NCBI GenBank assembly: GCA_963514005.1
Contig: OY740807.1
Span: 1,922,001-1,986,000 of the forward strand
Direction of reading: 5' to 3'
Length of the DNA: 64,000 nt
From: Raja brachyura
Taxonomy: Eukaryota
Shown here in pieces: positions 1-64,000 of this stretch (within the stretch, counting starts at the first letter, position 1; the number at the start of each line of letters is the position of its first letter). A model generated the notes under the pieces. The model was not told the DNA's origin. It worked only from the letters and a program-made list of their open reading frames with translations, and did not search any database. The translations under genes and the position numbers were made by a program.

Positions 1-480
1 GGAAGGGCTGAGTGAACCAAGGAGCTGCGGATGGAGGGGGGTTTGTAGAGCAGCACCTCATATTCCATGAGTATTCCACTTCCACTTCCATATTCCACTT
101 GTCATATTCCACTTCCTCCGGTTCACATTTTGCACATCTTCTTTTCTTATCTCACATCCTTTTCTCTTCTTCCCACATCTGGTCTTCATCCACCCATCTG
201 CTAATCAAAGCACCCCTCACCTGTATCACTCGCAAGGCTTTGTCCCGTCCCACGACCTCTGTTGGTCTGGCAGAATGGATAATTTAGAAAGGCTCTGGAA
301 TAAGGATGCCGGAAGATTGGTGGACTGTATTATGTTCTGCTTTGCTCTCCTTGCTATAGGAGCAATATCATTAAACTCTAAATGGTACAGAAAAGATTTA
401 TAAGGATTCAGCCAGGAATCTAGAGAATAAATTGTAAGGCGAGGTTGGGAAGGCGAGGAATTTATTTGTTGGAGCATGTC

Positions 481-1679
481 AGACTTTCGACAAGGCTTTC
501 GACAAGGTCCCGCATAAGAGATTAGCATACAAACTTAAAGCACACGGTATTGGGGGTTCAGTATTGATGTGGATAGAGAACTGGCTAGCAGACAGGAGGC
601 AAAGGGTAGGAGTAAACGGGTCCTTTTCAGAATGGCAGGCAGTGACTAGTGGGGTGCCGCAAGGCTCAGTGCTGGGACCCCAGCTATTTACAATATATAT
701 TAATGATTTGCACGAGGGAATTCAATGCAACATCTCCAAATTTGCAGATGATACCAAGCTGGGGGGTATAGTTAGGTGTGAGGAGGATGCTTGGAGGCTG
801 CAGGGTGATTTGGATAGGCTGAGTGAATGGGCAGATGCATGGCAGATGCAGTACAATGTGGATAAATGTGAGGTTATCCACTTTGGTGGCAAAAACATGA
901 GGGTAGATTATTATCTGAATGGTGGCAGATTAGGTAAGGGGGAGATGCAACGAGACCTGGGTGTCATGGTACACCAGTCATTGAAAGTAGGCATGCAGGT
1001 GCAGCAGGCAGTGAAGAAAGCAAATGGTATGTTAGCATTCATAGCGAAAGGATTTGAGTATAGGAGCAGGGAGGTTCTACTGCAGTTGTACAGGGTTTTG
1101 GTGAGGCCACACCTGGAGTACTGCGTACAGTTTTGGTCTCCAAATCTGAGGAAAGACATCCTTGCCATAGAGGGGGTACAGAGAAGATTCACCAGACTGA
1201 TTCCTGGGATGTCAGGACTTTCATATGAGGAAAGATTGGATAGACTCGGTTTGTACTCGATGGAATTTAGAAGATTGAGGGGGGATCTTATAGAAACCTA
1301 CAAAATTCTTAAGGGGTTGGACAAGCTAGATGCTGGAAGATTGTTCCCGATGTTGGGGGAGTCCAGAACAAGGGGTCACAGTCTAAGGATAAGGGGGAAT
1401 TCCTTTAGGACCGAAATGAGGAAAACATTCTTTACACAGAGAGTGGTGAGTCTCTGGAATTCTCTGCCACAGAAGGTAGTTGAGGCCAGTTCATTGGCTA
1501 TATTTAAGAGGGCGTTAGATGTGGCACTTGTGGCTAAAGGGATCAGGGGGTATGGAGAGAAGGCAGGTACGGGATACTGAGTTGGATGATCAGCCATGAT
1601 CACATTGAATGGTGGTGCAGGCTCGAAGGGCCGAATGGCCTACTCCTGCACCTATTTTCTATGTTTCTATGTTTCTATG
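481..1679 (+). mobile_element. CR1 LINE family A, 5'-truncated, open RT C-terminal frame (564-1580)
   Basis: GVPQGSVLGP, FADDTK and RPHLEYCVQFWSP motifs. 3' UTR ends in (TTTCTATG)n. Inserted into an older CR1 remnant (about 320-480 and 1680-2045). Confidence 0.95.
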
Positions 1680-2370
1680 ACTGACGCATAATCTAACGGT
1701 GTTATGTAAAATCACTAATGGCATAGTGTCCCAGGGTAGAGGAATCATCAACTAATGCGCATCGGTTTAAAGTGCAACAGGAAAAATTTTAAATGAAATT
1801 GAGCACTGTTTTTGCACGCAGAGGGTTGTGGACATAAGGAACAAATATGACCACAGAACTTCCAGAGGAAGTAGTTGAGGCAGGTACAATAAAAGCATTT
1901 AAAAGAGACTTGGACAGGTATATAGGTAAGAAAGGTTTGGAGGGTATGGGGCAAAAATGAGTAAATTGGACTAGTTTAAATGGGACATATTGGTCGGCTT
2001 GAATGAATTGGGCTGAAGGGCCTGTTTTCGTGCTGCATGACTATGCCATAGCCACAGAGGAGAGTCATTTATTGAATAGGTACAGCACAGAAACGGAACT
2101 TGCTATGTAATAGCCAGACTACAAACTCCCTCTGCCACACCCTACACACACCCCAACTCAACAACTCATCCCATCCTCATCCCAACAATTCCGTTCATCC
2201 CACCCACCTATATCTCTTCCATTGGCTTCACATTTCACGCATCTTCTCTCCTATCTCACAGCCTTTTGCCTTCTTCGCATCTCTGGTCTTTGTCCACACA
2301 TGTGCCAATTAAAATCCCCTCACCTGTATCACTCGCAAGGCTTTGTCCTTCACCTCCCCACAACAATAGG

Positions 2371-2495
2371 TCTGGGGAAGGGTCCCGAGCCAAAACGTCA
2401 CCTATCCATGTTCTCCAGTGATGCTGCTTACCCACTGTGTTGGCAGTACTTTGTGTGGATTTATTATAAAGCCGCATCTGCAGTCCCTTGTGTCT
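2371..2495 (+). mobile_element. Degenerate Penelope-type terminal repeat with decayed hammerhead motif
   Basis: tctggggaagggtcccgagccaaaacgtcacctatcc...gcatctgcagtcc is homologous to the element ends at 23401 and 52621. Confidence 0.65.
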
Positions 2496-2744
2496 AAATA
2501 TATGTCCAAATGAAATCGTAATTGAACTGCTTCTATAGATTCCACTGGTATTTCTTACGTGGGAACTCATCCAATGCAATTCAAAAATCCAACTGCAGCA
2601 ACTCACCCACCAACCCACATATTTTGGGGACTTATGGGGAAACCGAGGTACCCAGTGCAGACCCCCGTGGTCACAGGCAGATCTTGCAAACTCCACATGG
2701 ACAGCAGCAGTGGTCAGGATTGAAGCGATTGGCTGGTGCTGGTG

Positions 2745-4625
2745 AGGGCAGGAACAGGGAGATAAGGGATCTGAATGTTTGGCTGAGGAGCTGGTAAGGG
2801 ATTTAGATTCTTATATCACTGGGTTATGTATTTTGGGTTAAGGGTGAATTGTACAAAAGGGACGGGTTGTACCCTAATAGGCGGGGGACCAGCATTCTGG
2901 CAGGAAGGTTTGCCACTGGTGGGTATAAACTAAATAGTGGGAGGTAGGAGACAAATTGGAAATACAAGGATGGAGTTAAAGGGAAAGAGAGTATAGGAAA
3001 AGTTAAGAAAGTCACCAGGAAGACACGAGAATTAATGGGGCAGAAAGATCATGATGGGATAGGAGAGCATGGCCAAGTGAAATCGGAATCGATGTGAAAG
3101 GTGAGGTGAGTAATGGATTGGGGTGGAAGATTGCAACCTTCACGTGGTCCGCCCTGTTTCGACGAATGCAATCAACCCGGCCTGAACAATCAAATAAGAT
3201 CAAAGAGAACATGTTGTCCTACAACTTTAGGCTGTGCACGCCACACGCAAGAATAAGAAGAAGTAATGGATTAAATGTATTGTTTATGAATGCACGACGT
3301 GTAAGAAGTAAAGTGGATGAGCTTGAGGCCCAGTTGGTAGATATGACATTGTGGGGGTTACAGAGTAATGGCTGCAGGAAGATCTGGACTGGGAATTGAA
3401 TATTCAGGGTTATACGTCCTATAGAAAGGATAGGCAGGTGGGCAGAAGAGGTGGGGTAGCTCTATTGGTGAAGGATGAAATTCACTCCCTTGCGAAGGGT
3501 GACATAGGAACTGACGATGTAGAATCGCTGTGGATAGAATTGAGGAATTGTAAAGGTAAGAAGGCACTAATGGGAGTTATCCACAGCCCCCTGAACAGTA
3601 GCCTGGACAGGAGTTTAAATGGCATTTAACAAAGGTAATGCCCACTGTGGTTATGGGAGATTTCAATATGCAGGTAGACTGGGAAAATCAGTTGCTTCTT
3701 GTCCCCAAGAAAGGGAGTTTGTGGATTGCCTCTGAGATGGATTCTTAGAGCGACTTGTACTGGAGCCCACCAGAGAGAAGGCAATTCTAGATTTAGTGTT
3801 GTCTAATGAACCAGATTTAATAAGGAAACTCAAGGTAAAGGAACCACTAGGAGGTAGTGTCCATAATATGATAAGCTTTAATCTGCAATTTGAGAGGGAG
3901 GTTGAAACAGAAGTGTCAGTGTTGCAGTTGAACAAAGGGAACTAAAAATGCATGAGAGAGGAGCTGGCCAAGGTTGACTGGAAAAGGATCCAGAATGACG
4001 GAGGAACTACAATGGCAGGAATTTCTGGGCATAATCCAGAAGATGCAGGATGTTATCCCACTTTTCAAGAAAGGAACGAGAGAGTAAATGGGGAATTATA
4101 GATGAGTCAGCCTGACATCGGTGGTGGGGAAGATGCTGGAGTCAATTATGAAATAAGTAATAATGGCGTATTTGGATAGCAGTAAAAGGATTGGTCCAAG
4201 TCAGCATGGATTTTTGAAGGGGAAATCCTGCTTGATTAATCTTCTGAAATCTCGTGTACCTGGACATTCAGAAAGCCTTTGATAAGGTCCCACACAGGAG
4301 ATTAGTGGGCAGAATTAGAGCACATGGTATTGGGGATAGGGTGTGACATGGATAGAGAGTTGGTTGGCAGACAGGAAACAAAGAGTAGTAATAAACGGGT
4401 CCCTGTCAGATTGGCAGACAGTGGCGAATGGAGTGGCGCAAGGCTCGGTGCTGGCGCCGCAAGTATTTACAATATATATTAATGATTTAGATGATGAGAT
4501 TAAAAGTAACATTCGCAAATTTGCAGATGACACAAAGCGGGTGGCAGTGTGAACCGCAAAGAGGATGCTAGGAGTTTGCATGGTGACTTGGACAGGTTGA
4601 GTGAGTGGGCAGATGCAGTATAACA
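2745..4625 (+). mobile_element. Degenerate CR1 LINE (ORF1 end, APE endonuclease, deleted RT)
   Basis: Fragments MNARRVRSKVDEL, GGGVALLVK, GDFN and AQGSVLAP...FADDTK, with many stops and internal deletions. Confidence 0.85.
3120..3261 (+). mobile_element. 142-bp unclassified retroposon 3' end with (AAG)n-like tail
   Basis: Flanked by an 11-bp TSD AGTAATGGATT (3109-3119 and 3262-3272) inside the CR1. Ends caagaataagaaga. Confidence 0.75.
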
Positions 4626-4880
4626 TGGCCGTCCAAAGCAAAGATTATAGAGGAGCAATCTTTGATTTGTACTCCACACATTGAGGTCGATGCCTCGTCT
4701 CTACTCCAGGTAAGTAGAATATTGCGTTGCAGGCGTCGGAGTCGGACGGAGCCTCGCCAATGGCCAGCCTGGTGACCAGGAGACCGTTCTCCCGTCGCCA
4801 GGCGGGAGCGGCTGAATCTGAACCCAGCGGCTGCGGCGGGGCCCGCTCCCCTCGCCGCCGGGGCCCAAGCCGTCTACCGC

Positions 4881-5022
4881 CCACGCCACCCCCGCTGGGC
4901 CCACGCCACCCCCGCTGGGCCCACGCCACCCCCGCTTGGCTCACGCCACCCCCGCTGGACCCCCGCTTGGCTCACGCCACCCCCGCTGGACCCCCGCTTG
5001 GCTCACGCCACCCCCGCTGGAC
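4881..5022. repeat. GC-rich minisatellite (20-bp and 31-bp units, core CACGCCACCCCCGCT)
   Basis: Six tandem cores are directly visible. Confidence 0.85.
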
Positions 5023-5051
5023 CCTCGCTGACTCTCTCCCCTCTTTTTTAG

Positions 5052-5147
5052 AAGGTACACAAAAATGCTGGAGAAACTCAGCGGGTGCAGCAGCATCTAT
5101 GAAGCGAATGAAATAGACAACGTTTCGGCCGAAACCCTTCTTCAGAC
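5052..5147 (-). mobile_element. Penelope terminal-repeat unit with minimal hammerhead core (5119-5145)
   Basis: Reverse complement reads CTGAAGA-AGGGTTTCGGCC-GAAA-CGTT followed by the family tail. Confidence 0.75.
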
Positions 5148-6078
5148 ACTTTCTCTTTTTTATCTCTTTTTTAGACACTTGCGGATATAGTTGAGTCTCC
5201 AAGTGACCAAATCTCCCTTTGTCCTGAACTTGGTCCGCATAAGGTAAGAAGGGGGAGAGAGGAGGAGAGAGGGAGTTAGGGGTGGAGAGAGGGGGGGGAG
5301 AGTGAGAGGGAGGGAAGAGAGATATGGGCAGGGAAGTGGCAAGAGAGAGCGAGAGAAGGGGCAAGAGGGGAGAGGTGAGGGGATGAGAGAGAGGGGGGGA
5401 GAGAATGAGAGGGGGAGAGTGTTAGCGTGCTCTCTCCACCCCCTTATCTCTCCCCATCCCTACCTCTCCCCCCCCCTCCCTCCCGCTCCCCCCCCCCCTC
5501 CACTCGACCTTGCCCATGCCAACCCAGTTGACATTTATTGGTTGGCCTAAATTTGCCGATATTTGGGCCAAATCCTCTCTCATTTCTCCAGTACACATTC
5601 CTGTCCATAAAACCCAGCTAGTAGTGGAGTCGTACAGCGTGGAACAGGCCCTTCAGCCCAACTTGCCCACGCTGGCGAACATGCACCATCTACACTAGTC
5701 CCACCTGCCCGCGTTTAGGATTTGAAATCCTTCTCAAAATCCACTCTCCCCTCCCTCTCCCCATCTCCCCCCTCCCTCTCCCCTCTCTCTAACACAATAC
5801 TAACCGTCCGCCCTCCTCTCTCCCTCTCCCTATCTCTCTCACTCTCACTCTCCCTCGCTCTCTCACAATACTGATACAGGTCTTGACCTGAAATGTCACC
5901 CATTCCTTCTCTCCAGAGATGCTACCTGTTCCACTGAGTTACTCCAGCTTCTTGTGTCTATCTTCGAGGAAACAATTCTCCGTTTCACACTCTCTCCCTT
6001 TCACTCTCTCCTGGAGGGAGGGCAGGCGTTCAAACTGGAACAAAAATACAACAACAATCCCATCTAACGCTGGAAGAT

Positions 6079-6214
6079 CAGGGCCGGATTTACGTATAAG
6101 CTTCACAAGCTGAAGCTTAGGGCCTCGAGATCTAGGAGGGCCTCGGCAGGGCAGGATTTACCTATAGGCTTCATAGGCTGAAGCCTCGGGCCTCAAAATC
6201 TAGGGGGCCTCCGG
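6079..6214 (+). repeat. Tandem 68-bp duplication starting CAGGGC(C/A)GGATTTAC, resembling a hAT-type transposon end
   Basis: Units start at 6079 and 6147. The partner TIR was not found; the element is cut by a CR1 fragment at about 6340. Confidence 0.5.
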
Positions 6215-6580
6215 CCAAGGTGTTTTTTTCCCAGAGTAAAAAAAATCCAGCAAAAAATACTGCGCAGTTCGGGGAAAGCGGTGACGCAGTTGCGACGCAA
6301 AATGACGCTGTCTCCCCGCGCATGCGCAGTGGGCCCGGGCAGGACTGTCATATGAGGAAAGGTTGGAAAGACTGGGCTTGTACTCACTGGAATTTAGAAA
6401 GATAAGTGAGGATCTTATAGAAAGATAAACAGTTATGAAAGGACTGGGCAAGCAAGCTGCAGGAAAAATGGTCCCAATGTTGGGGGAGTCCAGAACCAGG
6501 GGCCACAGTCTAAGAATAAAGGGGAGGTAATTGAAAACTGAGATAAGAAAACACTTTTTCACCCATAGAGTTGTGTTTCT

Positions 6581-7313
6581 TTTTTTAAAATTTTTATTTT
6601 TTAATATTTTTATTAGAAGCATATACATATCATAACTAAAACACAATTCGTTTACCAGTTACATATTAACACAGCTTCTGTTTTTTTTAATAGATTTTTT
6701 TGAAAGAGAGCTACAGAGAGAAGGGAGGGAGAAAAAATAAAAAATAAATAAATGACCAATAACACAATTTTGGAGATAGGTCCGTAGATTATAAAGTGTA
6801 ATTATTCATCCAATCCTGGATTCAGGTTTCAGTCAAGTTTCCGTGTTGAACTAATTTACCCTTTCAGAAAATCAATAAATGGAGACCATATTCTAGCAAA
6901 TAATTCTGATTTGTCAATTAAGACAAGTCTAATTTTATCCAAATGTAGGGTCTCAGACATTCCGATAATCCACATTTTAATTGTGGGGGTTTTGTGTTTT
7001 TCCAAAATTTTAATATTAATTATTCCCCAATTATTATACTATAATCAAGGAAATGTCTTTAGTTTATTGTAAGTTTTATGCTTTGTTCTGATAGTCCTAA
7101 TATTATTAGTTTTGGATCAGGATCCAATTGGATATTAACAAACCAGAAATAATTTTAAAAATATTCATCCAGAAATTTTTAATTTTTGTACAGTTTACAA
7201 AAGTACGAGTTAAATTAGCTTCTAAATATTGACATTTGTCACAGATAGGAGAGATATTTAGAAGAATTCTGTTTAATTTTGTTTTAGAATGTTGTGTTTT
7301 GTTTTAGAACGTT
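6581..7313 (-). mobile_element. L1-clade LINE, 5'-truncated 3' end
   Basis: T-rich tail at the left end and a 15-bp TSD TAGAGTTGTGTTTCT (6566-6580 and 7314-7328). Minus strand reads SPICDKC...C..IKNFW and ...IWSPFIDF, matching the L1 ORF2 C-terminus. Confidence 0.85.
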
Positions 7314-8052
7314 TAGAGTTGTGTTTCTATGGCTCAGGCACTCAACTATTGGCAACATCCTCGTAAATCTTCTCTGCATTATTTTGAGCTTAATGACATC
7401 CTTCTTATACCAGGGTGACCAAAACTGAACTCAATACTCTAAATATGGACTCACCAACGCCTTATACAACTGTAACATAACATCCCAATCTCTAAATACC
7501 CTGACTGATGAAAGCCAATGTACCAAGAGCCTTCTTGACACCCTGTCCACCTGTGACACCACTTTCAGGGAGGTTTGTACCTGCGCTTCTAGATCCCTCT
7601 GCTCTCCATCACTCCCCAAGGCCCAGCCATTCACATATTTATCTCCATTAGCTTTTCTTCAGCCCACATGCCCTGCTGATCAAATCCTGCTGTCATTTTT
7701 GATAACTATATTCGCTATCTACAATACCACCCACTTCAGTGTCATGAATGGAAATTTCCCAACAGTATCTACTCTGGAGAAGGGCATGGAGGTTAAGCAG
7801 TTGAAGGAAATGAAGAGTAAAGTATATGAACAAATCCACATATCACAAGCGGATAGACTGACATCAAAAGAGGAGGTTAAACCTTAAAGCATATTAAGGT
7901 TGATAAATCCCTGGGGTTTGATCAAATGTATCCACGAATATTGTGGGAATTAAGATCAGAAATTACAGGGGCCCTGGCAGATATATTTCCAGTATCTTTA
8001 GCCACAGGAGGTATGGAAAGAGGATAGCTCATGTTGTACTGTTATTTAAGAA

Positions 8053-8736
8053 TTTAGTTCCCTGAAGGTGGAATCGCATGTAGATAGTCTGTTGGTGTGC
8101 TGGACTTTATAAATCAGAGCATTGAATATAGGAGTAGGGAAGTAATGTTAAAATTGTACAAGGCATTGGTGAGACCAATTCTGGAGTATGGTGTACAATT
8201 TTGGTTGCCTAATTATAGAAAGGATGTCAACAAAATAGCGAGAGTACAGAGGAGATTTACTAGAAGGTTGCCTGGGTTCCATCAACTAAGTTACAGAGAA
8301 AGGTTGAACAAGTTAGGTCTTTATTCTTTGGAGCGCAGAAGGTTAAGGGGGGACTTGATTGAGGTCTTTAAAATGATGAAAGGGATAGACAGAGTTGACG
8401 TGGATAAGCTTTTCCCATTAAGGGTAGGGAAGATTCAAACAAGAGGGCATGACTTGAGAATTAAGGGACAGAAGTTTAGGGGTAACATGAGGGGGAACTT
8501 CTTAACTCAGAGAGTGGTGGCTGTGTGGAATGAGCTTCCAGCAGAAGTGGTGGAGGCAGGATCGATTTTAACATTTTAAAGTAAAGTGGATCGGTATATG
8601 GACGGGAAGGGAATGGAGGGGTTTGGTCTGAGTGCAGATAGATGGGACTAGGGGAAAATAAATGTTTGACACAGACTGGAAGGGCCGAGAGTGCCTGTTT
8701 CTGTGCTGTAATTGTTATATGGTTATATGGTTATAT
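8053..8736 (+). mobile_element. CR1 LINE family B 3' fragment nested in an older CR1
   Basis: RPILEYGVQFW motif and (GGTTATAT)n tail. The host frame VLLFK|NSCKSKPGNYKPV resumes after it, with TAAGAA duplicated. Confidence 0.9.
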
Positions 8737-8793
8737 AAGAACAGCTGCAAGAGCAAGCCAGGAAATTACAAGCCAGTGAGACTTACATCAGTG

Positions 8794-9195
8794 GTAGACA
8801 AAAGTGCTGGAGAAACTCAGTGGGTGCAGCAGCATATATGGAGCGAAGGAAATAGGCAATGTTTCGGGCTGAAACCCTTTTTCAGACTGATGGAGGATGG
8901 GGGGGAGAGCGGGGAGAAGAAAGGAAAAAGGAGGAGGAGGGGCCCGAGGGCTGAGGGAGTGCTAGGAAGGGGAGTAGACAGCAAGGGCTAATGGAATTGG
9001 GAGAATTCAATGTTCAGGCCACCGGGATGCAGACTGCCCAAGCGGAATATGAGGTGCTGTTCCTCCAATTTCCAGTGTTGCTCACTCTGGCCATGGAGGA
9101 GGCCCAGGACAGAGAGGTCGGATACGGAATTAGAGGGGGAGTTGAAGTGCTGAGCCACCGGGAGATCAGGTTGGATAATGCGGACTGAGCGGAGG
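8794..9195 (-). mobile_element. Penelope-like element 3' fragment (GIY-YIG end plus terminal repeat)
   Basis: VAQHFNS...KLEEQHLIFRLGSLHPGGLNIEF followed by a hammerhead-like unit with a mutated core. Confidence 0.9.
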
Positions 9196-11049
9196 TCAAT
9201 TGTGGGAAAGGTAGGAATGGTGGGAATGTTATTGGTCAATGGTGGGAAATTTATTGGAGAGGGACAATACCAACCAAAGCAGTCACAGACTGCAAGACTT
9301 GGTTGGTCAGGCAGATAATGTTTAATGCACAGATATGTAAGGTGAGGCACCTTGGTAGAAAGGAACGGAAGGGAAACAAGGTGACAAAAGGTCACAGATC
9401 TACAGGTTGTGCGGGAACATGGGAGCTGAGTATTCCTCTGTATCCATATCGGAGAGTGGCAGGGCATGTGGAATGAGTGGGGAATAAAATACATTGCATC
9501 CTTGGATTGTTAAACAGAGGTCTGAGACAGAAGCAGGGAGGGTGTGGAGCATTCTAACACAATGGCGGGCCACAGCTGGAGTGTAACCATTTCGGCTCTC
9601 TCACGTCAGGCCTAATGTAAACACAGCTGTGCTTACAAACCTGTTGTATTTACAAGTAAGATTGTCATTGTTCCGTTTCAATACATATGATAACAAAACA
9701 CTTTGACATCCCTGGAATCATTTCCGGGAATATTCTTTACCCCCCTCTGGGAAGTCCACAGCCTTTCTGGAGTGAGAATCTGTCATTATGTACTAAGCAA
9801 GTGTGTACCACTGGTACAGTTCTGTGGCTGTGCGAGTATTTGTGCACTTGTCCTGTCACAGAATGACCAGTAATGACAGAGTACCCAGTAATGGCTTGAG
9901 AAATTCAAACCAGTTTTCTGTGAACCTTATAATAACCAGGGTGGACAACGTTAGTTTCTTTTAAAAAAGGCCAAACTTCTGTACACTGGCACTGGATTAC
10001 ATGCACGCCGAGCTGCTAGAGCACAGCACTGGCCAGTGAGAATGCAGACCAATATAACACTCAGCTCTCTAATATAAGGACAGAGATTAACACTACACAA
10101 CACTTATGATCCAGAGCTGGACAATTCCATCACTGCACTGAAACTCTGTCCGACAAACATCATTGGCACTGTACTGCAAGGACACACACCTTTACAACAA
10201 CCAACACTGTCTATAAGGGCATAGATTGTAACAAGAGCAGTCGGATAAATAAGTGATTAAAAAACTGTAAACACTGAAAACCTAAATTAAAAACAGAAGG
10301 TAGTGGAAATTCTCAGCTGGTCAGCCAGCAGCATTTTCTGGTTTTACTTTAATACATGCACAGCCGCAGAACTGTAGCAGTGGAACACACTTGCTTTGTA
10401 CACAATAATACTCACTGTAAATTATCTGCCATTGTGTGTGTACCAATCAAATCTGTCCAACTGATAGAGTTCTGTGGTTGTCCATGTATTTGTGCCTTCA
10501 CATACTTATAGTGAACTGACAGGAAACAATAACACAGTCGCTAGACTGTTCTGCAAGGCCACATGCTAGGAAAATACAAAACTGTATACGCCAAGGACAC
10601 TGAGCTGGTGCAACAAGGCACCATAATGTCAGGACACAGATTCCAACAACCCCAGTGCTGCTCTGCAGGACCACACATTCTCAGCACCGACCCTTTTTCT
10701 GCACAGGTGAATGTCTGATATTTTCTACCCTGCTGTGGACTAGATCATTGGAGAGATTTAAACTGAGAAATAAGTCATAGAGTGATACAGTGTGGAAACA
10801 GGGCCTTCAGCTGAACTTGCCAACAGCGACCAACATGTCCCAGCTACATTAGTCCCACTTGCCTACGCTTAGTCCATATCCCTCCAAACTTGTCCTATCT
10901 ATGTACCTGTCTAACTGTTTCTTAAACGTTTGGATAGTCCCAGCCTCAACACCCTCCTCTGGCAGCTTGTTCCATAAACCCACCACCCTTTGTGTGAAAT
11001 AGTAAATCCTTAGATTCCTATTCATCTTTTCCCCTTCACCTTGAACCTA

Positions 11050-12774
11050 CAGTGGCTTGCAAAAGTTTTCATACCCCTTGAACTTTTCCACATTTTGTCA
11101 CGTTACAACAACAAACGTAAATGTATTTTATTGGGATTTGATGTGATAGACCAACACAAAGTGGTGCATAATTGTGAAGTGGAAGGAAAATGATACATGG
11201 TTTCCAAATTTTATTACAAATAAAAAACTGAAAAGTGCGGCGAACAAAAGTATTCTGCCCCCCTGAGTCAATACTTTGTAGAACCACCTTTCGCTGCAAT
11301 TAGAGCTGCAAGTCTTTTGGGGGTATGTCTCTACCAGCATTGCACATCTAGAGACTGACATTTTTGCCCATTCTTCTTTGCAAAATAGCTCAAGCTCAGT
11401 CCGATTGGATGGAGAGTGTCTGTGAACAGCAATTTTCAAGTCTTGCCAGAAATTCTCAATTGGATTTAGGTCTGTACTTTGAGTGGGCCATTCTAACACA
11501 TGAATATGCTTTGATCTAAACCATTCCATTGTAGCTCTGGCTGTGTGTTTAGGGTCATTGTCCTACTGGAAGGTGAACCTCCACCCCAGTCTCAAGTCTT
11601 TTGCAGACTCTAACAGGTTTTCTTCCAAGATTGCCCTGTATTTGGCTCCATTCATCTTCCCATTAACTCTGACCAGCTTCCCTGTCCCTGCTGAAGAAAA
11701 GCATCCCCACAGCATGATGCTGACTCCACCATGTTTCACAGAGGGGATGGTGTGTTCAGGGTGATGTGCAGTGTTCGTTTTCCGCCACACATAGCGTTTT
11801 GCATTTAGGCCAAAATCTTCAATTTTGGCCACATCAGACCAGAGCACCTTCCTCCACATGTTTGCTGTGTCCCCCACATGGCTTGTGGCAAACTGCAAAC
11901 GGGACTTCTTATGGCTTTGTTTCAACAATGGCTTTCTTCTTGCCACTCTTCCATAAAGGCCCGATTTGTAGAGTGCACGACTAATAGTTGTCCTGTGGAC
12001 AGATTCTCCCACCTGAGCTGTGGATCTCTGCAGCTCCTCCAGAGTTACCATGGGCCTCTTGGCTGCTTCTCTGATCAATGCTCTCCTTGTCCGGCCTGTC
12101 AGTTTAGGTGGACGGCCATGTCTTGGTAGGTTTGCAGTTGTGCCATACTCTTTCCATTTTCGGATGTCGGATTGAACAGTGCTCCGTGAGATGTTCAAAG
12201 CTTGGGATATTTTTTTATAACCTAACCCTGCTTTAAAGTTCTCTACAACTTTATCCCTGACCTGTCTGGTGTGTTCCTTGGGCTTCATGATGCTGTTTGT
12301 TCACTAATGTTCTCTAACAAACCTCTGAGGCCTTCACAGAACAGTTGTATTTGTACTGAGATTAGATTACATAGCAACATAGAAACATAAAAAATAGGTG
12401 CAGGAGTAGGCCCTTCAGCCCTTCGAGCCTGCACCGCCATTCAATATGTTCATGGCTGATTATCCAACTCAGATTACACACAAGTGGACTCTATTTACTA
12501 ATTAAGTGACTTCTGAAGACAATTGGGTGCACTGGATTTTATTTAGGGGTATCAGAGTAAAGGGGGCTGAAACCTTTTGCACGCCACACTTTTCAGTTTT
12601 TTATTTGTAAACAAATTTGAAAACCATGTATCATTTTCCTTCCACTTCACAATTATGTGCCACTTTGTGTTGGTCTATCACGTAAAATCCCAATAAAATA
12701 CACTTACGTTTGTGGTTGTAACGTGACAAAATGTGGAAAAGTTCAAGAGGTATGAAAACTTTTGCTAGCCACTG
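11050..12774 (-). mobile_element. Tc1-family (IR-DR type) DNA transposon, full length
   Basis: TA TSD on both sides. TIRs of about 213 bp begin CAGTGGCT and carry outer and inner direct repeats (CAAAAGTTTTCATACCCC / CAAAAGTATTCTGCCCCC). Contains an antisense CR1-A tail of about 100 bp (12372-12470, AGATTACA duplicated). Confidence 0.96.
11268..12288 (-). pseudogene. Tc1 DD34E transposase, inactivated
   Basis: Paired-like HTH, GRPPKL, WSD, QxDNDPKH and DLNPIE motifs. A premature TAG at 11563-11565 is CAG in the second copy, and there is a +1 frameshift in the G run near 11320. Confidence 0.92.
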
Positions 12775-13263
12775 TATGTCGTCTAGTCCAAGATTCCCTT
12801 ATTCTGGGCAGGAGACCCTGTGCATCTATGCAAGTATATACAAGATCAGGCTGGCACAAAAACAGCCAAAGTCCATGCAAATTATCAATGATCATATTGA
12901 GTGGTGGGGTGGTCTCATTAAATTTGGTGGAACTATGTGGCCAACTGCTGCTCCTATATTCATGAGCTTGTGTGGTGATTGTAATGGAACAGGTCTTCAC
13001 AAAATTGGGCGTTGCGCTATGATCATATAGATCTTTACAACATGGAGTGTTGCACTGTGAGGACATTGGGCTTTCCAAGACACAGAGTGTTGCACGATGA
13101 TGACCCAGGCTTTTACATCACAGAGTGATGCACTGTGAGGAGAATGAACTTTAGAACTTCCAGCAGGCTGCAGACACAAGTACGAGGACACAGAATGATG
13201 AAACACCCTGATCATACTGCAAGGAGACAGAGCATACATCCCACAATGCCTGGAGTGAAACAG

Positions 13264-14538
13264 TTAATAATAATAATAAACTTTATTTCGGACTCGAGGT
13301 CCAGACAAGGGACAACATTACATAAAAATACATTGCATAATAAAACCATCATAAAATACATATACAATCTTAGCATATCACTGATAAAAGCATCCTAAAT
13401 TATATAATTAAAAAAGGACAATACATGAATTAAAATCCAGAATACAAATGATCAAGGTCCTACAACGAGACAACGATACCAGTGTCTCCACAACTGGGAT
13501 TCGTAGCGTGTAGTGCTAAACTTTATGTTTGACAAGGCCACAATAATCACATTTTTAGAGTAATTTATCCTTCAGATGAATTTACACATATGATTTCTTA
13601 GGATAGCTTCTAATGTACTGACTCCTGCAGCCACAAACATATTACTAGCACTACACCATCTAGGTTTCCTTAGCAGTGTTCTCATGGCATCATTACATGA
13701 CACCTTTAGTCTCTGCAAATTTGTCTTTCCATAGTTCGACCACAGATGCGCAGTAAAGAGTGGTGTGCAATATGCTCTAAACAGCGACATCTTCACCACA
13801 TCACCACAAAACTTACATCTTGCGTAAGTTTAATATCCTCAAACTTACACAAGAGGATATTCGCCTGTACATACAGCATGCGTGTTTGCCTATAAATATC
13901 CGCATCATCTTTCATTTGTTCTGTAATTAAATGCACTAGATATTTTACCTTATCACAGACACTAAGATTAGTGTCAGACGATTTAAAATCAGAACATTTT
14001 AGACATTTATCCTCTTTGGTTCTACAGATCATAACACCACTCTTACAAGCATTATATTTAATATCATGTTCCACACCATACACAGAACATATAGTAAGGA
14101 GTTACTGTAGACCAGCACTAGATGGACTAAAGACCACAAGATCATCTGCATACATAATATGACTCACTAAAATATTACCAATCATGCACCCAGTATTGCA
14201 GGCTTTCAATTATTTGGACAGATCATCAATATAAAGATTAAAAAGGACTGGGGACAAAATCCCATCTTGTCTAACACCGTTGCTAACCCCAAATGGGGCT
14301 GAGACCCCATTGCCCCATTTTATTTGCATAGTCTGGTGGGCATACCAGTAAGCCAGAATTCTCACTGTATTTAGGCTGCCCTCTTTGACTCATTTTAACA
14401 AACAGCTTTCTGTGATTAGCACGATCAAAGGCTTTGGAAGCATCAATAAAGAACATAAGGACTGAAGAATTTTTGCCTCGATATTTGTTTACAATCTCCT
14501 TTAGGGCGTATATGCATAAATCAGTGCCATGTTTAGCT
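13264..14538 (-). mobile_element. Non-LTR retrotransposon RT fragment with (ATT)n tail, tentatively RTE-X-like
   Basis: Minus strand reads IDASKAFDR, GVRQDGILSP, MYADDLVV and SLFRAYCTPL. AATAAA plus a (TTA)n tail lie at the left end. Clade assignment is uncertain. Confidence 0.8.
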
Positions 14539-15393
14539 CTATTGCATTCATGTGAGAAATACCAATTGCCCCGACAAAATACTGATTGGAGCCATCAAAA
14601 TACGGAAATGCTCGGTGAAACTTGGCAGCTCTGCAATTATTCACAATCACATTTTGTTTGAGAATTCAAAATGTGATTTGTGATCTTGTTTATGAATCAT
14701 CATGGAACTAGAATTTGTTATAATTTGTTTGGTTAGTTTGAAAGCGGTCGTAGTAATGTAAATGCATCATTTAGTTTGACTTCAATTTTCATGATGGAAA
14801 TTGAAGTCGAACTAAATGTTGTATTCACATCACTATTCCATGTTGAAATTGATGTGATGTTGAGTTGTTCGGTCAGGAGGACCATTAAAGGTGCACTGCA
14901 CACACTAACACAGTCTAACAGTAACAGGCAATCAAATCAATACACAAAACATTTTCTGAAAAAGCGTTTTTGTTTACTGCAAAAACTTACAGTATTTTAT
15001 TTGCAGTTTTTACATGCTCCTTTATAACATTTTACATAACATTTTACAACAGTACATTTTGAACATTAAAAAGGACACCAATGCTTGATTTTAAAAAATG
15101 AATACAACAATGACCCCAATCATCCCATTCCACCCACTCATTACTCTTAACTCAACCAAAATTATTTCTGAAATATTGGTCATAAATTTGGTGCAAAAAT
15201 GCTCCAAAATAAGGTTCCGAATGATTCAAAGAGCATCTAAAACCCCAGAGCTTCCAGGGCCCTTAAGCGGGCCCTGGACCCTGGCCACAATGGGCTTCGC
15301 ACTCGTGATGTGAGCTGTGGCGCACATTATTTCACATAAAATGTTTGTTACCCCGCCATTCCACCCCCCTTTTTGAAAAGTTTTATACGAGCC

Positions 15394-16255
15394 TGCTGTA
15401 CTTGCCACAGGTGTGGCCTGTCTCTCCCTCCTACGCCACAGACATCTCCCAGGCCATCTTCCAGTTCATCTGGGGGTCGAGGATGGATTCGGTGCAACAG
15501 GCCACAATGCACAACTCAGCAGACAATGGGGGTAAAAGCGTGCCCAACGTTGCCTTCACCCCGATTGCCACCTCCATGTGTGGCTGCATCAGGCAGAACG
15601 TAGAGCCAAGGCATGTGGGCACCAAGTGTCACTACCTGCTGAGGTTCTACCTGTCCCCGGTGTTGCAAAGGATAGGCCTGGCACAGATGCCACGCAATGC
15701 TCCAGTCAGCTGGACAAAAGTTCTTCCGGACCAACACCTTTGACAACAAGTCCATCGGGCCGGGTTAGCTCGGAACATCATGCAGGCACTGCAGGGAAAT
15801 GTCTCCATGGATCCTGTGGCATGGTTCCCAGAGTAGATGGCACAGCTTGAATGGTGGAATGCCTCATCACCAGAACTCACCAACAAGCACCAAGTCCTGG
15901 CTTGGCTGGTGGTGACGGTAGCCACCCCAGTCAGATCCTTCCTGTATTTTCTGAGGGATGCACTGAAGCTTGGTGCAGCCAACGCCAAGGCTCTGTGGGG
16001 GAAGTCCAGGGTCGAGGGTCATTCCACTGCTGGACATTGGCGGGCAGGGTGTGGTGGGGATGCCCCTCAAAAATAAGGGAAGGGATTCCACACCAGTGGG
16101 TCTCATGAGTGGCAAAGGTGGGGGATAAATGTGTGAAATTTGTGTAAACAGTTTTGAATGTTTGTATAGCCTCCGAAATTGTCAGATGACATTTTTGCAC
16201 GGTTCCTGTATTGTATATATTTATTACTTGAATAAAGTCTATTTTGAAATAATGT
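15394..16255 (+). mobile_element. Tx1-like (L1 group) LINE 3' fragment, degenerate
   Basis: LLYLPQVWP...AIFQFIWGSRMD...GGKSVPN...YLLRFYLSP, with AATAAA at 16231. Confidence 0.75.
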
Positions 16256-16433
16256 TTAAAGAGTTCTCCAGGACGAGGCTATCCCATTGCATTTCGGGTG
16301 TGCTGACGCCTACAGTGTCCCCAAATGCGGGATACTCAACTGCAACATTTGTGATAGCGGGGGGCTGCATTCTCCCCTGATTTTTGAACTAAAACCAGAA
16401 TAAAATGCTTTTGTGGCTACAATCTCTAAGATT

Positions 16434-17530
16434 TAGAAACATAGAAATATAGAAAATAGATGCAGGAGGAGGACATTCGGCCCTTAGTGCCAGCACTGCC
16501 ATTCATTGTGATCATAGCTGATTGTCCCAAATCAATAACCCGTGCCTGCCTTCTCCCCATATCCCTTGATTCCACTTGTCCCTAGAGCTCTATCTAACTC
16601 TCTCTTAAATCCATCCGGTGAGTTGGCCTCCACTGCCCTCTGTGGCAGGAAATTCACAACTCTCTGGGTGAAATTTTTTTTTTCTCACCTCACTCTTAAA
16701 TGGCCTCCCCTTTATTCGAAGACTGTGGCCCCTGGTTCTGGACTCACCCAACATTGGGAATATTTTTTCTTGCATCTAGCTTGTCCAGTCCTTTTATAAT
16801 TTTGCATGTTTCTATAAGATATCCCCTCATCCTTCTAAACTCCAGTGAATACAAGCCTAGTCTTTTCAATCTTTCCTCATATGACAGTCCCGCCATCACA
16901 GGGATCAATCTCGTGAACCTACGCTGCACTGCCTCAATCACAAGGATGTCCTTCCTCAAATTAGATCAAAACTGTACACAATACTCCAGATGTGGTGTTA
17001 CCAGAACCCTGTACAACTGCAGAATCCTCCGTCCTCCAGTACATCTGGGAGATTGTTTGTGCCTTCCTCATTGAACACAGATCCGAAGTACCTATTCAAC
17101 TCTTCTGCCATGTCTTTGTTATCCATAATAATTTCACCCGTGTCTGCCTTCAAGGGACCCACATTTAACCACATTTCTACTCTTTTTCCCTTAACATATC
17201 TAAAGAAGCTTTTACTGCCCTTCTTTACATTCCTGGGTAGCTTTCCCTCGAACTTCATCTTTTCAGCCCATATTGTCCGTTTTGCTTCCTTCTGTTGTCC
17301 TATGAAAGTTTCCCAATCCTCTGGCTTCCGGCTACTCTTTGCTGTGTTATACATCTTTTCTTTTAGTTCTAGTCTATCCCTAACTTCTCTTGTCAGCCAC
17401 AGTTGCCGCCTACTCCCCTTAGAATCTTTATTCCGTTTTGGAATGAAATTATCCTGTGTCTTCTGGATTATGCCCAGAAATTCCTGCCATTGCTGTTCCA
17501 TCCTCTTTTCTGCTAGGATCCCTTTCCAGA
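16434..17530 (-). mobile_element. CR1 family A-like fragments with internal deletion
   Basis: CATAGAAA tail at the left end. Fragments AVQRRFTRLIP and QQWQEFLGII...FFRYVKGKR. Confidence 0.9.
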
Positions 17531-17871
17531 TAAGCAGATGGTTGGACAAAGGCCAGAAATAAAAAGACAGAAAAAGACTCAAAGTGCTGGAGTAACTCAG
17601 CAGGTCCGGCAGCATATCCAGCGAGCCTGGATAGGTGACGTTTCAAGTTAGGACCCTTATTCAGACTGATTGTAAGGGATGGAGGGGAAGAAAGCAACAA
17701 GAGAGGAGGGACAGGGCAAAGTGTGGCAGGTAATAGGAGAATTGGTGATGAGATCGAAACAGTCTGGGAGATGATGGACCTGTGTTTGTCGGATGATTGG
17801 GGATTATCAGCCATGATCACATTGAATGGCGGAGCTGGGTCAAAGGGCCAAATGGCCTACTCCTGCACCTA

Positions 17872-18298
17872 TCTTTATTCTTTGGAGCGCAGAAGGTTAA
17901 TGGGGGGACTTGATTGAGGTATTTAAAATGATGAAAGGGATAGACAGAGTTGACGTGGATAAGCTTTTCCCATTGAGGGTAGGGAAGATTCAAACAAGAG
18001 GGCATGACATGAGAATTAAGGGACAGAAGTTTAGGGGTAACATGAGGGGGAACTTCTTTACTCAGAGAGTGGTGGGTGTGTGGAATGATCTTCCAGCAGA
18101 AGTGGTGGAGGCAGGATCGATTTTAACATTTAAAAGTAAAGTGGATAGGTATATGGACGGGAAGGGAATGGAGGGGTATGGTCTGAGTGCAGGTAGATGG
18201 GACTAGGGGAAAATAAATGGTCGGCATGGACTGGAAGGGCCGAGAAGGCCTGTTTCCGTGCTGTAATTGTTATATGGTTGTATGGTTATATGGTTATT
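17872..18298 (+). mobile_element. CR1 family B 3' end
   Basis: TRGHDMRIKGQKFRGN motif and (GGTTATAT)n tail. Confidence 0.9.
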
Positions 18299-18370
18299 GT
18301 CTATTGTCTATTGTATATTGTTTACAGTTACTAGCAAGTGGCTGCACAGGTGAACAGCATGGTGAGAACA

Positions 18371-18465
18371 GTCTGAAGAAGGGTTTCGGCCCGAAACGGT
18401 GCCTATTTCCTTCGCTCCATAGATGCTGCTGCACCCGCTGAGTTTCTCCAGCACTTTTGTCTAAC
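18371..18465 (+). mobile_element. 95-bp solo Penelope terminal unit (hammerhead-motif mini-element)
   Basis: Perfect 13-bp TSD CATGGTGAGAACA (18358-18370 and 18466-18478). Begins GTCTGAAGAAGGGTTTCGGCCCGAAAC. Confidence 0.85.
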
Positions 18466-18513
18466 CATGGTGAGAACATCACTTGCCAATCTATTATTAC
18501 TGACCGAGATCGA

Positions 18514-18527
18514 CCAGCAGGTGGTGC
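18514..18527 (+). promoter_or_regulatory. Candidate CTCF site
   Basis: CCAGCAGGTGGTGC has one C>T change from CCAGCAGGTGGCGC and sits in apparently non-TE context. Confidence 0.4.
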
Positions 18528-18899
18528 ATGCAACAGGCTGATTGTGATAATTGCGTTGCCATGAGACAAAACACACAGGGAACATCTTTATTCCATTTAA
18601 ACATATCTTTTTGTAACGTAGAAAGCTAACTTTACAGTACACAGGGAATCTATAGAGTGCAATGAACATCTTATGCAACAGAATATATTTATATTGCGCA
18701 CAGCTCTTGCTTACAGCACAGATATTTTTCATTGAATATTCGACATCTCTCGGCATTGTTAACATTTATTCAGTGCAGAACACCCTTGCATCTGTAGAGC
18801 CAGGTGTCACATGTCACATTCATGAAAAAATACTGTTTTAGCCACCAGGAATTTTTTTTTAGTAACTAACTCAACATGATGTTAAATTTGACATGGCGA

Positions 18900-19231
18900 A
18901 CAATATCTCAGCAATCGGCCGGCCTCTTTTTCGTTGACACAGCAGGGAAGGAGTTGTGGGTGTGTGCCTCACTTGAATGGGGACAAACCATATCAAATCC
19001 ACGAAGCCAGCAAAAGACAGGTTTAGCCAAGGCTCTTTCGAGTGTCCATGAATCCCCGTTTGTTCAGCACAAAGTGGAAGGAATTGTAAGCAAAGTTGTT
19101 CAGTTTAAAGATAATTCCCCTCAGGACTGTCGATGAGATCCAAAAGGGTTGGCATAAAGAAAAGGGACGAATAGTAAACCCAGGGACTTCAAAGGCAACA
19201 CAGGGAGGAGTGTGAGTTATTGACGTGTAGC
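18900..19231 (-). mobile_element. Ancient Penelope RT remnant
   Basis: Minus strand reads IFKLNNFAYNSFHF...CLFAGFV, aligning by eye to VLTLNNFSFDSSHF...ACLFVG of the young copy at about 21750. Confidence 0.55.
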
Positions 19232-19612
19232 CATTACCATACCTGCCAACATTTGAAAATGAAAAATCTTACTCTGAGTGCACTCGCCCCTGACGGGTGG
19301 GGTCCAGGAGCCCGCCTTAGCTCCTGGATTTTAAGGTTTTTTTGTAGTTTGCCGATATCATGATATATTCAGAGCTGCCAGGTTTTGTCAGAGCATTTCA
19401 GTATCCTAGTACCTGGAAATCAGTATTTTGCTGAGGATTTTTACGCGGTGACCTTTTGCTGAATTTTTTTTAAATGCGCGGTCATACCCATGTAAGAGTA
19501 CAAGAATGCATAACTTGTTTATTGTGTATTTGTAATACGCTTTATTGTGTATTATATGTCATAGCTGCTTTCTTGCATTTGGTAGCAAAGTCATTTGGTC
19601 GCAAGGAAGGAA

Positions 19613-20150
19613 TCTCTCTCTCTCTTCCTCTCCCTTCTTCCTACCTATCTCTCTCCCCCTCTCTCTCCCCCCCGTCTCTCCCCACCCTCTCTCCCCCCTC
19701 TCGCCTTCCCTCTCTCACTCCCCCCCACTCNNNNNNNNNNNNNNNNNNNNNNNNNNNNNNNNNNNNNNNNNNNNNNNNNNNNNNNNNNNNNNNNNNNNNN
19801 NNNNNNNNNNNNNNNNNNNNNNNNNNNNNNNNNNNNNNNNNNNNNNNNNNNNNNNNNNNCTCTCTATATATATCCCCCTCCCTCTCTCTCTCTCTCTCCC
19901 CTCTCCACCCCCTCTCCCTATCTCCCTCTCTCTCCCTCCCCCTCTCCTTCCCTCTCACTCTCTATCTCTCCCTACCCCCTCCATCCCCCTACCCCCCTCT
20001 CCCCTCTCTCTCCCACCCTCCCCCTCTCTCTCCCCTCCCCCTCTCCCTCCCGCCCCCCTCTCTGCCTCCCCCCCTTGCCTCCCCCCCTTCTCTCCCACCC
20101 TCCCTCTCTCCATCCCTCCCTCCCCCTCCATCCACACACACAACTACAAC
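19613..20150. repeat. CT-rich low-complexity tract containing an assembly gap (N 19731-19859)
   Basis: Directly visible. Confidence 0.95.
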
Positions 20151-20303
20151 ACCTACAACAAGACTCTATGCTTTACACTCTGTGCAAACAGCAGAGACAA
20201 AGTGTTAAAGAAGGAACTGCAGATGCTGGAGAATCGAGGGTTACACAAAAAGCTGGAGAAACTCAGCGGGTGCAGCAGCATCTAAGGAGCGAAGGAGATA
20301 GGC

Positions 20304-20331
20304 GACGTTTCGGGTCGAGAACCTTCTTCAG
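20304..20331 (-). ncRNA. Minimal type I hammerhead ribozyme core
   Basis: Reverse complement CTGAAGA-AGGTTCTCGACCC-GAAA-CGTC. All core nucleotides are present, with a GUC triplet and palindromic ACGU helix III. Activity is untested. Confidence 0.75.
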
Positions 20332-23300
20332 ACTGGTCAGGGATCAGGGAAACGAGAGATATACACAGTGATATGGAGAGATAAAGAACAATGAATGAAA
20401 GATATGCAAAAAAGTATTGATGATAAGGGAAACAGGCCATTGTTAGCTGTTTGTGGTGTGAAAATGAGAAGCTAGTGCGACTGGGGTGGGGGGGGGGGGA
20501 GATGGAGAAGGAATGTCAGGGCCCGAGGGCTGAGGGAGAGGTGGGGAGGGGAGGGGGCAGTCTGGGTTAACAGAATTGAGAAAATTCAATGTTTAAGCCC
20601 AGAGGATGCAGACTCCCCAAGCGGAATATGAGGTGCTGTTCCTCCAACTTGCGGTGTTGCTCACTCTGGCCGTGGAGGAGGGTCAGGACCGAGAGGTCGG
20701 ATACGGAATGGGAGGGGGAGTTGAAGTGCTGAGCCACCGAGAGGTTGAGTTGGTTATTGCGGACCGAGCGGAGGTGTTCGGCGAAACGATCGCCCAGCCA
20801 CCGCTTGGTCTCACCGATGTAGATCAGCTGGCATCTGGAGCAACGGATGCAGTAGATGAGGTTGGAGGAGGTGCAGGTGAACCTCTGTCAGACTTGGAAG
20901 GACTGCTTGGGTCCCTGAAAGGAGTGGATGGGGGAGGTAAAGGGACAAGTGTAGCATCTCTTGCGGTTGCAAGGGAAAGTGCCCGGGGAAGGAGTGGAGC
21001 GGGAGGGAAGGGAAGAATTGACAAGGGAGTTGCGGAGGGAGCGGTCTTTGCGGAAGGCAGACAGGGGGGGAGATGGGAAGATGTGGCGAGTAGAGGGGTC
21101 ACGTTGGAGGTGGCGAAACTGGCGGAGGACTATCTGTTGTATGCGCTGGCTGGTGGGGTGAAAGGTGAGGACCAGGGGGGCTCGGCCCTTGTTGTGAGTG
21201 GGGGAATGGGGAGAGAGGGCAGTGTTGCGGGGTATGGAGGAGACCCTGGTGCGAGCCTCATTTATAGTGGGGGAGGGGAAACCCCGTTCTCTGAAGAACG
21301 AGGACATTTGTGATGACCTGGTGTGGAACACGGCATCCTGGGAGCAGATGCGGCGTAGACGGAGGAATTGGGAATAGGGGATGGAGTCCTTACAGGAAGC
21401 AGGGTGGGAGGAAGAGTAGTCCAGGTAGCTGTGGGAGTCAGTTGGTTTGTAGTGGATGTCAGTCAGGAGTGTATAACCTGCAATAGAGATGGTGAGGTCA
21501 AGGAATGGTAGGGAAATGTCGGAAATGGTCCAAGTATATTTGAGTGCCGGATGGAAGTTGGTGGTGAAATGGATGAAGTCAGTCAGTTGTGCGTGGGTGC
21601 AGGAGGGGACACCAAAGCAGTCGTCAATGTAACGGAAGTAAAGGTCGAGGGTGGGGCCCTGGTACGCCGAGAACGTGCCCGACAAAGAGGCAGGCGTAGC
21701 TAGGGCCCATGTGTGTGCCCATAGCTACGCCTTGTGTTTGGAGGAAATGGGAGGAGTCAAAAGAGAAGTTGTTGAGGGTAAGGACCAACTCCGCTAGGCG
21801 GAGGAGGGTGTCAGTGGATGGGTATGGGTTGCTCCTCTGGTCGAGGAAGTACCGGAGGGCTTTGAGACCATCCTGGTGGGGGATGCAGGTGTATAGTGAC
21901 TGGACGTCCATGGTGAAGATGAGAGGATGGGGGCCTGGACAACGGAATGTGCGGAGCCGACGGAGAGTGTCTGAGGTGTCTTGAAAATAGGTGGGGAGGG
22001 ATTTAACAAAGGGGGATAGGATGGAGTCAAGGTATGTGGAAATGTGTTCGGTGGGGCACGAACAGGCAGAGACAATGGGTCTGCCGGGGCAGTCGGGTTT
22101 GTGGATTTTGGGGAGAAGGTAAAATCGGGCTGTGCGGGGCTGGGAAACGATGAGGTTTCCGCAACAACCCAGACTGGGTTATCAAACCCGCCGACAAGGG
22201 AGGTGCTGTGGTAGTCTGGCGCGTCAATCTCTACAAAGCGGAGGCCACGCGCCAACTCTCGGACACCTCTTCCTACTTACCCCTGGACCATGACCCCACT
22301 GACGAGCACCAGGCCACCATCTCGAGCACCATAACCGACTTCATCAACTCCAGCTCCCTACCCCCCCGAGCCTCCAACCTCATCGTTTCCCAGCCCCGCA
22401 CAGCCCGATTTTACCTTCTCCCCAAAAGGGTCATCACAAATGTCCTCGTTCTTCAGAGAACGGGGATTCCCCTCCCCCACTATAAATGAGGCTCGCACCA
22501 GGGTCTCCTCCATACCCCATATCCATCTCCTCCATTCCCCCACTCACAACAAGGGCCGAGTCCCCCTAGTCCTCACCTTTCACCCCACCAGCCAGCGCAT
22601 ACAACATAGTCCTCCGCCAGTTTCGCCACCTCCAACGTGACCCCTCCACTCGCCACATCTTCCCATCTCCCCCCCTGTCTGCCTTCCGCAAAGACCGCTC
22701 CCTCCGCAACTCCCTTGTCAATTCTTCCCTTCCCTCCAGCTCCACTCCTTCCCCGGGCACTTTCCCTTGCAACCGCAAGAGATGCTACACTTGTCCCTTC
22801 ACCTCCCCCATCCACTCCTTTCAGGGACCCAAGCAGTCATTCCAAGTCCGACAGAGGTTCACCTGCACCTCCTCCAACCTCATCTACTGCATCCGTTGCT
22901 CCAGATGCCAGCTGATCTACATCGGTGAGACCAAGCGGAGGCTTGGCGATCGTTTCGCCGAACACCTCCGCTCGGTCCGCAATAACCAACCCGACCTCCC
23001 GGTGGCTCAGCACTTCAACTCCCCCTCCCATTCCGTATCCGACCTCTCGGTCCTGGGCCTCCTCCACGGCCAGAGTGAGCAACACCGCAAGTTGGAGGAA
23101 CAGCACCTCATATTCCGCTTGGAGAGTCTGCATCCTCTGGGCTTAAACATTGAATTTTCTCAATTCTGTTAACCCAGACTGCCCCCTCCCCTCCCCACCT
23201 CTCCCTCAGCCCTCGGGCCCTGACATTCCTTCTCCATCTCCCCCCCCACCCCAGTCGCACTAGCTTCTCATTTTCACACCACAAACAGCTTACAATGGCC

Positions 23301-23403
23301 TGTTTCCCTTATCATCAATACTTTTTTGCATATCTTTCATTCATTGTTCTTTATCTCTCCACATCACTGTTTATGTCTCTCGTTTCCCTGATCCCTGACC
23401 AGT

Positions 23404-23431
23404 CTGAAGAAGGGTCTCGACCCGAAACGTC
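23404..23431 (+). ncRNA. Minimal type I hammerhead ribozyme core
   Basis: CTGAAGA-A-GGGTCTCGACCC-GAAA-CGTC. Confidence 0.8.
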
Positions 23432-23649
23432 GCCTATCTCCTTTGCTCCTTAGATGCTGCTGCACCCGCTGAGTTTCTCCAGCTTTTTGTGCAACAGAGA
23501 CAAAGTGTTGGGGGCAGCCATCTTCTGCTTCAGTGAGGGAAGCTGGTGGGTGATTGGCCCCTCGGAGACAGCGTCTGATTGGCTGCCGCGTGATCAGCGC
23601 ATTCTGTGATTGGACACAATGGTCTTGGAGACAGCGGCTGATTGGATGG

Positions 23650-25566
23650 GTATTAGGAAAGGGAAAATAGATTATGAAAGGAAACTGGCAGGGAACATAA
23701 AAGCTGACTGCAAAAGTTTTTATAGATATGTGAAGAGAAAGAGACTAGTTAAAACAAATGTTGGTCCCTTGCAGTCAGAAACAGGTGAATTGATCATGGG
23801 GAACAAGGACATGGCAGACCAATTGAATAACTACTTTGGTTCTGTCTTCACTAAGGAAGACATAAATAATCTGCCGGAAATAGCAGTGGAATGGGGGTCA
23901 AATAAGATGGAGGAACTGAGTGAAATCCAGGTTAGCCGGGAGGTGGTGTTGGGTAAATTGAATGGATTGAAGGCCGATAAATCCCCAGGGCCAGATAGGC
24001 TGCATCCCAGAGTACTCAAGGAGGTAGCCACAGAAATAGTGGATGCATTAGTGATAATTTTTCAAAATTCCTTAGATTCTGGAGTAGTTCCTGAGGATTG
24101 GAGGGTAGCTAATGTAACCCCACTTTTTAAAAAAGGAGGGAGAGAGAAAGCGGGGAATTACAGACCAGTTAGTCTAACATCGGTAGTGGGGAAACTGCTA
24201 GAGTCAGTTATTAAAGATGGGATAGCAGCGCATTTGGAAAATGGTGAAATCATTGGACAAAGTCAGCATGGATTTACGAAAGGTAAATCATGTCTGACAA
24301 ATCTGATAGAATTTTTCGAGGATGTAACTAGTAGAGTGGATAAGGGAGAACCAGTGGATGTGTTATATCTAGACTTTCAGAAGGCTTTCGACAAGGTCCC
24401 GCATAAGAGATTAGCATACAAACTTAAAGCACACGGTATTGGGGGTTCAGTATTGATGTGGATAGAGAACTGGCTAGCAGACAGGAGGCAAAGGGTAGGA
24501 GTAAACGGGTCCTTTTCAGAATGGCAGGCAGTGACTAGTGGGGTGCCGCAAGGCTCAGTGCTGGGACCCCAGCTATTTACAATATATATTAATGACTTGG
24601 ACGAGGGAATTCAATGCAACATCTCCAAATTTGCAGATGATACCAAGCTGGGGGGTATAGTTAGGTGTGAGGAGGATGCTTGGAGGCTGCAGGGTGATTT
24701 GGATAGGCTGAGTGAATGGGCAGATGCATGGCAGATGCAGTATAATGTGGATAAATGTGAGGTTATCCACTTTGGTGGCAAAAACATGAGGGTAGACTAT
24801 TATCTGAATGGTGGCAGATTAGGAAAAGGGGAGATGCAACAAAACCTGGGTGTCATGGTACACCAGTCATTGAAAGTAGGCATGCAGGTGCAGCAGGTGG
24901 TGCAGAAAGCAAATGGTATGTTAGCATTCGTAGCGAAAGGATTTGAGTATAGGAGCAGGGAGGTTCTAGTGCAGTTGTACAGGGTTTTGGCGATGCCACA
25001 CCTGGAGTATTGCGTACAGTTTTGGTCTCCAAATCTGAGGAAAGACTTTCTTGCCATTGAGGGGGTACAGAGAAGATTCACCAGACTGATTCCTGCGATG
25101 TCAGGACTTTCATATGAGGAAAGACTGGATAGACTCGGCTTGTACTCGTTGGAATTTAGAAGATTGAGGGGGGATCTTATAGAAACGTACATAATTCTTA
25201 AGGGGTTGGACAAGCTAGATGCTGGAAGATTGTTCCCGATGTTGGGGGAGTCCAGAACAAGGGGTCACAGTCTAAGGATAAGGGGGAATTCCTTTAGGAA
25301 AGATGAAGAAAACATTCTTTACACAGAGAGTGGTGAGTCTCTGGAATTCTCTGCCACAGAAGGTAGTTGAGGCCAGTTCATTGGCTATATTTAAGAGGGC
25401 GTTAGATGTGGCACTTGTGGCTAAAGGGATCAGGGGGTATGGAGAGAAGGCAGGTACGGGATACTGAGTTGGATGATCAGCCATGATCACATTGAATGGC
25501 GGTGCGGGCTCGAAGGGCCGAATGGCCTACTCCTGCACCTATTTTCTATGTTTCTATGTTTCTATG
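23650..25566 (+). mobile_element. CR1 family A, 1.9 kb, nearly complete RT frame (ORF 23610-25370)
   Basis: KSPGPD, NYRPVSLTS, QHGF, DFQKAFDKVPH and FADDTK motifs. Frameshift near 25300. (TTTCTATG)n tail. Confidence 0.96.
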
Positions 25567-26282
25567 TATTTTATAGGAAACCGGTTGCTGATTGGATGTA
25601 ACCCCCTCAGAGACAGCGATTGCTTGGCCATTTCTTTCCTCATTTCAAAATCGTACTGTTCAGATTTTTCACACTTTTTTAACATAAATCGGAAGAAATA
25701 CGATACAATCGGACTAATTGGTAGGTATGCATTACTAGAACTGCTCTCACTGTGATTGGATCTACAAATCTAGACACAAATTTGTGCTCTCCACTGAAGA
25801 CCCACCATTACATGTATGAAATGTATGTTTACCACAACGAGGATGATTCGGTGGGGATTGAGATTGCCATAAAGAGACTAGTGTACAAGGATGAGAGGAT
25901 AAATGTGATCTGTGCAGGGGAGTGCAACTGTGAAATACTCAGTTAGAGAAGACATTGGTGGAGGTCATTGGGACTTGTGGTCTGTATGCCTGTCTGTCTC
26001 ATCACCTTGTGTAGCCTACTGCAGGCATTTAGATTTAACATCTCCAGTGCTGTATTCACCACCCCTCTTTTTAAATTGCTTTCCATGTTGTCTGACATTA
26101 GACTCTTATCCCATCCACTTCCAAACTGCTGAGGTAAATATTTTAATTACAGAGAGGACAAAATCCCAATTTCTGCACCACATAGACGCCCAATCTAAAA
26201 GTGAAGGGATGTAATTGATAATATCAATTGGACAAAGTGTTGGGGGCAGCCATCTTCTGCTTCAGTGAGGGAAGCTAGCCGA

Positions 26283-27718
26283 TGAAATCATTGGACAAAG
26301 TCAGCATGGATTTATGAAAGGTAAATCATATCTGACGAATCTTATAGAATTTTTCGAGGATGTAACTAGTAGAGTGGATAAGGGAGAACCAGTGGATGTG
26401 TTATATCTGGACTTTCAGAAGGCTTTCGACAAGGTCCCACATAAGAGATTAGTATGCAAACTTAAAGCACATGGTATTGGGGGTTCAGTATTGATGTGGA
26501 TAGAGAACTGGCTGGCAGACATGAAGCAAAGAGTAGGAGTAAACAGGTACTTTTCTGAACGGCAGTCAGTGACTAGTGGGGTACCGCAAGGCTCAGTGCT
26601 GGGAACCCAGCGATTTACAATATGTATTAATGATTTGGATGAGGGAATTGAATGCAACATCACCAAGTTTGTGGATGACATGAAGCTGGGCGGCAGTGTT
26701 AGCTGTGAGGAAGATCCTAGGAGGCTGCAAGCTAGTAGATAGGTTGGGTGAGTGGGAAAATGTATGGCAGATGCAGTATAATGTGGATAAATGTGAGGCT
26801 ATCCACTTTGGTGGCAACAACAGGAAAATAGACTAATATCTGAATGGTGGTCGATTAGTAAAAGGGGAGATGCAACGAGACCTGGGTGTCATGGTACACC
26901 AATCATTGAAAGTAGGCATGCAGCTGGAGCAGGCAGTGAAGAAAGCGAATGGTATGTTAGCATTCATAGCAAAAGGATTTGAGTATAGAAGTAGAGAGGT
27001 TCTACTGCAGTTTTACATGGTCTTGGTGCGACCACATCTGGAGTATTGCGTACAGTTTTGGTCTCCAAATCTGAGGAAAGACATTCTTGCCATTGAGGGA
27101 GTACAGAGAAGGTTAACATAGAAACATAGAAACATAGAAAATAGGTGCAGGAGGAGGCCATTCGGCCCTTCGAGCCAGCACCACCATTCATTGTGATCAT
27201 GGCTGATCGTCCATTATCGATAACCCGTGGTTCACCAGCCTGATTCCTGGGATGTCTGGACTTTCATATGAAGAAAGACTGGATAGACTCGGCTTGTACT
27301 CGCTAGAATTTAGAAGATTGAGGGGGAACCTTACAGAAACGTGCACAATTCTTAAGGGGTAGGACAGGCTAGATGCAGGACGATTGTTCACGATGTTGGG
27401 GAAGTCCAGAACAAGGGGTCACAGTTTAAGGATAAGGGGGAAATCTTTTAGGACCGAGATGAGAAAAACATTTTTCACACAGAGAGTGGTGGGTCTCTGG
27501 AATTCTCTGCCACAGTAGGTAGTTGAGGCCAGTTCATTGGCTATATTTAAGAGGGATTTATATGTGGCCCTTGTGACTAGAGGGATCAGGGGGTATGGAG
27601 AGGCACGTACAGGATACTGAGTTGGAAGATCAACCATGACCATATTGAGTGGCGGTGCAGGCTTGAAGGGCCGAATGGCCTACTGCTGCACCTATTTTCC
27701 ATGTTTCTATGTTTCTAT
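26283..27718 (+). mobile_element. CR1 family A, degenerate, with a nested antisense CR1 tail (27115-27228)
   Basis: RT motifs with stops. GGTT is duplicated around the nested tail. Confidence 0.92.
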
Positions 27719-28075
27719 ATTGGCCAATTTAGTATGTGGGAAAATGGAGGATTTCTGCCTTTGCAAAACCTGCTTGGCATCTTTTAGCAAAAGGCTGCAA
27801 ACACCACGAGGCTCCAGATGTCTGTGACCTGGGAGGAAGTACAGGGTGATGTCCAGATGTCCTCCATTTGAAAATATGTATGAGGGTTTTGCAGAAGGGG
27901 CTGGGTCCTGCTGTAAATGCATGATCAGGATTGGTTAAGGAGAGAGAGAGGTAGAAAGGAGAGGGAGAGAGAGAGAGAGAGAGAGAGAAAGAGATTGAGA
28001 GAATCTTTCCTTGCTACTAAATGACTTTGCTCCCAAAGGAAACTGTCTTCCATTTAGAAGCTCCTGTGGAAACAA

Positions 28076-28461
28076 TGTAATGGGGTATTTTGTGACTGGA
28101 TTAGGGAACTGTCAATTAATGTATTCTATAATCTTTATTTGTGTTTGGCTCGTAGGGCTTGCCTGCCCCCCCCCCCCCCCCCTTTATATATCTCATGCCA
28201 CGGGTCCGATATGGAATAAAAGAGGAGAGACCACGTGAGACTGAGTCGATCTTCTTGGACCATGCTGACTATCTGGAGGTGTCTACTCGCATGAGGCGGA
28301 AGGGCGTGGATGAATATAGAGAAGGATCGCACCCACGGTGTTGGTTAGGTATCGTATAGGAAGTGTTTTTGTGTTTGAGAAGTGAAGAAGTTAGTTGACC
28401 TAGAGCTTGACTCAGTGTTTTACTGAACCAGACTAACTGTGAGATTAGGAGCTAAATTACA
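28076..28461. mobile_element. Candidate solo LTR
   Basis: TGTAAT...ATTACA termini, 386 bp, internal TATA-like and AATAAA motifs. No TSD was found. Confidence 0.35.
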
Positions 28462-30499
28462 TAATGCCGTAAAAGGGGCAGTGGAGGTTCAGTGGGGCAA
28501 GCTGAGAGCTGAGAGTCAAGGCAGCCAAACCACTGTGGGTAGTTGGAGAGTGCAGAGATATGAAGATTTAAAGTGAGACCATAGATGAAGAAGAGCAAAG
28601 GTTTCAGAGGGTTGCAGGACTGGAAGAGGTTCCAGAGAAAGAGAGGGGATGAAGGCCCACGAGTGATTTGAACATGAGGTTGAGAATGCTAAAACTGAGT
28701 CAGGGAACTGGTGGAGCAAAGCATTAACACACACACTGTTCATTGCCCGGTGACCAGGAAGAGAAGGCTCCAATGTCCACAGTTTGTGACCAGTGAGGCC
28801 CACTAATCAGCTCGCAGATCCAGAGCCACAAGAAACTGCAAGTGCTGGAATCATGGGTAAAACACAGAGTGCTGGAGTAACTCAACATTTCAGGCAGCAT
28901 CTCTGGAGGACATGATGTTTCGGGTTGGGTCCCTTCAGACTGACTGTAGAAGGAGTGAGAAAGCTGGAAGAGAGGCTGCAGATCCACATAGGAAAGGCAG
29001 AGACCAAGCACCTGTTAATTTGATACAATCACCACTTTCTCCATGTCTCCAAATTAACCTGAAAAGCACAAGAGAAGCCTATGAATAAACAAGATATTGC
29101 AGAAACTGGTTTACACAAAAGGACACAAAGTGCTGCAGTGACCCAGTGGTTCAGGCAACATCTCTGGAGAACATAGAGAGTTGATGCTTCGAATCGGGAC
29201 CCTTCTTCACACTGGAAAGCCAATGAGATGACCTCTCTTTGTGCTGAACTCCAGCAAGTACGGATAGACACTGCTTCACGGGTCCTTAATCTCAGGTGCC
29301 AACTTTTATATGGAACACAAAATTTACAGAAGCTGGAATTCCGAGACAAAGATGGACCATGCTAGGAATCATCAGCAGCTCAGGCAACTAATGTGGAGAG
29401 AGAAGCAGAGCTGAGACATTTCACTTGCTCCCCAGGAGATGCTTCCCGACGAGCCGAGTACTGTAAACCCTCGTTCTAATGTAGCCCGTTATAATGGACT
29501 TCGGATACAGCGGACGGACCTGCTGACACCATCCAGGCTCATACCATCTCACCAGCCGTTCAGAGCCCCGGCATCCAACCCCACCTCCAACTTGCAAGGT
29601 GCACTAGAGAGCCCTTCTTCACCTACAGCAAGGTCTGGGTGACGCATCTGTTGTTGGGACTCACCATGTAATGCTTTCTTTGGGCAGCTGCCTCTGACAG
29701 ATACTTTCAGTCACTGACTATGGGGCTCTCACCTGCTACTGCTTCTTGTGTTGGCGGTACATTTGTCCACTCCCGTGTCGATGGCCACTGCCCACTTGGC
29801 CTCTCCCCCACCCCCACCAGATACTCATTATTTCCCCCCACAGTCACCAACATACTCAAATTTGGAGGCAGCAACAGGTCAGCCTCACGGTGACAGAAGG
29901 CGTATTGTCGTTGGCAGCAGCCTGAAAAAAGCGTTGTCGGCCAGCACGACAACATGAGCCACAATAACAGCCACGCCAAGAAGGGCTCGCTGATGAAGAC
30001 CAGTTGCATTGGCGCCAAGCTTTAAGGTCTAACGACACAAAATGCTGGACTGACTCAGCAGACTGAATCAGTGTGAAGAAGGCTCCCGATGTCTCCTACC
30101 CATGTTCTCCAGAGACGCTGCCTGACCTGCTTTGCAAATCTGTGTACTGTCCCATTGAAGTCCACTAATCTTACATCCCACCAACGCATTTCAATGCTTA
30201 TTAATTATTGTGATTATGTATAGTATGATTTTACTGAATTGTATGCAAAATAAACAATTTCACTCTACGCTGGTACACGTGACAATAATAAACCTAAACT
30301 TGTCCCTTTAGCTGCAGTCGCATCCACAGGCAGGAGATCACGACCAGACCCACACTTCCATCCCGGGACGGCTGCGGCCGGTCCCATCTTTCACCCCCGG
30401 CTCCCATCCTGTCTCTTCCCACCTCTGCCGAACACACCAGGACCTGCAATCTAAGATACCTCTGCTGCGCAACACTACTCAGGGCCCTCCGATTTGATA

Positions 30500-31435
30500 C
30501 TCAAGGTAAAGGGAACATTAGGAGGTCGCGATCACAACATGACAAGTTTTAATTTGCAAATTGAGAGGGAGAAGGTGAAATCGGATATGTCGGTATTGCA
30601 GCTGAGCAAAGGGGATTACAACGGCACGAGGAGGAGCTGGCAAAAGTTGACTGGAAAGAGACCCTAGCATGGGTGACGGTGGAACAGCAATGGCAGGAAT
30701 TTCTGGGAATAATCCGAAAGATGCAGGATCTTTTTATTCAAAAGAGGAAGAACGTTTCAGGGGGAGAAAGAGGCGATCATGGCTGACAAGGGAAGTCAAG
30801 GACAGTATAAAAGATAAAGAGAAGGCATATAGCAAAGATTAATAGGAAACCAAATGATTGGGGAGCTTTTAAAGAACAACAGAAGGTAATTAAAAAGGCA
30901 ATACGGGAGAAAAGGTGAAATACGAAAGTAAGCTAACCAATAATATAAAAGAGGATAGGAAGAGTTTCTTCAGTTATATAAAGAGTAAGAAAGAGGCTAG
31001 AGTGGAAGTTGTGCCGCTGGAAAATGATACAGGAGAAGTGATAATGGGGAATAAAGAAATGTCAACTTTGTTGCTGCAGTCTTCACAGTGGTGACACCAG
31101 CAACGTGCTTGAAATTCAAGAGAGTCAGGTGTTGAACTTTGTGGAGCGGCTATTACTCAGAACAAGGTACTTGGGAAGCTGAAAGGGCTGAAGGTGGATA
31201 GGTCACCTGGACCAGATGGACTGCACCCTAGGGTCCTGAAAGACGTGGGTTTATTGTGGAAGCATTGACAGTGATATTTCAAGAATCACCATAGACAGGA
31301 GAGGTCTCAGATGATTGGAAAATTGCCAATATTACCCCGCTGCACAACAAGGGAGCAAAGCAGAATGGTGGGAACTATTGGCCAGTTAGTCTGACTTCAG
31401 TAGTTGGTAAATTTTTAGAGTCCTTTATAAAGGAG
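30500..31435 (+). mobile_element. Degenerate CR1 ORF2 linker/RT fragment
   Basis: SPGPDGLHPRVLK and PVSLTSVVGK motifs with frameshifts. Confidence 0.85.
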
Positions 31436-34019
31436 TCAATCTGCATTCTCCATCCTCAGCCCTCTAGCACAGCTGATCAAGAGCCTGTTGTAATGTTTGA
31501 CAACAATCTGACATTGACCAGTGGCTCTGGCAGTACAGATTCCACCGAGGCTTCTACACTGAGGAATTCGGGTGCCTGGGGATTATGCGACAGCGACGTG
31601 GAGAGAGTCACCCGTGATTGTAGCAAGTGAAGGAACAGGCCCATTGTTGCTCTTCTCTGATGTGACCTGGAATGAAGCATTGACTGAATTCCTTGGATCA
31701 CCGTTATGTCCATCGGTGAGCGCGGAGTGTGCGAGTGAGGTGTCCGTGGATAGAGGCCATGAGCCCCTGATCCCCCCCCCCCCCCCCCCCCCGGGTCGTT
31801 GTGATATCCTAATATTTCCCTGCTGCTGATCCCAGTCCCCGCTCCTCCCGAATATTATATATTTATCACAGCTGGAAACCTCGGCGATTTCTCTCTCCCG
31901 CAGCGAGCTCTTTCGCAATTATTATCAAATGAACTTACTATCAATTAAAATATTGAAGTTCATCGCTTGAAAGAGCAATGAACTGCAATTAATGAAAATA
32001 TTTTTTAAAGACGACATTTCAGGTTCATCGTCTTCCGGAGATTGCAGTTTCTTAATGTTAAATCATTTTTCAAAATGCTCCCCCACGTCTCCCTCCTCCC
32101 TCACAGGGTCCCAGCGACCGCGACACCTGCACCGCTTCACAAACAACCAAAAACAGCATCGATTTGTATAACGGCAGCTAAATAAAGACCGCGCCAACAC
32201 CGGCCGGGTCCCCGTGGGGAAATGACGAGAACGCAGCTGCATCAGCGCCGCTCAAACACACGGGCTGGCGCCTGGGCTGCTCGGCCCATGGACCGTCGGC
32301 AATGTGGTGGTGACTGGACACAATGAGACTGATGGAGGGAGACATATTCCAGTTCATAATTCAACCGAGTTATCGATTTCAAGTCCCAGCCCATCAGCTT
32401 CCACATCAATGTAATCCTTCTCAAAAACCCATGCTCTCTAATACTTCATTTTCCCACCCCGGAATAAAGACTCTGCATTCACACTATCTATCCGCCTCAT
32501 GATTATATAACTCTCTATAGGGTCACCCCTCAGCCTTTTGTGTTCCAAGGAATTTGGCCCTAACCTGCTCAACCTCTCCATGTAACTCGGGCACTCCAGT
32601 TCTTCCAACACCCTTGTGACTCTCGATGCACTTTTTCCAGCTTAATTAACATGTTTCCAACATAAAAATGACCAAGTCTGGACACGACTCACCTATTGTG
32701 GTCTCATCAACGTGTCTTGCAAATGTCAGATACTAACTTCTATACTTGACTGATGCAGGACAATGTTCCGAAAGCTTCCTTGACCACCCAGTCTACTTGT
32801 GACATTACTGTTATGGAACCATGTACCTGTACTCCCTCTGCTCAACAACACTTCATATTTACCGGTTACACCAATTTTAAGGAATTGTGCTCTCCAACCA
32901 CCCCCCACCACCCCCAACCCCCGGGCCTTCATTGTGAACCTCCTGCCCTAGATGGTCTTCCCAAAATGCAACGCATTGCAGTTATGTACATTGCGCTCCA
33001 TTTGAAGTTCTTCAGAGCATTTGACAAGTTGATCAAGATCCTGTTTAAACCCCTGATAACCCCCTCAATGTCAGCATTACCAGCTATTTTGTGGCATCTG
33101 CAATGTGACTAATCATGCCTTATACATTCCTATGCATATTTGACAACTCCGACACCGAGGCACGAGAGAACACAGAGTGTTTGGGACAAGCTTCTAACAT
33201 ACCCTAAACTGCAATAGGTTAAGAGAGACTATTTAATCAATCAAGACGACCCAAGCTGCTTTGTTGTTATCGGGAAATGCGGGTGCCAGGACACACGGGA
33301 AGGCACCCGAACAGTTTACCAAACGCTCCGGTCGAAATGTGGTCTCAAAGAGTATGTTACTGGAACACAGGGAGGTGCAGAGGTTAAGAAAACTCAAGGG
33401 CTCACGACTATCTCAGCCGAAGGCAGGAACGCTCATGGCGGCCGCGGTTAGATTTGGGACCCAATCATTGTGAATGAGGCGAAGCGGAGGTGTTGGTGCT
33501 TGTGGGGCTGCAGGAGGGAGGTTCCTGGGTCTGGGTCGGGGGTTCTGTGGAGGGCTGAGGGCAATGGGTGCGGTACTCCCGATAATTAACTGTAGGGAAC
33601 TTCACTCATGATGATCGCATCATGATGTTCATCCATCGGTATAGAGATGGTGAAGGGGTGAAGGGTGGTGGTGATTCACGGAGTTACGGTGAAAACCGAA
33701 ACACAGTTGTCCAAGTGTAACGGCTCTTCTCAGAATAGACGACTGGCTCTCAGAACAACCCGTTCTCTGCCACAGAAGGTAGTTGAGGCCAGTTCATTGG
33801 CTATATTTAAGAGGGCGTTAGATGTGGCACTTGTGGCTAAAGGGATCAGGGGATATGGAGAGAGGGCAGGTACGGGATACTGAGTTGGATGATCAGCCAT
33901 GATAACATTGAATGGCGGTGCAGGCTCGAAGGGCCGAATGGCCTACTCCTGCACCTATTTTCTATGTTTCTATGTACAAGAGCTGTCGTAATCCACCCGT
34001 TTTAATGATATATCTTGAT

Positions 34020-34310
34020 CAGTTTAGATTCGTTCAGTTTAGAGATAAAGCGCAGAAACAAGCCCTTTGGCCCATTGGGTCCGCGCCAACCAGCGATCTC
34101 CACTATCCTACACCCACTAGGGACAATTTTTACATTTACCAAGCCAATTAACCTACAAACATGTACGTCTTTGGAGTGTGGGGGGATACCGAAGCTCTCG
34201 GAGAAAACCAATGCAGGTCACGGGGAGAACATACAAACTCCGTACAGACAGAACCCGTAGTCGGGATCGATCCCGGGTCTCCGGCAGGAACTCTGCCGCT
34301 GCTACACCGT
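34020..34310 (-). mobile_element. HE1/V-SINE-like SINE
   Basis: V-domain-like GGAGTTTGTATGTTCTCCCCGTG on the minus strand and a CR1-like 3' tail. Homologous to the copies at 36105, 49066 and 49523. Confidence 0.8.
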
Positions 34311-34634
34311 GAGTCCGTGGGCTGAGGACAATGGGTGCGGTGCTCCCGCGCTCTTTTAGTGAGGAGGAACTTATTTCGTCATTTGTGGAACTCCTTGCCA
34401 CCGAGGGCTGTGGAGTCCATGTCCAGTGGGCATTTTTAAGGCAGAGGTTGACACATTTTGATTACAATGGGTGTCAATGGTTATGGGGAAAAGGCAGGAA
34501 ATGGGATTAGTAGGCAGACATCAGACTGAATTAAATGGCGGATTAGACTCGATGGGCCCAATGCCTTAAATTTATTCTGATAATTCATCTCCTTAACTCC
34601 AGCCCACGGGTGTGTAACATGAAGATATACCAAG

Positions 34635-36077
34635 GTCTCTGCACCTGTGGATTGGAAGATAGCTACTGTTATCCCACTTTTTAAGAAGAGGGAGAGAGAA
34701 AACAGGACATTATAGAGCAGTTAGCCTGTCATCAGTGGTGGGGAAGATGCTGGAGTCAATCAATAAAGATGTAATAGCGGCGCATTTGGATAGCAGTAAC
34801 AGGATCGGTCCAAGTCACCATGGATTTATGAAGGGGAAATCTTGCTTGTGTAATTTTCTATAATTTTTTCAGGATGTATCAAGAAATATGGATAAGGGAG
34901 AGCCAGTGGATGTAGTGTATCTGGACTTTCGGAAAGGCTTTGACAGGGTCCTACACAGGAGATTAGTGGGCACAATTAGAACATAAGGTATTGGGGGTAG
35001 GGTATTGACATGGAAAGAAAATTGGTTGGCAGACAGGAAACAAAGAGTAGGAATTAACGTGTCCCTTTCAGAATGACACGCAGTGACTAGAGGGGTGCCG
35101 CAAGGCTCTGTGCTGGGACCGCAGCTATTTGCAATATGTATAAATGAGTTAGATGAAGGAATTAAAAGTAACATTAGCAAATGTGCAGATATCACAAAGC
35201 TGGGTGGCAGTGTGAACTGTGAAGAGGATGCTATGAGGATGCAGGGTGACTTGGATAGGTTGGGTGAGTGGACAGATGCAGTATAATGTGGATAAATGTG
35301 TGTTTATACACTTTGGTGGCAAGAACAAGAAGGCAGATTACCATCTGAATGTCGTCAGAATGTTGCAGGATAAGGGGAAGTGCAACGAGACCTGGATGTC
35401 CTTGTACACCAGTCACTGAAAGTAAGCATGCAGACACATCAGGCAGTGAAGAACGCTAATGGCATGTTGGCCTACATAACGAGAGGTTTTGAGTATAGGA
35501 GCAAAGAGGTCCTCCTGCAGTTGTACAGGGCCCCTGTGAGACCACCCCTGGAGTATTGCGTGCAGTTTTGGTCTCCTAAATTGAGGAATGCCATTCTTCC
35601 TAGTGAGTGCAGCGTAGGTTCACGAGGTTAATTCCCGGGATGGCGGGACTGTCATATGATGAAAGAATTGGACGACTGGGCTTGTATTTACTGGAGTTTA
35701 GAAGGATGAGAGAGGATCTTATAAAAACATATACAATTATTAAGGGATTGGACAAGCTAGATGCAGAGAACATGTTCCCGATGTTGGGGGAGTCCAGAAC
35801 CAGGGGCCACAGTTTAAGAATATGCGGTAGGTCATTTACACCGGAGATGAGGAAAAACGTTTTCACCCTGAGTGTTGCGAATTTGTGGAATTCTCTGCCT
35901 CAAAAGGCAGTGGAGGCCGATTCACTGGATACATTGAAAATAGATTTATATAGGGCTCTTAGGTTTAACGGAATCAAGGGATATGGGGAGATGGGGAGAG
36001 AATGGGGAGAAGGCAGGAACGGGGTACTGAATATGGATGATCAGCCATGATCCCATTGAATGGCGGTGCTGGCTCGA
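34635..36077 (+). mobile_element. CR1 LINE, degenerate RT and 3' end
   Basis: GVPQGSVLGPQLF and RPPLEYCVQFWSP motifs with multiple lesions. Confidence 0.9.
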
Positions 36078-36104
36078 ATTGCTTGGTTTATACAATACAT
36101 ATTT

Positions 36105-36388
36105 TAGTTAGTTTTCTTTAGAGACACGTCCCTTCGGCCCAGAGAGTCCGCACCGACCAGTGACCTCCGCACACTTACACTATCCTACACACACTGGGGA
36201 CAATTTACATTTATACCAAACCAATTAACCTACAAATCTCTATGCTTTTGGATTATGGGAGGAAACAAAAGATCGAGAGGAAAACCTACGCAGCTCGTGG
36301 GGAGAACGTACTAATTCCGTACAGACAAGTATCCGTAGTCAGGATCGAACCCGGGTCTCTGGCAGTAGCTCAACTGCCACGCCACCCC
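36105..36388 (-). mobile_element. HE1/V-SINE-like SINE
   Basis: Homologous to 34020-34310. Confidence 0.75.
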
Positions 36389-36412
36389 TGGATTGAATGG
36401 ATTTTAGATATA

Positions 36413-39400
36413 CAGTGGCTTGCAAAAGTTTTCATACGCCTTGAACTTTTCCACATTTTGTCACGTTACAACCACAAACGTAAACGTATTTTATTGGGAT
36501 TTTATGTGATAGACCAACACAAAGTGGTGCATAATTGTGAAGTGGAAGGAAAATGATACATGGTTTCCAAATTTTATTACAAATATAAAACTGAAAGTGT
36601 GGTGTGCAAAAGTATTCTGCGCCCCTGAGTCAATACTTTGTAGAGCCACCTTTTGCTGCAATTAGAGCTGCAAGTCTTTTGGGGGGTATGTCTCTACCAG
36701 CTTTGCACATCTAGAGACTGAAATTTTTGCCCATTCTTCTTTGCAAAATAGCTCAAGCTATTGGATGGAGAGCGTCTGTGAACAGCAATTTTCAAGTCTA
36801 GCCAGAGATTCTCAATTGGATTTAGGTCTGGACTTTGACTGGGCCATTCGAACACATGAATATGCTTTGATCTAAACCTTTCCATTGTAGCTCCGGCTGT
36901 ATGTTTAGGGTCGTTGTCCTGCTGGAAGGTGAACCTCCGCCCCAGTCTCAAGTCTTTTGCAGACTCCAACAGGTTTTCTTCCAAGATTGCCCTGTAACCA
37001 TGTAACCATATAACCATATAACAATTACAGCACGGAAACAGGCCTTCTCGGCCCTTCCAGTCCGTGCCGAACATTTATTTTCCCCTAGTCCCATCTACCT
37101 GCAATCAGACCATACCCCTCTATTCCCTTCCCGTCCATATACCTATCCACTTTACTTTTAAATGTTAAAATCGATCCTGCCTCCACCATTTCTGCTGGAA
37201 GATCATTCCACACAGCCACCACTCTCTGAGTAAAGAAGTTCCCCCTCATGTTACCCCTAAACTTCTGTCCCTTCATTCTCATGTCATGCCCTCTTGTTTG
37301 AATCTTCCCTACCCTCAGTGGGAAAAGCTTATCCACGTCAACTGTCTATCCCTTTAATCATTTTAAAGACCTCAATCAAGTCCCCACTTAACCTTCTGCG
37401 CTCCAAAGAATAAAGACCTAACTTGTTCAACCTTTCTCTGTAATTTAGTTGCTGGAACCCAGGCAACATTCTAGTAAATCTCCTCTGTACTTTCTCTATT
37501 TTGTTGACATCCTTCCTATAATTAGGCGACCAAAATTGTACACCATATTCCAGAATTGGTCTCACCAATGCCTTGTACAATTTTAACATTACTTCCCTAC
37601 TCCGATATTCAATGCTCTGATTTATAAAGGCCAGCACACTAAAAGCTTTCTTTACCACCCTATCTACATGCGATTCCACCTTCAGGGAACTATGCACAGT
37701 TATTCCTAGATCCCTCTGTTCCACAGCATTCCTTAATTCCCTACCATTTACCATGTACGTCCTATTTTGATTTGTCCTGCCAAGATGTAGCACCTCACAC
37801 TTATCAGCTTTAAACTGCATCTGCCATCTTTCAGCCCACTCTTCCAAATGGCCCAAATCTCTCTGTAGACTTTGAAAATCTACTTCATTATCCACAACAC
37901 CACCTATCTTAGTATCATCTGCATACTTACTTATCCAATTTTCCACCCCATTATCCAGATCATTGATGTACATTACAAACAACAGTGAACCCAACACAGA
38001 TCCCTGAGGCACCTCAATGTTCACCGGCTTCCAACCTGACAAACAGCCATCCACCATTACTCTCTGGCATCTCCCATTCAGCCAATGTTGAATCCATCTT
38101 GCTACTCCGCCATTAACAGCCCAAGATTGAACCTGCATAACCAACCTTCCATGAGGAAACTTGTCAAAGGCCTTACTGAAATCCATATAGACAACATCCA
38201 ATGCTTTACCCTCATCAATTTCCCTAGTAACCTCTTCAAAAAATTCAAGAAGTTTTGTCAAACATGACCTTCCAGGCACAAATCCATGTTGACTGTTCCT
38301 GATCAGACCCTGTTTATCCAGATGCTTATATATATTATCTCTAAGTATCCTTTACATTAAGTTGCCCACCACTGACGTCAAACTAACAGGTCTATAATTG
38401 CTGGGTTTATTCTTTGAACCCTTTTTAAACAATGGAACAACATGCGCAGTACGCCAATCCTCCGGCACTATTCCCATTTCTAATGACATTTGAAATATTT
38501 CTGTCATAGCCCCTGCTATTTCTACACTGACTTCCCTCAATGTCCTAGGGAATATCCTGTCAGGACCTGGAGACTTATCCACTTTTATATTTTTCAAAAG
38601 TGTCAGTACTTCCTCCTCTTTGAATCTCATAGTTTCCATAGCTACTCTACTTTTTTCCCGTACCTCACAGAGTTCAATATCCTTCTCCTTGGTGAATACC
38701 GAAGAAAAGAAATTGTTTAATATCTCCCCCATCTCTTTTGGCTCTGTAGATAGCTGTGCATTCTGGCTCTCTAATGGTCCAATTTTATCCCTCGTTATCC
38801 TTTTGCTAATTATATAGCTGTAGAAACCCTTTGGATTTACTTTCAACTTTCTTGCCAAAGCAACCTCTTAGCTTTTCTAATTTCTTTCTTAAGATTCTTT
38901 TTATACTCTTTATGCTCCTCTAGCACCTCATTTAGTCCATGCCTCCTATAATAATTGTAGATATCTCTCTTTTTCGAACCAAGTGTCCAATTTCCCTTGA
39001 AAACCATGGCTCTTTCCAATTTTTACTATTTCCTTTCAACCGAAGAGGGACATAAAGATTCTGTACTCTTACAATTTCCCCTTTAAATGTCCTCCATTTC
39101 TCTTCTACATCCTTCCCATAAAACAAAATGTCCCAATTCACTCCTTTTAAATCATTATGCATTCCCTCAAAGTTAGCCTTTCTCCAATCAAAAATCTCAA
39201 CCCTAGGTCCAGTTCTGACTCTTTCCATAATTATATTGAAACTAATGGTATTGTAATCACTGGTCCCAAAGTGCTCACCAACGCATACCTCTGTCACCTG
39301 ACCTGCCTCATTTCCTAACAGGAGGTCCAGCACTGCCCCTTCTCTGGTCGATACCTCTATGTATTGCTGCAAAAAACTATCTGCACACATTTTACAAACT

Positions 39401-40779
39401 CCAAACCATCCAGCCCATTTACAGAATGTGTTTCCCAGTCTATTTTTGGAAAATTGAAATCTCCCACAATCACTACCTCGTGCTTACTACTAATATCTGC
39501 TATCTCCTTACATATTTGATCTTCCAATTCTCGCTCCCCAATTGGCGGTCTATAATACACCCCTAAAAGTGTTGCTACACCGTTCCCACTTCTCAGTTCC
39601 ACCCAAATAGCCTCCCTAGACGAGCCCTCGAATCTATCCTGCCAAATCACTGCTGTAATATCTTCTCTGACAAGCAATGCAAAACCTCCACCTCGGGTCC
39701 CTCCAATTCTATCACATCTGAAGCAACGAAAATTGAAGTTTTTGGCCTAAATGCAAAACGCTGTGTGTGGCAGAAAACGAACACTGCACATCACCCATAT
39801 GTATTTGGCTCCATCCATCTTCCCATCAACTCTGACCAGCTTCCCTGTCCCTGCTGAAGAAAAGCATCCCCACAGCATTATGCTGACTCCACCATGTTTT
39901 ACAGTGGGGATGGTGTGTTCAGGGTGATGTGCAGTGCTCGTTTTCTGTCACACATGGCGTTTTGCACCATCCTCCACATGTTTGCTGTGTCCTCCACATG
40001 GCCTGTGGCAAACTGCAAACAGGACTTCTTATGGCTTTGTTTCAACAATGGCTTTCTTCTTTCCACTCTTCCATAAAGGCCCGATTTGTGGAGTGCACGA
40101 CTAATAGTTGTCCTGTGGACAGATTCTCCCACCTGAGTTGTGGATCTTTGTAGCTCCTCCAGAGTTACCATGGGCCACTTGGCTGCTTCTCTGATCAATG
40201 CTCTCCTTGCCCGGCCTGTCAGTTTAGGAGGACGGCCATGTCTTGGTAGGTTTGCAGTTGTGCATGCTCTTTCCATTTTCGGATGATGGATTGAACAGTG
40301 CTCCGTGCGATGTTCAAAGCTTGGGATTTTTTTTCAAACCTCACCCTGCTTTAAACTTCTCCACAACTTTATCCCTGACCTATCTGGTGTGTTCCTTGGG
40401 CTTCGTGATGCTGTTTGTTCACTAATGTTCTCTAACAACCCTCTGAGGCCTTCACAGAACAGCTGTATTTATACTGAGATTAGATTACACACAAGTGGAC
40501 TCTATTTACTCGTGACTTCTGAAGGCAATTGGTTGCGCTGGATTTTATTTAGGGGTATCAGTGCAATGGGGGCTGAATACTTTTGCATGCCACACATTTC
40601 AGTTTTTTATTTGTACAAAAATTTGAAAACCATTTTTAATTTTCCTTCCACTTCACAATTATGCGCCACTTTGTGTTGGTCAATCACATAAAATCCCAAT
40701 AAAATACATTTACGTTTGTGGATGTAACGTGACAAAATGTGGAAAAGTAAAGGGGTATGAAAACTTTTGCAAGCCACTG
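36413..40779 (-). mobile_element. Second Tc1 IR-DR copy (same family as 11050), interrupted by a CR1
   Basis: TA-CAGTGGCTTGCAAAAG ... CTTTTGCAAGCCACTG-TA. Transposase fragments [16 protein letters not shown] and GRPPKL. Confidence 0.95.
36997..39728 (-). mobile_element. CR1 family B, 2.7 kb (EN part plus RT)
   Basis: GVYYRPP, VGDFNFP and YADDTK motifs. (GGTTATAT)n tail. TGTA is duplicated at 36993 and 39800. Confidence 0.95.
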
Positions 40780-41799
40780 TATTGTTGGACGTGAAGGGAA
40801 TTGATGCTCTGGGTTTCGTGCGGGAGGGTAGCACTCGGGTAAATGATCAGCCACCTTCACGTTGAACAAGGGCGAGCCGAGGCGCAAGCTCGGGGGAGTT
40901 GACCCCTCACCCACGTGGTTGCATCCCAACACACTGCTGATTCCTGGATCGTCTTCGGCCGAACCCGAAACAAATCTCTCGCCATATCACCCTAGGCCTT
41001 TGGCCCTGGGATCGGGTAACATTCGTCACAGAGTCATTGAGTCACACAGCACAGTAACAGGCGCTTCGACCTAGCTGTGCCAACCACGATGCCCCTTCTC
41101 CACTCGTCCCACCTACCTGCGTTGGGCCCAAATCTATCCGAAACTTTCCTATCCATGTACCTGTACAAATATATTTGAAATTCTACTCTCGTTCTGCATC
41201 AACTATCTCCTCTGGCAGCGCGTTCCATAAACCCACCACTCTCTGTGTGAAATATGATTTGCACATCTTGATTTAATTAATCCGGTTTAATTTATGGCCA
41301 ATGGTCAGCTCTGGATGTTGATGGCGGTGGATTCTGTAGTGCTGTGTCATTGGGTATCACAGCTTGGTGGACAGACTCTTTGTTCAAAGAGGCGATTAAT
41401 GGCACATGAACAGTAAATGGTTGTTCTGTGATCCTGCTGGATATATATTATATATTATATGGGAAGAATCCATTATATGGGAAGAATCGGATACAATTAT
41501 GACTTTCGAAATATATGTATTTGAACAGCTATGTGGATTGAAAGGATTTAGAATGATGAGGGCTAAATGCATGCACTGGGACTCGCTGGCATGCGTTGAC
41601 AAGGTGGGCCGAAGGGCTAGGGTTTCGCTGCTCTACAACTCGATATGGAAAGTACAATGAATACAACTGCCATGTGATCCCAGAATGGGCTGGTGGGATG
41701 GGAATGGTGAAAGTGCTGTAGATGTTGGGCAGTGCTCGCTATTTTGGGGAACTATGTGGATTGAACGGATTCAGAAAGAGGAATCCAGGCGTCACATCT

Positions 41800-42488
41800 C
41801 ACAACATACTTGGTGCACCCTTGAAGTATCTTGGCATCAAATTGCGAATGATCTACGTTGGAATGGTCAGACTCATCATGTAACAGTGAAAGCATCAGGT
41901 GTCCTAAACTTCCAGAGGTGCAACTTCCATCATTATTCAGCTTCAGTCAAGGAGAAGTTGTATTTCACCCTCGTTAGACCTCATCTGGACTACGCAGTTG
42001 CAGCTTGGGATCCATACACAGATAAAAACATTTCATCCATCGAACGTGTCCAAAGACAGGCCGCTTGATTTGTTACTAACACCTACGAGAGAGAAGTGAG
42101 TGTCACCAAACTTCTGAATTCTCTGGGGTGCAACCCTCTCCAAGACAGACGTGAAGCTCACCGTTTGACCTGTTTTTGCAAAATGTTAAATGGTCAGCTA
42201 GACATAGATCACAAGACCCCAAACCAATTAGGAGCAGACGAGGGCATTCGATCCAATTTGTGGTCCCAGCCTCAAAGACGGACGTATACTGACATTAGTT
42301 CTTTCCACACACTATTAAAGCATGGAATAATCTCCACCAAGCCACGGTTGCCCAACCAGATGCAACTAAATTTAAAGTGGCACTTTCTTCCCAATAACCC
42401 TCTCTGGCTAAACCCCTCCCTTCACCACCTCCAGTTTAAATTCAAGTTGGAATATTTCGGAGGACCAAGTAACCAAGAACCAAGAACT
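41800..42488 (+). mobile_element. Divergent CR1-group LINE 3' end with (AACCAAG)n tail
   Basis: LYFTLVRPHLDYAVAAWDPY...IERVQRQAA and SVTKLLNSLG..PLQDRR. Distinct from families A and B. Confidence 0.8.
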
Positions 42489-42674
42489 CCTGCAGTGATG
42501 TACTGGGGCTGTGTGGATTAGCTTCCAAAAAACATTGAACAGGCCGATGCCTGGATTGTCAACTACAGTAAGAAATTTGAGCTACTTGGTTGCATTCTCT
42601 GAAACGCTGGGAGTTGCAGGGAATCCTAATGGACGTATATAAAGTTATGGGGCACAAATAAGATCAACAATCAG

Positions 42675-43505
42675 AACATAAAACATAGAAACATAGAAAA
42701 TATTTGCAGGAGGAGGCCTTTCGGCCCTTTAAGCCGGCACTGCCATTCGTTGTGATCATGGCTGATCGGCCCCTATCAATAACCCGTGCCTGCCTTCTCC
42801 CCATATCCCTTGATTCCACTAGCCCATAGAGCTCTATCTGACTCTCTTCTAAATCCATCCAGTGAAATGGCCTCCACTCCCTCTGGGGCAGAGAATTCCA
42901 TAAATTCACAACTGACTGGGTGAAAACGTTTTTTCTCACCTCAGTCTTAAATGACCTACCCTTTATTCTAAGACTGTGGCCCCTGGTTCTGGATTCGCCC
43001 AACATTGGGAACATTTTTTCTTGCATCTAGCTTGTTCACTCCTTTTATAATTTTATATGTTTCTATAAGACCCCCCCTCATCCTTCTAAACTCCAGTGAA
43101 TACAAGCCTGGTCTTTTCAATCTTTCCTCATATGACAGTCCCGCCATCCCAGGGATCAATCTTGTGGACCTACGCTGCTCTGCCTCAATCACAAGGACGT
43201 CCTTCCTCAAATTAGGAGACAAAAATTGAACACAATACTCCAGATGTGGTCTCACCGCTATACAGCTGCAGAAGAACCTCTTTACTCCCATACTGAAATC
43301 CTTTTGTTATGAAGGCTAACATTCCATTAGCTTTCTTCACTGCCTGCTGTATCTGTAAGCCAACTTTCAGTGACTGGTGTACAAGGACACTCAGGTCTCG
43401 CTGTACCTCCCCCTTACCTAACCTAATCTCAGTGAGATAATAATAAAATGCCCCCTTGTTTTTGCCGCTAAAGTGGATAACCTCACATTTATCAATATTA
43501 TACGG
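42675..43505 (-). mobile_element. CR1 family A-like 3' fragment
   Basis: RPHLEYCVQF motif and CATAGAAA tail. Confidence 0.9.
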
Positions 43506-44487
43506 TAGTGTACCCAAGTCAAATTGTATTATACTGTATTGTACCCAAGTCAAATACTAGAGGGTACAGTTTTAAACGTGAGAGTGGCAAAGTATGAATC
43601 AAATGTGTGGGGCAGGGGTTTTACACAGAGGTTGGTGGATGCCTGGATCACGCTGCCGGGAGCGGTGGTTTAGACAGTGGCGTTTAAGAGACATTTGCAT
43701 ATCCGAGGAAATGTGGGATATGGATTATGTGCATGGAGAGGAGCTTTTGCCTAGCGACTGGTCTGGCAGGCCGAAGGGTCTGTTCATGTGCTGTACTGAT
43801 GTTTCTTCAATGTCCTAATAATCTTAGTTTGCGCAAAGCCTGGCCCAACTGTTTGAGGCGAATCGCGATTCTCCAGGTTCGCGTTCCGGCTGCTCTTGGG
43901 AAACGGTCGCCAGTCAATTGGGTGTTATGCATTTTGGGGATTAGTTTTATTCTATATTTAAACAGGCAAAGTACAGATGCGTCTGGTTTCCTGCAAGGTT
44001 TTCCCAATCCCAGATCTGAACCTGTTCATTGATGAGACAGTTTCGCTGCGGGCAGAGAGTGTTTGCGCGGGGTTGATCAATATGATGCGGAGCAACTTTG
44101 ATCTCATCGACCGGTGGGATAGAAGCGATGGACTGAATGGCCCGCCGGCTCAGACCACAATAACCAATCCGAATGTCTGAAACCATTCTACCCTGATATT
44201 AATAAAATCTTCACCAGCCTGAAGCTGAAGCCGGAGATTAAACCTGTAGTTGAAGATTCAAAATTTGACGATTGGTTTATATTTAATCGCGGATACGAAA
44301 TTTAGCGGTAAGAGACTTGTGCATTGCGGGCCGAAGGGCCTATTTCTGTGCTGCATTGTACTATGCTCTGCGTCCAACCAAAGATGAAACGTTTTCAGGC
44401 TAGAGGTTGCTGTTTTGTTTTGTGTTTACTTGTATGTTTTTATAATCATATAATCATATAACAATTAGAGCACGGAAACAGGCCTTC

Positions 44488-46008
44488 TCATAGAAACATA
44501 GAAAAATAGGTGCAGGAGTAGGCCATTCGGCCCTTCGAGCCTGCACCGCCATTCAATGTGATCATGGCTGATCATCCAACTCAGTATCCCGTACCTGCCT
44601 TCTCTCCATACCCCCTGATCCCTTTAGCCACAAGTGCCACATCTAACGCCCTCTTAAATATAGCCAATGAACTGGCCTCAACTACCTTCTGTGGCAGAGA
44701 ATTCCAGAGACTCACCACTCTCTGTGTAAAGAATGTTTTCTTCATCTTTCCTAAAGGAATTCCCCCTTATCCTTAGACTGTGACCCCTTGTTCTGGACTC
44801 CCCCAACATCGGGAACAATCTTCCAGCATCTAGCTTGTCCAACCCCTTAAGAATTATGTACGTTTCTATAAGATCCCCCCTCAATCTTCTAAATTCCAGC
44901 GAGTACAAGCCGAGTCTATCCAGTCTTTCCTCATATGAAAGTCCTGACATCCCAGGAATCAGTCTGGTGAATCTTCTCTGTACCCCCTCAATGGCAAGAA
45001 AGTCTTTCCTCAGATTTGGAGACCAAAACTGTACGCAATACTCCAGGTGTGGCATCGCCAAAACCCTGTACAACTGCACTAGAACCTCCCTGCTCCTATA
45101 CTCAAATCCTTTCGCTATGAATGCAAACATACCGTTTGCTTTCTGCACTGCCTGCTGCACCTGCATGCCTACATTCAATGACTGGTGTACCATGACACCC
45201 AGGTTTCGTTGCATCTCCCCTTTTCCTAATCTGACACCATTCAGATAATAGTCTACCCCCATGTTTTTGCCACCAAAGTGGATAACCTCACATTTATCCA
45301 CATTGTACTGCATCTGCCATGCATCTGCCCATTCACTCAGCCTATCCAAATCACCCTGCAGCCTCCAAGCATCCTCCTCACACCTAACTATACCCCCCAG
45401 CTTGGTGTCATCTGCAAATTTGGAGATGTTACATTGATTTCCCTCTTCCAAATCATTAATATATATTGTAAATAGCTGGGGTCCCAGCACTGAGCCTTGC
45501 GATACCCCACTCGTCACTGCCTGCCATTCTGAAAAGTGCCCGTTTACTCCTACCCTTTGCTTCCTGTCTGCTTGCCAGTTCTCTATCCACATCAATACTG
45601 AACCCCCAATACCGTGTGCTTTAAGTTTGTATGCTAATCTCTTTAAGTTTGTATGCGGGACCTTGTCGAAAGCCTTCTGAAAGCCTATATATAAGATATA
45701 ACACATCCACTGGTTCTCCCTTATCCACTCTACTAGTTACATCCTCGAAAAATTCTATCAGATTTGTCAGACATGATTTACCTTTCGTAAATCCATGCTG
45801 ACGTTGTCCAATGATTTCACCACTTTCAAAATGCGCTGCTATCCCATTTTTAATAACTGACTCTAGCAGTTTCCCCACTACCGATGTTAGGCAACTGGTC
45901 TGTAATTCCCCGCTTTCTCTCTCCCTCCTTTTTTTTAAATGTGGGATTACATTAGCTACCCTCCACTCCTCAGGAACTACTCCAGAATCTAAGGAATTTT
46001 GAAAAATT
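44488..46008 (-). mobile_element. CR1 family A nested in a family B copy
   Basis: ORF 44678-45706 encodes RT. The host family B element is split into 44441-44487, 46019-46437 and 46913-46927. Confidence 0.94.
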
Positions 46009-46437
46009 TCTGAGAATTTCCAGTCCGTGCCGACCATTTATTTTTCCCTAGCCCCATCTACCTGCACCCAGGCCATACCCCTCCATTCCCTTCCCGTCCA
46101 TATACCTATCCACTTTACTTTTAAATGTTAAAATCGATCCTGCCTCCACCACTTCTGCTGGAAGATCATTCCACACAGCCACCACTCTCTGAGTAAAGAA
46201 GTTCCCCCTCATGTTACCCCTAAACTTCTGTCCCTTAATTCTCATGTCATGCCCTCTTGTTTGAATCTTCCCTACCCTCAGTGGGAAAAGCTTATCCACG
46301 TCAACTGTCTATCCCTTTAATCATTTTAAAGACCTCAATCAAGTCCTCCCTTAACCTTCTGCACTCCAAAGAATAAAGACCTAACTTGTTCAACCTTTCT
46401 CTGTAACTTAGTTGCTGGAACTCAGGCAACATTCTAG

Positions 46438-46912
46438 TCCTGGGATGTCAGGACTTTCATATGAGGAAAGATTGGATAGACTCGGTTTGTACTCGATGGA
46501 ATTTAGAAGATTGAGGGGGGATCTTATAGAAACCTACAAAATTCTTAAGGGGTTGGACAAGCTAGATGCTGGAAGATTGTTCCCGATGTTGGGGGAGTCC
46601 AGAACAAGGGGTCACAGTCCAAGGATAAGGGGGAATTCCTTTAGGACCGAAATGAGGAAAACATTCTTTACACAGAGAGTGGTGAGTCTCTGGAATTCTC
46701 TGCCACAGAAGGTAGTTGAGGCCAGTTCATTGGCTATATTTAAGAGGGCGTTAGATGTGGCACTTGTGGCTAAAGGGATCAGGGGGTATGGAGAGAAGGC
46801 AGGTACGGGATACTGAGTTGGATGATCAGCCATGATCACATTGAATGGCGGTGCAGGCTCGAAGGGCCGAATGGCCTACTCCTGCACCTATTTTCTATGT
46901 TTCTATGTTTCT
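46438..46912 (+). mobile_element. CR1 family A 3' end, near-identical to 1203-1676
   Basis: Same LGLYSMEFRR variant and tail. Interrupts the host sequence caacattctagt|aaatctcctctgtac. Confidence 0.93.
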
Positions 46913-47564
46913 AAATCTCCTCTGTACATACATTTTTAATGTACATCCATTTTGTATTATGTGGGGGGGGACCATTTTTTAAAATCTCTTTCCTCGACGG
47001 AGATGCGACTTTTTCAACGTATCTCGTCTGCACAACGGCTTTAACATCGCGGAGCTGGGAGAAAATTAGGGATAAGTTATTTGACTTCCATCACAGTGGG
47101 GAATGTGAGGTCGCCGGAAAAACAAGATGGACTTGCTGCCTGCACTGGTGAGGACTCGGAGGCAGTGCCGTGAGCTCAGTGATCTCGGTGTTTTGCAGGG
47201 ACATGGCTCCGTGAGGACATCCCGGAGTCTGCGAGTGTGGACGGGACGGTTCGGGCGGACAGGGACTGCAGAGAGAGTGACTGCGGTCGGTACAACTCTG
47301 GTCACATCACGGTGAAGGAGCGCGTGTGTGGCCCGGACATTGAACTGATGGCTTTGGGTCTCCGCTTATGCTGTGGCCCTGGGGATTCTCACACACCGCT
47401 GTGGTGGCTGTTTAAGTCGATGTGTAATTTGTATGTGGTTATGTATCTTGTTGTTTTTTGAATGATTGTTGGCAAATCAAATTCCTGGTATGTTTACATA
47501 CTTGGCTAATAAATTAATTTCAATAAGAATTAAACGACATTTAATTTGCCGCCAGCAGATTCTA

Positions 47565-47742
47565 AAGCGCCGGAAATCAGTCTCCGCCCACACAGGTTTC
47601 ATGGCCCCTCCCACTCATTACATTCCGGTTAATAAAGACAACCAGAGGCTCTGGTTTCCAGACACTGGACCCCGAGCGGCTCCCGGACTTTGCAGTACAA
47701 CACGAGTGGGTCTGAAGATTTGGTGTTCGCCTGTCCGGAAGA
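47565..47742 (+). promoter_or_regulatory. Putative IgL proximal promoter
   Basis: Directly upstream of the leader ATG. Contains CCGGAA ETS cores at 47570(+), 47623(-) and 47735(+), a GC box TCCGCCCA at 47583 and AT-rich TTAATAAA at 47629. No exact ATTTGCAT. Confidence 0.5.
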
Positions 47743-47791
47743 ATGGCCCCAGCGCTGTACCTCCTGTGGCCTCTGCTGCTGCTCCCAGCAG
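47743..47791 (+). CDS. Immunoglobulin light chain, exon 1 (leader peptide MAPALYLLWPLLLLPAG)
   Basis: ATG at 47743 is followed by 16 mostly hydrophobic codons plus 1 nt and a G|GTGAGA donor (phase 1). It splices in frame to the V exon, giving ...LLPA-G-LLA/IPVL, a typical split Ig leader. Confidence 0.88.
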
Positions 47792-47927
47792 GTGAGACTC
47801 GGGTTGGTTCACGACTGATTATCTGCAACGAGGCTCGTTAAAATCTCCACCATCGTCGGTGCTCTACGCGTGTCTAACCTTCTGTGGGCTCCAGATCACC
47901 CAGTCGTTTCATCTGTCCATAAGTGAC

Positions 47928-48141
47928 GGGCCATTCAATCTCTATCTGATCTATCTCTTTCTCCTAACCCCATTCTCCTGCCTTCTCCCCATAACCCCTG
48001 TCACCCGTACGAAACACGGATCTATCTATCTCTGCCTTAGCTTGGCCTAAACCGCCGTCTGTGGCAATTAATTCACCTCCCTTGGACTAAAGAAACTCTT
48101 CATCATCTCATTCTAAAGGAATGTCCATTAGTTCTGAGGCT
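47928..48141 (-). mobile_element. Old CR1 3' fragment in the IgL leader intron
   Basis: cctgccttctccccataacccctg...gtctgtggca...ctcattctaaagg resembles the antisense CR1 3' ends elsewhere in the window. Confidence 0.7.
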
Positions 48142-48173
48142 TTGATTAAGGTTTTCATTGTGTTTTGTTGAAG

Positions 48174-48533
48174 GTCTCCTGGCGATCCCAGTCCTGAATC
48201 AGACCCCAACGTCCGGACCTGTCTCCGCGGCACAAACCGTCCGCTTAGAGTGTCGGATGCAGAACGGAAATGTTGCAAGTTACACTGTAACTTGGTATCG
48301 ACAGCGTCCCGGGGAGAGACCAGAGCGGGTGATAAGGTATAAAACGAATAATGATATATTCCGTGGCAGTGGGATCACAGACCGGTTCCAACCGTCCAGA
48401 GATACCTCCGCCAACAGCTACATCCTGACCATCGGCACCCTGGAGCCCAGAGACGCCGCCGTCTACTACTGTGCAGTGTGGGAAAACAACGTGGGATACA
48501 TCTTCAGCCCTGGGAGTATCCTGGATATAAAGA
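48174..48533 (+). CDS. Immunoglobulin light chain, exon 2: germline-joined V-J, probably type I / sigma-cart (NS5-like) isotype
   Basis: Acceptor ttttgttgaag|GT. V-set motifs are present: IPVLNQTP, LEC, WYRQRPGE, DRF, LTI..LEPRDAAVYYC. CDR3 AVWENNVGYI runs directly into J (FSPGSILDIK), ending at the consensus donor A|GTAAGT. No heptamer/nonamer lies between V and J. The isotype call rests on remembered similarity of the N-terminus to shark type I chains. Confidence 0.95.
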
Positions 48534-49065
48534 GTAAGTGACTCCCTCGTTCTGTTCCCATGAATCCCCTTTGCAGTCGTTCTCATTCCCCAGTCCGGGA
48601 ACGCTCCGGAAAAACTTGCTCTGCCTCTACTCGGCGCGGGAGGCCATTCTGCCCATCGGGTCCGCGCCGTATGTCAGCGGTCGGGAGAGTATTCCCGCCT
48701 GCGGGGAACGCTAGCCCGCGGGGATTCCTGCATCGTTAACACAAGTCGCAGTTTGCGACAATCAAACGCGTTAATGTTGGGGAAACAAGGAAGACAATTT
48801 GCAGGCATTCTGATGAATGACATTGAGGGAAATACTGTGCAGCGGGTTGGGCAAGTCGGTTAGAGAGTGTAGCGGGAAAGGACGTGTTGGTGCGGGCTCG
48901 GGGTGTAATCCGGGATGAACCGGTCGCTTCCTCGTCTCTTCACCTCTCAATGGTTTGCGGAGCCGCGCTGCGTCCCGCCGCTCCCCTTGCGTCACTTGAC
49001 AGGGAGTGTTGGATATCCGGAGGCCTCTCCGGTACCGGTACTTCCCGCCATAACTCCTTAAAGTG

Positions 49066-49380
49066 GGTGCGGCACATTGGCTCAATGGTAGATATGTTGC
49101 CTCACTGCGCCAGATTCCCCGGTTCGAGCCTGACCTCGGGTGCTGTCTGTGTGGGGTTTGCAAGTTCTCCCTGTGACCCCGTGCGATTGCTCCGGTCCCC
49201 CCCCCCCCACATCCCAAAGACGTGCGGGTTTGGAGGTTAATTGCCCGTCGGTGAATTGCCCCGAGTGTACGGGGAGTGGGCGAGAAGCGGATATCATAGA
49301 ACTAGTGTGAACGGGTAATAATGGTCAGTGTGGACTCGGTGGGCCGAAGGGCCAGTTTCCATGCTGTGTCTCCTAAAATA
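49066..49380 (+). mobile_element. HE1/V-SINE-like SINE in the J-C intron
   Basis: tRNA-like head with A box TGGCTCAATGG and B box GGTTCGAGCC, V-domain and CR1-like tail. Confidence 0.85.
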
Positions 49381-49522
49381 GCTACATTCGCAAATTCACA
49401 TTCGAGCGAATTCCAGAGCTGGGGAATTATTGAACCCCGCAATGAAGTCGTCTCGACAGAGCGACGTAAAGCCGAGCGGCGCCAGGTGGAGGGACGGGGA
49501 CGGGGCCGGGGTGATGACGGTC

Positions 49523-49845
49523 TTTTAGTTTTAGTTCTAGTTTTAGAGACAGCCCGAAAACAGGCCCTTCGGCCACCGAGTCCACACCGACCAAAGATCC
49601 CCGCAAACGAACACTACCCTACACACACTAGGGACAATTTTACATTGATACCAAGTCAATTAACCTACACAACTGTACGTCTTAGGGGTGCGGGAGGAAA
49701 CCGAATATCTCGTAGAAAACCAACGCACACACGTCACGGTGATAAATGTACAAACTCCGTACAGACATGCACCTATATTTAGGATCCGACCCGGCTCTCT
49801 GGCGCTGTAAGACAGTTGCTCCAGCGCTGCACCACCGCGCCGCCC
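49523..49845 (-). mobile_element. HE1/V-SINE-like SINE in the J-C intron (antisense)
   Basis: (TTTTAG)n tail at the left end and head GGGCGGCGCGGTGGTGCAGCG on the minus strand. Confidence 0.85.
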
Positions 49846-49962
49846 AGTCACTGACACTTTCCGTGGCCGAGTTCGTTTCTCTCGCGTTGGGGTCAGTGTG
49901 TGGCGCTGCCGACGGTCTCCATCAACTAATGTTTCTCTTCTCCTCCGCCTCTCCACACACAG

Positions 49963-50291
49963 GTAGCGAGTCTCGGAAGCCCTCACTTCTCCTGCTCCCT
50001 CCGTCTCCGGATGAAACTGGCACGGGCTCGGCCACACTCAGCTGCCTGGTGAGCGGCTTTAAGCCGGGCTTCGTGGCGCTGCGCTGGGCCGTGGACGGCG
50101 TGGAGACGGAGAGCGGGGTGACGTCGGGCGCCGTGTCCCCGGACGCCGAACAGACGTACAGGCTGAGCAGTTACCTGCGGGTCCCCGCCGCCGCATGGGA
50201 CAAGGGCTCCAGCTATTCCTGCAGCGTCGGACATAGCTCGCTCAGCTCGCCTCTGCGACACACCGTCTCGTCGTCCACCTGCGCGAACTGA
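49963..50291 (+). CDS. Immunoglobulin light chain, exon 3 (C1-set constant domain)
   Basis: Branch-like CTAAT (49926), pyrimidine tract and cag|GT acceptor in phase 1. Motifs: PSLLLLPPS, ATLSCLVSGFKPG, W, YRLSSYL, WDKGSSYSCSVGH and a near-terminal Cys (STCAN*) for H-L linkage. Spliced CDS is 49+360+329 = 738 nt, or 245 aa plus stop, with no lesion. Confidence 0.96.
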
Positions 50292-50558
50292 GTTCGTGCC
50301 ATTGGCATCGGCTGCCAATTCTCTGCTATGTTTAACACAGAGAGAGCTTCACTGTGGTCTGCCGCCACCTTGAGCAATGTAACCTATAGCAATGTCCACT
50401 TCTGGGAACAACACGAATATGTAATTATCTCAGAGATCAGTGCGAATTTCTTTGTCGATTTGTCCCCTGTGTTTTCCTGCCTCTGGCTGCAGAGTGGGGG
50501 GAGATTCCCACGTAGACAGTAACCGTGTTGTGATTGGATCTGGTGTATCGCAGCTCTT

Positions 50559-50564
50559 AATAAA
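50559..50564 (+). terminator. Polyadenylation signal of the IgL gene
   Basis: First AATAAA after the stop codon (about 270 nt 3' UTR), followed by a GT/T-rich stretch (gtgtgattccattggtctatttt). Confidence 0.7.
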
Positions 50565-51044
50565 AAGGAAAAACTGCGGTGTGATTCCATTGGTCTATTT
50601 TCACGCGGTTCCTCGCAGTACTTTGAGGGGTTTGGCGCAAAGACCTGGCGACCAGGAGCCGCCTTATTCACAACTACAACCAGTTCCGCTCAAACGGCTC
50701 ATTCTGCTCCTCTTGATCAATAGCACACTGTGTCCCGCACCGACCTCTTCCCCCCTCTCCCGCCGTCTGCCGGTCCCTCTATTCTGCGTCCCGTCTCCCC
50801 TACCTCCATCGCAACCTCACGTGTTTATCCTGCTCCCCATTTCCCACCTACCCCCCCCCCCCCCCCCCCCCCACCGCTCCCTCTGGATGCCAGATGCACA
50901 ATCTCGCCGCTCTTTAGTCAAATTTGGGGGGCGGGGACACACACACGAAACACGGAGCTGGACTCTTCCGCTCTGAACCATCCACGGAACACGTGGGTAG
51001 GTGAAAACTCGGTTAGATTTTAACCGAGTTTACGAACCTAAACG

Positions 51045-51072
51045 CTGAAGAAGGGTCTCGACCCGAAACGTC
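51045..51072 (+). ncRNA. Minimal type I hammerhead ribozyme core in a solo Penelope terminal unit (about 51043-51135)
   Basis: CTGAAGA-A-GGGTCTCGACCC-GAAA-CGTC. Core is intact; helix I looks weak. Confidence 0.72.
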
Positions 51073-51359
51073 ACCTATCTCCTGCGCTCCGTAGATGCTG
51101 CTTCACCCGCTGAGTTTCTCCAGCCTTTTGTGTACCCCCGTCACCTATCCATGTTCTCCATGGATGCTATCCGACCCATTACCAATGCCTTTCCTTGGTA
51201 AACCAGCATCTGCAGTTGCTTGTTTGCAGTTGCCGCTATAAATGAACGAAGTTCTCAGAACTCAGTAAGTGTGACGCTATCTCTCGGGAAGCATTCGCTA
51301 CTGAGGGCCTAATGGGTGAACACTAAAGTACACAAGAGCTGATCACCGGGTTGTGAATG

Positions 51360-52715
51360 TTTCTGAATAAACTGCAGATGCTGGAAAATCGAAGGTAGAC
51401 AAAAATGCTGGAGAAACCCAGCGGGTGAGGCAGCATCTATGGAGCGAAGGAAATAGGCAACGTTTCGGGTCCAGAGGGCGGGGGGGGGGACAAGAAAGGA
51501 AGAGGCGAAGACAGTAGGCTGAAAGAGAGCTGAGAAGGTGAGGAGAAAGCAGGGACTACCTGGAATTGGAGAAGTGCAGTCTAGATAGCCATAGGGGTCA
51601 GTGGGTGTCGGCCAGTACATCTACTTACTGACCGACATCTACTATAAACCCACTGAGTCCCATGGGTATCTGGACTAAGCTTCTTCTCCCCCCGCTTCCT
51701 GTTAGGACTCCATCTCCCACTCCCAATTCCTCCGTCTTCGCGGCATCTGCTCCCAGGATGAGGTGTTCCACTCCAGGGCATCAGAGGTGTCCTCATTCGT
51801 CAGGGAACGGGGCTTCCCCTCTTCTACTATAGATGAGGCTCTCACCAGGGTCTCTTCTATACCCCATAACTCTGCTCTCATTCCCCAACCGCCCACTCGT
51901 AACAAGGGTAGAGTCCCCCTTGTCTTCGCCTTCCACCCTACCAGCCGTCACAAACAACAAATAATTCTCCGACTTTTTCGCCACCTCTAACGGGATCCCA
52001 CCACTGGCCACATCTTCCCATCTCCTCCCCTGTCTGCTTTCCACAGAGACCGCACCCTCTGTAACCCTGCTCAATTCATCCCATCCCACCCAAACCACCC
52101 CCTCTCCTGGCACTTTCCCTTGCAACTGCAGGAAATGCTACACTTGTAGCTTTACCTCCCCCCTCGACTCCATTCAAGGACCCAAGCAGTCTTTCCAGGT
52201 GCGGCAGAGATTCACCTGCACCTCCTCCAACCTCATCTATTGCATCCGCTGCTATAGGTGTCAGCTGCTCTACATTGGCGAGACCAAGCGTAGGCTTGGC
52301 GATCGCTTCGCCCAACACCTCCGCTCGGTTCGCATTAACCAACCTTATCTCCCGGTGGATCAGCACTTCAACTCGCTCTCCCATTCCGAATCTGACCTTT
52401 CAGTCCTTGGCCTCCTCCATGGCCAAAGTAAGGCCCACCATAAATTGGAGGAGCAGCACCTCATATTTCGCTTGGGCAGTTTACACCCCAGTGGTTTGAA
52501 CATTGACCTCCAGTTTCAGGCAGTCCCTGCTTTCTCCTCCCCTTCTCAGCTCTCCCTCAAACCCACTGTCTCCGCCTATACATTTCTTCTTTTCTTCTTC
52601 CCGCCCCCCACCCTCACATCAGTCTGAAGAAGGGTCTCGACCCGAAACTTTGCCTATCTCCTTCGCTCCATAGATGCTGCCTCACCCGTTGAGTTTCTCC
52701 AGCATTTTTGTCTAC
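51360..52715 (+). mobile_element. 5'-truncated Penelope-like element with inverted terminal repeat upstream
   Basis: 16-bp TSD CACCGGG(T/C)TGTGAATG (51344-51359 and 52716-52731). GIY-YIG ORF 52199-52627 (NLIYCIRC..CQLLYIGETKR). Hammerhead-like motif at 52624. Confidence 0.93.
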
Positions 52716-53256
52716 CACCGGGCTGTGAATGGTCCTATTAAAGACAGGGCTTTATTTTGTTAATACATGAGCATTTATTGATCGGTTCATTAATTAGACA
52801 CACGCGATGTGAGTTACAACCGCAGACTCTCACAAATAATTCAATGAATGCCCACACAAACGATCATGAGGTGAAATGGGTGTCTGAGGGGTTGGGTGAA
52901 GCCATTTCATTGGGGTTGATGATTGAGGAGAAGGTGGGAGCTGGAGATTGGGTGTAAAGTATAAGGAAAGTCAGGATGCCGAGTTTAATGCTGCATACCG
53001 ATATTGTATGTGCCGTAAGTCTCAATGAATGGTTAGAGAAGTGTAAATAAAAATATGGAGATTGTCAGGGTGCAAAGACTTGTGTCATGAGGTAAGAAAT
53101 TCCAACCGGATAAACAGCGTTTTTTATTGAGACCAGTCATTAAATTATAGAGCAGCACATCACAGAAACAGGCCCTTCAGGTCACCTTACCCCTCCGACC
53201 AAGTTGGCATGCCGGGCTAGTCACATTTGGTTGTAAGCTGTGGGCCGAGCATCGAA

Positions 53257-55378
53257 AATAGAAACATAGAAACATAGAAATTAGGTGCAGGAGTAGGCCA
53301 TTCGGCCCTTCGAGCCTGCACCGCCATTCAATATGATCATGGCTGATCATCCAACTCAGTATCCCGTACCTGCCTTTTGTCCATACCCTCTGATCCCCTT
53401 AGCCACAAGGGCCACAACTAACTCCCTCTTAAATATAGCCAATGAACTGGCCTCAACTACCCTCTGTGGCAGAGAGTTCCAGAGACCCACCACTCTCTGT
53501 GTGAAAAAAGTCCTTCTCATCTCGGTCCAAAAGGATTTCCCCCTTTTCCTTAAGCTGTGACCCTTTGTCCTGGACTTCCCCAACATCGGGAACAATCTTC
53601 CTGCGTCTAGCCTGTCCAACCCTTAAGAATTTTGTAAGTTTCTATAAGATCGCCTCTCAATCTCCTAAATTCTAGAGAGTATAAACTGAGTCTATGCAGT
53701 CTTTGTTCATAAGACAGTCCTGACATCCCAGGAATCAGTCTGGTGAACCTTCTCTGCACTCCCTCTATGGCAATAATATCCTTCCTCAGATTTGGAGACC
53801 AGAAATGTACGCAATACTCCAGGTGTAGTCTCACCGAGACCCTATACAACTGAAGTAGAACCTCCCAGCTCCTATACCCAAATCCTTTTCCTATGAAAGC
53901 TAACATACCATTCGCCTTCTTCACTGCCTGCTGCACCTGCATGCCTACTTTCAATGACCGGTGTACCATGACACCCAGGTTGTGCTGCATTTCCCCTTTT
54001 CCTAATCGGCCTCCATTTAGATAATTGTTTTCCTATTTTTGCCACCAAAGTGGATAAGCTCACATTTATCCACATTATACTGCATCTGCCAAACATTTGC
54101 CCACTCACCCAGCCTATCCAAGTCACCCTGCAGTCTCCTAGCATCCTCCTCACAGCTAACACTGCCCCCCAGCTTAGTGTCATCTGCAAACTTGGAGATA
54201 TTGCCTTCAATTCCCTCATCCAGATCATTAATGTATATTGTAAATAGCTGGGGTCCCAGCACTGAGCCTTGCGGTACCCCACTAGTCACTGCCTGCCATT
54301 GTGATAACGACCCGTTTACTCCTACTCTTTGCTTCCTGTTTGCCAGCCAGTTCTCTATCCACATCATTACTGAACTCCCAATGCCGTATGCTTTAAGTTT
54401 ATATACTAATCTCTTATGTGGGACCTTGTTGAAAGCCTTCTGGAAGTCCAGATACACCACATCCACTAGTTCTCCCCTATCCATGCTACTAGTTACATCC
54501 TCGAAAAATTCCACAAGATTCGTCAGACATGATTTACCTTTCGTAAATCCATGCTGACTTTGTCCAATGATTTCACCACTTTCCAAATGTGCTGCTATCC
54601 CATCTTCAATAACTGACTCTAGAAGTTTCCCCACTACCGATGTTAGACTAACTGGTCTGTAATTCCCCGTTTTCTCTTTCCCCCCCTTCTTAAAAAGGGG
54701 AGTTACATTTGCTACCCGCCAATCCTCAGGAACTACTCCAGAATCTAAAGAGTTTTGAAAGATTATCACTAATGCATCCACTATTTCCGGAGCTACTTCC
54801 TTAAGTACTCTGGGATGCAGCCTATCTGGCCCTGGGGATTTATCGGCCTTTAATCCATTCAATTTACCCACCACCACTTCCCGACTAACCTGGATTTCAC
54901 TCAAGTCCTCCTTTGACCCACGGTCCCCTGCTATTTCCAGCAGATTATTTATGTCTTCCTTAGTGAAGACGGAACCAAAGTAGTTATTCAATTGGTCCGC
55001 CATATCCTTGTTCCCCATGATCAACTCGCCTGTTACTGACTGCAAGGGACCTACATTTGTTTTAATTAATCTCTTTCTCTTCACATATCTATAAAACTTT
55101 GCAGTCAGTTTTTATGTTCCCTGCCAGTTTTCTTTCATAATCTATTTTTCCTTTCCTAATCAAGCCCTTTGTCCTCCTCTGCTGGTCTCTGAATTTCTCC
55201 CAGTCCTCTGGTATGCTGCTTTTTCTGGCTACTTTGTACACATCATCCTTTGCTTTGATACTATGCCTGATTTCCCTTGTTATCCATGGATGCACTACCT
55301 TCCCTGATCTATTCTTTGCCAAACTGGGATGAACATTTTTTTTAGTTCATCCATGCAGTCTTTAAATGTCTTCCATTC
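53257..55378 (-). mobile_element. CR1 family A, 2.1 kb, frameshifted
   Basis: RT ORF pieces 54017-55084, 53607-53990 and 53356-53619, plus tail. Confidence 0.95.
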
Positions 55379-55540
55379 TAGAAAATGTGTCTAGAATTTG
55401 TGTCACCTGTGTCTGGGAAATACTTGAAAGTTTGCACAGATTTAGATATAACATAATTGAGAAGGAAGTCATAACTCGTCAGTGCAAAAAGTTGCACATT
55501 AATTCATGAATCCAATTAGAATATGATGTCGAAAAAGTAG

Positions 55541-55554
55541 GCGCCATCTAGTGT
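55541..55554 (-). promoter_or_regulatory. Candidate CTCF site
   Basis: Reverse complement ACACTAGATGGCGC is close to the core consensus CCAC(C/T)AG(G/A)(G/T)GGCGC. It lies in a 300-bp island between two CR1s. Confidence 0.5.
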
Positions 55555-55683
55555 CTAACACCCATATTACTGCATGGGAGCTTAATTCTGTGCTGCTGTT
55601 TTAACAAATATGTATGCTTGTGAATGTGAGTGTAATTATATATAATTATATTATATAAATATAATATAACGAATATAATTTTG

Positions 55684-57441
55684 CAGAGCCAAAAGAGTTG
55701 GGGGAGATATTGAACAATTTATTTTCTTCGGTATTCACCAAGGAGAAGGATATTGAACTCTGTGAGGTAAGGGAAAAAAGTAGAGGAGCTATCGAACTAT
55801 GAGATTCAAAGAGGAGGAAATACTTTTGAAAAATATAAAAGTGGATAAGTCTCCAGGTCCTGACAGGATATTCCCTAGGACATTGAGGGAAGTTAGTGTA
55901 GAAATAGCAGGAGCTATGACAGAAATATTTCAAATGTCATTAGAAACGGGAATAGTGCCGGAGGATTGGCGTACTGCGCATGTTGTTCCATTGTTTAAAA
56001 AGGGTTCAAAGAATAAACCTAGCAATTATAGACATGTTAGTTTGATGTCAGTGGTGGGCAAATTAATGGAAAGGATACTTAGAGATTATATATATAAGCA
56101 TCTGGATAACCAGGGTCTCATCAGGAACAGTCAACATGGATTTGTGCCTGGAAGATCATGTTTGACAAACCTTCTTGAATTTTTTGAAGAGGTTATAAGG
56201 GAAATTGATGAGGGTAAAGCAGTGTATGTTGTCTATATGGATTCCAGTAAGACCTTTGCCAAGGTTCCCCATGGAAGGTTGGTTAAGAAGGTTCAATCTT
56301 TGGGTGTTAATGGCGGAGTAGCGAGATGGATTCAACAGTGGCTGAATGGGAGATGTCAGAGAGTAATGGTGGATGGCTGTTTGTCAGGTTGGAAGCTGGT
56401 GACCAGTGGGGTTCCTCAGGGATCCACTGTTGGGTCCACTGTTGTTTGTCATGTACATCAATGATCTAGATGATGGGGTGGAAAATTGGATAAGTAGGTA
56501 TGCAGATGATACTAAGATAGGTGGTGCTGTGGATAATGAAGTAGATTTTCAGAGTCTACAGAGAGATTTGGGCCATTTGGAAGAGTGGGCTGAAAGATGG
56601 CAGATAGAGTTTAATGCTGATAAGTGTGAGGTGCTACATCTTGACAGGACAAATCAAAATAGGACGTACATGGTAAATGGTAAATGGTAGGGAATTGAGG
56701 AATGCTGTGGAACAGAGGGATCTAGGAATAACTGTGCATAGTTCCCTGAAGGTGGAATCGCATGTAGATAGGGTGGTAAAGACGCTTTCGGTGTGCTGGC
56801 CTTTATAAATCAGAGCATTGAATATAGGAGGAGGGAAGTAATGTTAAAATTGTACACGGCATTGGTGAGACCAATTCTGGAGTATGGTGTACAATTTTGG
56901 TCGCCTAATTATACGAAGGATGTCAACAAAGTAGAGAGAGTACAGAGGAGATTTACTAGAATGTTGCCTGGGTTCCAGCAACTAAGTTACAGAGAAAGGT
57001 TGAACAAGTTAGGTCTTTATTCTTTGGAGCGCAGAAGGTTAAGGGGGGGACTTGATTGAGGTCTTTAAAATGATGAAAGGAATAGACAGAGTTAATGTGG
57101 ATTAGCTTTTCCCATTGAGGGTAGTGAAGATTCAAACAAGAGGGCATGACATGAGAATTAAGGGACAGAAGTTTAGGGGTAACATGAGGGGAACGTCTTT
57201 ACTCAGAGAGTGGTGGCTGTGTGGAATGAGCTTCCAGCAGAAGTGGTGGAGGCAGGATCGATTTTAACATTTAAAAGTAAAGTGGATATGTATATGGATG
57301 GGAAGGGAATGGAGGGGTATGGTCAGAGTGCAGGTAGATGGGACTAGGGGAAAATAAATGGTCGGCACGGACTAGAAGGGCCGAGAAGGCCTGTTTCCGT
57401 GATGTAATTGTTATGTGGTTATTGTTATATGGTTATATGGT
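55684..57441 (+). mobile_element. CR1 family B, 1.75 kb
   Basis: RT motifs and (GGTTATAT)n tail. Confidence 0.95.
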
Positions 57442-57731
57442 GATATCATGACGTCGTTGGCTGTGTGACGTCATGAGGTCATATGCTTGCTGCAGGGCAA
57501 GTTATGTTTGTAAAAGTGCTTTTTGTAAAGTTTATAATGTGAATAACTTGTAAAATATACCATCAATCTGAACAAAACTTTCATACACCACACCACAGGA
57601 CAATGGTAAGGTAAGCCAAAAATATTTGCGCTATCGTGTTGACTTAATTGCAGGACCACTCTCATAGACAGACAAACATACAAGATGAGAGTTTGAAAGA
57701 TAGACAGACAGACAGACAGACTGACAGATAG

Positions 57732-59280
57732 ATAGAGGGGAAGGTAACTAGAGAGAGAGTAGGACCTCTCAGGAATAAAAGCGGTCACCTCTGTGTGGAG
57801 CCACAGCAGATGGGTAAAGTCCTCAATGAGTATTTCTCCTCTGTATTTATTGATGAGAAAGACAGGAGGATGGAGGAAATTGGAGCGGTCACTGGAAGTG
57901 TCATGAGAGCAGTCAGGGTTACCGTCGAGGAAGTACTGAAGGTACTGTCGTGTTTGAAGGTAGACAAATCTCTGGGGCCTGTTCAGATATATCCGAGGAT
58001 ATTGCAGGAAATTGCGGGAGCCCTGGTTGAAATTTATGAGTCGTCCTTCAATACAGGAGAGGTGCCAGAGGATTGGAGGGTGGCAAATGTTGTGCCTCTT
58101 TTCAAGAAGGACTTCAGGGAAAATGTTGGGAACTATAGGCCGGTGAGCTTAACATCTGTAGTTAGTTAGTTACTGGAGAGTATTCTGTGGGATAGAATAT
58201 ACAGGCATTTGGATGGGCAAGGGCTGATTAGGGACAGTCAGCATGATTTTGTAAGTGGGAGGTCGTGTCTCACAAATCTGATCAATTTGTTTGAAGACGT
58301 GACCAAAAAGGTTGATGAGGGCAGCGCTGGAGATGTAGTGTACATGGAGTTTAGTAAGGTGTTCGACAAGGTGCCGCATGGTAGGCTGCACTGGAAGGTT
58401 AGATTTCATGGGATCCAAGGAGAGATAGCTGAATGGAAGCAAAAGCGCTCCATAGAAGGAAGCAGAGGGTGATGGTGGAAGGTTGGTTCTCAGAATGGAG
58501 GCATGTGACTGGTGGTGTGCCACAGGGTTCGGTGCTGGGCCCATTACTGTTTGTCATCTACATCAATGATTTGGATGAGAACGTACAGGGCAAGATTAGC
58601 AAGTTTGCTGATGGTTAGTGGTTTTGCAGATAGTGTAGATGGTTGTGAACGATTGCAGCAGGATCTGGATCGATTGGCCAGATGGGCGGAGGAATGGTTG
58701 ATGTAATTTAATACAGAGAAGTGTGAGGTGTTGCATTTTGGGATGTCGAACAAGGGCAGGATCTACACAGTAAATGGTCGGCCTCTGGGTCTTGTTGTAG
58801 AGCAGAGGGATCTAGGAGTACAGGTGCATGGTTCGTTGAAGGTCGAGTCGCAGGTAGATAAGGTGGTCAAAAAGGCTTTTGGAACTTTGTCCTTCATCAG
58901 TCAGAGTATTGGGTATAGAAGTTGGGTGGTCATGTTGCAGTTATATAAGATGTTGGTGAGACTGCATTGAGAATATTGCGTTCAGTTCTGGGCACCATGT
59001 TATAGGAAAGATATTGTCAAGCTTGAAAGGGTTCAGAAACGATTTACGAGGATGTTGCCAGGACTAGAGGGTGTGAGTTACAGGGAGAGGTTAAGTAGGC
59101 TGGGTCTCTATTCCACGGAGCTTAGGAGGATGAGGGATCTTATTGAGGCATACAAAATCATGAGAGGAATAGATCAGTTAGATGCACAGAGTTTTTTACC
59201 CAGAGTATGGGAATCGAGGACCAGAGGACATTGGATCAAGGTGAAGGGGAAAAGATTTAATACAAATCCGAGGGGTAACT
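57732..59280 (+). mobile_element. CR1 (third family) RT segment
   Basis: VTRERVGPLRNKSGHLCVEPQQM...GVPQGSVLGP...FAD. Confidence 0.9.
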
Positions 59281-59700
59281 CGGTTATTCACATTTTAAAT
59301 TGTACGAAAACCACTTTGACAAAAATCACTTCCACTTGTACAGCCCGTTAGCAGCGTATGACGGCACAATGCGATCCCGAATCTCACTTACTTTAAAAAA
59401 TGCTTTTTTCAAAAAAAACATCGCGATTATCATTTTGAAGGGATGGGATAGGGGGGAGGTTTCATTTGGAAACATTACGATTTTCATTGAGTGAGTGAGG
59501 GAGGGGAAATGAAAGGGAGGGAGAAGGGAGGGAGAGGTGAGGGTGGCAGTGGGGGAGGGGAGGAGGAGAGGAGAAAGAAGAGGGAGGGTGAAGCGTGAGG
59601 GGAGTTCTGCAGGATGAGGGAGAATGGAGGAGGAGAGGGGTAGAAGGAGGGATGGCGAGGTAATTGCGTTGGGGACCAGGCCTCCCGTGTGAAGGTCGAG

Positions 59701-60565
59701 TATTTATAAAATCTTTTGGGATTATTTTTCATGCTACCCACCAGAGCTATCTCCTGGCCTGTTTTTGCCCTTCTGATCTCCTTTTTTAATTTGCTCCTTG
59801 CTTCCCGAAACTTCTGAAGGGATGCACTTGATCCCATCTGCCTATACCAGTCCCATGCATCCTTCTCGTTTTTGACTAACATCTCCATTTCCCTTGTCAG
59901 CCAAGTTTCCCTACGTTTGCCTGCTTTGCATTTTACTCTTAACGGGGACGTACACATCCTGAGCTCTCATCATTACACTTTTGAAGACATCCCACTTGGC
60001 CGATGTCCCTTTTCATCAAATAACCTGCTCCAGTCAACTTGAGCAAGACCTACTCTCATACCCTCAAAGTTGGCCTTACCCCAGTTGGGCATTTTAACAT
60101 GTGGACCCTCTCTGTCCCGACCCATAGCTATCTTAAAACTAATCGAACTGTGGTCACATGTCCCAAAAGGCTGCTCCACACACACTTCATTAACTTGCCC
60201 TTCCCAATTTCCCAATACTAGATCCACCGTTGTTCTCTCACGTGTGGGGGGGTCTGTAGTACACTCCCAACAAGGTGATCATCCTTTTCTTGTTGCTCAG
60301 CTCCACCCACTAGACAAACTGTCCATAATGTCACCTCTGAACACAGCCGTGACATCCTCCTTAACCACAATACAACTCTTTTTTCCTCACCCTGTTTCTC
60401 CTGAAGCTCCTGTACCCCACAACATTGAGCTGCCAGTCCTGCCCCTCCCCTTTCCAGGTTTCAGTCATGGCTACAACGTCCCAGTCACTCGTAGCTATCC
60501 ACTCCCTAAGCTCATCTGCCTTACCCGTCAAGCCCCTTGCATTAAAATACATGCAGTTTAACCAA
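59701..60565 (-). mobile_element. CR1 (third family) EN/linker segment in opposite orientation
   Basis: YFNARGLTGKADEL, TETW, DLVLGN and NNPKRFYKY. Confidence 0.88.
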
Positions 60566-61472
60566 CCCTCCTTCCCCTCTCTCCGGCTTTTTGCCTATTC
60601 AGTACATTAACCTTTCCCACACCACCCTCCATACCAACTTCTAGCCTCTCCTGTGCCTCTGTCCTGTATGAGATCCCTCATGACATTACCGTCACCTCCA
60701 ATAGGATCCCACCATTAATCACATATTAATGGCCTCCCTGTAGATGTGGCCTAGTGCACGTCAGCGAGACCAAGCATAGATTTGGCGACCACTTTGTCGA
60801 ACACTTGCGCTCAGTCCGCCAAGGCCCACGGGATCTCTGGGTTGCTAACTGAACTCCGCTCCCTATTCCCACACTTACCTTGCTGGGCCTTCAATATTAC
60901 CAGAGTGATGCCACACACAAATTGGAGGAACTGCACCTCATATTCCCCCCCCCCCCCCCCCCCAGCATCACAGTTCACAACTATTTATTCCCCTTGGGCT
61001 CTCACCTGTTTTTATCCAACAATTGGCCTATCAGGGAATCTGCTCACCTGAGGTCATCTCTCCAGCTTTTTCTCACTCCCGGTTTCTTTTTTCCACGCTT
61101 CCACAAAGAATTTAATTGTACTTAGATACATGACACAATAAAGTACCTTTGAAGCTTTAGCAAGAAGATGGGCAGGGTAGGACTTTGTATTCCTTTGAGC
61201 ACAGGAGGCTGAGTGGTGATCTGAGGGGCTTTCAGTACATGGGCCTTCATCAGTCATGGTATTGAGTGTAGAAGTTGGGATGTGTAAGAAGGAACTGCAG
61301 ATGCTGGTTTAAACTGAAAGACACTAACAGCTGGAGAGAAGGAATGGATGACTTTGAGTATTGTGTATGCGCCGATTTACAGTATTGTGTTCAGTTTTGG
61401 CCTCCCTGCCTTTGGAAGGATTTTATAGCTGGAAAGAGTGCAGGGATGATTTACAAGGATGGTGCCAGGAAA

Positions 61473-62580
61473 TATAGAAACATAGAAACATAGAAATTAG
61501 GCGCAGGAGTAGGCCATTCGGCCCTTCGAGCCTGCACCGCCATTCAATATGATCATGGCTGATCATCCAACTCAGTATCCCGTACCTGCCTTCTCTCCAT
61601 ACCTTCTGATCCCCTTAGCCACAAGGGCCACATCTAACTCCCTCTTAAATATAGCCAATGAACTGGCCTCAACTACCCTCTGTGGCAGAGAGTTCCAGAG
61701 ACCCACCACTCTCTGTGTGAAAAAATTCCTTCTCATCTCGGTCTTAAAGGATTTCCCACTTATCCTTAAGCTGTGACCCCTTGTCCTGGACCTCCCCAAC
61801 ACCGGGAACAATCTTCCTGCATCTAGCCTGTCCAGCCCCTTAAGAATCTTGTAAGTTTCTATAAGATCCCCTCTCAATCTCTTAAATTCTAGAGAGTATA
61901 AACCGAGTCTATGCAGTCTTTGTTCATAAGACAGTCCTGACATCCCAGGAATCAGTCTGGTGAACCTTCGCTGCACTCCCTCTATGGCAATAATGTCCTT
62001 CCTCAGATTTGGAGACCAGAACTGTACGCAATACTCCAGGTGTGGCCTCACCAAGACCCTATACAACTGAAGTAGAACCTCCCTGCTCCTATACTCAAAT
62101 CCTTTTGCTATGAAAGCTAACATACCATTCGCTTTCTTCACTGCCTGCTGTACCTGCATGCCTACTTTCAATGACTGGTGTACCATGACACCTAGGTCGC
62201 GCTGCATTTCCCCTTTTCCTAATCGGCCTCCATTTAGATAATAGTCTGTTTTCCCATTTTTGCCACCAAAGTGGATAACCTCACATTTATCCACATTATA
62301 CTGCATCTGCCATGCATTTGCCCACTCACCCAGCCTATCCAAGTCACCTTGCAGTCTCCTAGCATCCTCCTCACAGCTAACACTGCCCCCCAGCTTAGTG
62401 TCATCCGCAAACTTGGAGATATTGCCTTCAATTCCCTCATCCAGATCATTTATGTATATTGAAAATAGCTGGGGTCCCAGCACTGAGCCTTGCGGTACCC
62501 CACTAGTCACTGCCTGCCATTGTGAAAACGATCCGTTTACTCCTACTCTTTGCAACGACCCGTTTACTCCTACTCTTTGC
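61473..62580 (-). mobile_element. CR1 family A, open RT C-terminal frame (61572-62582), nested in an older + strand CR1
   Basis: RT motifs, CATAGAAA tail and a 27-bp tandem duplication at the 5' junction. Confidence 0.95.
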
Positions 62581-63494
62581 AATTAAGGAATTAAGGACCC
62601 GAACTATAGGGAGAGGTTGAGCAGGCTAGGACTTCATTTCTTGGAGCGCAGGAAGATGAGGGGTGTTCTTATTGAGTGTATAAGATCATGAGGGCATAAG
62701 TTTGGGTAAATGCATGGTCTTTTACCCAATGTAGAAGAATCAAGAACCAATGGGCATAGGTGTAAGCTGATAGGGGAAAGATGCAATAGGAACCTAAGGA
62801 GTAACACAGATGGTGGTGGGTATATGGAATGAGCTCCCAGAGGAGGTAGTTGAGGTAAGTACAATAACAACAGCCGAGTTACTTCTCCATGGTCAATCTT
62901 TCTTCCCACCCCCTCCCCCCAGTCCCCTCAAGCAATTACCAAACCACCAGGGCAACTTCTTGTTGGTTCATTGTTCCTCCCCGAACACCGGGTTTCACCT
63001 AATGTGTGGGATAGAACTCAGACGGCATCTCTGGAGAAATGGAATAGGTGGCGTTTCGGGTCCAGACTGAAGGGTCGGGTCTGAAGAAGGGTCTCGACCC
63101 AAAACATCACCTATTCCTTTTCTCCAGAGATGCTGTCTGACCCACTGAGTTACTCCAGCTTTTTGTGTCTACCTGCTTTCACCTATCGCATCCCAGTCCC
63201 CGCCTCACCCCTCCTTCCCATCCACTACTTTGGACCAAAGATCCTATAGCAAGCAAGATAGATCACTCGACGAAAAATACTTTTCCAGACCTACTGGAGT
63301 GCTCAATGAATTGGATAAAGAGATGAGGGGCAGGGAGAGAGATGTAGTGCGATTATTGTCACATGTACCGAGTTACAGTGAAACGCTCTGATTTGCAGAC
63401 TGTACAATCAGATCAGATAACACTATACATAAATACAATCATCAAACTCACGTCAAGGAGCAAAGGGGAAAGGTGCAGACTACAGAAACAAACA

Positions 63495-64000
63495 ATTGGT
63501 GATGCTGGTTTACAAATAAAGACAGTGCTGGACACAGCAGGTCAGGCAACATTTCCGGAGAACATTGGTAGGTGATATTTCAGGTCGGGACCCTTCTTCA
63601 GCCTGATTAGGGGTAAGGGAATCGAGAGATATAAAAGGTGATGTTGAGAGATAAAGAACAATGAATAAAAGATATGCAAAAAAAGTAACAATGATAAAGG
63701 AAACAGGCCATGGTAAACTGTTTGTCGGGTGAAAATGAGAAGCTAGTGCGACGGGTGGTGGAGGGGATTCGAGAAATATAAAAGGTGATGTTGAGAGATA
63801 AAGAATGATGAATAAAAGATATTCAAGTTGCGTTTAGCCTCACTCTGACAATGGAGGAGACCGAGGACATTAAGGTCTATGTAGGAATGGGAAGGAGAAT
63901 TAAAGGTGTTCTGCGAAACGATCGCCCGGTCTGCGTTTGGTCTCACCGATGAATAAGAGTCCACATCTTGAACAACGGATACAGTAGACGAGGTTGGAGG
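63495..64000 (-). mobile_element. Penelope-like 3' fragment with hammerhead core at 63574-63601
   Basis: Reverse complement CTGAAGA-AGGGTCCCGACCT-GAAA-TATC. GIY-YIG remnants run off the window end. Confidence 0.85.

Follow-up and report, generated by a model that had tools for sequence, protein, structure and literature searches.

Type I light-chain genes of the little skate (Leucoraja/Raja erinacea) are the closest described relatives of the gene analysed here. In the accessible part of Anderson et al. 1995 (PMC2192082) all of these genes are germline-joined, their replacement changes are concentrated in the CDRs, and at least 89 type I clusters are reported. Type I, NS5, sigma-cart and sigma-2 all name one isotype (PMC5192425, PMC4279169 and PMC5985310, in the portions available), and CDR1 and CDR2 of sigma-2 have 8 and 7 residues throughout (PMC5985310, same portion). 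In sharks the orthologous isotype, type I of the horn shark and NS5 of the nurse shark, also has one V-J-C per cluster. The homologue in the horn shark is of the split form; nurse shark NS5 comprises two split genes, one joined gene and one pseudogene, as far as the available text of PMC5192425 and PMC2193156 goes. In another isotype, nurse shark NS4 (kappa), young joined genes show RAG-like joints (Lee et al. 2000, PMC2193156, in part).

We analysed a 64-kb window of the Raja brachyura genome (the whole stretch G000:C29:1922001-1986000, C29 being a contig of the assembly). It very probably holds an intact skate sigma-2 gene that is inherited with V and J already fused, likely through RAG-type joining in an ancestor's germ cell, and that would be expressed by splicing without rearrangement. 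This is a real, intact and ordinary example of a gene kind described in 1994-95, and the initial annotation was right to call the phenomenon known, since it has been in print since 1995. Like little-skate type I, the gene has a 10-residue CDR3 and an FSPG J; its leader is one residue shorter. The assembly holds 11 sigma-2 genes, with a second joined lineage on contig C47 that has its own CDR3 and matching L. erinacea and Amblyraja models. Whereas horn shark genes are split and nurse shark genes mixed (PMC5192425, in part), no sigma-2 gene is split in this genome. Like joined NS4 genes, the gene has a fused V-J, both introns and no RSS remnant. The NS4 joins, however, are young, several, and placed beside split parents (PMC2193156, in part), whereas the join here is old and amplified, and the split form has been replaced. 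Lambda (type II, NS3) genes of cartilaginous fish are likewise always germline-joined V-J-C clusters, yet of a different isotype. UrIg and UrIg2 share the single-exon VJ and split leader, but carry several C domains, and a primitively unsplit state has been proposed for them (PMC12227049, in part), while the present gene has one CL exon, a penultimate Cys and split shark orthologues.

Structure, isotype and predicted expression

The features of the gene are listed in Table 1. The spliced CDS of 738 nt encodes 245 amino acids with both Ig disulphide pairs and the penultimate Cys, and FR3, CDR3 and the FSPG J motif lie in a single frame of a single exon. The three-exon CDS had been described as intact, and it is: the frame is open over 245 residues and the splice sites are canonical. 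A processed pseudogene, already dismissed in that description, is excluded by the retention of both introns with GT..AG ends. Pfam recognised a V-set domain (3e-16) and a C1-set domain (4e-21) in the product, which thus has an Ig light-chain layout of split leader, one V-set domain with a J motif, one C1-set domain and penultimate Cys. The J motif is FSPG and not FGxG, as it is in little-skate type I. The leader exon agrees with the N-terminus of the little-skate type I proteins. From its family membership, the 245-aa chain would be expected to pair with a heavy chain, in antibody either secreted or on the cell surface.

Table 1. Features of the sigma-2 gene and its surroundings (positions in the window).
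Feature	Position	Strand	Remarks
Inverted duplicate of window segment	5465..64000	.	copy at G000:C29 ~2.398-2.457 Mb, 99.6-99.8% identical
Conserved upstream block with TATA-like TAATAAA (47630-47636); candidate promoter	47605..47636	+	
Leader exon (split leader, phase 1, GT donor)	47743..47791	+	49 nt, ATG at 47743
Leader-V intron, GT..AG, with high-copy repeat	47792..48173	+	382 nt
Germline-joined V-J exon	48174..48533	+	360 nt, AG/GT
CDR1	48263..48286	+	8 residues, IMGT-type count
CDR2	48338..48358	+	7 residues, IMGT-type count; part varying most among copies
CDR3	48473..48502	+	10 residues
J-derived FR4 with FSPG motif and phase-1 donor	48503..48533	+	
J-C intron, GT..AG	48534..49962	+	1429 nt; kept in other genomes
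CL exon (C1-set), penultimate Cys, stop	49963..50291	+	
AATAAA, likely polyadenylation signal	50559..50564	+	

The block upstream of the leader is present in all nine copies of the gene on C29 and recognisable in both divergent genes on C47. No perfect octamer was found between 47001 and 51500. Since a scan of 18 loci, controls included, gave no perfect match near any of them, the octamer test carries no information. Within the leader-V intron, contig depth is very high at ~47950-48070. A six-frame motif scan of the rest of the window revealed no further Ig exon; the long frames at 44-60 kb resemble LINE reverse-transcriptase fragments. At 19731-19859 the window has 129 N in a row, either a mask or a gap.

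Sequence relationships identify the gene as a light chain of the sigma-2 isotype (type I, sigma-cart, NS5). Its best named single-chain match was the little-skate 'type I immunoglobulin light chain' (85% over V-J), and over the full length it is identical to the little-skate type I proteins AAA87170 and AAA87171 at 215 and 214 of 245 residues. With CDR1 and CDR2 of 8 and 7 residues by our own IMGT-type count, this agrees with the skate type I assignment made initially. A further match, P0027, is XP_051901911, which is given as sawfish IgLS2 (sigma-2) in the accessible part of PMC12227049. A search for proteins of near length gave one match, a search of representative proteins mostly multi-domain proteins, and the 60 PDB matches listed were engineered antibody constructs only. 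Within the same genome, identity of the C domain reaches only ~45% with lambda C and 43% with sigma C. Assignment to lambda was rejected, the lambda clusters sitting on contig C30 with ~45% identity in V as in C; the RefSeq name 'lambda-1-like' on sigma-2 models is an automatic label. UrIg or UrIg2 was rejected as well, since these need VJ followed by at least three C1 exons, and here a single C exon with a stop is followed by AATAAA.

As to expression, seven full-length orthologous proteins, identical at 212-217 of 245 residues, were found on Logan contigs of 981-1264 nt. These contigs are shorter than the 2.55-kb gene and are therefore likely to be spliced mRNA of a close relative. Joined genes are expressed according to the abstract of the 1995 paper (PMC2192082). 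No RNA run was among the listed carriers of this copy, which is no evidence either way. The gene itself would be expressed by splicing alone, with no rearrangement. A transcript-sized type I orthologue, P0203, has a 9-residue CDR3, one residue below the other skate sequences, which may be a germline variant or a somatic deletion.

Germline status of the join

We scanned both strands for RSS with a heptamer starting in CAC, a spacer of 12/23 ±1 and at most 3 mismatches. The full window gave only two weak matches, at 39765 and 59289, both far from the gene, and no heptamer beginning with CAC is present at 48440-48560. None of the 11 sigma-2 V loci carried a signal. As positive controls, the two split sigma V genes, one TCR-gamma-like V locus and 10 of 12 IgM-type loci all gave signals in the same scan, the remaining two IgM-type loci being fully joined. 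The reading of FR3, CDR3 and J as one exon free of RSS is confirmed to the base.

All 11 sigma-2 V matches in the assembly run on through J, each with its own C exon; nine are on C29 (1.52-2.41 Mb) and two, divergent, on C47. Used as a DNA query, J together with the 5' intron gave 13 matches, all within these 11 loci, and no free J. The nine C29 copies have one junction of equal length with point differences only, which answers the comparison of CDR3s across paralogous clusters suggested in the initial annotation.

The junction was also checked in 8 of 22 listed public DNA runs, with at least 31 letters required on each side. Single contigs bridge it gap-free in runs X3, X11, X13, X19 and X20, which represent five organism labels from five studies, and under these five other labels the joined exon has the same CDR3 length. 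In runs X1 and X5 the junction was covered, with no bridging contig among those listed, and they were not counted; X7 probably bridges it and was left out of the count. Among the loose contig ends listed at the junction, none begins with a heptamer. The C47 joined type is present in X11, X13 and X20. Both joined lineages, being found in other organisms, are thus inherited and older than Raja brachyura. The V-J join is germline. That the join is inherited and needs no somatic V-J joining therefore holds, and the joined gene is real; what does not hold is joining as an event at this copy, because one old junction, common to other species, has been multiplied by segmental duplication. The description of CDR3 as fixed is right in that there is no junctional diversity and goes too far in that somatic mutation is still possible (PMC2192082, in part).

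Duplication, exchange and origin of the join

The inverted copy of the window segment lies ~440 kb away, and its gene encodes an identical protein. This inverted duplication, at 99.6-99.8% identity, is either a palindrome of recent origin or a haplotype duplicated in error, and the 99.8% twin may be such an error. The window also shares blocks of up to 18 kb, at 93-99%, with the clusters on either side, and V-J exons are identical in three pairs (L001/L002, L003/L004 and L007/L008). Frames and splice sites are intact in 10 of the 11 sigma-2 genes, and L009 is frameshifted by a 7-nt deletion. The C exon differs by 0-3 nt among the nine C29 copies, with 4 of 324 sites variable. In a four-gamete test that kept L009, a single tree could not accommodate 513 of 946 informative site pairs, which indicates exchange between copies.

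Selection was counted on the five distinct intact V-J exons of C29, leaving out identical twins and L009. The tests are approximate, with n=5 and columns taken as independent though the copies recombine. On this footing replacement changes numbered 28 and silent ones 2 (binomial p ~0.009, approximate), and 21 of the 30 changes fall in codons 37-62. Variable sites make up 10 of 45 in CDR1 and CDR2 together, compared with 85 of 2176 in non-coding DNA (p 1e-5); in CDR3 they number 2 of 30 among the C29 copies. Replacement changes concentrate at CDR1/CDR2, a bias already described for the little skate in the accessible part of PMC2192082. Germline AID was rejected as the source of the copy differences: a WRCY/RGYW hotspot covers one of the 26 variable V-J positions, close to the chance expectation, and neighbouring changes mostly stem from different copies.

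The C47 pair (L010 and L011, G000:C47:2.236-2.417 Mb) is a second joined sigma-2 lineage that lacks the CDR3 Trp. Its V is very divergent, with 61% identity in V-J to the C29 genes, and in a quick C tree its C domain groups with them. The lineage is conserved in other skates (Amblyraja P0037, L. erinacea P0215).

Protein comparison with the horn shark allows the seam to be placed. Of nine genome models from that species, seven break off just past the residues that match the end of CDR3 (GYI/ATY), so that the V-J seam probably lies near the last two or three CDR3 codons. Horn-shark model P0012 aligns gap-free to the V-J exon at 66% identity. Among 42 matches, all 27 models from non-skate batoids have a clean Cys-CDR3-J run, with CDR3s of 8 residues in 22, 10 in four and 11 in one. 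These models are automatic protein predictions and two of the nine horn-shark models are also clean, so the batoid evidence is suggestive only that ray and sawfish sigma-2 are also joined. In a V tree of 48 rows, built without CDR3 and J and leaving out P0001, P0043, L009 and identical twins, the C29 genes of the skate form a clade (98/96) whose sister is the 10-residue class of rays, with support of just 85/79 from bootstraps that had not converged. Sigma-2-like chains of spiny dogfish (P0026, P0206-P0214; 9 of 10 read) have an 8-residue CDR3, as in the main ray class, a hint of either a joined gene or a common short V end. We found no paper on joined sigma-2 in rays, in a search that most subscription immunology journals and supplements lay outside.

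In the course of events that we propose, a single ancestral cluster of the form V-RSS...RSS-J underwent in-frame joining in a germ cell of an ancestor, likely by a RAG-type reaction. The joined cluster would then have spread by tandem and inverted duplication in units of tens of kilobases. Exchange between copies would hold C and the frameworks alike, and selection would diversify CDR1/CDR2, replacing the junctional diversity that was lost. A B cell would transcribe one or few clusters and splice leader, VJ and C, and the chain would pair with IgM or IgW through its penultimate Cys; hypermutation may later add diversity. The germ-cell RAG origin is suggested by analogy with nurse shark NS4 (PMC2193156, in part), a step borrowed from another isotype and another species. 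With no split sigma-2 parent in the genome, N/P nucleotides and trimming are unreadable. Counting against the proposal, at least 89 type I clusters are reported in the little skate versus 11 here, which may reflect either a collapsed assembly or a difference between the species.

An improbable alternative is that sigma-2 never lost a single V-J exon in batoids and bony vertebrates, the split shark genes being derived. The exon is joined in skates and in all 27 gene models from other batoids. Gar, coelacanth and turtles have joined sigma-2 as well (PMC5985310, in part), so that our proposal would need several independent joins unless sigma-2 is primitively whole. For skate type I, moreover, Lee et al. 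hold the direction of change to be 'probable, but not conclusive' (PMC2193156, in the part available). The alternative would, however, need a fresh RAG-transposon insertion at the very V/J position used by other rearranging light chains. This genome does hold split sigma clusters with an identical layout, NS4 offers documented cases of split parents that were recently joined in the germline (same part of PMC2193156), and partly and fully joined IgM clusters with differing junctions lie beside split ones here.

Joining of an ancestral split cluster without germ-cell RAG is quite improbable too. Here a deletion at microhomology, or gene conversion by cDNA of a rearranged lymphocyte transcript, would have removed the V-J spacer and left both introns; the retained introns rule out a whole retrocopy only. 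Consistent with this, the seam has no visible non-templated bases and is gap-free to the shark V end and J. The removal is, however, exact and in frame with no heptamer remnant, as in RAG joints, and partly joined V-D IgM clusters with RSS on D (L049 and L050) fit germ-cell RAG better than cDNA copying.

That a somatically rearranged allele of a lymphocyte was assembled is most improbable, given one junction in nine copies, no split sigma-2 while other Ig loci are split, and the joined exon with the same CDR3 length under five other organism labels. A silent or decaying duplicate is equally so: no RNA of this copy was seen, L009 is frameshifted and there is no perfect octamer, against which stand the intact frame and splice sites, the conserved C exon, the CDR-focused replacement excess and the spliced orthologues in a relative.

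Census of light- and heavy-chain loci and its significance

A census of light-chain V genes in the assembly gave 11 sigma-2, ~26 lambda (C30) and 2 split sigma, all lower bounds; 25 of the 26 lambda V matches span J. The split sigma clusters, the only split light-chain clusters found, are at G000:C32:20.047-20.094 Mb (L045, L046, L068), as two sigma V-RSS12 ... J-C units and a broken third C. Their J heptamer is perfect and the nonamer at least 4 mismatches from consensus (counted by eye), so that their rearrangement may be inefficient. Four C-domain queries, none of them a true shark kappa, returned no kappa among the best 150 of 234-296 candidates each, nor did a lambda V query or the 12 leftover loci inspected. 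The published NS4 FR1 primer gave 8 matches versus 6 for a control, with none of the 8 in a V frame. For the little skate, kappa is listed as not determined in the accessible part of PMC5985310. With no kappa found, nearly all light-chain clusters here look pre-joined.

Among heavy chains, fully joined IgM-type V-D-J exons in frame were seen at C24:41.94-41.95 Mb (L063, L105, L106), C9:1.060 Mb (L114) and C15:0.546 Mb (L115), the three each with a different CDR3. Out-of-frame joined exons (L064, L112) and partly joined ones (L049, L050, L057, L113) also occur. An IgM1gj-like partner was considered and rejected, because the joined C24 IgM retains all four CH exons (CH1-CH4). At G000:C8:88.18-89.24 Mb (L012-L022, L025-L027, L076) there are many single-exon VJ-type domains, ~40% identical to sigma-2 V and often a few kb apart, of which L013/L076 continues into an open frame of ~1900 codons; by their layout they are not antibody genes.

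Tentatively, and with more doubt than confidence, we suggest that the light-chain repertoire of this skate may be almost wholly inherited, with ~37 of ~39 V clusters pre-joined (11 sigma-2, ~26 lambda), kappa absent and the lone split isotype left with a degenerate J nonamer. The sigma-2 join would then be batoid-wide and its 10-residue junction older than the split between skates and stingrays/mantas, and gene conversion and selection on CDR1/CDR2 would replace junctional diversity. Together with at least 3 in-frame joined IgM V-D-J genes, this would make wholly germline-encoded antibodies without RAG possible. We found no such census in the literature, from a search that subscription immunology journals were mostly outside, so that the case for novelty is weak.

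Taken singly, the gene bears out in another skate genome what was found 30 years ago. Its value is as an entry to a countable system, in which a chromosome-scale list of pre-joined light chains enables copy-resolved RNA sequencing. It opens the question of how a B cell chooses one among dozens of ready-made light-chain genes without rearrangement as a gate, and with it the questions of how far hypermutation compensates, and how often and when RAG joining in germ cells has taken place in batoids.
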